A stretch of 63,724 nucleotides of DNA, counting the filler, from Octopus bimaculoides (lineage: Eukaryota): the NCBI RefSeq assembly GCF_001194135.2. It is 7 parts of 5 records of this genome, joined end to end, with 100 filler letters (N's around TTAATTAATTAA, not from the genome) between each part and the next. Parts side by side here need not be neighbours in the genome. Positions count along the whole stretch, not along the records: positions 46,549 to 52,680 come from NC_068990.1; 6 more parts are not named here. The stretch is one strand, 5' to 3'. Within the stretch, counting starts at the first letter, position 1; the number at the start of each line of letters is the position of its first letter. The position numbers were made by a program, and so were the translations under genes. Positions 1 through 63,724 of the stretch are shown piece by piece. The notes under the pieces are model-generated. The model was given only the letters and a program-made list of their open reading frames with translations. It was not told the origin of the DNA and did no database searches.

Positions 1-78
1 AAAAAAAAAAAAATTAACACCAAATATACAGTGCGTGTGTTTTTATTGGCTAAACTGGCAATATGACCATCCCCAAGT

Positions 79-109
<31 letters not shown>

Positions 110-730
110 AGCATTTATGTATATATGTATGAATGTGTGCGTATATTTGTATGTATGTATGTAAAACCTTACAACCAGTTATAGTCTGTCTCCCATCAAA
201 CCTAGTAGTAATTAATGTTGTCAGTTTTATTGTTATTCATTTAATCATTTGAATGCTTCTGTAACCGTATTTCTTATACACTCTATATGTTTAATTTAAT
301 TTTAAAAACAATGAAAAATTGGCAGGGATTTAGTAAAATACCAAATTGTTATTTATTGATGTAACAAACTAACGACTGGAACCTAAATTAACAAGATTGA
401 TAATAACATTATTGTCATCATCATCATCATCATCGTCGTCGTCGTCGTCATCGTCATCGTTGTTGTCATTGTCATCATCATCATCATCATCATCACCGTC
501 ATCATATCATCACCCTCTTCATCATTAATGTAAATAAGGAAAGCTTAAAGCTAGCTCATCAGATCTCCAGAGCATAATAGCTACACCAACAATTCATGGA
601 CACTCTATATTATACTTCTTTGTAACCTATTATTCAGTGAATTGATAACTGATTCCATACTGGGAGAGCCACATGATTCTCTGAATTCACATCATATATC
701 ACTTATTTATATATGTATATNNNNNNNNNN

Positions 731-1189
731 TCATCATCATCGTTTAACGTCCGCTTTCCTTGCTAGCATGAGTTGGACGATTTGACTGAGGACTGGTGAA
801 CCAGATGGCTACACCAGGCTCCAATCTGATTTGGCAGAGTTTCGACAGCTGGATGCCCATCCTAAAGCCAACCACTCTGAGAGTGTAGTGGGTGCTTTTA
901 CGTCCCACTGGCACAAAGGCCAGTCAGGAGGTACTGGCAATGGCCACACTCAAAATGGTGTATTTTTCGTGCCACCTGCACAGGAGCCAGTCCAGCGGCA
1001 CTGGCAACGACCTCACTCAAAATGTCTTTTCACGTACCACCGGCACAAATGCCAGGAAGGCGACGCTGGTAACAATCACACTCAAATGGTGCTATTTACA
1101 TGCCACTGGCATGGAAGCCAGACAGTTGCTCTGGCAACGATCACACTCAGACGGTGCTCTTAGCGCTCCACTGGTACAGGTGCCATCAC
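731..1189 (-). mobile_element. 5'-truncated RTE 3'-UTR copy with ~65-bp internal tandem units
   Basis: Same tail as the element at 36856 ((TCA)n GTTTAACGTCCGC...GGATGCCC...), plus about 4.5 internal units. Confidence 0.85.
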
Positions 1190-1365
1190 AATATATATAT
1201 ATATATATATATGTAGTTGGACTGAATATTTTTGTGAGGTGATGTTTATGCATTTCATCAAAATCTACATATATGGTGCTAGTAAATTTAAAAGGTAACA
1301 TACTGCAATTTGAATTGAGTAGTAAATCAAAAATATGGCTCAAAGCTTTTTTTTGCAACCAAAAA

Positions 1366-1527
1366 GTGCAGGAGTGGCTGTGTGGTAACTAGCTTGCTAA
1401 TCAACCACATGGTTCCGAGTTTAGTGCCACTACGTGGCACCTTGGGCAAGTGTCTTCTACTATAGTCTCGAGCCAACCAAAGCCTTGTGAGTGGATTTGG
1501 TAGATAGAAACTGAAAGAACCCCGTCG

Positions 1528-1560
<33 letters not shown>

Positions 1561-1610
1561 TTGTGTTTGTCCCCCCAACATCGCTTGACAACTGATGCTG
1601 GTGTATTTTA
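1366..1610 (+). mobile_element. SINE family A, 5' half
   Basis: Head, CORE-like domain and microsatellite; truncated afterwards. Confidence 0.85.
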
Positions 1611-1699
1611 CCCAAGCTTTGACAATTTTGCCAATGTCCTGCCCTATACTAAATATTTTTTAACAAGGCATATGGCAACAAAAAGTTAAAGAAGAGTGG

Positions 1700-1870
1700 A
1701 AGCAGTCAGTTATATCCACCCCAGGACTTGATTGGCTGATGTATTATTTTATCAGTTGTAAAAGGACAAAAAACAAAGTTAGCCCCAATGAGATTTGAAC
1801 TCAGAAACTAAAGCACCATAAATACATACTGCAAGGCAATTTATTTGGTGTTGTAATGATTCGGCCAATT
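1700..1870 (-). mobile_element. SINE family B, highly degenerate
   Basis: Remnants such as GAGATTTGAACTCAG and TTATTTTATCAG. Confidence 0.4.
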
Positions 1871-2614
1871 CACACTTCTATGAAAGATTTTATTCCCATT
1901 TTGATGTCTAGATTCATACATCTTCATAACATTGTTTCATTTATTGTTCTGGTTATGTCTTCGGTTACATTCCACAGTAAATGAGTTTAAAGTGAAATAA
2001 TTGAATTTGTATTTTATGTTAAACATTTCAATTACGTCTTTGATATTCATTGTTAAGGGTATTAAAAGCATAACAGTTGAAAACGTATCATAAAGAGCTC
2101 GAATGAAATGCTTTCTATTCTATCATAGAAAGCATTTTATTTAATGCACTGATGATTTTTTTGCCTATAATAACGTGTATCAAGGGTAGTAATTATAAAT
2201 AAATTGAAAAATAAATCCCAGTAAACTTAAGCAATATTCCCTAAACAGTAAGAATATTATTACAGTTATTTACAAATTGACAGCCTTACAGTTCTGGACT
2301 TAATACAGAGCTTCATAATTTTAGAATGGAATATGCCACAATTAGACAGCAGGGACAACCTCTATGAATGAATTACACCCCCTCCACACACACACATACA
2401 TTATATATATATATATGTGTATGTATGTATGTATATATATNNNNNNNNNNNNNNNNNNNNNNNNNNNNNNNNNNNNNNNNNNNNNNNNNNNNNNNNNNNN
2501 NNNNNNNNNNNNNNNNNNNNNNNNNNNNNNNNNNNNNNNNNNNNNNATATATATATATATATATATATATGTATATCTATCTATCTATCTATCTATCTAT
2601 CTACCTATATATGT

Positions 2615-2656
<42 letters not shown>

Positions 2657-4189
2657 TATGATGGATATGATGGAAGAAATCATATCTCATGCTAGAGAAT
2701 AGATGATACATTTTTGTAACAATAAACTCTGAGAAGGTTGCTGGGGGACCATAGATTATAGCAAGGCAATTTTAGAGGAGGCAGTTAATAATGGTTGTTC
2801 ATTACCTTTCAAAGTGAACTGAAAGTCTGTTCTATGGCAACTGTGGAATATTATGGAAATGGCGATAGTAAATCAATCAAGAGTGTAGCAACTAAATTCC
2901 TTGTGTTAGATTCTCCAACAAATAAAATCCAAAGATAATAATTCCTTGTATTTATTCCTAACATCTTGCACCATTATCGATGTCCTTGAATGTCAATAAT
3001 GTTGTTTTTTTTCTTTTTACAGTGTTATATGCAGTGTTTGCTTGAAAGGAATTAAATGTCTGGACATAAAAGGATTCTATATTAGTCTTTAATATGATAT
3101 TAAAGTGATTTGTTTCAATTTCTTTTAGTTGGCAAAGGCAAAGGGTATACCCCAGGGTATTTTAATTCTGATGTAACCAGATGTGGTTTTTAATGAATGC
3201 CTTTATCTGTTAATTTCTGATTTGGGAATATTGGTTCATTGTACAATAGATATAACCATACTCTCTGTATTCAGATATCATTTTCTATATAATTCTGCAA
3301 TATTTTATTCAATAAGAGAGCATTGTAAATTGCTTGATGTATGGTAATGAGTATATGATATAAATTCTTCTAAAACCCTCGAAGCAATGCAGGTAAGAAG
3401 TTATAGAAAATATGTAATATGATGCCAATGAACAAAAGCAAAGAGATTATTGGATTACCTTACATAGATTGTTTAATGCTTCTATTATATTTCGGGAAAG
3501 ACTACCCTTATCAAATATGTTCTTTATATGTTGCACTATCAAATCCCTTTTTACATTTATAACCAAGAGCAGAGCGGCACTCATGGTTCTTTATTTCTCA
3601 GGACCTATAAGACTAGTAGAAAGGAAGTAGGACTGAATACTCATATCAGGGATCTGACCAAAGACCTTGCAAGAAGAGGGAACTCTGCTAAGACCATTGA
3701 AGAACACACAATGTAAATAGTTAGAACAAATACCACAGGGTATCTTGCTTGCCACTCTTTTACTTCCATTAATCCACTTTCCTGCATTGTTACTTTATTT
3801 AATGACCTCAGAAAGCTGAAAGACAAAGATGACTCTGGTAGAATTTCAACTCAAAACTTAAAGAATCTGATCAAATTAAAACAAAGTAGTAATGTTTATA
3901 TGCCAACATAATGTGGCAGTCCTGTATAGGAAGATGTTGTTGTTGTTTTAGACTCAGGAAAAGATCAAAGCTCTAACAACTCGGCCAATTTCTCAAGTTA
4001 TACCTTTCTAATCAAATGCATTTTTGTTTTTAAATTTTCTCAAACATATTCTCTCATCATAGTTTTGTTTTCCGTGGTTGAAAGAGATGACATGGATATT
4101 AATGTTACTTTTATGATTGTTATTATTATTTCTTTTATTTATTTCTTTATTTCCCACAGGGGGGGGGGTAAACATAGAGGGGACAAACA

Positions 4190-4374
4190 AGGACAGGCAC
4201 AGGGATTAAGTCGATTACATCAACCCCAGTGCGTAACTGGTACTTATTTAATCAACCCTGAAAGGATGAAAGGCAAAGTCAACCTTGGCGGAATATGAAC
4301 TCAGAATGTAAAGACAGACGAAATACTGGTAAGCATTTCAGCCGGTGTGCTAACGATTCTGCGAGCTCATCGCC
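4190..4374 (-). mobile_element. SINE family B (tRNA-derived head, TTTCATCCTTTCGGGGTCGATAAAATAAGTACCAG central domain)
   Basis: Head GGCGATGAGCTCGCAGAATCGTTAGC, B-box-like GAGTTCATATTCC, conserved central domain. Confidence 0.8.
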
Positions 4375-4513
4375 TTATTATTTCTTTTATTAGCCACAGG
4401 GACAGAAGTGAAGGGGACATTATAGGGACAGAAAACAATTTGTGTGGGGATTTACATAAACAATAGGGAGAAAGAAATGAAAAAGATGGTGAAATGGGAT
4501 AAAAATATACATA

Positions 4514-4571
<58 letters not shown>

Positions 4572-4583
4572 GTGTGTATGTGA

Positions 4584-4792
4584 TTGTGTGTCTGTGTTTG
4601 TCTCCCCAACATCGCTTGGAAACTGATATTGGTGTGTTTACGTCCCCGTAACTTAGCGGTTCGGCATAAGAGACCAATAGAATAAGTACTAGGCATCCAA
4701 AGAATAAGTCCTGGGGTTGATTTTCTCGACTAAAGGCAGTGCTTCAGCATGGCCATAGTCAAATGACTGAAACAAGTAAAAGAGTAAGAGTA
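4584..4792 (+). mobile_element. SINE family A, 3' half
   Basis: Begins after (TA)n/(TG)n and carries a complete tail. Confidence 0.85.
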
Positions 4793-4849
4793 TAGTAGAC
4801 AAAATCTGTGGTAATATGAATGATGCAGTCCTCCTGATACAGAAGAAAG

Positions 4850-5290
4850 TCCAACTAGAGCCAAACACGGATTACCCTGATCACCAAAGACATGAAACCT
4901 CTTCCCTGATTTCCTATCTACAGGCACATGTTTAGAGCCAAACACGGATTACCCTGATCACCAAAGACATGAAGCCTCTTCCCTGATTTCCTATCTACAG
5001 GCACATGTTTAGAGTAGGGCCATTTATTCTAACCATTTTTGCCACCCATTTTTCACAAATTCAATGGGAGGTAGCATGCTCCTCTTCACCCTCAATTTCC
5101 TTCCCAAAAAGAACTTTAAAAAGTCAATGAGAGCTTGATCGAAGGGGAAGGTTCTTTTCCTCAATCCTTTCAGCCTTGTCCACCATACATTCTCTTTTGC
5201 CAAAGCCACTAAACAGAGAATCACCATTTTCCCTGCTTTGTTAAATGGGGGTGGTGGGACATTCCTCATCATTGATTCAACCAGGAGTTA
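4850..5290 (-). mobile_element. L1/Tx1-like LINE 3' fragment (ORF2 C-terminus and 3' UTR)
   Basis: LVALAKENVWWTRLKG...ALIDFLKFFLGRKLRVKR...FVKNGW resembles Tx1-like ORF2 ends and is homologous to 16330-16720. Confidence 0.65.
4856..5014. repeat. 77-bp tandem duplication
   Basis: TAGAGCCAAACACGG...CAGGCACATGTT occurs twice, nearly identical. Confidence 0.9.
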
Positions 5291-5366
5291 AAATTGTGTT
5301 ACAAGATAACAGCTACTCGACATAACTCCACAAGTCAGCAATACTTATCATCATCAGCATCATCAT

Positions 5367-5948
5367 CATTATTATTATTATTATTATTATCGAGTGAGAG
5401 AGCAGTGCATGCTATCAAAGTGACACTGGGGTAAAATATACGAAGCCCTGCATACCCATCATGACTACCCGTCTGATAAGGGTGCACCAGGCACATGCAT
5501 CACAACCTTATGTGTGTGATATGGTGATCTCATATCAAGATAAACAGCGCATGACCTTGCAAGGGGGGGGGGGGGACCCAGTTAGAATTTTCTTCAGGTC
5601 AAGTAGCCTATCCTGCTCAAAAGGTCCCTGAATAAGGTTTGCTTAAGGATGTTGAGCAAAACACACATGTTTCCAAAGGTGAATTATTCAAACTCCAAAG
5701 AACTCCTCTCGACACATGGCTATGATGCTTCCCCCACTACTTCTGTTCATGATCAGAGATGCACATATCGTCAGCCACCAAGGGACATACTCAACTGGTT
5801 ATGGTCAAACAACTGACAAGCAAATCTGTGGTATTAAGCAGAATATTTGCTGTAGCCCATCTTTTTATACCAGGACAAAACAATATACATGATAACACTT
5901 CCAATCAATTAAGATCAGAAGCCATGAGAGCCACTGCCTGGTACTACA
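5367..5948 (-). mobile_element. Interspersed retroposon family D (~580 bp, (TAA)n tail)
   Basis: Near-identical copies at 16725-17110, 17828-18290 and 46186-46448; the sense strand ends GCATGCACTGCTCTCTCACTC followed by (AAT)n. Confidence 0.8.
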
Positions 5949-6009
5949 ATACAAAAAAACCCATTCAAATACTGAAATCAAAACACAGAGCATCTGAAAA
6001 TAAATACAG

Positions 6010-6430
6010 TAACGAAAGGGTTAGTGGACACTACTATACTAACTTGTTAAGGCAGTTACAAAAGGCTATCAAGACCAAATGCCCAGGAAAACTGACAAAA
6101 ATGTCTTGTTTCATGAGGATAGTGCTCCAGCATACAAATCTTTGGTTCCATTGGCTGCTCAACATGACTATGGCTGTGAACTTGTTGATCAGCCTCCCTG
6201 ATTTAGCTTCATCTGATTATCATCTGTTCCCCAACATGGAAAACATTTGGGTGGGAAGCAGTACCATGGTGATGAGGATGATGTCATATCTGCTGTTGAA
6301 GACCTTTTCGATTGAAGCACTGTAACACCGATGGAAGAAATGTGTGAAGGGGACCATGTTGAAAAATGAATCCCATTTGGTCATATTCCATGAGGGTATC
6401 TTGGTCAGCCTATGAATTTATCAGCTACCC
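6010..6430 (+). pseudogene. Mariner transposase C-terminal relic
   Basis: Across frameshifts: YYTNLLRQLQKAIKTKCPGKLTK / VLFHEDSAPAYKS / PDLASSDYHLFPNM / HRWKKCV..GDHVEK*. Confidence 0.8.
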
Positions 6431-6497
6431 TTATGTGTGTGTGTGTGTGTGTATGTGTGTGTTTGTGCGTTTGTGTGTGTATATACACATATCATGT

Positions 6498-7130
6498 CAT
6501 GATGATGACGACGACGACGACGACGGCGACGATGTTGATGATGATGTTGATGATATGTTGTAGATTTTAATCCCCTAATGATAATGCCACTCCTTCCTCC
6601 CACCGACAAATTTTGTGTCCTTGGAACTATATCATCATGATCATCATTATCATCAGACCCACCACCACCACCACCACTATTGTCACTACCACCTCACACC
6701 TCTCCAATGACACTGCTGTCACCACTATCACTACAACCTCCAGCACCACCACCACCACCACCACCACCAGAACCACTGCCCCACCACCACCATTGCCATC
6801 ATTAACATCAACACCACCACCCCTCACTGCCACCACTACCACCACCACCACCACCACTACCGCCACAACCACCATCATCATCATCATCATAATGGCCTGT
6901 GTCAGCATCATAATTATCAATGTTCTGGCTCTTGGCAAATTATTAGGGTTCCTATGAAGACATCAATTACGATGACGAAGACGATGACGATGATGGTGAT
7001 GATGCTGATGTTGATGATGATGATGATGATGATGATGTTGATGATGATGATGATGATGTTGATATTGTTGATGATGATGACAACGAAGATGATGAAGTGA
7101 TGAAGATGATGATGATGATGATGACAACAA
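6498..7130. repeat. Compound trinucleotide low-complexity region (GAT/GAC/ACC/CAT)
   Basis: Direct reading; this region is the source of the poly-T/H/D/I ORF artefacts. Confidence 0.85.
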
Positions 7131-7599
7131 TAGCTTAAGGCCATGAATATGAAATAAAAACGAAATAGAGTAAAATAAAATGTATATAAAATAAATATAA
7201 AATAAATATAAAATAAATATATATATATATAATGTGTTGAAAACCGAGTGAGAAGATAGGAACAGTGCATCGTGTTATTGTAGACTTTGAAAGAATTCTC
7301 TTTTGATTGTCAGAGTAGATGAGAAAACTTTGGTTGAATATTGGCACCAGCTTGGCTTGAGGCAATATGGCAGCAACCGATATGGTAATAGAAAGAAAAA
7401 AAGAATAGAAAAAATGAAACAAAGCAAAATGAAGCCAAAAAGAAAAACAAAAAAAAAGACAATGGTGGGAATGAAATGGAAACATAGAGAAAGATAAGAA
7501 TCAATAGAATAATGTCAGGGTCAGAGGAAATATGTTGAGTTGAGGAGATAGTGTTTCGTATTGTCATATGCTGCTGACGTAGGTTCAAATAGAGACAGG

Positions 7600-8250
7600 G
7601 TGGGACCGATGGATATCTTGGAGTACAGGGTTATTGGGATATAGTTTTGGGACATTGTGTAACAGTGTTCAAATATGGAGTGGGAGCTATGGATATCTTG
7701 GAGTACAGGGTTGTTGGGATATAGGTTTGGGATATTGTGTAACAGTGTTCAAATATGGAGTGGGAGCTATGGATATCTTGGAGTACAGGGTTGTTGGGAT
7801 ATAGTTTTGGGACATTACCAACAGTGTTCAAATATGGAATGGGACCTATGTATAGCTTGGAGTACAGGGTTATTGGAACATAGGCTTGGGACATTACCAA
7901 CAGTGCTCAGATATGGAGTGGGACCTATGTATGGCTTGGAGTACTGGGTTATTGGGATATAGTTTTGGGACATTGTGTAACAGAGTTCAGATATGGAGTG
8001 GGACCTATGTATGGCTTGGTGTACAGGGCTATTGGGATATAGGTTTGGGACATTATGAACAGTGTTCAAATATGGAATGGGACCTATGTATGGCTTGGAG
8101 TAAAGGGTTATTGGGATATAGCTTTGGGACATTATGAACAGTGTTCAAATATGGAGTGGGACCTATGTATGGCTTGGAGTACAGAGTTATTGGGATATAG
8201 CTTTGGAACATTACCAACAGTGTTCAAATACGGAAACAGGCCTATGTAAA
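7600..8250. repeat. 80-bp minisatellite, about 8 copies
   Basis: Unit GGGACCTATGTATGGCTTGGAGTACAGGGTTATTGGGATATAG...AACAGTGTTCAAATATGGAGT recurs with period 80 (7611, 7691, 7771...). Confidence 0.92.
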
Positions 8251-9221
8251 GCTTAATTATATACATCATAAGCACCAGCCTTAAAGCAGAAAAATGCTGA
8301 GATCAATTCATTTGACTAAATATTTTTCTCCTCTTAACAGAATGGCATCATCTCCAGCAGCGAATGGTACAGCTCCATTACCAGGCCTTTGTAACCCTGG
8401 TAGTAACCCTAAATATCGGTCCTTAAGCACTCTTTGATTACATTTTATCCTCCTCCTCCTCCTCGTCTTCATCGTCATCATCATCATCATTGTTATTGTC
8501 ATCACCACCATCATCATTATCATCATTATTATTGTCATTATCATAACCATCATCATCATCGTCATCATTTTCATCATTGTCATCATCGTCATCATCATCA
8601 TCATCATCTTCATTGTTATTGTCACCATCATCATCACCAGCAACAGCATTTTACATTTGTTTCATCATGCTAGCAAGCATTGCATGGTTTTTTTCTGAGA
8701 GCACTGGTTTACATCTAGACCCCCTTCTTGCCAACAGCCCTTTTAGTTCCCTTTCACAACATGCACTGATACAGTCCAGAACCTACTCTAGAACTAGGGC
8801 ATTCACTTTTACACGTTATGATAGAAGACTGGTCCCAAGTACCCAAATCCTAGCTCAGTCTCTTTTAGTCAGCTTTTTTATGATATACAGATGTAAAGCT
8901 GGAATGGTCAGTGAGGAATGGAAATGAATTCCATAAGGCATAATTTACCCTTTAGTCAACTGACATATTTGACTGAACTGGTTACAACACCCAGGGTGCA
9001 CTGGATCTGAGGCACTTTAACCAACCAGAAGGGTTGCACTGCAGACAATGGCACAAAATGTAGAAGCAGAAGGGTATCCAGGAGTCATGAACTGAATGGG
9101 ACCCAGCCCCTTTAGAGTGTAAGGAATTAAGGGCTGAACATTTACATGAGTTGGATTTCTTCCTTCTATGGAAACCTTCTGCTGTTCAGCTCTCCCTAGA
9201 GCTACTTACTACAATTAGATA

Positions 9222-9400
9222 TTGGCACTCCGGAAGTTACATCAATGAGGGTTCCGGTTGATCCGATCAATGGAACAACCTACTTGTGAAATAAATGCAC
9301 AAGTGGCTGAACACTTCATCGACACATGTGACCCTTAATGTAGTTTTTAGGGAGATTCAGCATGTGATAAGGCTTGCTACCATTGAATTGCAGGTACAAC
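9222..9400 (-). mobile_element. SINE family C, degenerate 3' part
   Basis: TTGGCACTCC...GTTGATCCGATCAATGGAAC matches 28951-29130. Confidence 0.65.
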
Positions 9401-9986
9401 TAATTTTTGCCAGCTATCGGGTGGCTTTTAAGCTAGCCTCTGCAAAGGGTTCTTGATTGGGCCTTGGGCCCAACAATGACACTTTATGCATTGAGTACAT
9501 ATTAAATTTCATTAAAATTGAACAATATTTTTCAAATAATTAACAGTTTTCATCAAAACCATGACTGCAAGGCTGCATGATAAACAACATTTTTTGAGTT
9601 CCCATTCGGGGTCAGTTCAAATAGCTTGCCATTTAAAAATTCAACAATAATTCTTCTGCTACTACTTAATTTAAAGACAATTTGATATACATGGATCCTT
9701 ACTTTTTGTACAAATAATTATTTCTATCTCATGGGTGACTTTCGCTGAATTTTACAATTTATATTGATTATTCTCAAATTTACTTCCAAGTTATGAAAAT
9801 TGTTATATTAATATGCTAATACCTATGTAGTCATGTATGTATGTACCTGTGGTGTGTGTCACGAGAGAAATGAAACTTGTCAAGCAGAAGAAGTATAGTT
9901 GCAGTAAGAGGCAAAGCGGTGAAGAATAGGGAGTAATAGGGAGTTAAAAGAAATATTGGGAGGGAGTAAGAGGGAGTGAGAATGCA

Positions 9987-10017
<31 letters not shown>

Positions 10018-10828
10018 ATTGATAGCACTGATAGGTAAGAGAAATATATTATGTAAACGCAGGAGAAAGTGGAGAGGCAAGGAGAGAGGAGGGAGGGGAA
10101 AGAGAGAAAGAGATTTAGAGGGATAGATTAAGTGAACGAAAGGAGTGGATAGAGAATGATAGTGAAAGAGAATGAAGCTATTCTCAGAGAGAAAATGCTG
10201 GAAAACTTATCGTTTTGGATGATATATGATAAAGCTATTGTGACAGTTATTATATGTCATTTGAAAGGTATTTGTATAAAATTTCATTAAAAAATACCAA
10301 TTTTCCTGAAAGTTATGAGGCGGAAAATGTCAGGTCGTGTGAATTTTCCAAAACTCTTCTTCCTAGCCCCGCAGAAAAGATTTTTCGAACAAATCTTAAC
10401 ACACACTTAATCAACAAGATCTAAGTTATTTATGGAATTTATGAGGCAACAAAAGTCAGTGGGGTACACATCTGTCGTTATGCCCATAATTATTCGATAG
10501 TTATTAAATGAAGTCACTATTTACAGATGCTTACATTTTTTGTGTTTTCCGTGAAGTTTTCCCAGATCCAGTTAATAAAAATTGTTATTGCATGAAAATA
10601 TCTGTCACAAAAAATCACGTAAAAAAATCATCAAAGACAACCACAGTAACGAAAACTTGAGAATCCAAAATTTCAGGATTGCAGGTTTTGATGCAGCCCA
10701 GAATGTTTTTAATTTACTCACGGAGTCAGCCTGATTCAAAAATGGTATGATATGTTGGACTACAGCATCTAGGAATAAAAGTGTGACACGGTGACACACT
10801 GTCGTTTGCATTTATTATATCAGGTATG

Positions 10829-10984
10829 ACAAGCTTCTCTAAGTTTCCATCTACCAAATCCACTCACAAGTCTTTGGTTGGCCTGAGGCTGTAGGAGAAG
10901 AAACTTGCCCAAGGTGTCATGCAGTGATACTGAACTTGAAAGCATGGTTGGGAAGCAAACTTCTTACCACATTGTTACACCTGT
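10829..10984 (-). mobile_element. SINE family A, 5' fragment (diverged)
   Basis: CTACCAAATCCACTCACAAG...ACTTGCCCAAGGTG. Confidence 0.7.
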
Positions 10985-10989
10985 ATGTA

Positions 10990-11020
<31 letters not shown>

Positions 11021-11114
11021 TGAAGAAAGGCAGATGTATGAAATGGTGCAGCTGAATTGTCAACATACCGAATCTCATACACCACAATTGAGAGGATCCT
11101 TGATGTGGAATTCA

Positions 11115-11214
11115 GGCTATAGTAGAAGACACTTGCCTAAGGTGCCATGCAGTGGGATTGAACCCGGAACCATGTGGTTGGTAAGCAAGCTACTTACCAC
11201 ACAGCCACTCCTGC
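11115..11214 (-). mobile_element. SINE family A, head fragment
   Basis: GGCTATAGTAGAAGACACTTGCC...CACACAGCCACTCCTGC. Confidence 0.8.
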
Positions 11215-11228
11215 TTAACAGTATTTGG

Positions 11229-11389
11229 ACAGTCCTTATGTTCTGAGTTCAAATTCCGCCGAGGTCAACTTTTCCTTTCATCCTTTTGGGGTCGATAAAA
11301 TAAGTACCAGTTGAGTACTGGGGTCAATGTAATTGACTATCAACTAACCCCAAAATTTCAAGCCTTGTGCCTATAGTAGAAAGGATCAT
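11229..11389 (+). mobile_element. SINE family B, 5'-truncated
   Basis: GAGTTCAAATTCCGCCGAGGTC...GTCGATAAAATAAGTACCAG. Confidence 0.8.
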
Positions 11390-11650
11390 TTAAGATGGGA
11401 GGAAGAAATGTTAAGAGCATTTAGCTGCTATTTCTGGCAAATGGACCAATGGTCTCGTACAGGGACTCGCATTAACTTGTTAATTCAGTTTTAAAAATTG
11501 CTCAACTAATACACCTGTGACCATGCTGGAGCTCAGTTTTCTTTATAAATACAGTTATGCCTGTGTAGACATGTATGAAGAGATCAATAGCTTAATTAAG
11601 TAGGAATTTCATGTATCTCTAAATATAGACACACACACACACACAGAACA

Positions 11651-11682
<32 letters not shown>

Positions 11683-11941
11683 TTACTACCACCACCACCA
11701 CCACCACCACCACCACCACCACCAACACATAGTTTACTATTGTTATGTATGGCAAGGGTTAAAAAAATAATGAAAATCCACACATCTATGTTTATATATG
11801 CATTTATGTATGTATGTAGCTATGTATGTGTGTATGTATGCATGCATGTGTGTGTGAGTGTATGTGTATATACATGCGTGTGCGTGTGAGTGTGTTATAC
11901 AGAGATACATAAATACATATACAGCCACATATCTAAGCACA

Positions 11942-11986
<45 letters not shown>

Positions 11987-12719
11987 NNNNNNNNNNNNNN
12001 NNNNNNNNNNNNNNNNNNNNNNNNNNNNNNNNNNNNNNNNNNNNNNNNNNNNNNNNNNNNNNNNNNNNNNNNNNNNNNNNNNNNNNNNNNNNNNNNNNNN
12101 NNNNNNNNNNNNNNNNNNNNNNNNNNNNNNNNNNNNNNNNNNNNNNNNNNNNNNNNNNNNNNNNNNNNNNNNNNNNNNNNNNNNNNNNNNNNNNNNNNNN
12201 NNNNNNNNNNNNNNNNNNNNNNNNNNNNNNNNNNNNNNNNNNNNNNNNNNNNNNNNNNNNNNNNNNNNNNNNNNNNNNNNNNNNNNNNNNNNNNNNNNNN
12301 NNNNNNNNNNNNNNNNNNNNNNNNNNNNNNNNNNNNNNNNNNNNNNNNNNNNNNNNNNNNNNNNNNNNNNNNNNNNNNNNNNNNNNNNNNNNNNNNNNNN
12401 NNNNNNNNNNNNNNNNNNNNNNNNNNNNNNNNNNNNNNNNNNNNNNNNNNNNNNNNNNNNNNNNNNNNNNNNNNNNNNNNNNNNNNNNNNNNNNNNNNNN
12501 NNNNNNNNNNNNNNNNNNNNNNNNNNNNNNNNNNNNNNNNNNNNNNNNNNNNNNNNNNNNNNNNNNNNNNNNNNNNNNNNNNNNNNNNNNNNNNNNNNNN
12601 NNNNNNNNNNNNNNNNNNNNNNNNNNNNNNNNNNNNNNNNNNNNNNNNNNNNNNNNNNNNNNNNNNNNNNNNNNNNNNNNNNNNNNNNNNNNNNNNNNAC
12701 AATAGAACATAATTGTATG

Positions 12720-12887
12720 TATAAATAGATAGACAGACAGATAAACAAATAGACAGACAGACAGATAAACAAATAGACAGACAGATAGATAAACAAATAG
12801 ACAGGTAGACAGACAGATAGATAAACAAATAGACAGGTAGACAGACAGACAGATAAACAAATAGACAGACAGACAGACAGATTGACT

Positions 12888-12945
<58 letters not shown>

Positions 12946-13030
12946 TTGGCAGATAAACGGATATATAAATAGACAGACAGACAGATAGTTAGAATCTAAC
13001 TGCTAGATAAATAGATAGATAGATAGACAT

Positions 13031-13076
<46 letters not shown>
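12720..13076. repeat. Compound (TAGA)n/(CAGA)n microsatellite
   Basis: Direct reading. Confidence 0.9.
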
Positions 13077-14312
13077 GCATATATGTACATTGTTGTGATG
13101 TAATCTGTTAAAGAAATTTCAGATATAGTGGAGCAAATATCGCTGCAGAATTCTGCATTGATGTTGTGCATACACATAATACACTAGAGGTGTGAGCAGA
13201 GTGTGGCTGTGACTCATGAATGGTTGCACATGCAATAAAGTAACAATTGATATTGTAAAAACAACAACCACCAATTCACTCAACTCTAAAACCACAAACG
13301 GTTAAATACGCGTGATTTTATTATTTATTAATATTCTTCATTTATTTATTTTTTTTATGTAAAATTTGAAGATTCACTATTTTAGTAATAAAAACATGTT
13401 TTTTAACTCTATTATCATAGATTTCTTGTGAAGATATATAACATGATTTGTTTTGTTTTTTGTTTTTTTTTGTTGTATGTATATTTATCATTTTCATTTT
13501 TGGCAATGATAAAACGAAGTAGGGATACATTAGTATGGTTTTGTGATTGATTTGCCAGGTGTTAATTAATTAATTAATTGATTAATTAATTAATGGTATA
13601 TTCTTTTTTGGATTTCAAGAATTATTGAAAAACAACATTCAAAATTCTATCCTGCTAAAAGTCTAGTCTGGTTCATAAAAATATGTGACACGTACATAGA
13701 AGCCTTTGAATTTTTCTATCCAAAAGGATCTTTCAAATCAATATTTACATGCTATTATTTATATAATTTATAGATTTATTTGTACTTCAACAACCAACTC
13801 CTCACCAAAAGATATACATACATACATATACATATATANNNNNNNNNNNNNNNNNNNNNNNNNNNNNNNNNNNNNNNNNNNNNNNNNNNNNNNNNNNNNN
13901 NNNNNNNNNNNNNNNNNNNNNNNNNNNNNNNNNNNNNNNNNNNNNNNNNNNNNNNNNNNNNNNNNNNNNNNNNNNNNNNNNNNNNNNNNNNNNNNNNNNN
14001 NNNNNNNNNNNNNNNNNNNNNNNNNNNNNNNNNNNNNNNNNNNNNNNNNNNNNNNNNNNNNNNNNNNNNNNNNNNNNNNNNNNNNNNNNNNNNNNNNNNN
14101 NNNNNNNNNNNNNNNNNNNNNNNNNNNNNNNNNNNNNNNNNNNNNNNNNNNNNNNNNNNNNNNNNNNNNNNNNNNNNNNNNNNNNNNNNNNNNNNNNNNN
14201 NNNNNNNNNNNNNNNNNNNNNNNNNNNNNNNNNNNNNNNNNNNNNNNNNNNNNNNNNNNNNNNNNNNNNNNNNNNNNNNNNNNNNNNNNNNNNNNNNNNN
14301 NNNNNNNNNNNN

Positions 14313-14347
<35 letters not shown>

Positions 14348-14489
14348 ATATATACATATATACATATATATATATTTACACACACACACACATGGACACG
14401 CACATGCATACACATGTGCACAACACACACACACACACACACATACACACATGCATACACATGTGTGCAACACACATACATACATACAT

Positions 14490-14638
14490 GATGGGCTTCT
14501 GCCTATCAAATTCACTCACAAACTTTTGGTTGGTGGAAAGCTATAGTAGAAGACACTTGCCCAATGTGCCACACAGTGGGACTGAACCCAAAACCTCATG
14601 GTAGGGAAGAAACAAACTTCTTAGCACACAGCCACACC
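14490..14638 (-). mobile_element. SINE family A, 5' fragment
   Basis: Reverse complement of head and CORE-like domain. Confidence 0.7.
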
Positions 14639-14796
14639 AGCACCGACACACATATATATATATATGTGTGTGTTTGTATGTATATATATATATCTTTACA
14701 TACACATATGTACATACATGCACACACACACATATACATACATATATATATGTAAATAGACTAATATGCATGCACACATAAATATATACATATATG

Positions 14797-14841
<45 letters not shown>

Positions 14842-14869
14842 NNNNNNNNNNTATATATATATATATATA

Positions 14870-15282
14870 GGCGTAGGAGTGGCTGTGTGGTAAGTAGCTT
14901 GCTTACAAACTACATGGTTCCGGGTTTAGTCCCACTGTGTGGCACCTTGGGTAAGTGTCTTCTACTACAACCTCGGGCCGACCAAAGCCTTGTGAGTGGA
15001 TTTGGTAGACGGAAACTGAAAGAAGCCCGTCGTAGATATGTATATATATATATGTGTGTGTGTGAGTGCGTTTGTGTGTCTGTGTTTGTCCCCCGACATT
15101 GCTTGACAACCGATGCTGGTGTGTTTACGTCTCCTGTAACTTAGCGGTTCGGCAAAAAGAGACCGATAGAACAAGTACTAGGCTTCCAAAGAATAAGTCC
15201 TGGGGTCGATTTTCTCGACTAAAGGTGGTGCTCCAGCATGGCCACAGTCAAATGACTGAAACAAGTAAAAGAGTAAAGAGTA
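14870..15282 (+). mobile_element. SINE family A (tRNA head, CORE-like domain, internal (TA)n(TG)n), full length
   Basis: GGCGTAGGAGTGGCTGTGTGG head, GGTTCCGGGTTTAGTCCC B-box-like, ACCTTGGGTAAGT CORE-like, tail GAAACAAGTAAAAGAGTAAAG. Confidence 0.88.
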
Positions 15283-15545
15283 ATATATATATAAGTATAT
15301 ATATATATATATATAAAATGTCACAAGAATGTTATGCTTGTTTACACCCAATGCGTTTATAGGCCACCCTAGATTATTTATATATCAGGCCAGAATGGAA
15401 TGGTTTATTTACCAAAGGTAGTTTTCAAAGGAAATTCATTGAATCTGCTTACTTCTTCTGTGATAACCATCAACTTTATGAGGTTACATGCCATGGCTGG
15501 CACATTTTATATGTATTGAAATGTAGATGTTTATATGTATGTATG

Positions 15546-15591
<46 letters not shown>

Positions 15592-15913
15592 GATATGAAT
15601 GTAGGTATGCATTGTAAATAAATATATATATGAACTCTACAGACGCAGAAACACCTACACACACGAATCCACATATATATATATATATATACATACACCC
15701 ACATATATAATTGTTTACTTTATATAGTCATGTGTATATACACTCATGCACACACGTGTGTATATGTGTGTGTGTGAATAAATGTATGCATGCATCATAT
15801 ATATATATATATACAAATATATATGCATATATATATTTATATATATTTATATATATTTATAGAGATATAATAAATACATATATGTATATATACATAAATA
15901 CATACATATATAT

Positions 15914-15956
<43 letters not shown>

Positions 15957-16329
15957 TGTATATAAAATTTGTATCCATGAACATCAAACCTGCAAAACAA
16001 GTCACTGAGAGATCCATTACACATTCATTGCACCCGCTAGATATAGCAGCCAAATTTTCCTCAAATCAAACACTATAGTTTTTAACAAAAATGAGTGAGA
16101 CATGAGATAATGTAGTCGTAGATACACTGTATCAGCGGGATGGTCATGTCTGGAATGCCACTGATTTCATGTTCACTTCATTGGGAAATGAAGAACTATA
16201 ACAACAACATCAAAGTATAAACCAATGTCGGAACTGGTATAGCAACACACTATATTCCCAGTAGTGGTTTTGTTTTTGTTTACTCCAGTGTTCTTCACTC
16301 TGCACTGCAAAGGAAGAACCTCTAAATAG

Positions 16330-16720
16330 GGTGAATAAAGGAAACCCACAGATCCAGGATTACCCTAACCACCAAAGGAATTGGCACACACTCAACAGTT
16401 GTTCTCTAAGTAGATTCATTCACCCTAACCATTTTTGCCAGAGCCACCAACCGTTTTATAAATTCCCTGGGAGAGAACACTTCCAGCTTCACTGTCACTC
16501 TCCTTTCCATTTTCTACATGGAACTTAAAGATGTCGATGAGGGCTCGATCAAAGAGGAAGGTCTCTTTCTTCATTCCTTTCAGCCTCGTCCACCACACAA
16601 TCTCTTTTGCCATAGCCTCTACATAGAGGAACACTGGCTGTCCCACCTTGTTAAAGACAGGTGCTATGGAGATCCTCATGATGGGCTTGGCTGGTATTTG
16701 GACTGGTCCTACACATAGCA
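16330..16720 (-). mobile_element. L1/Tx1-like LINE 3' fragment
   Basis: AMAKEIVWWTRLKGMKKETFLFDRALIDIFKFH. The UTR word GATTACCCTAACCACCAAAG matches the copy at 4850-5290. Confidence 0.65.
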
Positions 16721-16724
16721 AAAC

Positions 16725-17134
16725 ATAGTGTGTCAGTTGCTTGACCGTAACCAGTTGAGCATGTCCCTTAGTAGCTGATGATATGTGCATCTCTGATCCT
16801 GGGCAGGAGTAGTGGTGGGGCATCATAGCCCACCTCTGGAAACATGGGTGTTTCATTCAACATCCATAACCAAACCTTATTGAGGGATCTTTTGAATGGG
16901 ATGGGTTACTCAACCTGAAATAAATTCTAACTGGGCCCCACCTGCAAGGTCATGAGCTGTTTATTTTGATATGAGGTCACCATGCCATGCACATGTGGTT
17001 GTGATGCATGAGCCTGGTGTACCTTCATCAGACTGGTAGTCATGATGGGTATATTGGGCTTCGTATATTTTACCCCAGTGTCACTTTGATGGCATGCACT
17101 GCTCTCTCACTCAGCAATAAGAGAAAGAAGAAGT

Positions 17135-17182
<48 letters not shown>
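16725..17182 (+). mobile_element. Family D copy with (TAA)n tail
   Basis: Colinear with 5367-5948, with an internal deletion. Confidence 0.78.
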
Positions 17183-17183
<1 letters not shown>

Positions 17184-17432
17184 TGCAGATCTTCTGCTGA
17201 AGTTTTGCCTCTTAGGAACAGAAAAAACACGTTTATTGAAATTATGCCAATATCTGAGATTACCAACATAAATTCTACCAGGAATAGGAACAATCCTGAG
17301 TCAAATCGAATAATAATAATAATAATAATAATAACAATAATAATAATAATAATAATAACAATAATAATAATAATAATAATGATGATGATGATGATGATGG
17401 TAATGATGACGATGATGATGATAATAATAATA

Positions 17433-17790
17433 ACAAAAGTACTCAGAGAACACAAACCTCTGCCAAGGCAACATCAATGTCCTCTCAACAATTAGCCAGA
17501 GAGGATTTTTAAAATGAGAATATCTGAAATGAACTCGACTGCTCTCACAAACAAGAATACTGAAAAATGAACCTGACTGCCCTCAAAAATTCAGTAAAAA
17601 AACGGAAAAATAATCCAGAATCCTTGTCTCGTATCAGATCAATCCCAAAATCTAATCAGTCACGGCCAAACATCCCTGAAAGTTGCATCCAAATTCATCC
17701 AGTGGTTCTTGAAATATCTTTTCCATAGCCAAACAAACAAACAAACACATCTGAAAACAATACCTCTGCCTTCACTAAGGAGGAGATAAT
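17433..17790 (+). mobile_element. Helentron-associated (HINE/DINE-like) non-autonomous element
   Basis: ACCTCTGCCAAGG near the 5' end, CCAAATTCATCCAGTGGTTCTTG, an (AAAC)n tract, and a terminal hairpin CCTCTGCCTT-CACT-AAGGAGG. Confidence 0.5.
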
Positions 17791-17827
17791 AATATCAATA
17801 ATAATAATCCTTTCTACTGGAAACACA

Positions 17828-18290
17828 AATATTCTGCTTAATACCACAGCTTTGCTTGTCAGTTGTTTGACCATAACCAGTTGAGCATGTCCCTAGGTGG
17901 CTGACGATATATGAATCTCTGATCATGAGCAGAAGTAGTGGGGGAGCATCATAGCTGTGTGTTGGAAGGAATTCTTTGGGGTTTGAATAATTCACCTTTG
18001 GAAACATGGGGGTTTTGCTCAACATCCTTAAACAAACCTTATTCAGGGACCTTTTGAGCGGGATGAGCTACTCGACCTGAAGAAAATTCTAACTGAGCCC
18101 CACCTGCGAGGTCATGCACTGTTTATCTTGATATGAGATCACCATGTCACGCACATATGGTTGTGATGCATTTTTCTAGTGTACCCTTATCAGACGGGTA
18201 GTCATGATGGGTATAATGGGCTTCGTATATTTTACCCCAGTGTCATTTTGATAGCATGCACTGCTCTCTCACTTAATAATAATAATAATC
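17828..18290 (+). mobile_element. Family D copy
   Basis: Colinear with 5367-5948. Confidence 0.8.
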
Positions 18291-18480
18291 ATTGTCATCA
18301 CCATTTAACATCTGTTTTCCATGCTGGTATGCGTTGGAGAGCTTGATAAGAACTGACAATCCAGGGGTCACACCAGGTTCCATAGACTGTTTTGGCATGG
18401 TTTCTACAGCTGCATGCCCTTCCTAATGCCAACCACTTTACAGAGTGTACTCAGTGCTTTTTTTATGTGGCATCATCGCC
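18290..18480 (-). mobile_element. Old degenerate RTE 3'-tail copy
   Basis: CATTTAACATCTGTTTTCCATGCTGGTATG...GCATGCCCTTCCTAATGCCAACCAC. Confidence 0.6.
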
Positions 18481-18944
18481 AACAGTAATGCTGATAACTT
18501 CTATTTGCTACTGGGGTATGAAATAAAAGGATATCTAACAAAGACAAGCTACATACAGGTGTGCATGTGTGGGAGTGGAGTGGAGTGGGAATTATAGTAG
18601 AAGTTGAATGAAAAAGGGAGAAAAGAAAAGAATGAGATAAAAATATATATATACAAAAACATGGGTGATATGGTCATTTTCATACAGGCAGCCATTTGAC
18701 CAAAATCATTCAGGGAACTCCACAGAGCCAAAATCACTCTGACAACCAAGAGCAGGTGCCCTCCACCAAATGTTGCTCTCTGACCTGCATCAGCACAAGG
18801 TAGGAATTGGTTTACGAGTTGGGTAAACTGGAGAAATGTGAAGCAAAGTGCATTAATCAAGAAATCAAACTTCCATCCATCTGATCATAAGAGCAGCATC
18901 CTAACTTTCTTCAACCACCATATCTCTACACCAGTAACAAACTA

Positions 18945-19090
18945 CATCATCATCATTGTTTAAGGTCTGCTTTCCATGCTGGCATGGGTTGGATGGTTTG
19001 ACAGGAGCTGATCAGGCAGGAGCTTGCACCAGATTTCTGTGTCTGTTTTTGGCATGGTTTTTACAGCCGGATGCTCTTCCCAACACCAAC
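18945..19090 (-). mobile_element. Old degenerate RTE 3'-tail copy
   Basis: CATCATCATTGTTTAAGGTCTGCTTTCCATGCTGGCATGGGTTGG...GGATGCTCTTCCCAACACCAAC. Confidence 0.6.
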
Positions 19091-20751
19091 AACCAGCAGC
19101 CTATAACTTTCTTGCTGTGTGTTTAGTAGACAGAAATCATTAGATTTGTTCAAATTGGGAGTTCAGACCCTTTTAGGTTCAATTGTATATATTGTCCCCA
19201 AGCCACAACCATCATAGGGCCAGTAACATAAATGCTATTGTTATCATGGTTTTGGATTTAACTGATGTGACCCTACCCTTATCTACATAATGTCCAGCCC
19301 TTGTGGTGTGCTGGTTTGTGTCTCAATGACTCCGAGAGTTATGACAGTGGAGCACAAATCCTACTAGGGCCTCCCTTGCTGGATAGGTGAAAAGATAGAG
19401 ACCAGACTACTATGAACCACCTCTTCATAGCCATAAAAATGGGTTCGCGTAGGGCCAACGCTTTTACCTAGAAAAAACGCAGAGTTACAGAAGCATCAGT
19501 AACAGTTCAAGACCAACAAGACCTGGGGGCAGAAGCAGAAAAAGACAGCCCAAAGACAAGAGCAGAGAAAATACTTTGCTGGCCATTTCTCCATTCGGTG
19601 TGAAGGGATTAAGTGCAAGAACTCTTCCTTTATAGTTTTGGAGTTTTGAGCTAATGTAATAAACCAATATTAGGAAATATCAAAGTGGTAATAACTAATA
19701 TGTTCAGCCCTTCTTTTCTTTCTCAAAACATGGGTACCTTGGAACTACTTCTGTGTTCATGCCTGTCCCTTGGATGTTAACGTGCAACGATTCAAGAGTA
19801 ATGTTAGTGATATCAGCTGCTACTCAAGTCGTAGAAGATTTGCAAAAGCTGTGAGCATGGCCCTTTTCTAAAGACCCAGCAAGTGCTAAAAAAGAAGAAA
19901 GAACAGCAGCACTGCCTGTAGTTGGTCTCATTGCTTAACATTCTGAGTTCAAATCTTACAAGTTATTACAAGTTATCTATCTTTCTTCTAAGTTAAGAAC
20001 AAACAATACGCAATCCCTTGAGAACATGAATAATATGCACAGTGTGTCTGAGATAAATATGAGAAAGCATAACAAGAGCTTCCTTCTTGAATCAGGTTCT
20101 GATTCCAGAAGAAGAACCTCTCAAAAAATCAGAGGAATTTGAGGTTTGTTTTTCTTTTCCCTTTCTTAGGGGCAAAATGGCAGATAGCATGGGCCCCTCT
20201 TTGGCCCTTCACTCCCAGGACCAATAGGTTAGATGAAATCCATATGAAGGGGCCCTGATATACACGCATACATACATATTAAAAGGTGACTGAGTAGAAA
20301 GCAGGAATGTGAGTGTGTTGTCTAAGTAAAAGACAGAACCTCTACAAGTGGCAGTCACTTGATCAGCTAGAAATAGCAGTCAAATCTCCTTCAAATGATG
20401 AATTGAATAAAATGGTCCTAGATGAACACTCTGTATCAGACAGTAAGCCAGGACATTCAAGGATGGAAAGCCTTAACTGTATATCTATTCTGGGTCTAAA
20501 CAATAACAGCAACAACATTAACAAGAAGAAGCATGCTGTATGAAATATCCATTTAGTGCATGTATAAGTATTTCTTTATGTTATCAGGTAAAATCTGAAA
20601 ATGGGTCACTATATAAAATACCAGTGGTATACTAAGGTTGAATTAATGGAGCAAATATATTCACTCCATTTCTTTAAAGAAAAAAATAATTGACCCTGTG
20701 TTTAATTCTCCATTCTCCAGCATAAAAATAAATATTTATTATACAACAATA

Positions 20752-21173
20752 GGCGCAGGAGTGGCTGTGTGGTAGGTAGCTTGCTTACCAACCACATGGT
20801 TCCGGGTTCAGTCCCACTGTGTGGCATCTTGGGCAAGTGTTTTCTACTATAGCATCGGGCCGACCAAAGCCTTGTGAGTGGATTTGGTAGACGGAAACTG
20901 AAAGAAGCCCGTCGTATATATGTATATATATATATATATGTGTGTGTATGCATGTGTGTGTGTTTGTGTGTCTGTGTTTGTCCTCCTAGCATTGCTTGAC
21001 AACCGATGCTGGTGTGTTTATGTCCCTGTCACATAGCGGTTCGGCAAAAGAGACTGATAGAATAAGTACTAGGCTTACAAAGAATAGGTCCCGGGGTCGA
21101 TTTGCTTGACTAAAGGCGGTGCTCCAGCATGGCCGCAGTCAAATGACTGAAACAAGTAAAAAAAGTAAAGAGT
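20752..21173 (+). mobile_element. SINE family A, full length
   Basis: Colinear with the copy at 14870-15282. Confidence 0.9.
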
Positions 21174-21398
21174 AACAATGTGTTAAGTGAAAAGGGGTCA
21201 GAATGAAACCCTATTTGCTCGGATGGAAGGGGTTTCTGTTATAGGAAGGGGCTGATACGACAAAGAAGTAAACAAATAAGATAATAATACGGGAGTCTCT
21301 ACATAGTTGGTCAACATGCTAGAAACTGCAGTGAAAACCCCACTGAAATCATTACGTACCATAATAAATAAGGAAGGTCACATTTGCTTCGCGTGCAT

Positions 21399-21432
<34 letters not shown>

Positions 21433-21948
21433 AAAAGACATGATGATCACTCATCGATGACACACTTTTGGTCATGGTTTGTTTTTGTTTTTTTTCACCG
21501 GAGCTGATCTATGGTACAGTAACATCAACAACAAAAATAACACCAACAACAACAACACCAATACAATGACAACTATTACATGAAGAGGGACCAATGAGGA
21601 AGCATGGAACGGTTAGAAATTCTTTGTATGTTCCTCATATCTGTGCCATGCCTTCTTAAACTATAGAAGAACGCATTAAGCAATACAGGCGGTGCTCCAG
21701 CATGGACGCCATCAATTCACAATGAGTAAAAGAGTAAAAGAGCTTACAAAAATAAATAGATAAATAAATAAATAATGAATAAATAAAATGCGTTCGGAAG
21801 GTTACTGGTGGCTGAAACACATTTCATGACTGTAGGCCTGTTTGACCAGGGTTGACCTAGGGCTAAACTCCATAAACAATAATTCTTTACTTATGTGAGG
21901 CAAAGAGGGATTCACTAGAAATGACAAATATATATTCATCTCTCTCTT

Positions 21949-21980
<32 letters not shown>

Positions 21981-22022
21981 CCCCCCTCTCTCTCTCAATC
22001 TCTCACTCTCTCCTTCTCTCTT

Positions 22023-22067
<45 letters not shown>

Positions 22068-22529
22068 NNNNNNNNNNNNNNNNNNNNNNNNNNNNNNNNN
22101 NNNNNNNNNNNNNNNNNNNNNNNNNNNNNNNNNNNNNNNNNNNNNNNNNNNNNNNNNNNNNNNNNNNNNNNNNNNNNNNNNNNNNNNNNNNNNNNNNNNN
22201 NNNNNNNNNNNNNNNNNNNNNNNNNNNNNNNNNNNNNNNNNNNNNNNNNNNNNNNNNNNNNNNNNNNNNNNNNNNNNNNNNNNNNNNNNNNNNNNNNNNN
22301 NNNNNNNNNNNNNNNNNNNNNNNNNNNNNNNNNNNNNNNNNNNNNNNNNNNNNNNNNNNNNNNNNNNNNNNNNNNNNNNNNNNNNNNNNNNNNNNNNNNN
22401 NNNNNNNNNNNNNNNNNNNNNNNNNNNNNNNNNNNNNNNNNNNNNNNNNTATATATATATATATATATATATATTTGTCTTTCATTTACTTGTTTAAATC
22501 ATTTGACTGAGGCCATGATGGAGCAGCTT

Positions 22530-22835
22530 GGTGGAGGCGCAATGGCCCAGTGGTTAGGGTAGCGGACTCGCAGTCAGAGGATCGCAGTTTATATTCCCAG
22601 ACCGGGCATTGTATGTATTTATTGAGCGAAAACACCTAAAAGCTCCACGAGGCTCCGGCAGGGGAAGGTGGTGACCCCTGTTGTACTTTTTCGCTCCCAA
22701 CTTTCTCTCAGTCTTTCTTCCTGTTTCTTGAGTAAAGCTGCAATGGACTGGCGTCCCGTCCAGCTGGTGGGGGACACATGCCATACAAACCAGGAAACTG
22801 GGCCCATGAGCCTGGCTAGGCTTTGAAAGGGCATA
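22530..22835 (+). mobile_element. SINE family C head and body with an alternative 3' tail
   Basis: Matches the element at 28941-29332 up to ...CTTCCTGTTTC, then switches to GCTGCAATGGACTGGCGTCCCGTCCAG...GAAACTGGGCCCATGAG. Confidence 0.82.
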
Positions 22836-23422
22836 AGAGAGATGATGGAGCAGCATACATAAATACATACATATGTATTTGTATCTCATTCCAATCTACA
22901 CATTGCTTCCTTAGATGGGCAGCAGCAAAAAAATAACAGGAAGAACTTTGATTATTTGTACCTTTAATCATTGGAAACCTGGGACTTAAAACACCAAAAA
23001 AAAAACCCCAAACAAACAAACAATAACATCAACATCACCACTACCACCTCCACCACCAACAACAAAAACAACTACAAATGGTGACCAGCTGATGTCAAAG
23101 GTCTCCCCCACCCCCGTGGGGTTTAGTGTCTGCTACATGTCATAGATAGGCACATGTATTGTGAATTTCTTTTAAACTGTGTGTCACAGTGAATCAGGTC
23201 TGTCTGCAATCAAGTCAGTTGGTCAGTGAAGCACAGGGGGGAAAATGTTTCTATTCCTCTTTATTATGTATTACATACACAACGTTGATGTTTATGTTGA
23301 TATATATATATATATATGTATATACACATGCATATATATATCTGTGTGTGTGTGTGTGTGTGTGTGCGTGCATGCAAAAAATGCGCACTTGTATGATTAC
23401 ATATATATAAATATACATGGAA

Positions 23423-23453
<31 letters not shown>

Positions 23454-23675
23454 CTTATATAATGTATATATGCATTATATATAGATATGAATATATGATA
23501 TATTTATATATGCATGTTTTATATATGTGTGTGTGTGTGTATATATATATGTTATAAATTATATTTTTTACAATATCAAACATGTATATTACTTACATAT
23601 ATATTTATATACACCATGTTTATGTACATTATTTATAAATATATGACACATATATATCTGCATAAATATATTTCT

Positions 23676-23773
<98 letters not shown>

Positions 23774-25100
23774 NNNNNNNNNNNNNNNNNNNNNNNNNNN
23801 NNNNNNNNNNNNNNNNNNNNNNNNNNNNNNNNNNNNNNNNNNNNNNNNNNNNNNNNNNNNNNNNNNNNNNNNNNNNNNNNNNNNNNNNNNNNNNNNNNNN
23901 NNNNNNNNNNNNNNNNNNNNNNNNNNNNNNNNNNNNNNNNNNNNNNNNNNNNNNNNNNNNNNNNNNNNNNNNNNNNNNNNNNNNNNNNNNNNNNNNNNNN
24001 NNNNNNNNNNNNNNNNNNNNNNNNNNNNNNNNNNNNNNNNNNNNNNNNNNNNNNNNNNNNNNNNNNNNNNNNNNNNNNNNNNNNNNNNNNNNNNNNNNNN
24101 NNNNNNNNNNNNNNNNNNNNNNNNNNNNNNNNNNNNNNNNNNNNNNNNNNNNNNNNNNNNNNNNNNNNNNNNNNNNNNNNNNNNNNNNNNNNNNNNNNNN
24201 NNNNNNNNNNNNNNNNNNNNNNNNNNNNNNNNNNNNNNNNNNNNNNNNNNNNNNNNNNNNNNNNNNNNNNNNNNNNNNNNNNNNNNNNNNNNNNNNNNNN
24301 NNNNNNNNNNNNNNNNNNNNNNNNNNNNNNNNNNNNNNNNNNNNNNNNNNNNNNNNNNNNNNNNNNNNNNNNNNNNNNNNNNNNNNNNNNNNNNNNNNNN
24401 NNNNNNNNNNNNNNTTTAAAATATCTGTAGCCGTCTTAAAACAAAAATATCTTATAGAATGTACTGTCTTCCCCCACAATAGACACCTAATCAAAGACTT
24501 GAATGAAAAAAATTGATTATGAAATGGAGGTAATTGTGATTTTTATTCAGTAGACAAAAATATAATTGTTTGACATAGTTCAATTTGCACATATTTTGTA
24601 TGTGTGTGTGAGTGTAATATGGTCCTGTGTATGTGTGTGAGTGTGTCTGTGTGTACATGTCTGCAAGCGCAAGTGTGCGTGTGTCTGTGTGTGCGGGTGC
24701 GTGCATGTGTGTGTATGTCAGCATCCGTGTGTTTGTGTGTATGCTTTTGACTTGTGTGTGTGTGTGTGTGCGTGTATACGTTTCTGGGTATATGTGTGTT
24801 AATGTGTGTATGTGTGTTGTTTGTGTGTATATGTGTGCCAATGTATGTTTGTGTGTGCATTTGTATACCTATGTATGTTTCAGGGTGGCTATACACATGT
24901 CTGTCTTTGTGTGAGTGTGTGTGAGTCTGTGTGTGAGTCTGTGTGTGTGTGTTTCTATGTGCATGTTTGTGTTGTGAGTATGTGTACGTATACATGTGTA
25001 TGTGTGTGTGCTTGATTTTGTTTTCCCTTTAATTAATTATTAAAACAAGGAGAAAAATGAGAAAAAATACATTTTGATGGCACACACTTATATATATATA

Positions 25101-25144
<44 letters not shown>

Positions 25145-25622
25145 GGTATATTCACAACTGAATAAACACACACAATCATTTGCATGCATAAATGTACACA
25201 ACACACAGAGATATAAACACACGCACACACAGACACGTTCATACAATGACATACAATGACATGAAGTAGAAAGCAACAGATATGAAAATATTAATTTTAC
25301 CACAACACAAGGCTCACAGACCTGGTGTATATTTTTAAGGAGAACGAGGCAGGGGTGTTTGTTTTTGTGGGAACAATGTCATTGCCATGGGGCAGGCTGG
25401 GAGCTAAGTGATATAGGGCGAGGGCTGAAGGGAGATGAACTAATTTTCATGAGAATTGAAACTACGTCACTGGCATGACATGCCCGATCGGCCGGGTGCT
25501 TTATTCTACACGGTTGACATGAAAATATTACGAACAAATATTTATCAGCTTATACATACATATATATATATATATGTATGTGTATATAGGTATGTTTGTA
25601 TACATATATATGTATATGTTCC

Positions 25623-25659
<37 letters not shown>

Positions 25660-25778
25660 GTATGTATATATATGTATGCGTGCATATGCATCTATATATG
25701 TTTATACATATATAGACATAAATGTACAATGTAGAGAATTAAAATAATGAAAATGTATATATGAATATTTGAATCTGC

Positions 25779-25818
<40 letters not shown>

Positions 25819-26559
25819 TTGTCTATCTATCTATCGATTTGTCTGTCTGTCTACCTATCTATATATGTATATATTATATGTGTATATGTGTACTATACAT
25901 AACCACCAGATAGGTCATTTTTATATATCCATATATCTATTAGTATACTTATATATACATATATATATATCTGTATATATTGAAATATTTATCTTACCTG
26001 AAGAATTTGATTGAAAAATCAATCAAAGGTTAATGAGAAGATAGAAAGATTGGTAAAAATGCAAAGGAAAACGGAATCTGAGTTCCTCCGTCTCAACAAA
26101 CGCCTATCCATAGGAGTGACAACTTGTTACACATCCAAAAATTTCGTCAAAATCACAAATATAGTAGGAACTCTTCAGGTTGGTATGACTGACACAATAT
26201 TCTCACACACACACACAGACACACATGTACACGTATATACAGACATACCAACATACACGTACACTCACATACACACATACGCAATCAAGCAGACAGGCAA
26301 AAAGAGAGAGGGGGAAGAGGGGAGAGGGGGGAGAGGGGGGAGGGAGGGAGAGAGAGAGAAAGAGAAGGAGTGAGAGAAGAAGAGAGTGAAATAGAATCAC
26401 CACAGCAAACAGAATTTACATATACACAGACATGCACACACACACACACATACATACATACACACATACACGCACATACAGATATGGCTGTATATAAATA
26501 CGTATGTATATCTAAATATATATATACATACATACACATTCACATGTGTTCACATACAT

Positions 26560-26659
26560 NNNNNNNNNNNNNNNNNNNNNNNNNNNNNNNNNNNNNNNNN
26601 NNNTTAATTAATTAANNNNNNNNNNNNNNNNNNNNNNNNNNNNNNNNNNNNNNNNNNNN
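26560..26659. other. Artificial scaffold join (44 N + TTAATTAATTAA + 44 N)
   Basis: Identical 100-nt cassette also at 30737-30836, 39003-39102, 46449-46548, 52681-52780 and 59851-59950. Confidence 0.95.
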
Positions 26660-26760
26660 CTCCCACACACCCCACCTCTATAACCGGGCGTTATACTAAT
26701 ACATATGTTTGTTTTCTACACCACCTGACTTCGTCTTTTGTTTTTTTGTGTGAATTCTCC

Positions 26761-26840
<80 letters not shown>

Positions 26841-27900
26841 TTACACACACACTTACACATTCTAACACAACCTTTGCACACACGGACACACACTCGTGCG
26901 CATACACACACATCTATATTTTCATGCTATATGATTTATGTATTAAACGCTGAAAGGCAATGAGAAAAACAAAATAAAAAATAAAACTGAAAAAAGCTTA
27001 CGAAACCACCTGATAAGGCAATTATTTACTGCAAAACTTGAAGTGGTTAGTTCGTTGATAAACAATATACTGGATTACTACAGGGCATAACCCAATTTGA
27101 TTGTGATCTATTTGCTTGTAAATACATAAATATCGTCGCTTGATCTGATAACTTTGCAAAACGAATAATGTTAGGTTTGTGCAAGGACTTCTGCTTGCTA
27201 TGTTGAAAATGGAAGCGTGTTAAAATTTGAAACAACTGGGGTTGTTTAGTTATATCTTCAAATATGTTGGGTTCTTTAATTCAAATATTATTGATTATGC
27301 GTTGCAAGAGCTTTCGAGTGGAAGGGTAAGATAGAAAAGCTGCGTAGGAGGGTTGTACGTGATCCTGTTTTGATTTCAAGTAGTGGTTATTATTTTTGCC
27401 ATAATATTTCTAAATTTTATGCTAACGTTTAGAGGCATGATATAAAGGAAAGGATACTTGATGTAAATGTGTTTAGAGAAGAAGATTGTAAAACGTATTT
27501 TATGTCAAGATCTTTTACCCAGTAAATGGGACCTACCATAAAAAGAAGCGTACTGTTTCGAAACCTTCTCTACTTCACTGACAGACGTGAAAAAACTGTC
27601 AGTTGACTTTGAAAGTGTATGCACAGTAACATCCGAATTAAAATCCAGATAAATGCTTTAGAGATTACTCTATCGGATGCATGAATGCTGCAGAGTTTAC
27701 ATAGTGTTATTTCTCAATCCATGTATCTGAATAAAATATGATAAAATCTCTTAAGCGCAAGTTGGCAGTTTTTATGATGTACTTTGATAGAAGTATCTGC
27801 AAGGTGGTTTAACCTCGTAGAAATAACAGCCAAATTTTTCTTCAATTACATGGTACTGTAATAAACAAATGGAAGATATATTGGTCAATGTAGTCCTCAT

Positions 27901-27938
<38 letters not shown>

Positions 27939-28940
27939 TANNNNNNNNNNNNNNNNNNNNNNNNNNNNNNNNNNNNNNNNNNNNNNNNNNNNNNNNNNNN
28001 NNNNNNNNNNNNNNNNNNNNNNNNNNNNNNNNNNNNNNNNNNNNNNNNNNNNNNNNNNNNNNNNNNNNNNNNNNNNNNNNNNNNNNNNNNNNNNNNNNNN
28101 NNNNNNNNNNNNNNNNNNNNNNNNNNNNNNNNNNNNNNNNNNNNNNNNNNNNNNNNNNNNNNNNNNNNNNNNNNNNNNNNNNNNNNNNNNNNNNNNNNNN
28201 NNNNNNNNNNNNNNNNNNNNNNNNNNNNNNNNNNNNNNNNNNNNNNNNNNNNNNNNNNNNNNNNNNNNNNNNNNNNNNNNNNNNNNNNNNNNNNNNNNNN
28301 NNNNNNNNNNNNNNNNNNNNNNNNNNNNNNNNNNNNNNNNNNNNNNNNNNNNNNNNNNNNNNNNNNNNNNNNNNNNNNNNNNNNNNNNNNNNNNNNNNNN
28401 NNNNNNNNNNNNNNNNNNNNNNNNNNNNNNNNNNNNNNNNNNNNNNNNNNNNNNNNNNNNNNNNNNNNNNNNNNNNNNNNNNNNNNNNNNNNNNNNNNNN
28501 NNNNNNNNNNNNNNNNNNNNNNNNNNNNNNNNNNNNNNNNNNNNNNNNNNNNNNNNNNNNNNNNNNNNNNNNNNNNNNTATAACAGGATAGATATGACTG
28601 AAGCATCTTCAACCATAGATATGCTAAACTAGGGATGATAAAAGGTTGTCCAATAACAACAATAACTTCAACAACAACCACTGCGTTAGGGACGTATCAC
28701 AGAAGTTTTTTTTTCTTCATGTTGTGTATTAAAGGTATGCCAGTTAGGGAGAGTCCAGACTAAACCAACACGAGGAAATACACTAAAATATAATTAAAAA
28801 AAAGAAACAAGTCAACGTAACTGCTTGTTAATTATAAATTCTCAGATTATTTATTACTTCATCACCTCTTACATTTAAGTGGAATGGAGATTTGAGATTC
28901 ATTACTTTTTCTACAAATATGGAGCAGCATCAATGGCTAA

Positions 28941-29332
28941 GTTTGTTGTTGTTGGCACTCCGTCGCTTAGGATGTCGAGGGTTCCAGTTGATCGGATCAA
29001 CGGAACAGCCTGCTCGTGAAATTAACGTGCCAATGGCTGAGCACTCCACAGACACGTGTACCCTTAACGTAGTACTCGGGGATATTCAGCGTGACACAGT
29101 GTGACAAGGCTGACTCTTTGAATTACAGGCACAACAGAAACAGGAAGTAAGAGCGAGAGAAAGTTGTGGTGGAAGAGTACAGCAGGGTTCACCACCGTCC
29201 CCTGCCGAAGCCTCGTGGAGCTTTAGGTGTTTTCGCTCAATAAACACTCACAACGCCCGGTCTGGGAATCGAAACCGCGATCCTATGACCGCGAGACCGC
29301 TGCCCTAACCACTGGGCCATTGCGCCTCCACC
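28941..29332 (-). mobile_element. SINE family C, full length, (AAC)n tail, 9-10 bp target-site duplication
   Basis: tRNA-like head GGTGGAGGCGCAATGGCCCAGTGG...GTTTCGATTCC. (C)AATGGCTAA occurs at 28931-28940 and 29332-29341. Confidence 0.9.
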
Positions 29333-30134
29333 AATGGCTAAATATGAAGAGCGAAACCTTCGAATTGTAGTTTGGTACCTTAACAATTCGGCCTGTGCCA
29401 ACAGTTCATAAGAAAATCTTAAGCTAATGAGGCTTATATAAACTGTTTGAAGACTAAACTTCAATAGCGAAGCTTAGTCGTCATTCAGAATATTTGAAGC
29501 AAGCTTCTATGCGTGAGGCCAAGGATATCGACGGCTAAAAATTGAAAATACAAAAAGTAAGTTAAGTGAAATGACTTAAATGTAGAAGGAAGCTGCAATA
29601 CAGACTCACTTGTCTGTGAGCTTGACACAAGTTTCCGGCATTCGCCCAGGAAATAGTCTTAAACGTTTGTCACAGCAGAAATACCATGTCCAAACATCTG
29701 AATCATAGTTTTGGAATTGTTTATATTTTTAAAGAGCAAAGATAAAATCAAAAACAGAATTCTTTGAGTTGATTGAACTAACTGAAGGAGAATTTTTATA
29801 GGTGACTAATTGTTTCCTAATTGATATTGTCTGTCTCTCGATCAATACACACATGGAAACAGACTTATTTACAAGATCTATGATAACTATTTTGGCAAGG
29901 TAGTGTAAGAGATTTCGTTAGAAGTGATATCAATATTGCATTCTTAATTAGTTATGTGATGAATTATTTTGTATAGGGTCGGGAAAATAGTTGAACAGAA
30001 ATATTTGATTGGAAATCTAATATCCCTTGAAGTTATTTAAATTATTAAAATATATGTAACAGTCGAAATTCGATTTTGGGTGAATTATATTGATTCGACC
30101 TATAACATGTCATACTCAACAAAAGTACATTTCT

Positions 30135-30310
30135 TTGTTATTGTTGTTCAGCTCTGAGTCAAGACTGATCGAACCGACCTATGACCAAAGGATGAAAGAC
30201 ATAACATCTCTGTTTCCACGAATGTAACTACATTATCCAGTGTATCCCTTTGAAGACAACAGAGCGCCGTTTGAGGTTAATTTGGCTGCTATGTTGTTGC
30301 AGATTGAGCC
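30135..30310 (-). mobile_element. Old SINE-like family E fragment, (AAC)n tail
   Basis: The motif (AATA)GCAGCCAAAT and an AAC tail recur at about 16040-16212, 20370-20525 and 31910-32105. Confidence 0.4.
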
Positions 30311-30836
30311 AGTACGTTGAGACTTCATTCATTGCTTCAGATGGCTGACAATTCATTCCTCATTTTTATTTATTTCCAACAAGACATGAAACCGTGATGT
30401 AGTTGTTCCCAGTTCTCTGTTGAATGCGTTACATCTTAATGAAGTCTCTTAATTTCACTAACTCTCCTGCTCTTAGAAGAAACATCAGCGTGACACCTTT
30501 CTCTTTCACCAGAAAACGAATAAACTTCTACGCAGTCACTCGACCTACTAAAAATAGCAGCCAAATATCCATTGTATCACACTTCATAAAAGACGGAGAA
30601 CAGCTGAATCACATACCAGAGCGTCGTAACATGGAACCTTTTTGCTGTAACAATATTCCACCCAAAAATCCGCAACATACACATATGTATGTATGTATGC
30701 ACTTGGTATTTCCATTATTATTGCGGTATATATATANNNNNNNNNNNNNNNNNNNNNNNNNNNNNNNNNNNNNNNNNNNNTTAATTAATTAANNNNNNNN
30801 NNNNNNNNNNNNNNNNNNNNNNNNNNNNNNNNNNNN

Positions 30837-30879
<43 letters not shown>

Positions 30880-31502
30880 TAAATGAAAGACAGAAGATGA
30901 AATATAAGGGAAATTTCTTGTGTGTAGGTATACATTGGTATATATACATGTAGTCCCATTAATGAAAGACTAGCAAGGCAGCAATTAGCCCAAGGGATTG
31001 GGGTCTCTGGTGATAAGGTTGGGTGGTACATGTGGTGGATAGAACTTAAGAAGAAATGCACATTGCTTACTTATTGTTACTACCACCAGCATCACTACCA
31101 CCACAGCTACCGCTCACTGCTGCTGCTATCACAATCACCATCTTGATTTCACATACCTAGGTACACATACACACACTCACACACACACATATATATACAC
31201 ATATGCACGTCACTAATCACATACATGCACACAATAACACGCATACATAGAGACATGTTCACATTCACAGACATTTCACTTACATATTTATACATACATG
31301 CAAATATGTGGATAGAGGAGGATGGTGAAGATAGTGATAGTGATGGTAGTGGTGGCAGGAGGATAAAATATGGGGGTTGAGCTGTTGTTCTTGTTGTAGA
31401 TATTGTTTCAACTCTTGATTTCTTTTTCATTGAGGATTAGTCTATCTAGGAGTACAGCATCCAATAGCTCCAAACCAATTTTGTTTTAAAGTGTATGCTT
31501 CT

Positions 31503-31841
31503 GAAGAAGAAGAAGAAGAAGAAGAAGAAGAAGAAGAAGAAGAAGAAGAAGAAGAAGAAGAAGAAGAAGAAGAAGANNNNNNNNNNNNNNNNNNNNNNNN
31601 NNNNNNNNNNNNNNNNNNNNNNNNNNNNNNNNNNNNNNNNNNNNNNNNNNNNNNNNNNNNNNNNNNNNNNNNNNNNNNNNNNNNNNNNNNNNNNNNNNNN
31701 NNNNNNNNNNNNNNNNNNNNNNNNNNNNNNNNNNNNNNNNNNNNNNNNNNNNNNNNNNNNNNNNNNNNNNNNNNNNNNNNNNNNNNNNNNNNNNNNNNNN
31801 NNNNNNNNNNNNNNNNNAGGAGGAGGAGGAGGAGGAGGAGG
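31503..31841. repeat. (GAA)n and (GGA)n microsatellites spanning a gap
   Basis: Direct reading. Confidence 0.9.
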
Positions 31842-32883
31842 AGAATTGAGAATGTAGAACAAAACAAAAAGGGAGCTACAAGATCCTTAATAATATGGTC
31901 ACACTTCTACTGCAACTAATAGATTTTCCATTAAATTACAGCCTACCATCTTGAAAGTTAGAAGATTATATTGGATAATGTCATCTGAGATACGCAATGT
32001 TCAAGAGAAAGAAGGGATTGATTGGTCATGGTTGGAATATTGCTGATGGTGTGCTTTCTATGTTTGCTCAGTCATGTCTGACCAGGGGTTAAACAACAGC
32101 AAGCAACGTCACAACCACTACAACCATCATGACAATGACCACCACCACTACCACCTACACTATCATTGCTACCACCTACACCATACCACAACCAATACCA
32201 CCACCACTACTAGTGGTGGTGGTGACGGTGTTACCAACACCTTCACTATCCCAACAATCACTACCAGTAACAATACCATCAATCAACCATCACACCATCA
32301 CTCCTACTGTCATCACCACCGAGCTACAACCAATGAACTTTAACTGCCACCAACACCACTACTACTATATGATATAAATTGAACACACAGACACACACAC
32401 AAACCCTCAAGAAATCAGACAACAAACTAGTCACTAATCCCTCCTACACACACACACTTTTTTTACCCCATTAAGAAAAAAACGGTGGGAAGAGTCTGTC
32501 TCATAATACTAGATAGTTATAATTTTAAAAGGGTTTTCTACGCACAGTGACAGACAGAAAGGGATAAAAGGATGATAGGTTGGGTGGGTGATCGGGACAA
32601 CTGATAAGAACCATTGAAGTGGGGACAGTAGCAGCTGGCTCCATGACTGTAGTAGTAAGGATTAAAATTAGGGAACAGATAAACACACGCACTCATAAAT
32701 ATGCATATATATAAACAAATAAATATATATGTGCATGCGTGTGTATGTATGCATGTATGTATGTGTGCGTGTGTATGTATATATATATATATATATATAT
32801 ATCTTCATTATAATACCATAAATCAGGAGAAGAGCATACCCTATAAAATATAGAACAGTTATTTATTTTTGTATGTATAGCAT

Positions 32884-33010
32884 AAGTCTAGAAAAAACCA
32901 TTGGTTTCATATCTAGTGTGAACTAGACATCTCTTCAATATTGTTTAGAGAAACTGAAGAGATGTCTAGTTCACGCTAGATATGAAACCAATGGGTTTTT
33001 TTCTAAACTT
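32884..33010. repeat. Inverted repeat, ~54-bp arms, 17-bp spacer
   Basis: 32884-32937 is a near-perfect reverse complement of 32955-33010. Confidence 0.9.
32943..33008 (+). ncRNA. Type I hammerhead ribozyme, near-canonical (GUU site)
   Basis: GTTTAGAGAAA [CTGAAGA] G-ATGTCTAG-TTCACG-CTAGATAT [GAAA] CC-AATG-GG-T-T / TTTTTCTAAAC. Stem I is 11 bp (one G.U), stem II is 8 bp (the closing C appears lost), and stem III is short. Confidence 0.7.
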
Positions 33011-33044
33011 ACACTACACATACAAATATATATATATATATGCA

Positions 33045-33083
<39 letters not shown>

Positions 33084-33390
33084 NNNNNNNNNNNNNNNNN
33101 NNNNNNNNNNNNNNNNNNNNNNNNNNNNNNNNNNNNNNNNNNNNNNNNNNNNNNNNNNNNNNNNNNNNNNNNNNNNNNNNNNNNNNNNNNNNNNNNNNNN
33201 NNNNNNNNNNNNNNNNNNNNNNNNNNNNNNNNNNNNNNNNNNNNNNNNNNNNNNNNNNNNNNNNNNNNNNNNNNNNNNNNNNNNNNNNNNNNNNNNNNNN
33301 NNNNNNNNNNNNNNNNNNNNNNNNNNNNNNNNNNNNNNNNNNNNNNNNNNNNNNNNNNNNNNNNNNNNNNNNNNNNNNNNNNNNNNNNNN

Positions 33391-33447
<57 letters not shown>

Positions 33448-33729
33448 AAAGTGAACAAATCACTTTCTTTCTCTCTCTTTATATATATATAAGTATATGT
33501 ATGTTTATATATACGTGTGTGTGTGTGTATGTGCAGACACGTGTGTGTGTGTGTGTGCACAGACACGTGTGTGTGTGCGCAGACACGTGTGTGTGTGCAT
33601 GTGACATAAGAACCCTAAAAAGAAAACACCTTGAACAACAAAAAGTAGAAAAAAAGAATGAACAACAAAAAGATAAATTGAACTTACAGATGAAAAGAGT
33701 ATGTGTGTGTATATATATATGTATATATA

Positions 33730-33782
<53 letters not shown>

Positions 33783-34102
33783 TTAGCAGAGTGTCGCTAA
33801 TGAATTAGTAATGCTCTGTTCAAGTCAGGTTCGTTGTTGATGTTTTGCCTTTAAATATAATAAGCCCTGATATATGTCCCTTTTTTCTACTTAAAAAGAA
33901 CTGGGGTCAGCTTGTACTGTATATGTGCAGTTTAACAGTTACACACAAAGGGGAACTATTCCATTTTGTGATAAGGGGTGAAAGGTATGGTGAGAAGCGA
34001 GCTCACTAAAAAGGGACAAAGCAAGAGAAAGAGGGAAACTGAGGAGAAAGAAACTGTATGAGCAAGAAGACAGATAGGTAGGTAGGTAGGTAGGTAGGTA
34101 GG

Positions 34103-34157
<55 letters not shown>

Positions 34158-34524
34158 TAAGACAGATAGAAAGATGGATATACATATATATAGGTAGATG
34201 TATAGATAGCAAGATTGATGGAAACAGATAGGTAAGTAGACAGATATGTAGATAAACAGATGATTAGACAGACCAGCATTGACAGATATATATATATATA
34301 GATAGATATATATACACACACACACACACATATATGTGTGTGTGTGACAGTTGGAAAAAGCTATATAAATCAGAATTTAAAATATAAAAGGTGTTGCGGA
34401 AAATAGCACAGAGGTAAATATGAGACATTTTAAGTAAATCTAAGACATCTTCGTATAATTTTAAAATCATTCCTTCTAAATTGAAATGTCTTAGATTTAC
34501 TTCTGTGCTATATCCACTTCTACC

Positions 34525-34598
<74 letters not shown>

Positions 34599-34967
34599 GC
34601 TTTTATTCTTTTATTTGTTTCAGTCATTTCAACGCAGACATACTGGAGCACTGCCTTTAGTCAACCAAATCGACCCCAGGACTTATACTATTGGTCTCTT
34701 TTGCTGAACCACTATGTTACAAGGATGTAAACACACAACATTGGTTGTCAAGCAATGTTGGGGGACAAACACAGACACAAACATATACATATATATGTAT
34801 ATATATGACAGGCTTCTTTCTGTTTCCGTCTACCAAATCCACTCACAAGCTTTTGGTCAGCCCAAGGCTATAGTAGAAGATATTTGCCCAAGGTACCGTG
34901 CAGTGGAACTGAACACAGAACCATGTGGTTGGTAAGCAAGCTACTTACACACAGCCACTCCTGCGCC
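34599..34967 (-). mobile_element. SINE family A, near full length
   Basis: Reverse complement of the family A consensus, ending CCACTCCTGCGCC. Confidence 0.85.
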
Positions 34968-35194
34968 TACCTACATACCTACCTGCCTACATACATACAT
35001 ACATTCTTTTACTCTTTTACTCATTTCAGCAATGTGGTTGCAGTGATGCTGGAGCATATATATATATCATCATCATCATCATCATCATCATTGTTTAACG
35101 TCTGCCTTCCATGCCGGCATAGCCACAGTCAAATGACTGAAACAAGTAAAAGAAGAATATATATATATTTATCTACATATATATATATATATAC

Positions 35195-35570
35195 AGCTCC
35201 ATTTGAGCGTGATCGTTACCAGCATCACCTTCTATCACTTGTGCTGGTGGCATGTTAGAATATCATTCGAGCGAAGTCGTTGCCAGTGCTGCTGGACTGG
35301 CTCCTGTGCAGGTGGCACGTAAAATACACCTTTTTGGGCATGGCCATTGCCAGTGCCGCCTGACTGGCCTTCATGCCGGTGGCACATAAAAGCACCCACT
35401 ACACTCTTGGAGTGGTTGGCGTTAGGAAGGGCATCCAGCTGTACAAACTCTGCCAAATCAGATTGGAGCCTAGTGTAGCCATCTGGTTCACCAGTCCTCA
35501 GTCAAATCGTCCAACCCATGCTAGCATGGAAAGCGGACGTTAAACGATGATGATGATGATGATGATGATG
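35195..35570 (+). mobile_element. 5'-truncated RTE 3'-UTR copy
   Basis: GGTTGGCGTTAGGAAGGGCATCCAGC...CCCATGCTAGCATGGAAAGCGGACGTTAAAC(GAT)n. Confidence 0.88.
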
Positions 35571-36465
35571 ATATATATCTGTCTATCTATATGTATGTAT
35601 ATATATATATATATATATATTTGTGACGCACATGGAATAGATTTCTTTGAAGTGAGANNNNNNNNNNNNNNNNNNNNNNNNNNNNNNNNNNNNNNNNNNN
35701 NNNNNNNNNNNNNNNNNNNNNNNNNNNNNNNNNNNNNNNNNNNNNNNNNNNNNNNNNNNNNNNNNNNNNNNNNNNNNNNNNNNNNNNNNNNNNNNNNNNN
35801 NNNNNNNNNNNNNNNNNNNNNNNNNNNNNNNNNNNNNNNNNNNNNNNNNNNNNNNNNNNNNNNNNNNNNNNNNNNNNNNNNNNNNNNNNNNNNNNNNNNN
35901 NNNNNNNNNNNNNNNNNNNNNNNNNNNNNNNNNNNNNNNNNNNNNNNNNNNNNNNNNNNNNNNNNNNNNNNNNNNNNNNNNNNNNNNNNNNNNNNNNNNN
36001 NNNNNNNNNNNNNNNNNNNNNNNNNNNNNNNNNNNNNNNNNNNNNNNNNNNNNNNNNNNNNNNNNTATCCAATTAACTAAAGACTTGTTTTGTTTATGCT
36101 TTTCCCTCCGGTTTTTTGTTCTATGTGTGCCATAAATATCGCCATCCGTTTAGAGAAAAATTTGTAGTTTAGAATCAGTAGTTCTTTGACTGCTATTTCT
36201 AAATTTTCAGTATGTTGGAGAAGCATCTCAATGCTAATCCCTGTATATTTATGATGATAAATGGTTTTACCAATAAAGGTTTTTTCATACTGAACTACTT
36301 GGCAAAATTGTTAATTATTAATTCTATTATTAATTGACGATTCCCTGCCCTTATTCTTGTATATATATATATATATATATACATACATATATAAATACCA
36401 TTATTATTATTATTATTTACAGGATTATAAAACACGATGCTGTATATTAAAACCATTCGAGTATA

Positions 36466-36532
36466 TAGCCTCGAGCTGGCCAAAGCTTTGTGATTGGATT
36501 TGGTAGACAGAAACTGAAAGAAGCCCATCATA

Positions 36533-36598
<66 letters not shown>

Positions 36599-36848
36599 CA
36601 TATATGTGTGTGTGTATATATATATGTGTGTGTGTGTGTATGTATATGTTTGTGTCTGTATTTGTCCTCCCACTGTCACTTGACAACTGATGTTGGTGTG
36701 TTTTGTCCCTGTAACATAGCGGTAAGACAAAAGAGTCCGATAGGATAAGTACTAGGCTTACAAAGAATAAGTCCTGGGATTGATTTGTTTGACTAAAGGC
36801 AGTGCTGCAGCATGGCTGCAGTCAGATGACTGAAACAAATAAAAGAAT
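36466..36848 (+). mobile_element. SINE family A, 5'-truncated
   Basis: Starts in the CORE-like region and lies tail-to-tail with the RTE LINE. Confidence 0.8.
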
Positions 36849-36855
36849 ATATATT

Positions 36856-39002
36856 ATCATCATCATCATCGTTTAACGTCCACTTTCCATGCTAGCATGG
36901 GTTGGACGATTTGACTGAGGACTGGCAAGCCAGAAGGCCGCACCAGGCTCCAATCTTATCTGGCAGAGTTTCTACAGCTGGATGCCCTTCCTAACGCCAA
37001 CCACTCCAAGAGTGTAGTGGGTGCTTTTATGTGCCACCAGTACGAGGGCCACTCACACGGTAGGTGTTTCTTACATGCCACCTGCACGGGAGCCAGTCCA
37101 GTGGCACTGGCAATGACTTCGCTTGAATGATATTCTAGCATGCCACCAGCACAAGTGATAGAAGGTGATGCTGGTAATGATTACGCTCAAATGGTGCTAT
37201 TTTCGGGCCACTAGCACGGAAGCCAGACATCTGCTCTGGCAATGAACACGCTCAGACAGGTGCCAGTCATCGAGTATGGTTCAGTTACGATTTCGATTTT
37301 ACTTGCCCCAGCAGGTCTTCGCAAGCAGAGTTTAGTGTCCAATGAAGGAGAGGTTGGCATGGGTGCCAGTCGTCAGATTCGGTTCGATTTCAGGTTTCAA
37401 ATTTCAAATTCCAAATTCACTTGTCTCAACAGGTCTTCGCAAGCAGAGTTTTTAGTGTCCAATGAAGTAAAAATAGGAATAAGTGAGCTGGCTACACTCC
37501 TGGCAGAGGTCACAGGTTATGCTTTCACTTGGCTTGCTGGGTCTTCTCACGTACTGCATACTTCCAAAGGTCCCTGTCACAGGTCATTGCCTCGGTGAGG
37601 CCTAAAGTTCGGAGGTCGTGCTTCACCACCTCATCCCAGGTCTTCCTGGGTCTCCCTCTTTCACAGGTTCCCTCAACTGCTAGGGTGTGGCACTTTTTCA
37701 CACAGCTATCCTCATCCATTCTTGTCACATGTGCATACCAGCGCAATCGTCTCTCTAACACAACACAACTGATGCTTCTAATGTTCAGCTTTTCTCTCAA
37801 GGTACTTACACTCTGTTGAGTATGCACACTGACATTACACATCCATCGGAGCATACTGGCTTCATTCCTTTCAAGCTTACACATGTTCTCAGCAGTCACG
37901 GCCTATGTTTCACTGCCATGTAGCATGGCTGTTCGTATGCATGCATCATACAGCCATGAGAGGCCCTTTGTCACCAACAGAGGTAAGAGCTCTCTAAACT
38001 TTGCCCAGGCTATTCTTATTCTAGCAGCTACACTTTCAGTGTAGCTACAAACTTGGTCACCTAGGTAGCGGAAGCTATCAACTACTTCTAGTTTCTCTCC
38101 CTGGAGTATGGCAAAGGTTGTTTTCCACACATTTTCAGTGTTTATTGCTCCTGAGCATCTGCCACATACGAAAACTATCTTGCTAGTTAGTCTTCTTCCT
38201 TTGATATTGCTGCACCTTTTATGTGTCCATAGCTTACACTGGGTACATCTTACAGAGTTTCTACCTACACCTTTTTTACAGATCAAGCAAGGCCATCTAC
38301 CTGAAGGGGTTTGTGTTTTGTCTACCTTCCTACTTATTAGGACTTTGGTTTTAGCTAGGTTGACTTTAAGGCCCTTCGATTCTAGTCCCTGCTTCCACAC
38401 CTGAAACTTCTCCTCTAGTTCTGATAGTGATTCAGCAATCAGTGCAAGGTCATCAGCATAGAGGAGTCCCAGGGGCATCCCGTGTTGAATTCCTGTGTTA
38501 TTGCCTGGAGGACTATGATAAATAGGAGGGGGCTGACGACTGAACTCTGGTGGACCTCTACCTCTACCCGGAATTCTTCACTGTACTCATTGCCAATCCT
38601 CACCTTACTGACAGTGTCCCTGTACATGGCTCACACAGCTCTCACTAACCGCTCATCTATCCCTAGTTTCCTCATTGACCACCAGATAAGGGATCGGGGG
38701 AACCTGTCAGAGGCTTTCTCCATGTCAACGAAAGCCAGGTACAGAGGTTTATCTTTGGCTAGGTATTTCTCCTACAGCTGTCTTACCAGAAATATAGCAT
38801 CAGTGGTGCTTTTCCCTGGCACGAACCCAAACTGCATCTCATCTAAACTGACTCGCTCCCTAATTAGTTAGGCTATGACCCTCTTGTTGACCTTCATTAC
38901 CTGGTCCAACAACTTGATACCTCTGTAATTGCTTGTGTCTAAAGCATCACCTTCACCTTTGTAGCAGTTGACTATGGTACTGCTACACCAGTCATTGGGT
39001 AT
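36856..39002 (-). mobile_element. RTE-clade LINE, 3' portion (RT, 3' UTR, (GAT)n tail)
   Basis: RT motifs QFGFVPGKSTTDAIF, SPLLFIIVL, LLYADDLAL, FRYLGD and RRLRWYAHVTRM. The 3' UTR ends CCATGCTAGCATGGAAAGTGGACGTTAAAC(GAT)n. The 5' side is cut by a scaffold join. Confidence 0.92.
37525..39002 (-). pseudogene. RTE reverse transcriptase, disrupted by stops and frameshifts, with an embedded C4HC3 zinc finger
   Basis: ORF-track pieces 38439-38627, 37903-38478 and 37525-37899 join into one RT C-terminal half. Confidence 0.9.
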
Positions 39003-39102
39003 NNNNNNNNNNNNNNNNNNNNNNNNNNNNNNNNNNNNNNNNNNNNTTAATTAATTAANNNNNNNNNNNNNNNNNNNNNNNNNNNNNNNNNNNNNNNNNN
39101 NN

Positions 39103-39150
<48 letters not shown>

Positions 39151-39329
39151 AATGGGGGTGACAACAGTTCTGTCAAATTTGACCATGACGTAGCAGCTAC
39201 AAGAAAAGAAAGAAGCATTAAGGAGAAGATCGCTCATTTGCACGTTGTGTTACGGCCGATAAGGTCTATTCTGGTTGGGAAACGTGTTCTACAGACCACC
39301 CAGTATGTTCACTTACACCAGGGTTGTTA

Positions 39330-40420
39330 GGGCAGGGTTTGCGAGTTTCGCTTTTGGGTTCTTTTATGATATTCATTTAGAATCCCTAGTGTTAGTTACC
39401 TTCCAAGCAGACCTATCTTAAACAAGATCTTCTCTTGAGTATAGGTTGATCTTGGAGGCTTTCAAGATTGTCCTCTCTCTGCATCTAGTTTACAAGTTTC
39501 ACCAACACTGCACCTTGCATTCGCCAACTCAAAATAGAAAATTGCTTTTGGCAGTCTAGAATCAAGCATTCTTATGTATCCAGCCCAACGCAGCTGGATT
39601 TGTTTGAGCTTGGCAAAGAAAATGGGTGCATTGGCATGTCTGAGAACCTCTTTATATTTAAATTTTATCCTGCCACTTTATGCCTAGTATCTTCCTAAGA
39701 CGAGACATACGGAAATGGTTGCATTTTTTTGGCATCAGATTGGTACACTGTCCAAATTTCAGCTCTATAGAGGAGATCTAAAAAGATATGAACATTTTAA
39801 ACTTTCATTATTGTATCAATATGAATATCTGGTCTGTCTCATATTCTGTGCATTCGCCTTACCAATACGTAAAGATACTTCAGCATCGCTGTAGAAATTT
39901 AAGTACAGTGTTCTTTCAAGATAAAGTTGCCTACATTTTTCAGCTCGGTCTCAATTACTTTTATTCCAGCAATCCTACACCAACCTGTCCTGAGGCAGGT
40001 TGATGTAGGACTTCTATTTTTGCAGTACTGATAAGGAGGTCAAAGTTGTTGCAGGCCTTTCAAAATTAAACCAACACATGTTTCAACGTTGTAGGTATCT
40101 TGAATAAGCAATCCATAATTATCAGCAAACAAATGTTCACGGGTGTTTGCAATTTGCGAAGATTGGACAATTTGCCGCCCATCTCTATTTAATGTCACTT
40201 AATGTCAATTCCCAGATGCAGGTATTCTGAAAGCCTGCAGCAAAATAACACAGAAAAGGAAGGGAATAAAACAAAACCCTGCTTGATATAATTTGTGATT
40301 GAAAATTGTACAAATATGTCTCCATTACTCTCAGTTAACCATTATGAAATTGATGCTCCAAACACACGAATATGGGCGGACAAATGTATTTCGCAAGGCT
40401 TGTTCATAAATCAAATCGAC
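39330..40420 (-). pseudogene. Degenerate RTE/BovB-like reverse transcriptase fragment (second RTE lineage)
   Basis: Manual minus-strand translation across frameshifts gives LAKYICPPIF, QFHNG, IKQGFVL, GGKLSNLRKLQ, HLFADN, ACNNFDLLISTAKIEVLHQPA, RIGKAN and IQLRWAGYIRMLDSRLPKAIFYFEL. Confidence 0.8.
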
Positions 40421-40725
40421 TGTTCATCGCACTGATCTATCCACGCTTGCGTGTACACACACACACGCGCGCGCATAAAAAGATTAAAAAGGGATTAATA
40501 ATCCTGGCGAAATACGCCTTAAGCTCTCTGTTGATAAAAATACATCAGGCTAACAAAAAGTCCTGTGATCGGTACTGTACACCAGATAATCCTTAATCAA
40601 AGTCCATCACTAGTCAAATTTGTAAATCCACGGTCCCATTACCAAGTTGAGATAGTATGTTGTTACAGAATGATTCAGAGAATAGACAAAAATAATGGAT
40701 TATATACATTTACTTATTTAAGGCT

Positions 40726-40839
40726 TACAGCCGTTTCAGATGTAAGTTTAGGTTGGCTCATGGTTCAATTTTAAGAATCAATTGATTTATTGACTGAAAA
40801 AATATATGAAACCACCACCCTAAGATATCTTCTTCAGAG
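40726..40839 (-). ncRNA. Degenerate hammerhead-like motif with long (~93 nt) stem II
   Basis: Minus strand: CTGAAGA (40837-40831), then AGAT...ATCT closing an imperfect hairpin (TTAGG/CCTAA, TGGTTTCA/TGAACCA), then GAAAC-GGCT-GTA. Stem I is only ~2 bp. Confidence 0.45.
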
Positions 40840-40929
40840 ACGCAACAAACCAGCACGACGGGCCAAGTTATGATAAAACTTCAAGATGTACGTTAATCTG
40901 TAATATTCAGCAATAATTAAGCACAAAAT

Positions 40930-41160
40930 ATATTCTGTTGTGTCTGGGGAGAATCATTTTCTTTTTGTGCCTTATAATTTAACACACTCACTGGTAAAAT
41001 TTCCACATATTTCTTATAGTTAAGACTATTGAAAAGGTTGCAAGACACAACGAAAATTTTAGGAAAATAAAAATAAGAAATAAGTGGAAATTTTACCGGT
41101 GAGTGTGTTAAATTATAAGGCACAGAAAGAAAATGACTCTCCCCAGACACAACAGAATAT
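40930..41160. repeat. Foldback, ~88-bp inverted arms, ~55-bp spacer
   Basis: 40930-41017 is the reverse complement of 41073-41160 with few mismatches. Confidence 0.9.
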
Positions 41161-41918
41161 GCTTCAACACACGAACTCAGATAAAGAATCTTGCAAACCA
41201 AATCCAAAAAACGAAACAAAATATATTGTACTCTGGAAACATGTATTGGAGCTTTTGTCTTATAATCATTTAATATTCGTGTATGTGTATATAAGAACTC
41301 ATTGTTACATGTGTGTGAATGCATGTGAATGTGTACATACACATATCCACATCCACTTGCGAGCACGCGTGCACACGCACATATCCGTGTGTATAAGCGT
41401 GTACCATTATGTGGATGTTATGCAATATATAAAGCATTATATGTATAAACATGTTGCCCGTTACATGTGTGTGTGCGTGTGTGGTTTGGTGTGTTTGAAG
41501 TATGTACTTCTATAAACGACTATTTATATGCGTTTGTCTATAAACGACTATCTGTGTTTGAATGAATACACGCGTGTATGTTTGTGCTTGTGTGTATGTA
41601 AGCGTGTAATTAAGGCAATTAGTTGTACTTGCAGCATTGTGCTCGAAAACTAATTAGTTACTCAAGCTTGCTGTTCGGACTAAAGGGAAGACACACACAA
41701 AAAAGTGGAATGTAAGTTCTATTGACATCTGGGGAATTGCTTAAATAACACAAACAACAAGAAAGATTCCTTTGATAATCACATTTCTGCTTTTTAAATA
41801 AAAGTCTTGTTTAGTGTAAACTAACTCACATCTACACAGACTCACATAAATTCTTGTGGCTATACGTGCAACAGATAAGCCTTAAGTACATTTATATATA
41901 ACCCTCACGCTTCTGTGG

Positions 41919-41969
<51 letters not shown>

Positions 41970-42098
41970 GTGTGTGTGTGTGTATGTATTTATGTATGCA
42001 TGAATGTGTTGTGTCGATATATATATATATATAAATGTGTAGCGTGTTTAGTTATGCATGCATGTATATGTGTGTATGTGCGCGCATATGTACGTATA

Positions 42099-42144
<46 letters not shown>

Positions 42145-42263
42145 TAGATGCGTTAATAAGGAACTGGGAGAAAGAATATTCAATACCGAAAGGTGGATAA
42201 TAAATTCTTTAATGGAATTCTACATGGCCTCATCTCACGAACTGAAACTAAACTAATAAAAGA

Positions 42264-42301
<38 letters not shown>

Positions 42302-43059
42302 GCACAAACATGTACAAACACGTACGCACACGCTCATGCACCCATATATCTGCTTGGATATGTCCAAATAGGTTTCCTTTAAACACATTGTCTTGGTTTC
42401 CAAATCTGTTCGAATTTTCAAAGTTTATCACAATGCCTCAAATTTCACCTTAAAAATATAAATTATTTCAAATATTCCAAAATCTTTAACTAGAAGTTGG
42501 TTGAAATTCTTGTCACATATTCTGTTATAATCGAGTGTTTCGTGGGGGAGATACAGAAATTATACTATTGATTTAACCACTGTCTCATTGATGGGAAGTT
42601 ACTGAAAGCTGTTGCTGTCACTGCTACTATATCCGTTTCACAGAAATATTATGGGGAAGAATTGGAAGTTTGTAAGATAAAGGGAAACCAGTAGCAATAT
42701 ATTTGGTTTCTATTACAATTTTGTAAATTCGAAGTATGTGTTAAATTTGAAAAATTCACTTTGAGATAAAGAAACAAGACAGAAGAGAGGTGAGAAAGGA
42801 AAAGAAAGAAAAGGAAAGAAAAAAAAGAAAAAAAGAAAAAAAGGGTGGAATGGGAGTAAAGTAGTGGAAGATGGAGAGGGAGGGGTTGCCGCCCCTTGGC
42901 ATCCGGGCCACATTCTTAGCGCCCCCACCTCCATTCACCATTACAAACGTAGACCACTAACTGAAGCAAATTCAAAACAATTGTATTTCACAAATAAAAC
43001 TTATCCTAATTAACCCATTATTTTGTTGTTTTTACATCCATCGCCCCTTTTTTTGGTTA

Positions 43060-43140
43060 CCCCCATTTTCCATCAAGTTCCCTGGATCTTTCTACCGCCC
43101 TCAGCGGGAGGAACAGTACCGCCCACTTTGGGAACCAATG
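43060..43140 (-). mobile_element. Possible hAT/Charlie-type terminal sequence
   Basis: Minus strand CATTGGTTCCCAAAGTGGGCGGTAC resembles CAGTGGTTCCCAAA termini. No partner end was found. Confidence 0.3.
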
Positions 43141-43509
43141 TCCTAGAGCAAATGGTGTGCTCAGCCACGCTCTGCAATAAGGACTGCGATTGTGTTGCAG
43201 CAGAGATTGGCCAACGACACTCGCTGCATTAATCACTCTCACCTCGCGGGACTCGTTTCTCCGATGGTCTCCGTTATCCCAATTCTGTGGAGAAAATCGG
43301 TAGTATGGAGTCCGAGAACACCTGACGTCTCGACAGGAAAGTGTGTATATATATATACAAAGAGTGCGTCAGCTATTTGCGAACAAAACTTTTAATAAAC
43401 ATAAGTAGCATAAGCGTAAACCAAATATCTTTTCTTTTTTCAGTCCTTGCATGAGATCTTCGAATCTAAAGCAGATGATGCATAGAAGCTTCGAATCTTA
43501 TGCAAACGA

Positions 43510-44454
43510 TGAAAATGTATGATATTGCCTCGCCTTATCCACCAATCACAAAGATTCTGAGATTGCAGCCTTTTTAAATATCATCAGTTCCTTCGTGTTT
43601 AAGATCAGAAAAGAGCTCCTGGCCTCTGGCAGGAATGTTTTCTGTGACCAAAACCTAAAGGAAAAAAAAAATTCTCGACAGTCATTGTGAGGAAAATCGA
43701 GCTTGTCCAGATAGTTCATTGCATCATCAACAATAATCTCGGCAAATCAATGACGATATCAGGTGTAAATCCTATATTATGAGAAGTCAGTCCATGTCCG
43801 ATAAGATTAGAGAAAACTGCGATCCAGTCGAAGCGATTGCTGAACAAACTCAAGCAGTGCCAAGGCCCGACATGCTCTAATTCTTCCCAGATAAGAAAAG
43901 CTTTGTCTGAGATCAAAAAGTTCACAAGAAGAATGACTGATGCCTCTGCACCAGCTCTGAAATCTCCACTTTTATGCATACCAAGTTCCCATCATCCGTG
44001 ACGGTCTCGAGAGTCGTAAGCAATGAAGGCCATGTCATACCTTCTCATTTTTTCCCTGAAGGTTTTAGGATCAATGTGGCAGCCTACATCAAAATAATAG
44101 AGACGTTTGTAAAATCCTGGAAAGAGAGAGTTACTCGGGGAAGCCATACATACCCTACAAAGAATCTGTTCTCTATCACACAACCTGGTGTGAATGGCTG
44201 AAAATTTTCATGATAATGTCACCCCTAACATTTGGTCTCTTAACTCTCCTGATTTATCTCCACTGGGTTACTACATCAGTGGCATCGTTTAGAGGGGGAT
44301 CAATAAACATGCCCACAATATCAAGAACTCGTTGATATCTGCTACTGAGGACATTATTGTCAACATGAGCAAAGTTCATCTAATGAACGCATTTAGTCGT
44401 TTCAGAAGCCGTATCGAAGCAGTAATCGAAACTGATGGCGGTTTTATTGAATAA
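43510..44454 (+). pseudogene. Tc1/mariner-superfamily transposase relic (maT/DD37D-like)
   Basis: HKDSEIAAFLN (HTH-like), HTKFPSSVTVSRVVSNEGHVIPSHFFPEGFRIN, NIW..NSPDLSPLGYY, FRSRIEAVIETDGGFIE*. Confidence 0.75.
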
Positions 44455-44691
44455 CCTTTTGTAAGAATATGTGTACTTCTTTTCAAATAAATAAATAAAT
44501 AAATAAATACTAGTTTTTTTTTTTTTTTATCTGGTAGCTATGGGAACTGAGGTGCTACGGTAGGTAAGACTGAGAGGAACTTGCTTTTCATACTCGTTTC
44601 TAAAACCCACTGTTCTGGTAATTTGTTCTTGTAATATTCACCAGCTGTCGCTCTGGCCGTTATAAAACAAATTAATTTTATTTTCATTAAG

Positions 44692-44902
44692 GTGGCGAGC
44701 TAGCTGCATCGTTAGCACGACGGACAAAATGCTTAGCGTTATTTCATCCGTCTTTACATTCTATGTTCAAATTCCGCTGCAGTCGTCTTTTCCTTTTTGG
44801 AGTCGATAAGATAAGTACCAATCAAGTAGTGGGGTCGATGTAATTGACTTACCCTTCTCTGAAATTGCTGGCCTAGTGCCAAAACTTGAAATCATTATTA
44901 TT
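44692..44902 (+). mobile_element. SINE family B (first copy of tandem cluster)
   Basis: Head through ...TTGAAATC(ATT)n. Confidence 0.8.
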
Positions 44903-44904
44903 AA

Positions 44905-45120
44905 GGCATCGAATTGGTAGAATAGTTTACATGTCACACAAAATGTTTAGCGACAATTCTTCTGGTTCTTTATGGTCTGAGTTCAAAACACACCGAGGTC
45001 GACTTTGCTTTTCATCCTTTCGGGGTCAATAAAATAAGTATCAGTAGAATACTGGGGTCGATATAATCGACTTAATCCTTCTCCCGATATTGACGGCCTT
45101 GTGGCAGAATTTGAAACCAC

Positions 45121-45169
<49 letters not shown>

Positions 45170-45170
45170 G
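44905..45170 (+). mobile_element. SINE family B (second copy of cluster) with (TAT)n tail
   Basis: Diverged head, intact central domain, ends GAATTTGAAACCAC(TAT)n. Confidence 0.78.
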
Positions 45171-45493
45171 TTCAGTAGTTTTATTTTTATAACGTGCTTT
45201 CACTTCACTACCGAGCGCAGCTCTGTGTGCCTTGGGTATGTGCTGTGGTTTGCTGTGATGCTCTTATGGTTACTGTATTGAAAGTGTTTTGCGTAGGATG
45301 TGTGCAGTGCCCAGTAGTGCAATTTTCTGTATGTTATATATATTTGTAAGTCCTGGTGTTTTTGTTATGTATTTGTCTGAATATTTTTTTTATTATACCT
45401 AAGGCACCTACTATGATAGGAATTGTTTCTGTTTTTAGATTCCACATTCGAATTATCTCTATTTCCAGGTCTTTGTATTTTGAAAGTTTCTCC

Positions 45494-45497
<4 letters not shown>
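45171..45497 (-). mobile_element. R4/Dong-like LINE 3' end inserted in (TAA)n
   Basis: Minus translation EKLSKYKDLEIEIIRMWNLKTETIPIIVGALGII / KYITKTPG...IQKIALLGTAHILRKTLSIQ* (one frameshift in an A-run). A ~100-bp UTR follows. Both ends lie in TAA/TTA arrays. Confidence 0.8.
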
Positions 45498-45548
<51 letters not shown>

Positions 45549-45897
45549 NNNNNNNNNNNNNNNNNNNNNNNNNNNNNNNNNNNNNNNNNNNNNNNNNNNN
45601 NNNNNNNNNNNNNNNNNNNNNNNNNNNNNNNNNNNNNNNNNNNNNNNNNNNNNNNNNNNNNNNNNNNNNNNNNNNNNNNNNNNNNNNNNNNNNNNNNNNN
45701 NNNNNNNNNNNNNNNNNNNNNNNNNNNNNNNNNNNNNNNNNNNNNNNNNNNNNNNNNNNNNNNNNNNNNNNNNNNNNNNNNNNNNNNNNNNNNNNNNNNN
45801 NNNNNNNNNNNNNNNNNNNNNNNNNNNNNNNNNNNNNNNNNNNNNNNNNNNNNNNNNNNNNNNNNNNNNNNNNNNNNNNNNNNGAATTTGAAACCAC

Positions 45898-45952
<55 letters not shown>

Positions 45953-45969
45953 GTTGTTGTTATTATTAT

Positions 45970-46185
45970 TGGCAGAATCGCTAGCACGCCGGGCAAAATG
46001 CTTAGAGGTATTTCGTCCGTCTTTACGTTCTGGGTTCAAATTCCGCCGGGGTCAACTTTGCTTTTCATCCTTTCGGGGTCGATGAAATAAGTATCAGTTA
46101 CGCACTGGGGTCAATATAATCGTCTACCTCACTCCCCCAGATTTCAGGCCTTGTGTCTATAGTAGAAATGGTAATTATTATTATT
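45970..46185 (+). mobile_element. SINE family B (last copy of cluster)
   Basis: TGGCAGAATCGCTAGCACGCCGGGC... It follows another family B tail at 45884-45968. Confidence 0.85.
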
Positions 46186-46448
46186 GAGTGATAGAGCAGT
46201 GCATGCCATCAAAGTGACACGGAGGTAAAATATACGAAGCCCATTATACCCATCATGACTACCCGTCTGATAAGGGTACACCAGGCACATGCATCACAAC
46301 CATATGTGCGCGACATGGTGATCTCATATCAAGATAAACAGCGCACAACCTCGCAGGTGGGGTCCAGTTAGAATTTTCTTCAGGTCGAGTAGCCCATCCC
46401 GCTCAAAAGGTCCCTGAATAAGGTTTGTTTAAGGATGTTGAGCAAAAC
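46186..46448 (-). mobile_element. Family D copy (cut by a scaffold join)
   Basis: GAGTGATAGAGCAGTGCATGCCATCAAAGTGACAC... Confidence 0.82.
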
Positions 46449-46548
46449 NNNNNNNNNNNNNNNNNNNNNNNNNNNNNNNNNNNNNNNNNNNNTTAATTAA
46501 TTAANNNNNNNNNNNNNNNNNNNNNNNNNNNNNNNNNNNNNNNNNNNN

Positions 46549-47033
46549 CATCCCCTTCTACTCCTATCCATTCCCACATAGTCTAGATGCGTGTCCAAGG
46601 TAGCGTTCCAGTCCCCTACTAATAGTAAAGGTCTTGACGTTCCCAGGAAAACCTCTAGACGTCTAAAGAAATCCGCCTGACCCGTTAAGGACGGTGCATA
46701 CACTGCCATCAGACGGAATGCACATCCGTTTGTGCCATCGATGTCCAAGACAACCAGCCTACCCTCCGGGTCTGGGAATATTGGCCTTACTTTTAGGTTC
46801 AGACTCTTCCGAAAAAGCACCGTGGTACCACCACCACCCATGTTTGGCAGACAGGGAGAAAAATAAATGTCGAATTGTCCGCCAAACATGGACTTGAGGG
46901 CCCGCGGATTACTGAGTCTGGTTTCACTGATAGCTATTATTTCTATGTTCTGTGACCTGATGTCATTTAGAAGATATCCTTGCTTCCAAGCTGACACCAA
47001 GCCACGTACATTTACACAACCTATTTTAAGCAT
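46549..47033 (-). CDS. L1/Tx1-like LINE ORF2 N-terminus: APE-type endonuclease (open up to the gap)
   Basis: MLKIGCVNVRGL...IAISETRL...GGGGTTVLFR...DPEGRLVVLD...AVYAP...LLVGDWNATLD are the standard APE motifs. The ORF is truncated by a scaffold join. Confidence 0.88.
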
Positions 47034-47070
47034 AATTTAGTCGAAAAGCGCAAAAAGACGAGAGAGAATG

Positions 47071-48629
47071 TTACTTACTCATTTCGACAGTTTTACACTG
47101 TTCCTCCTTAGAAATGTCTTGGAGTAAGTCTTTATACAATTTTTTGGAAAGGTATTTTTGGAAACCCCCTACCGCATTTGGATAGAGGGATTTGAGTGTG
47201 TGGTGCTGTGTTAGTGTCAAATGTACTATTTTTATATGTTCTGGTGGTGTTGTTCTTGAGTGATTGTTTGTTTTCAAGTCATCTTCACATATGTTTGTGT
47301 GATATGCAATATAATCCATTAATTTTATGTATTTCGTGTTTATGGCCGAGAGCATTGTATGCGTTTTTGTGGTGTTGGTGTTGGTTTGGTTATGTAAGAG
47401 GCTTTCAGGGGTTGTGTACCTCCCTGCTTTGCTTGTGTTTGGTTTTGTCTTTTTAATCTTTTTCTCTTACCCCCTGTGGCTATCTGCCATTCCACTGGAC
47501 TGTCATCGTTTGACGAAAAGTCTTGCCCTTGGTAAGGGCAAGGCATCAGGTTCTATGCCTGTATTGTGTGGTGTGTGTATTGTTGGGGATTTAGGTTTAG
47601 CATTTGTTTTTTCTTCGTTGGTGTTTGTTTTCTTCGTTGTTGTTCTTGGTATTGGTGTTGGTCTATCTTTTGGTGTTTGTGGTGGTGTTGTATCCCTAAT
47701 TGGTTTCGGTGTTGGAGTTAATTGTGGTGGTGTTGTTTCTTTTCTTGGTGTTGATGGTGATGTCGTTTGGTTTACTTTGTTGATATGTTGTTGATGGGAT
47801 TCTATTTTTTTAAACACTTCTCGGATCACTTGTGGGTTTGGTGGTGTTGGTAGCAAAGGTTGTTTTTTATTTATTTTTTGTTTTGGCTGTAACTGTTCTT
47901 GCTGTTTCTTTTTTTATGCCAAAACGCACTTTGATATTAGGTGCTCTTGGCTGCCACAGAGGTAGCAACACGGTTTTTTACCCTCCGCCACCACATAGAG
48001 GCTTTGTCCATTTTCTAGGTGAATTACGTTCGGCAATTTTTCCAGTGAATCTTGATCCATCTGGATCAAGATTTCAATGGATTTTCCCGTCCAATTGTCA
48101 TTATGGACAACAGTGGTTTCCAAAACGTTGATTGTTTTCAAATGAAAACATATCGCCGAAGTAATCCACTTCGACTCAATTTCAGGAGGGACATTTTTAT
48201 TTTAATTTTACTAACTCTCTGTCCCATGTAGTATGGGACCATGATGAGTTCATCATTTTGTAAGGCTTCCATACTATGTATTTTCGCCTCTTCTTCATTA
48301 TTAAAACGAAATTGCACCGTATTATATTGAGGACCCCAGTTTATATACTGTTTAAGTTTCATAAATTTTTTTTTGCACATTTTTCACTGTCTGTTTTTGT
48401 AATTGGTTCTGTTACTTTATTGCTTTTTCTTATTATTTTGTAAATAATTGTTCTTTTTTCTACGTCTTCTCTCACTTCTTTTGGTGCATGCAATATTAAA
48501 TTTTGTCCGGACGTAGAAAAAAGAGACCTGGTCTCTATGAGTTCTTTGTTTGTAAAATGTAGAATTTCTTTTTTTTTTTAAGCATGACCGCAAAGTTTTT
48601 GTTGTTGTTGTTATTGTCGTCGTCGTTGT

Positions 48630-48679
<50 letters not shown>

Positions 48680-48975
48680 ATGATGGCGTTAGCAGAAATA
48701 GTGTTGACGTCAGAGACTTTAGTGACGTTGCTTGTGTATGGTTTTGTAACCTTGGTTACATTTTCGTTTTTGTTGTTGGTGGTGGTGGTGGCGGTGTTAA
48801 TTTTCATGTTAACACCTGCATCTGTGTGTGCGTTGTCCCTTTCCCTTTTCTTCATTCCTTCGTTCAAATGTGGTGAAGGGAGTGTAGGGAAATCAACGTC
48901 AAACGACACGCTGCAAAATTCAACGTTTGTTTGACGAATGTCTTCATGGTTAGAAGACGCCATCGTCCAAAACAA
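47071..48975 (-). pseudogene. L1/Tx1-like LINE ORF1 (frameshifted), with CCHC zinc knuckle
   Basis: A chain of minus-strand ORF pieces lies directly upstream of the endonuclease. CYLCGSQEHLISKC (CX2CX4HX4C) is at 47926-47967, followed by P/T-rich low-complexity segments. Confidence 0.75.
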
Positions 48976-49207
48976 AAAATGGCTAGAAAGCCGAAATCAA
49001 TTTTTAAAATCTGGAAATATTCCACACAGGGCAGATCTCCGTCGCAAAAAAACTTGCACCACAGAGTCTATAAGTTGTTGTACAACTTTCTATACAAAAT
49101 TCACTTTAGAAAAAATCTTTTGAAAGCATCAAAAAAGGCAAAACTTACGGAGCCGATACGTCTATCGTTCGTCCATAAAGATAGATAGATAGATCGATAG
49201 CTAGATG

Positions 49208-49239
<32 letters not shown>

Positions 49240-49644
49240 TATAGATAGATAAATAGATAGATAGATCTAAAAGATATTTAAAACAAACGCGCGCGCACAC
49301 ATGCACTCTCGCACGCATGAGCACATATTTATATGTATGAACATATATAGGTGTATATAAATATGTATGAGTATGTATGAGTGTGTCATTTTATGTGTGT
49401 GTGTGTGTGTGTGTGTGTTTGTGTGTATGTTTAAGAATACATATATGTATATGAGCACTACCGGATTCCTTGAATCCATAAATTGTGACTTAAATACATA
49501 CATACACACATACATACATGCGTTTGCTTTCATGTTTATTTTTCGCCTTATAAGACGGAAAAAAGTTTGTTTACATATGTTGTTGCATTTCAAAACATAA
49601 AATTATGATATTTAGCGCTTAATTTGACGGTGATGGTTTTCAGC

Positions 49645-49707
49645 GAGGAGTTTAGCTCAAAGGTAGAGTACTCAGCCGATATCTGAGCAGTGCGGATTCT
49701 AGTCCCG
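49645..49707 (+). other. Degenerate tRNA-like head (A/B box remnants)
   Basis: TAGCTCAAAGGTAGAG ... GGATTCTAGTCCC; no intact cloverleaf. Confidence 0.3.
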
Positions 49708-51689
49708 AGGCTGTCTCCTGGCAACATTTTTCCGTCTTAATAGGGAAGAAATGCCGCTAGACCTTTTGTCTAGTGCAATAATGATTTTGCCGGACAGACT
49801 GACTCAGTCATACCAGCAGACTCTTGATTTACTCTTGATGTACTGTTTGGAGTCACGAGCAAGTAATTCAGTTGGTATATTTTCAATGATGAAAAGAATA
49901 ACATCGATTTCTCTGACATTTTGAAAGACGAGCAGAAAGAAACATTGTTGGATGGCAACGCCATACAGAAGCTGCAATTATTGTCACTTGGTAAGGAGAT
50001 GTGTTTAAGGTGATCAAAGAAAAACTATGCAAAATAGCTATTATCGTCTTTGGAATGTTGGGAGTGACCGCTGTAGGTTAGTTCTCTTCAAGATGGACAG
50101 CGTAGTGTTTCTCAACGGGAACCAAGAACAAACTTGTGCGTTTTTGTAGACTTTGTTAGATCTGTGTAGATAGGAAAACATTGATATTTGTGAGAACTGG
50201 GATTACATGAGGAGCACATTGAGGATTCTACAAAGAACAACTAAAGAGAGATATCTATTTTTAACTTGGAAGTTGAATGTCGTGTAGAGATTAATATAAA
50301 GGAAAAATAAGGNNNNNNNNNNNNNNNNNNNNNNNNNNNNNNNNNNNNNNNNNNNNNNNNNNNNNNNNNNNNNNNNNNNNNNNNNNNNNNNNNNNNNNNN
50401 NNNNNNNNNNNNNNNNNNNNNNNNNNNNNNNNNNNNNNNNNNNNNNNNNNNNNNNNNNNNNNNNNNNNNNNNNNNNNNNNNNNNNNNNNNNNNNNNNNNN
50501 NNNNNNNNNNNNNNNNNNNNNNNNNNNNNNNNNNNNNNNNNNNNNNNNNNNNNNNNNNNNNNNNNNNNNNNNNNNNNNNNNNNNNNNNNNNNNNNGTTAG
50601 AAAGCCATAAACACTAAACTCTCCAGTTTAACTTCCCAAATATATCTAACGTTTTATTTTATACTCGCCGTCGTTGCCGGGCAATTTTTATAATAGAATG
50701 TCTTTTATAATTTTTTGTTTATTGCATGTCAGACCATGCCTCCCTCGACAGATAGGCCTCTTGATCAGGACAGATTTGTGCAATATTTCGCAAAAAGACT
50801 TCGTTGAGGATTTTTTCCTCTTTAAATTATTTACATGTCTGTTCGACCGTTTCGCATGACTTTATTCATTAAAACTTATTAAAACTTCAGAAGTTCTTAC
50901 AACTTTGGTCGTTGTAATGCTTTGCTTTCGTTTGTTTAATAAAAATTCCTCCTCCTAATGATTTCGCTTTCATTTCGTGATAGACAGCTATCATGCAGAA
51001 AATGCCAACTTCCAAATCCTGTTTTCTTATTAGGCAAAATTAATTAAACTTTAAACCTCAGTAACTTTTTTCTGCAATTTTTCGAGAACAAATGAATAAC
51101 ATTTTCGGATTTAAAGAGGAAAATTATTTCAATATACCAAATGTGAAAATTTTGACGTAATTTTAAAATCTCACAATAAGTGACAGCAATACGGAAGACC
51201 CTACAAAAGTAGACACACACACATTTACAAACATACTCACAGATCATCACGAGTTTAAAATGGTGCATAGTAGACATTTGTATGTACGTATGCATGTATA
51301 TATGTATATCTGTATGCGTGACTGTATGTGTCTGTGTATGAGTGTTACTTTGCGATGGACAGCAGAAAAGCCACCTACCTCCTCTCTCCTTAAAGCTACA
51401 CATTTCTCACACTTGCCGTTGTCTCCCTTCCTTAGCGTTTTAAAAGTTACTTATGTGCGCGCATGAGTGTGCGTGTGTGTACATGCATGCATCTATGCAT
51501 TTACGAAAGTATGTATTCAGAGTCGCATGGATATGACAGCTTTATTAACGTTACACCCCATTGCCACTCCATATCTGTCGCTTACACAACGCTGTTTTCC
51601 CCTTCCCTGACATCAGTCACACTCACTTCTGCTACTACATCTCCCTCTGACTAATACACTTTGCACGCTTCTTATTTTATCATATAATC

Positions 51690-51848
51690 CCTAGCAGGCC
51701 CAATCTCGATTTTTATTGAAATCCAATCGGCCTATTATTGAACTTGGTGTTAGTTTAACATTTATGCAAAGTTTCATGAAGATTAGTTGGCTGATTTAGG
51801 CAGTAAGATGGTAACAGACAGATATAAATTGCTATCTATATATAAGAT
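51690..51848 (+). mobile_element. Possible HINE-like 3' fragment
   Basis: ATGCAAAGTTTCATGAAGAT...ACAGACAGA...CTATATATAAGAT pattern. Confidence 0.35.
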
Positions 51849-52302
51849 TTGTACTGTTTCCATCAAACTTTCACGAATATATGCTTCACTACGTCAGCCA
51901 GTATCACACTCACATATTCTCACACTATTGTACTTATGCAGAACAGTTAAAATATGTTGCTAAGAGAAGCTTTGGGGCCTCACGTGAATACACTCCGTAC
52001 ACACATACACATTCACATATGTATATACATGCATAGCTATATTTAAACACATACATATACACACAAATGCCTTAAAGTAAATTACAATTTATATATTTCT
52101 TTTTCACTCAAGAGCAGCTCAAAAGGCTTGAAAAGAAAGCTTAATGTCTCAGATATATGTGTTTCTGTGTTTCATAGTGTATGTGTGTGTGTTTCTGTGT
52201 GTGCACGAGCATTTTTTGTGTCTGTATTTTTAGATGTCAATGTGTTTGCGAGTCATTCTTCATCTCTTCTTTATACAATTATGTATCTACATATATATAT
52301 AT

Positions 52303-52680
52303 ATAAAGTGAAGTATATTTGCCATTTAAATGTGGCTGACCCCTAAGGGTGGATGTTACTGTTGCTTTTAGCCCCAGGAGAACATCTCCTCCAGCTGGCT
52401 TATCGACACATATCTGTGTCCTGTCTATTTTTGCCAAGGGAAGTTATCCTTCCCATCTTGATCTGCGATACGTACGGACCCGAGTTTCAGGGTTATTTCC
52501 CTTCTTCAGCGTACGATAATCGCCGACCTTCGATGAGAATGACAATCCCTTGGCAATATATAAGTCTTTTTCCAGTGAAGTTATTCACTGATATCGAAAA
52601 AGTGAAAACAAGCAATGTTAAATCTCTGAACGAGGTGTTAACAGTAACTGCACGATAAAGTGAAGTATATTTGCCATTTA
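52303..52680 (-). mobile_element. Hammerhead-bearing ~352-bp repeat unit (retrozyme-like or Penelope pLTR-like)
   Basis: 26-bp direct repeat ATAAAGTGAAGTATATTTGCCATTTA at 52303-52328 and 52655-52680 (period 352). The second copy runs into a scaffold join. The unit contains the hammerhead and several short hairpins. Confidence 0.65.
52465..52523 (-). ncRNA. Type I hammerhead ribozyme (canonical core, GUC cleavage site)
   Basis: Minus strand reads GCGAT-TAT-CGTACG [CTGAAGA] AGGG-AAATAA-CCCT [GAAA] C-TCGG-G-T-C / CGTACG-T-ATCGC. The CUGANGA and GAAA core is complete. Stem I is 6 bp plus an internal loop plus 5 bp, stem II is 4 bp, and stem III is minimal. Predicted cleavage is between 52477 and 52476. 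Confidence 0.9.
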
Positions 52681-52780
52681 NNNNNNNNNNNNNNNNNNNN
52701 NNNNNNNNNNNNNNNNNNNNNNNNTTAATTAATTAANNNNNNNNNNNNNNNNNNNNNNNNNNNNNNNNNNNNNNNNNNNN

Positions 52781-52815
<35 letters not shown>

Positions 52816-54318
52816 GTGTATATATATATATATATATATATGAATATTTATATATATAATATATTTAAATATAAATACATATATATGTGTGCGTATGCGT
52901 GTGTGTGTACATGAAATGACAAAGAGAGTGAAGGAGAGATAGAAGCAGAGAGTCATATGTGAGAGAGATAGTTAAATAACAGAAAGAAACATTTTCAAGT
53001 TTACTGATAAAAAAAATGATAGCGGATATTCTGGGGAAACTGATAAATATGTGGTGGAACAACAAATATAGATTTAAACAAAATAAATTGAATGTCGGTT
53101 GATGTACAATTTAGTAAATTTGTTATAGCCTTAGATGTTGTCTACGTATAGGGATGCTAGTAAAAGATGTTGATATTATTTTCTGTTCATGCAAATAATT
53201 AACGCATTAATATTTTTGTTTATGTAGCATGGAAAATTTTCTATTGAAATTGGGAGGGAGAAAAGAAAATTGAAGTTTATGCAATTCTATTTCTATTTCG
53301 TTGGAGTAGAAAGAAATACACATAAAAATTGTATAGATGTTTTTCTAAATTTAGAATGTCTGTACTTCAGTTTTACAAACTGAACACACTTTACGGCATT
53401 ATTTCATTATATCGACAAATAATTCGGAAAATAATTGAATTTCTTTGAAAATGTAAGTGCAGGCATTTGAATGTGAGCGTACATACATACATGCATAAAT
53501 ACATACATACTTACATGCATACACACGCACATATATGTATGTATGCATGTATGTATACATTCATACTTACGCACACATGCACACACGCACAAGCACACAC
53601 ACACGTACACACACATATAAGTCTCTGTGTGTTTCCCATTTAAATGGTATACTTTTGCATTTATTCTACTAATGTAACATTTTATTAGATATTTTCAGTT
53701 TATATTTGTCTGGCAAGTTTATACAACTATATAAAGAATAACACATATGTTACTATGTCCATCTACCTTAGTCACAGTTTGTATGAAAACTATGTCTCAC
53801 TGATAAAAAAAAAGAGAATTATTTCGAAATTACATAAACGTACAATATTTCTTGAAAATTATTTTTTGGAGGCATAATTATTTTTTTCCAAAAATATCGG
53901 AACATATATATGAAAACATAACGTATTTTCATGAATTTGCATATTTTCGGCTCATTAATATCAAAATGTTTCTTTAAGTATATCTCTTTCCGCTACTATT
54001 ATTTTACATGTGGGGAAAACGGAGATCGAATCTTGAATAGTCGTGACTAGAAGTCATATTGTTGATTGGCCTTGTAGGCCGCTGAAAGTGCTGACCTGTG
54101 ATCGATCAATCATGATTAATTCTAAGAATATGATCTCTATGTCGACTTTTAAATAAAACTTCATGCCAATAGCACATTTGTATTTTTTTCTTTCAGCTCT
54201 AACAAGTCGTTTTAGCCAAGCTATTTTCATTTGCCAAAATGTTCCAAATACATACACATAGTTGCAATGCACACACACGCTCGCGCGCACACACACACAC
54301 ATACACACACGCGCACAC

Positions 54319-54387
<69 letters not shown>

Positions 54388-55089
54388 ATGTACGCAAGTC
54401 AAGGCATGTAAAATATGCACACTCAAGGTATGCTACTCATGCACTACATACCTTAGAAATATTTGTCAAAAGGACAGATATATATATTTGTGCAAAAACT
54501 TTTGGAAAACTGTTTTAAAAAAATACTTGACGGGAAACAATTAATTATAAGTGATGGCAGAATACCACCGCTGAAACTACTTAAGTTCCTAAAAGGAATG
54601 TATTAGACAATTTCACATTAAGTAGTATAGTAATTAAAAAATTGTCAAGTGGAAGTTCTAAACTAACTAACTTATTTTGGCGACTATGCTTGTTACTTAG
54701 TCTAAAAAAATGTGTCTGAAATGTTAAATACTATGGTCTTTTAAATAAGAAATATATGCTCATTATAAAACATGAACATTTATTGATCCTTTATAGATCT
54801 TAAAGCCTTTAGGAACGTTTGTATAGACATACAATTAAATGCGCATTAAAGACACAGCATAGAACAGTCATAAGATGTTAAACAGAACAGTGCCATTCAA
54901 CAAACATTGATTGATGAAGTTATCTTTTTAGGCCTCAAGGAAAAATTATTTTGGAGTTATTTTAAATTCGAAGAAATCACTAATGACGGATATTATAAAA
55001 GAACTCTTATAATTTGATCAGTAACTATGAGGAAAAATTGACAAGCTGTCAGGATACGGGAGAGATATAAATATTTTTTGATAAATATA

Positions 55090-55495
55090 GGCGCAGGCGT
55101 GTCTGTGCAGTAAGAAGTTTGCTTCCCAACCACATGGTTCCGGGTTTTGTTCCACTGCGTGGTACTTTGGGCAAGTGTCTTCTACTATAGCCTTGGGCCG
55201 AGCTTGTGAGGGGATTTAATTAACGGAAACTGAAAGAAGTCCGTCGTATATATTTATATATACGTGTGTGTGTATCTTTGTGTCTGTGTTTGTCACCTAT
55301 CACCGCTTGATAACCGGTGTTGCATTTACGCACCCGTAACTTAACGTCTCGACAAAAGAGAAAAAGATAAAATAAGTACCAGGCTTTAAAAAATAAAAAT
55401 AAGTATTGCAGTAGAATCATTCAACCTAAAATTATTCAAGGCGATGTCACAGCGTGGCTGCTGTCTAATGGCTCAAACAAGAAAAAGATAAAAGA
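55090..55495 (+). mobile_element. SINE family A, diverged full-length copy
   Basis: GGCGCAGGCGTGTCTGTG head through a diverged tail. Confidence 0.75.
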
Positions 55496-55639
55496 TGCGC
55501 TAATTCTTTTACAAGCATGTTCTGCTACAAAAGAATGCAAAATATTTTCTCTACAGTAAGTGGACTGAGTACGGCTCATTTACGGAGTCAGAGGGCCAAT
55601 GCTTTAGATGATATTACTAAAAACGATTTCCAATTATTT

Positions 55640-56300
55640 AGCAATAATTTACCGCCTCGTAAAATGTTTTCTGATGCTTCAAGCCAAAACGAATCAACTT
55701 CTTTGGAAGAATGAAATTTTTGGAACGCCGTCCTTGTCTCTGAATGTTTTTGCGCTGGCAGAGTACTCAAGTGACCTGACTAACTGAAAATTTGATGGTG
55801 CTAAGTGTAGTGAGTAGGATGAGTGAGGTAGAGCTTCACAGCTCCATGAAAGTATTTTTTCATGGGTTATCTTCGCTGTACGTGGCTTTGCATTATTCTG
55901 CTGCAGGATGATTTCCTTTCTAATTTTCCCACTTCCATTCACTATAAACATTCCCAATTTGAGATAATTTTGCACCATGGGTCAAGGTCTATTAAGCCTC
56001 CTGGATAAGACCCTATTATCTCACTCAGAACCCCTTCAATAGCTGTTTTCATTAAAGTCTTTATTAAGAATAATTTGTCTCCTGGTCAACATAGATCCAA
56101 AGGATGAAAATCATCCTTTTTTGAAATTGTTAAACGACTTTTGGCATTTCCCAGCGCTGACACCATATCCCTTCTGGCTGCGTCCCAATACTTATTGTTT
56201 TGTAGTCATCAACACGCATGAGCAAAGGTTTTGTTTGCTGATAATTGTAAATAAGAGCTCGTTCTCTTGTTAGACTCGGCGGGCCGTTGGGTTAGCTTTG
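55640..56300 (-). pseudogene. Mariner transposase relic
   Basis: IILQQNNAKPRTAKIT...EALPHSSYSLHLAPSNFQLVRSL is a decayed DNARPH...HPPYSPDLAPSD motif. Confidence 0.7.
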
Positions 56301-56750
56301 ACGGTGAAGACATATAACGAAGGCGAACCACTGCGATATTTACAGCAGTGAATCGTGTGTGTTATGAACATATAACATATAAATGTAGGAGGTGTTCTAT
56401 GATGTAAAAGAACAGAGATCGGATATCCATGTTCGAATCAGTTAGACCCTATTGAGAATGAATAAATACCGTATTATTAAAAATGCGCTACTTGCAATTT
56501 ATAAATCTTTGAACTGAGAGTCCTTTAGATTGCTACTGGGAATGCTGAGGTAAGCTTAGAATCTACTGCTCTTCATCTTTTCGCCTGCCAGTTGCTTATG
56601 CCCGTATACATATTCATTAATACATACGTGTAGGTACACACACACACACGCACACACATACACATGCATGTATGTATGTATGTATGTATGTATGTATGTG
56701 TGTGTGTGTATGCATATATATAGATAGATGCTTACATCTATATGTATATA

Positions 56751-56963
56751 TTGGTTTCAAATTTTGGCGTAGGGCCAGCAATTTCAGGGGAAAGGTAAGT
56801 CGATTACATCGGCCCTAGTGTCCAACTGGTACTTATCTTATCAACCCCGAAAGGATGAAAAGCAAAGTCGACCTCGGCGGCGTTTGAACTTAAAATATAA
56901 AGACGGACTAAACGGTGCTAAGCATTTTGCTTGGCGTGCTAACGAGTCTGACAGCTCGTTAGC
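56751..56963 (-). mobile_element. SINE family B
   Basis: Reverse complement of family B. Confidence 0.82.
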
Positions 56964-57713
56964 ATTCTGCTACACAATCACAAGTACATGCACTCAGATA
57001 CACATATTAATGTGTCGAATTTAAAAGCAATAGCTGCATAATAGGATACAAAAATACTGCAATGATGAACATTGTAGATCTAGAAATTCAATGATGGAAG
57101 GATTCAATATCTTCTGTAGAGGGAAATGTAAATACATCTTAATTGAAACGAATTTAATGTACATGTAATATATACATATATATTTATGTAATAATATATG
57201 TAATAATATATTATAATTATGGAGACTTGTTCATCCTCAAAATTTATTCTCTCTTATTTATTTATTTATTTATTTATTTATTCATTTATATGTTTATTTT
57301 CCTCTTATTTATTTCTAGGCTATATTACAGGCAAATGTAGAGAACACGGAATTACATGGAGGAATTTACAGAGTGAATGACAACTNNNNNNNNNNNNNNN
57401 NNNNNNNNNNNNNNNNNNNNNNNNNNNNNNNNNNNNNNNNNNNNNNNNNNNNNNNNNNNNNNNNNNNNNNNNNNNNNNNNNNNNNNNNNNNNNNNNNNNN
57501 NNNNNNNNNNNNNNNNNNNNNNNNNNNNNNNNNNNNNNNNNNNNNNNNNNNNNNNNNNNNNNNNNNNNNNNNNNNNNNNNNNNNNNNNNNNNNNNNNNNN
57601 NNNNNNNNNNNNNNNNNNNNNNNNNNNNNNNNNNNNNNNNNNNACACACACACACATACACACACACACACCCACACCCACACACACATACACACAAATA
57701 TATATACATTACA

Positions 57714-58121
57714 GGCGTTGGAGTGGCTGTGTGGTAAGTAGCTTGCTTACGAACCACATGGTTCCGAGTTCAGTCGCACTGCGTGGCACCTTGGGCAAGT
57801 GTCTTCTATTATAGCCTCGGGCCAATCAAAGCCTTGTGAGTGGATTTGGTAGACAAAAACTGAAAGAAGCCCATCGTATATATGTATATATGTATGTGTG
57901 TGTGTATATGTTTGTGTGTTTGTGTTTGTCCCCCCAACATCACTTGATAACCAATGCTGGTGTGTCTACGTCCCCGTAACCTAGTGGTTCGGTAAAATAC
58001 ACCAATAGAATAAGTACTAGGCTTACAAAGAATAAGTCCTGGGGTCGATTTGCTCGACTAAAGGCGGTGCTCTAGCATGGCCACAGTCAACTGACTGAAA
58101 CAAGTAAAAGAGTAAAACAGT
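57714..58121 (+). mobile_element. SINE family A, full length
   Basis: Colinear with the other family A copies. Confidence 0.9.
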
Positions 58122-58849
58122 AATACATATCTGTGTGTACGCGCGTGCGTGTGTAATATATTTATTTATATCACATGCCTAATTTCAACGTTATATATTT
58201 TCGAAACGAACAGTTATAAACTATATATTTCTCTTAATTAGAATTATTTAAAGTATACCTCCCAGCTGACACAATATAATTCGCTGCTATACTTACACTT
58301 ATCTCTCTCTCTCTCACACACACACACATATGCGCACACATTCAAATAAACAAATAAACTGTTTAACGTTTAATTTTTATATTCCAACTATCTATACCTA
58401 GAAACAAAAGTATTAAAATCTCAAACTCTAAAATTTATATCTTCAGACTCCGCGACGCACTTGAAATTTCGAAATTATGTGAAATAAATAGACTTTTCAA
58501 CCTTGTTTTCTTTCTTATTTTTAATACTAGGTCACCAAATATATGTGTTACATGAGCTCTAGATTACACACACATTGGAAAAAATTACGTGTAAACTAAT
58601 TTTTGATTCTTGACACATTTTGGTGATAAAAATAATTAACATTTCCAATTTATTCAAAATAATTCCATTTAACTAAATAATACGAATCGTTGTAGTGCAT
58701 TCCTTTTCATTCTAGTAATAAAGCCAATTAATTTTTTTCATAGACGAAAGTTAGCATATTCAAAGATTTGCTGTTTTGGAAATTCGTAAAACGACATAAT
58801 GCTATTTGTTTGTTATGTTCAAAATAGCTAAAACTAAACAATTCTAATT

Positions 58850-59400
58850 GATTATTTCTGTATTACCTGTCAATTTGAAGTTCTTTTTTGTTCCTAACAC
58901 CGGAAGTTTTTGTCTTGATTCGATTCAACTCCTAATGAAATCGTCTCGACTGTTCTCACCACAAACATTAGATGATGCTTCTGTCACGAATTTTACACAT
59001 CTCTCCACAGCTTGGGTGTGGTACGGTAATTTTTCCAGTTGCATCAAATGCCGCTATTCAACGAAGGTATAGATTTCTTCATCGGAAAATGCCTACGTTA
59101 GAGGTGGTTACAATAGTATCTTGCCAGTAATGTCCATGTAGTTTGAGGCAGCAGAGTTTAGGTAGGAATTGAAAAAGGTCTCACAGATTTCCCTTTATAT
59201 TGTGTTCGAGCCTTCTATATGCGCCTCCATGTTAGTTCTCGAATATGGCTTTGTTCATCGTTTATCATAGCCAGTAAAATATTTTCTGGGTGCGCGAAGA
59301 AAGTATTCCGTTGTATAACTGGAAATACAATGTCTTGTACAGCTTGGTCCATTTCTCTCAAAGACTCATTTGTCTTGAACACGTTTAGAACCCCATTTTA
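58850..59400 (-). pseudogene. DNA transposase C-terminal relic, probably hAT-related
   Basis: Manual translation gives VFPVIQRNTFFAHPENILLAMINDEQSHIRELTWRRI and LEKLPYHTQAVERCVKFVTEASSNVCGENSRDDFIR. Confidence 0.6.
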
Positions 59401-59537
59401 TGAGGAAGAGTTACAATTAATTGTGAACCACATTGGCACATACATTTTCATTATGTAAGCAACAATTAATTTTATTGTGTTAGAATGATTCTCGGTGCCA
59501 ACATACAATCGTAGCATATGTCCGTTGATATGCCCAC

Positions 59538-59637
59538 GGGCATATGGCGTAGTGGCTAAGAGCGCGGGCTACTAACCCCAAGATTCCGAGTTCGAGTCCA
59601 AGCAGTGACCTGAACAATAATAATAATAATGATGATG

Positions 59638-59680
<43 letters not shown>

Positions 59681-59682
59681 TG

Positions 59683-59730
<48 letters not shown>
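59538..59730 (+). mobile_element. Short tRNA-derived SINE (~76 bp) with (TAA)n tail
   Basis: A box TGGCGTAGTGG and B box GAGTTCGAGTCC. The acceptor stem is not intact and the element ends GTGACCTGAAC(AAT)n. Confidence 0.75.
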
Positions 59731-59850
59731 TCTGCCAAGAAAAGAGGGAGGCCGAGGACTTCTACAGCTGGCATTAACAATGAAGGTAGCCACAATTGGC
59801 CTAGACACCTATCTGAAAAACTCTGCAGACTGGATGCTAAAACTTGTCTC
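59729..59850 (+). mobile_element. R4/Dong-like LINE internal fragment starting at a (TAA)n array
   Basis: YLPRKEGGRGLLQLALTMKVATIGLDTYLKNSADWMLKLV; the LPRKEGGRGL motif lies C-terminal to the RT in this group. The fragment is cut by a scaffold join. Confidence 0.7.
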
Positions 59851-59950
59851 NNNNNNNNNNNNNNNNNNNNNNNNNNNNNNNNNNNNNNNNNNNNTTAATT
59901 AATTAANNNNNNNNNNNNNNNNNNNNNNNNNNNNNNNNNNNNNNNNNNNN

Positions 59951-59982
<32 letters not shown>

Positions 59983-60056
59983 ATATATATATATATATAT
60001 TTGTATATGTATATATATATGTATATATATATATGTGTGTATGTATATATATACAT

Positions 60057-60095
<39 letters not shown>

Positions 60096-61052
60096 CTTGT
60101 ACATACATAAATTGACATACACACATATGCATACAAACACACAGACACACACAAACATGAAATATATATATACATATGGTTACACGTACAATATGAATAA
60201 ATGAGAAAGAACTTCTCTCGAGCGACATCACACAACATATCATTGAGATAGATGTCGAATCTGAGAAGATTTTCTAATCAACACATCAAACGACGCAAGG
60301 CTAAAAACAGTCAAAAATCGATAGGTTGTATGAAGTGTCTGAATATCTCTTGTTTCAAGCAGTTATTTCGCCACAAGAAACATCACAGCCATTCAGAAAA
60401 ATATCTTAAAAGTACATCAATATTCATAGTGTCATAGCTTTTGTTTAGCGTATATGAGACATTTCACATTTATTCGTTATTTAGCTGTGGGTCATCATAG
60501 CTGGAACAGTGTTATCATCAAAGACGTACATGCTTCTACCGTTTCCACGTATTTTGGTATTCTTTTATGTATAGTGTGTGGAACCATATTCTTCAATGCG
60601 TCCTGTGTTGCTTTGTTTTTTCTTTAATAGCAGGGTGTATTTTGATGTGAGTTGGCAACACTTTTCTGGTCGAACACCTCCATAATTGGTTCCTCGTTGG
60701 ATTGTTTATTTTCTTGCCGCTTATCGGCATATATTCACAAGTTTTATATAAATTGTACGAAAAATTGTTTGAAAAACATTAACGAAAATTAATATACCGT
60801 GTCGTGTTCCTTTATGATATATTTATAACGCCGTTGGTGATATGTGACCAACGGGGCAGCCATTATTTCACAAATTTGTGTTAGCAGGTGTAATCAGAGT
60901 GTGTTTGTTTCCAGCTCTTTCGATTTTCTCATTGATGTTTCCAGCCTCCAAGATATACAATGGTAAAAATGAGATAAACACACACACACACACACTTGCA
61001 TACAAGTATACTTACGCGCACACATGCACATACACGCAGCTAAGCCCCCCCC

Positions 61053-61466
61053 CCATGCTTACATACAGACACATAATTACATATAATTAAATAAAATGGA
61101 GTCAAGATGGGGTACGGTTTGACATCTATTTAATAAATACTACACATGTTTCGATACAACATAGACCCACATATACACAGGATTTAAATTAAGCAATGGT
61201 TTACCTGTAAAATGGGATCCAGTTTTATCACCTCAGCATCGAAGTCAACGGTTTACTAACGAGGACAACAATTATATATCACCTGAGTAGACACAACAGG
61301 ATCCCATTATACAGGTGAAACGTTGCTTAATTTAAATCGTGTGTACATGTGGATCTATGTTGTATCGTAACAGGTGTAGTGCTTATTAAATAGCTGTCAA
61401 ACCGTACTCCATCTTGACTCTATTTTATTTAATTATATGTAATTAGGTATCTGTATGTAAGCATGG
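61053..61466. repeat. Foldback element, ~168-bp inverted arms, 78-bp spacer (MITE or inverted pLTR)
   Basis: 61053-61220 (CCATGCTTACATACAGA...AATGGGATCC) pairs with 61299-61466 (GGATCCCATT...TCTGTATGTAAGCATGG) with scattered mismatches. Confidence 0.88.
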
Positions 61467-61467
61467 A

Positions 61468-61569
61468 AGGCTTGGCCCGAGACTATAGAAGACACTTGCC
61501 CAAGGTGCCACGCAGTGGGACTGAACCCGGAACCATGTGTCTGGGAAGCAAGCAACTTACCACTCAGCC
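61468..61569 (-). mobile_element. SINE family A, head fragment abutting the foldback
   Basis: ACACTTGCCCAAGGTGCCACGCAGTGGGACTGAACCCGGAACC. Confidence 0.8.
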
Positions 61570-62260
61570 GTATATATATATATATATATATNNNNNNNNN
61601 NNNNNNNNNNNNNNNNNNNNNNNNTATATGTGCGTGTATATATATATATACACGAAAAATACGTATGGAGAAAATCACATCTTTAATTGTAGAATTCCCT
61701 TTACAAAACCGACAATTGTTTCTATTATGGCCTGTATGTATGTATGTATGTATGTATGTATGTATGTATCTATCTATATATCTATTTATCTATCTATCTA
61801 TCTATTTATATATAAATGTAAACGCTTTTGGTAGTATGTAGAATATTATAATGGTAATAATTAGGTTAGTCAGAAGGAATAAATGAATTGTTTCTTGGAT
61901 TATTTATATACAGGAGGTCTTCAAAAATTCCAAGGAAATGAAACGAAATGGAATAAAATCAAATCAAATCAAGTCGAATAATTATGTTATTATATTTAAG
62001 AATTTTTACTCTGACATTTGAGAATCCGCTAGATATAAAAAAAATCACAAAATTCTCAAGTGCTAGACAATAAATTCTTAAAGGTAATAAAAGCAAATAT
62101 TCTACTAAATTTCATTTTATGCTATTTTAGCTCGCTGCTTTTCCATTTCATTTCATTTCTTCGGAAAATTTAAAGAAAATCTCTATTTGTCTGCAAATTA
62201 ACTAAGGAACAGTTCTTTTATTTCATCAGACTGACCTTTATATTTTTAATAATATAAGTC

Positions 62261-62460
62261 GGTGAGTTGGCAGAAACGTTAGCACGCCGGGCGAAATGCT
62301 TACCAGTATTTCGTCTGTTTTTACGTTCTGAGTTCAAATTCTCCCCTGGTCGACTTTGCCGTTCATCTCTTCGGGGTTCATAAATTAAGTACCAGTTGCA
62401 TACTGGGGTTGATCTAATCGGCTGCTCCCCACCCAAAACGAAATTTCGGGCCGCGAAAAG
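62261..62460 (+). mobile_element. SINE family B
   Basis: GGTGAGTTGGCAGAAACGTTAGCACGCCGGGCG... Confidence 0.82.
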
Positions 62461-62512
62461 AATATTGTTACAAATACACAAAGACACACACACACACACA
62501 CACACACACATA

Positions 62513-62591
<79 letters not shown>

Positions 62592-63692
62592 CCCACCACA
62601 TATATGTTAGGCGTATATATGTATAGCAAAACAACAAGCAATTAACTAGTTAGAAAATCTCTATAAGAGATTAACGCCGTAACTATACTGAGAAGTAATG
62701 TTTATCGCCACCGAAACTTGGCTTTTCTGTAGGAACCGAGGTTCATGCTATTTGTAACCACAGGACGAAGCCTCCTCTAGCTGGTTATTCGATGCAACTT
62801 GTACCGATATATATTGTAATCAGGGGAATTAAAGTCTCTGTGCAGATTGCATAGAAGAGCTAGCTGGATGTGGCGTCTTCCTATGGCGAGAAACAGTAGT
62901 AAAATTGGTTCCTACAGAAGAGTCATGGTCAGGTGGAAATAAATATTACATCTTAGTATAGGCACTGGTTTCACCTCTTATAAAGATATCCTTATCAGCT
63001 AATTTGCTTGTTGAAAGATCAGTTCCTGGTTTTAACTTATTTTCTATGTATTTAGAGGTGGAGAATATTACTGCTATCTCTAGCAGACGAGCGTCCACCA
63101 CCGAGGATGATCATAAAGAGACCGAAAACTTACGGTCTGGTGGGATCGTGACTGGAAGATGGTAGGAGTTCACGCCCCTGCATGCAATATATATTGGGTG
63201 CAGACTGCATCGAATAACCTGATGGAGGAGGCGTCATTCTGGAGTTAAAAATAGCAGTAACATCGGTTCCTGCGATACGGCTCTCTTTAAGTGGGAATAA
63301 ACATTATAACGAAACAGGAAAAAGCAAATGTTTTGATATTAGGAATACTGCATTACATGTGTTTCATTTGATAATAGGAATTACAGATTTACATGTTATA
63401 TAGTCATGTAAGGAATTTCCTATTAATGGAATAAACAGATGTGTATCAAGAGGAACAGTTGGAATCTACCTTAGGTACTTATAAAATATAATGTGTGTGT
63501 GTGTATTTATACATATATATGTATATATATATATGCATATATATATGTATATATATGTATATATGTATATGTACGTTGTCCACGTGTTTTTGCAACGTCC
63601 TGTACTCAGATATGCATCTATATATACATGTAGATGTAGGTATGTACATACATGTACGTATATATGCATACACTCACATATTATTTGTATTA

Positions 63693-63724
<32 letters not shown>

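What the first reader, a model, noticed from the sequence alone, without database searches (positions are those of the whole stretch)
52465..52523. Canonical self-cleaving type I hammerhead ribozyme in unannotated DNA
Seen: every conserved core position is present on the minus strand (CUGAAGA, GAAA, A15.1-U16.1, GUC). Stem I is CGUACG/CGUACG extended by GCGAU/AUCGC across a UAU/U internal loop, and stem II is AGGG/CCCU with an A-rich loop. Known: in type I hammerheads loop II docks on a stem I bulge or loop, and animal hammerheads with a 2-bp stem III often cleave as dimers. Here ACUCGGGU is fully self-complementary when G.U pairs are allowed. Inference: this is a recently active ribozyme.
Basis: partly seen in the sequence, partly recalled or inferred. 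Interest (0 to 1): 0.9.

Follow-up and report, generated by a model that had tools for sequence, protein, structure and literature searches.

The report
Hammerhead ribozyme in a retrozyme-like repeat
The site carries a complete animal-type (type I) hammerhead self-cleaving RNA motif inside a 352-bp repeat unit of a eukaryotic genome, which fits the already described class of "retrozyme"/satellite repeats that make small circular RNAs, so it is real but ordinary.

Summary
On the minus strand, 52523..52465 holds a full type I hammerhead. It has the core CUGAAGA/GAAA/GUC, a 6-bp helix I continued past a UAU/U internal loop, and a 4-bp helix II with loop AAAUAA. Helix III is 2 bp with a 4-nt loop, and ACUCGGGU is self-complementary. 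Cleavage would fall between 52477 and 52476.

It is not a chance match. A structural descriptor gave 0 hits in 3000 shuffles. A covariance model built only from four published, experimentally cleaving retrozyme hammerheads finds it at 26 bits (E about 3e-6). The best of 75.8 kb of control DNA scored 14 bits.

Rfam Hammerhead_1 matches full length but below threshold (16.1 bits against 34). It does so only when a 65-nt stretch is searched.

The motif sits in a 352-bp unit (52303-52654) whose first 26 nt recur at 52655-52680, where the piece ends. The unit RNA folds into a strongly paired structure (z about -7) with a 39-bp helix extending helix I.

This matches metazoan non-LTR retrozymes and hammerhead satellite repeats (Cervera & de la Peña 2020). 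No other copies could be retrieved. Covariation, tandem extent and activity therefore remain untested. It is a new member of a known kind, of low interest.

The parts
52465..52523 (-). Type I hammerhead ribozyme motif, including distal helix I. The predicted cleavage is 3' of C17 (52477), leaving a new 5' end at 52476.
   Evidence: Sequence read. Descriptor: 1 hit against 0 in 3000 shuffles. CM R1 scores 26 bits, E 3.3e-6, over 52471-52515 with all 12 pairs standard. Rfam RF00163 scores 16.1 bits, E 0.089, full-length model 1-45.
52503..52509 (-). Core strand CUGAAGA (C3-A9).
52489..52502 (-). Helix II AGGG/CCCU (A10.1-U11.1 at its base) with the 6-nt loop 2 AAAUAA. Loop 2 has a 5' purine and a 3' A, which fits the RNnA loop-2 motif.
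   Evidence: Motif definition from PMC2632901.
52477..52488 (-). GAAA core strand, helix III (A-U and C-G, loop UCGG) and the cleavage triplet GUC. ACUCGGGU is self-complementary, which allows an 8-bp intermolecular helix III in a double hammerhead.
   Evidence: Duplex energy -8.9 kcal/mol, and the cofold MFE is the double-hammerhead structure at -42.1 kcal/mol.
52431..52476 (-). 3' arm of the long helix that continues helix I. It includes the single-U side of internal loop 1 at 52470.
   Evidence: In the MFE fold, 39 of these 46 nt pair with 52510-52556. There is an 11-nt perfect inverted repeat, 52431-52441 with 52546-52556.
52510..52556 (-). 5' arm of the same long helix. It includes the UAU side of internal loop 1 at 52516-52518.
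52303..52654 (-). One full 352-bp repeat unit (GC 0.42) with no protein-family match.
   Evidence: Exact 26-nt direct repeat at a spacing of 352. GC content. The unit RNA, permuted at the cleavage site, folds at -121 kcal/mol with z -6.97. Pfam finds nothing.
52655..52680 (-). Start of a second unit, identical to 52303-52328 and cut off by the end of the piece. Alternatively it is one arm of a long target-site duplication.

Best explanation
This is a genomic copy of a metazoan-type non-LTR retrozyme, also described as a hammerhead satellite repeat. At least 1.07 units of 352 bp are visible. Its minus-strand transcript carries a canonical animal type I hammerhead.

The proposed mechanism is inferred from the published family and was not tested here:
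1. Read-through transcription of adjacent units takes place.
2. The hammerhead cleaves after GUC (52477|52476). It acts either slowly as a single motif or more efficiently as a double hammerhead. In the double form, the self-complementary ACUCGGGU segments of two units form an extended helix III.
3. The resulting 352-nt linear RNA carries 5'-OH and 2',3'-cyclic phosphate ends and is circularised by a tRNA ligase of the RtcB type.
4. The strongly base-paired circle may then serve as a template for the reverse transcriptase of an autonomous retroelement, either Penelope-like or LINE. This would give new tandem copies.

Shown here: the complete motif, its statistical significance, the published architecture, the 352-bp periodicity, the low GC, the absence of coding capacity, and the stable fold with a 39-bp extension of helix I. 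Inferred: transcription, cleavage, circularisation and mobility.
For: - Motif and coordinates.
- Not chance: 0 of 3000 shuffles gave a descriptor hit.
- Independent model: CM R1 was built only from the coral Amil224, mussel Mg353, and axolotl Ax353 and Ax330 hammerheads (PMC7229834 Supplementary Table 2). The paper tested all four in vitro, and their cleavage ranged from efficient in the coral to weak in the axolotl monomers.
- R1 scores the site at 26 bits, E 3.3e-6. The next hit in the piece is 12.2 bits. The best in 75.8 kb of control loci, chosen to share the same core and helix II letters, is 14 bits.
- Rfam RF00163 is the only Rfam match when the 65-nt stretch 52462-52526 is searched, and it spans the full model.
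- Architecture: 6 bp / 4 bp / 2 bp plus a palindromic loop equals the 'canonical metazoan HHR' of PMC4209133.
- Internal loop 1 (U opposite UAU) and loop 2 (AAAUAA) have the same layout as the axolotl motifs (U opposite UUC or UGC; loop CAAAAA). They satisfy the conserved contacts of PMC2632901: a 5' U in loop 1, a pyrimidine at the last loop-1 position, and a 3' A in loop 2.
- Repeat context: 352-bp periodicity. Unit size, GC below 50% and lack of coding capacity match the family description.
- Fold: z -6.97, with the minus strand more stable than the plus strand (-120.3 against -107.6 kcal/mol).
- Dimer: the double-hammerhead cofold is -42.1 kcal/mol, against 2 x -13.7 for two single active folds.
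Against: - The Rfam gathering score is not reached (16.1 against 34 bits). The match is lost altogether when 151 nt or the whole piece is searched.
- Only one hammerhead and only 26 nt of a second unit are visible. A tandem array is therefore not demonstrated.
- No second copy of the family was found anywhere. There is thus no conservation or covariation evidence within the family.
- A10.1-U11.1 replaces the usual G-C pair.
- The predicted MFE of the isolated motif pairs CUGA with UCGG, which is an inactive fold 6.3 kcal/mol below the active one. The same holds for all four tested hammerheads, so this carries little weight.
- A fold z-score near -7 is not unique in the piece. 47957-48308 reaches about -8.
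- No Penelope-like element is seen in the 6.1 kb.
Confidence: 0.85

Rival explanations
1. This is a solitary, dead-on-arrival monomer insertion. A single 326-bp copy would be flanked by a target-site duplication of 26 bp or more. The motif would be intact, but the locus could not release a unit-length RNA or form a double hammerhead in cis. In this reading the feature is a relic, not an active ribozyme locus.
For: Only 26 nt are repeated, and the similarity stops sharply at 52303 next to a (TA)n microsatellite. Monomeric retrozyme derivatives are common in vertebrate genomes (10.64898/2026.07.22.740005). Animal retrozymes, when they have target-site duplications, have long ones.
Against: The extent of the repeat is limited by the end of the piece, not by divergence, so it may continue. 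A 1.07-unit copy is what rolling-circle reverse transcription of a circle would also give. A GCCA/UGGC hairpin in the predicted fold spans the boundary of the 26-nt segment, which hints that the segment belongs to the element.
Confidence: 0.3
2. This is the terminal repeat (pLTR) of an autonomous Penelope-like element whose reverse-transcriptase/GIY-YIG gene lies beyond the end of the piece. In this reading it is not a non-autonomous retrozyme.
For: Penelope-like elements carry type I hammerheads in their flanking repeats (PMC4209133). Retrozymes are reported to be related to those repeats. The sequence above 52680 is unseen.
Against: Hammerheads of metazoan Penelope-like elements are 'minimal' variants with no helix III, a long helix II (6-8 bp) and a short helix I (2-5 bp). 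Here the layout is the canonical 6/4/2. No reverse-transcriptase or GIY-YIG domain is found in the piece. The 352-bp period fits a retrozyme unit.
Confidence: 0.08
3. This is a chance resemblance or an unrelated hairpin-rich repeat with no ribozyme function.
For: The Rfam score is below the gathering cut-off and was filtered out in larger searches. Other parts of the piece also fold unusually well.
Against: 0 of 3000 shuffles gave a descriptor hit. The independent CM gives E 3e-6, 12 bits above any control. All 13 core nucleotides, all three helices, the loop-loop signature nucleotides and the repeat context agree at once.
Confidence: 0.03
4. This is a SINE-like hammerhead element of the Schistosoma Sm-alpha type, transcribed by RNA polymerase III from internal tRNA-like promoter boxes.
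For: The size (about 330-350 nt) and a type I hammerhead resemble Sm-alpha (mentioned in PMC6155905).
Against: ARAGORN finds no tRNA-like sequence. No box B match was found with up to 2 mismatches, and only poor box A-like matches. There is no Rfam tRNA hit inside the unit.
Confidence: 0.04

Closest known systems
Metazoan non-LTR retrozymes (Cervera & de la Peña 2020, PMC7229834), e.g. mussel Mg353 and axolotl Rtz_353/Rtz_331
   Same: Both have a type I hammerhead with a 6-bp helix I, a 4-bp helix II, and an 8-nt A-C-NNNN-G-U helix III segment that is self-complementary (mussel ACGCGCGU, axolotl ACACGUGU, here ACUCGGGU). Helix I carries a 1-nt/3-nt internal loop, as in both axolotl motifs. The unit length of 352 bp compares with 350-390 bp in mussel and 330/350 bp in axolotl. 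GC is below 50%, the unit is non-coding, and the predicted unit RNA is strongly self-paired.
   Different: There is no sequence similarity outside the motif (blastn). The base of helix II is A-U. The helix III palindrome needs two G.U pairs. Only 1.07 units are visible. Expression, cleavage and circularisation are untested. The source organism is unknown.
Newt/salamander satellite 2 hammerhead (Epstein & Gall 1987; Forster et al. 1988, as cited in PMC6155905 and PMC7229834)
   Same: Both are a repeat of about 330 bp with a type I hammerhead whose weak helix III has a palindromic loop, which permits a double-hammerhead mode of cleavage.
   Different: The newt-type motif has a 1-bp helix III. 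Here helix III has 2 bp plus a tetraloop, the 'invertebrate-like' form that can cleave as a monomer at moderate rates (mussel about 0.1 per min).
Rfam RF00163 Hammerhead_1
   Same: The match is full length to the 45-position model on the correct strand and in register. The model's helix III consensus ACGcgCGU has the same length as ACUCGGGU.
   Different: The score is 16.1 bits against a gathering score of 34. Helix II is not aligned to the model (it is treated as a local insertion). The hit is lost to the filters when more sequence is searched.
Minimal hammerheads of Penelope-like elements (PMC4209133)
   Same: Both have type I topology, occur in repeated DNA of animal genomes, and have a presumed dimeric mode of action.
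   Different: Hammerheads of Penelope-like elements lack helix III and the loop-loop contacts. They have a longer helix II and a shorter helix I. The present motif has the canonical helices and loops.

Membership tests
Hammerhead ribozyme, type I | Conserved catalytic core: C3 U4 G5 A6 N7 G8 A9, G12 A13 A14, the A15.1-U16.1 pair, and H17 (not G) at the cleavage site. | tested here: met
   CUGAAGA, GAAA, A15.1 (52485) paired with U16.1 (52478), and C17 (52477).
Hammerhead ribozyme, type I | Three helices around the core, with helix I open-ended (type I topology). | tested here: met
   Helix I has 6 bp plus 5 bp distal, helix II 4 bp and helix III 2 bp. All 12 modelled pairs are standard in the CM alignment.
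Hammerhead ribozyme, type I | Score at or above the curated Rfam gathering threshold for RF00163. | tested here: not met
   16.1 bits against 34, E 0.089, seen only when a 65-nt stretch is searched. There was no hit with 151 nt or 6.1 kb.
Hammerhead ribozyme, type I | Loop 1 / loop 2 tertiary contact signature: a 5' U of loop 1, an extrahelical pyrimidine in loop 1, and loop 2 of the form R...A with a 3' A (PMC2632901). | tested here: met
   Internal loop 1 is U (52470) opposite UAU (52518-52516), whose last position is a pyrimidine. Loop 2 is AAAUAA. This is met at sequence level only. The contact itself is not testable here.
Hammerhead ribozyme, type I | G10.1-C11.1 pair at the base of helix II (usual, not absolute). 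| tested here: not met
   A10.1-U11.1 is present. Compensatory changes at this pair occur in natural cricket hammerheads (PMC2837043), and axolotl HHR_Amex2 has U.U here.
Hammerhead ribozyme, type I | Site-specific self-cleavage giving 5'-OH and 2',3'-cyclic phosphate ends. | not testable with these tools
   This needs an in vitro transcription and cleavage assay.
Canonical metazoan type I hammerhead (PMC4209133) | Helix I of 6 bp, helix II of 4 bp, and helix III of 1-2 bp capped by a 2-4 nt palindromic loop. | tested here: met
   The layout is 6 bp / 4 bp / 2 bp plus UCGG. ACUCGGGU is self-complementary with two G.U pairs.
Metazoan non-LTR retrozyme / hammerhead satellite repeat | The hammerhead lies within short tandem repeats of 150-450 bp. 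| tested here: inconclusive
   The 352-bp period is shown by an exact 26-nt repeat, but the second unit is cut by the end of the piece. TRF reports no array.
Metazoan non-LTR retrozyme / hammerhead satellite repeat | GC below 50%, no LTR/PBS/PPT, and no coding capacity. | tested here: met
   GC is 0.42. The ORFs in the unit have no Pfam match and no homologues. PBS and PPT were not specifically searched.
Metazoan non-LTR retrozyme / hammerhead satellite repeat | The unit RNA is predicted to be highly self-paired. | tested here: met
   The fold is -121 kcal/mol with z -6.97, 0 of 100 shuffles as stable, and 59% of bases paired, including a 39-bp closing helix. Caveat: one other region of the piece reaches a similar z.
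Metazoan non-LTR retrozyme / hammerhead satellite repeat | Many copies per genome, with the hammerhead more conserved than the rest of the unit. | not testable with these tools
   The source genome is not available. No copy was found in viral contigs, metagenome contigs, the protein collection or the literature.
Metazoan non-LTR retrozyme / hammerhead satellite repeat | Expressed as linear and circular unit-length RNAs. | not testable with these tools
   No RNA data are available.
Penelope-like element pLTR hammerhead | A minimal motif without helix III, with a long helix II and a short helix I, flanking an RT/GIY-YIG ORF. | tested here: not met
   The helices are canonical. No RT or GIY-YIG domain is found in the piece. 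The sequence beyond 52680 is unseen.

The most novel reading that the evidence does not exclude
The unit would represent an undescribed, lineage-specific retrozyme family from an animal group poorly represented in public data. Its hammerhead would tolerate A10.1-U11.1 and a G.U-containing palindromic helix III. It would also escape standard Rfam annotation. The only autonomous element nearby is an APE-type LINE on the same strand, so LINEs rather than Penelope-like elements could be its mobilising partner.
Probability: 0.12. Interest if true: 0.4.

Novelty: new member of a known kind. Interest (0 to 1): 0.22.

Why it matters
It adds one more locus to a class that is already well documented: animal hammerhead repeats that yield small circular RNAs. 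Two practical points follow.

First, the curated Rfam threshold and its speed filters miss this well-formed motif. Routine genome annotation will therefore leave such ribozymes unannotated.

Second, if the family proves abundant in the source organism, it offers another natural variant for studying monomer versus dimer cleavage and circRNA production. The variant has an A-U pair at positions 10.1/11.1 and a helix III palindrome with G.U pairs.

Neither point changes current understanding.

Tried and rejected
- **Rfam scans.** Scans of the whole piece (E<=1) and of 151 nt (E<=10) gave no hammerhead hit. Only a 65-nt query exposed the sub-threshold RF00163 match. The mir-466, mir-297 and snoRNA hits are low-complexity artefacts.
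- **Search for other copies.** All of the following failed:
  - An exact pattern search in viral contigs gave 0 hits.
All were chance matches without helix I or III context and scored at most 14 bits with R1.
  - The 101-aa spurious ORF that spans the unit was used as a protein proxy, with no hits.
  - Exact look-ups of that ORF and of a neighbouring ORF, meant to recover the source contig and see beyond 52680, found nothing on record.
  - Full-text search for the motif letters found 0 papers.
- **Organism identification.** The LINE endonuclease has only three relatives, at 50-60% identity, on Logan contigs from the SRR118693xx runs. Those run numbers appear in no searchable paper. The source lineage therefore seems absent from the collections. 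For that reason I did not spend the last large protein search, the representative search or the bacterial genome scan on it.
- **Similarity to published retrozymes.** blastn of the unit against the four published retrozyme constructs found nothing beyond 8-13 nt words.
- **Structure pair counting.** The MAFFT alignment of the five hammerheads put the helix II gap out of register, so it was not used for this.
- **SINE/tRNA-like promoter idea.** Rejected.
- **Penelope-like context.** Not found.

Full report
**Observation.** The minus strand of 52523..52465 reads GCGAU-UAU-CGUACG-CUGAAGA-AGGG-AAAUAA-CCCU-GAAA-C-UCGG-G-U-C|CGUACG-U-AUCGC. All core nucleotides of a hammerhead are present: C3-A9 as CUGAAGA, G12-A14, the A15.1-U16.1 pair, and C17.

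- Helix I has a 6-bp proximal part, a UAU/U internal loop and a 5-bp distal part.
- Helix II is 4 bp with a 6-nt A-rich loop.
- Helix III is 2 bp with the loop UCGG.
- Cleavage would fall between 52477 and 52476.
- ACUCGGGU is self-complementary with two G.U pairs (duplex -8.9 kcal/mol).

The one departure from the textbook consensus is A10.1-U11.1 at the base of helix II.

**Is it more than chance?** The bare core pattern is expected 0.07 times per window. A descriptor that also demands the three helices found exactly this site in the piece. It found no site in 3000 dinucleotide-preserving shuffles, both strands.

**Rfam.** cmscan gave no hammerhead hit when the whole piece (E<=1) or 151 nt (E<=10) were searched. 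With 65 nt, RF00163 Hammerhead_1 was the only match. It covered 52471-52515 on the minus strand and the full model 1-45, at 16.1 bits and E 0.089, against a gathering score of 34. Helix II was skipped by the alignment. The curated membership threshold is therefore not met, and the earlier misses are filter effects.

**An independent model.** To get a test that did not depend on the Rfam seed, I took the hammerheads of four retrozyme constructs printed in Supplementary Table 2 of Cervera & de la Peña 2020 (PMC7229834). These are coral Amil224, mussel Mg353, and axolotl Ax353 and Ax330. The paper tested all four in vitro. I aligned them and built covariance model R1 without the window sequence.

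- With filters off, R1 finds 52471-52515 (minus) at 26 bits, E 3.3e-6 (rough calibration). All 12 modelled pairs are standard.
- The next hit in the piece is a plain hairpin at 12.2 bits.
- As controls I used 75.8 kb of loci. Seventeen of them were selected precisely because they contain the same CTGAAGAAGGG...CCCTGAAAC letters. The best R1 score among them is 14 bits.

**Architecture against the literature.** PMC4209133 defines the canonical metazoan type I hammerhead as follows: helix I of 6 bp and helix II of 4 bp, interacting through conserved loop nucleotides, and helix III of 1-2 bp capped by a 2-4 nt palindromic loop. That weak helix III makes single motifs poor cleavers but allows an active dimer in tandem repeats. 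The present motif fits each item.

- Its 8-nt helix III segment ACUCGGGU has the same layout as mussel ACGCGCGU and axolotl ACACGUGU.
- Its internal loop 1 (U opposite UAU) has the same 1/3 layout as the axolotl motifs (U opposite UUC or UGC).
- Its loop 2, AAAUAA, resembles axolotl CAAAAA and Schistosoma CAAAUA.
- PMC2632901 identifies the conserved tertiary contact as the 3' A of loop 2 pairing with the 5' U of loop 1, plus an extrahelical loop-1 pyrimidine. In Schistosoma that pyrimidine is the last position of the internal loop. All three nucleotides are present here.
- Changes at 10.1/11.1 occur in natural hammerheads. Cricket pDo500 shows compensatory changes there, and axolotl HHR_Amex2 has U.U.

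**Thermodynamics.** The MFE of the isolated 59-mer (-20.0 kcal/mol, z -2.6) pairs CUGA with UCGG and lies 6.3 kcal/mol below the active fold. All four tested hammerheads likewise have non-hammerhead MFEs, so this is not evidence against function. Cofolding two copies gives the classical double hammerhead as the MFE: intermolecular helices I and III at -42.1 kcal/mol, against 2 x -13.7 for two single active folds.

**Context.**

- A 26-nt exact direct repeat (52303-52328 = 52655-52680) defines a period of 352 bp. The second copy is truncated by the end of the piece. On the other side the similarity ends sharply at 52303 against a (TA)n run. At least 1.07 units are therefore present. Whether the array continues cannot be seen.
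- The unit has GC 0.42. Its ORFs match no Pfam family and have no homologues.
- Permuted to start at the cleavage site, the 352-nt RNA folds at -121 kcal/mol. Its z-score is -6.97, and 0 of 100 shuffles are as stable.
- Thirty-nine of the first 46 nt (52476-52431) pair with 52556-52510. Helix I is therefore the inner end of a long closing helix, which includes an 11-nt perfect inverted repeat.
- Forcing the active hammerhead in this context costs 5 kcal/mol.
- The minus strand folds better than the plus strand (-120.3 against -107.6 kcal/mol).
- As a caution, background z-scores in this piece average about -2, and one unrelated region (47957-48308) reaches about -8.

The rest of the piece is eukaryotic draft assembly.

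- It contains an N gap at 50314-50596 and many microsatellites.
- On the minus strand at 46549-47033 lies the start of a LINE ORF2 with an APE-type endonuclease (Pfam Exo_endo_phos).
- No reverse transcriptase of Penelope type is present.
- There is no tRNA-like sequence or pol III box B.

**What it is.** These features match the metazoan non-LTR retrozymes, also known as hammerhead satellite repeats. The published family has the following traits (PMC7229834; 10.64898/2026.07.22.740005):

- 150-450 bp repeats with type I hammerheads;
- GC below 50% and no coding capacity;
- unit-length, highly self-paired linear and circular RNAs;
- circularisation by RtcB-type ligase;
- probable mobilisation by Penelope-like elements or LINEs.

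The family's sequences are described as species-specific. This agrees with the absence of similarity to the four published units outside the motif.

**Limits.** No further copy could be retrieved. Viral contigs gave 0. The single metagenome scan gave only chance hits. The protein proxy and exact look-ups gave nothing, and the literature string search gave nothing. The nearest LINE relatives are only 50-60% identical and come from one set of Logan runs, so the source lineage appears to be missing from the collections. Within-family conservation, covariation, copy number, tandem extent and any activity therefore remain untested. 'Recently active' is an inference.

**Verdict.** This is a real, complete animal-type type I hammerhead in a retrozyme-like 352-bp unit. 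It is a new member of a well-known kind, of low interest to a specialist. The one practical lesson is that Rfam's threshold and filters miss it.

Noticed in passing
window 46549-47033 (-), and 47914-48141 (-): This is the 5' part of a LINE. An ORF2 start encodes an APE-type endonuclease (Pfam Exo_endo_phos, E 7e-10) and is cut by the piece edge. An upstream ORF carries a CCHC zinc knuckle (CYLCGSQEHLISKC), like a LINE ORF1. The only relatives in the 5.8-billion protein collection are three Logan proteins at 50-60% identity, from the SRR118693xx runs.
   Followed up: partly
window 47957-48308: This region folds unusually well on both strands (z about -8 on the minus strand and -5.8 on the plus strand in a 352-nt window). 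It contains a perfect 12-nt hairpin, 48048-48059 with 48062-48073. It lies inside the presumed LINE ORF1 / 5' region.
   Followed up: no
window 49538-49567 and 49723-49752: A 30-nt inverted repeat (80% complementary, 155 nt apart) brackets a weak tRNA-like Rfam hit at 49653-49708 (21.5 bits, below threshold). It may be a MITE or SINE remnant.
   Followed up: no
window 49400-49522, 51278-51342, 51994-52060: Sub-threshold Rfam matches to mir-466, mir-297 and mir-1277 fall on TG/TA/ATAC microsatellites. They are low-complexity artefacts, not microRNA genes.
   Followed up: partly
window 50314-50596: A run of 283 N marks an assembly gap, showing that the piece comes from a scaffolded draft genome.
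   Followed up: yes
window 52436-52450 and 52489-52503: The helix II region of the hammerhead is 80% complementary to a segment 40 nt downstream in the RNA. That segment itself forms a GGGAAG/CUUCCC hairpin. This allows an alternative pairing that would disrupt the hammerhead. It may be a conformational switch of the kind known in viroid-like RNAs.
   Followed up: no
window 52462-52526 compared with 52420-52570 and 46549-52680: The Rfam Hammerhead_1 match appears only when a 65-nt stretch is searched. It disappears with 151 nt or 6.1 kb, although its E-value should still have passed the cut-off for 151 nt. The speed filters hide this motif.
   Followed up: yes
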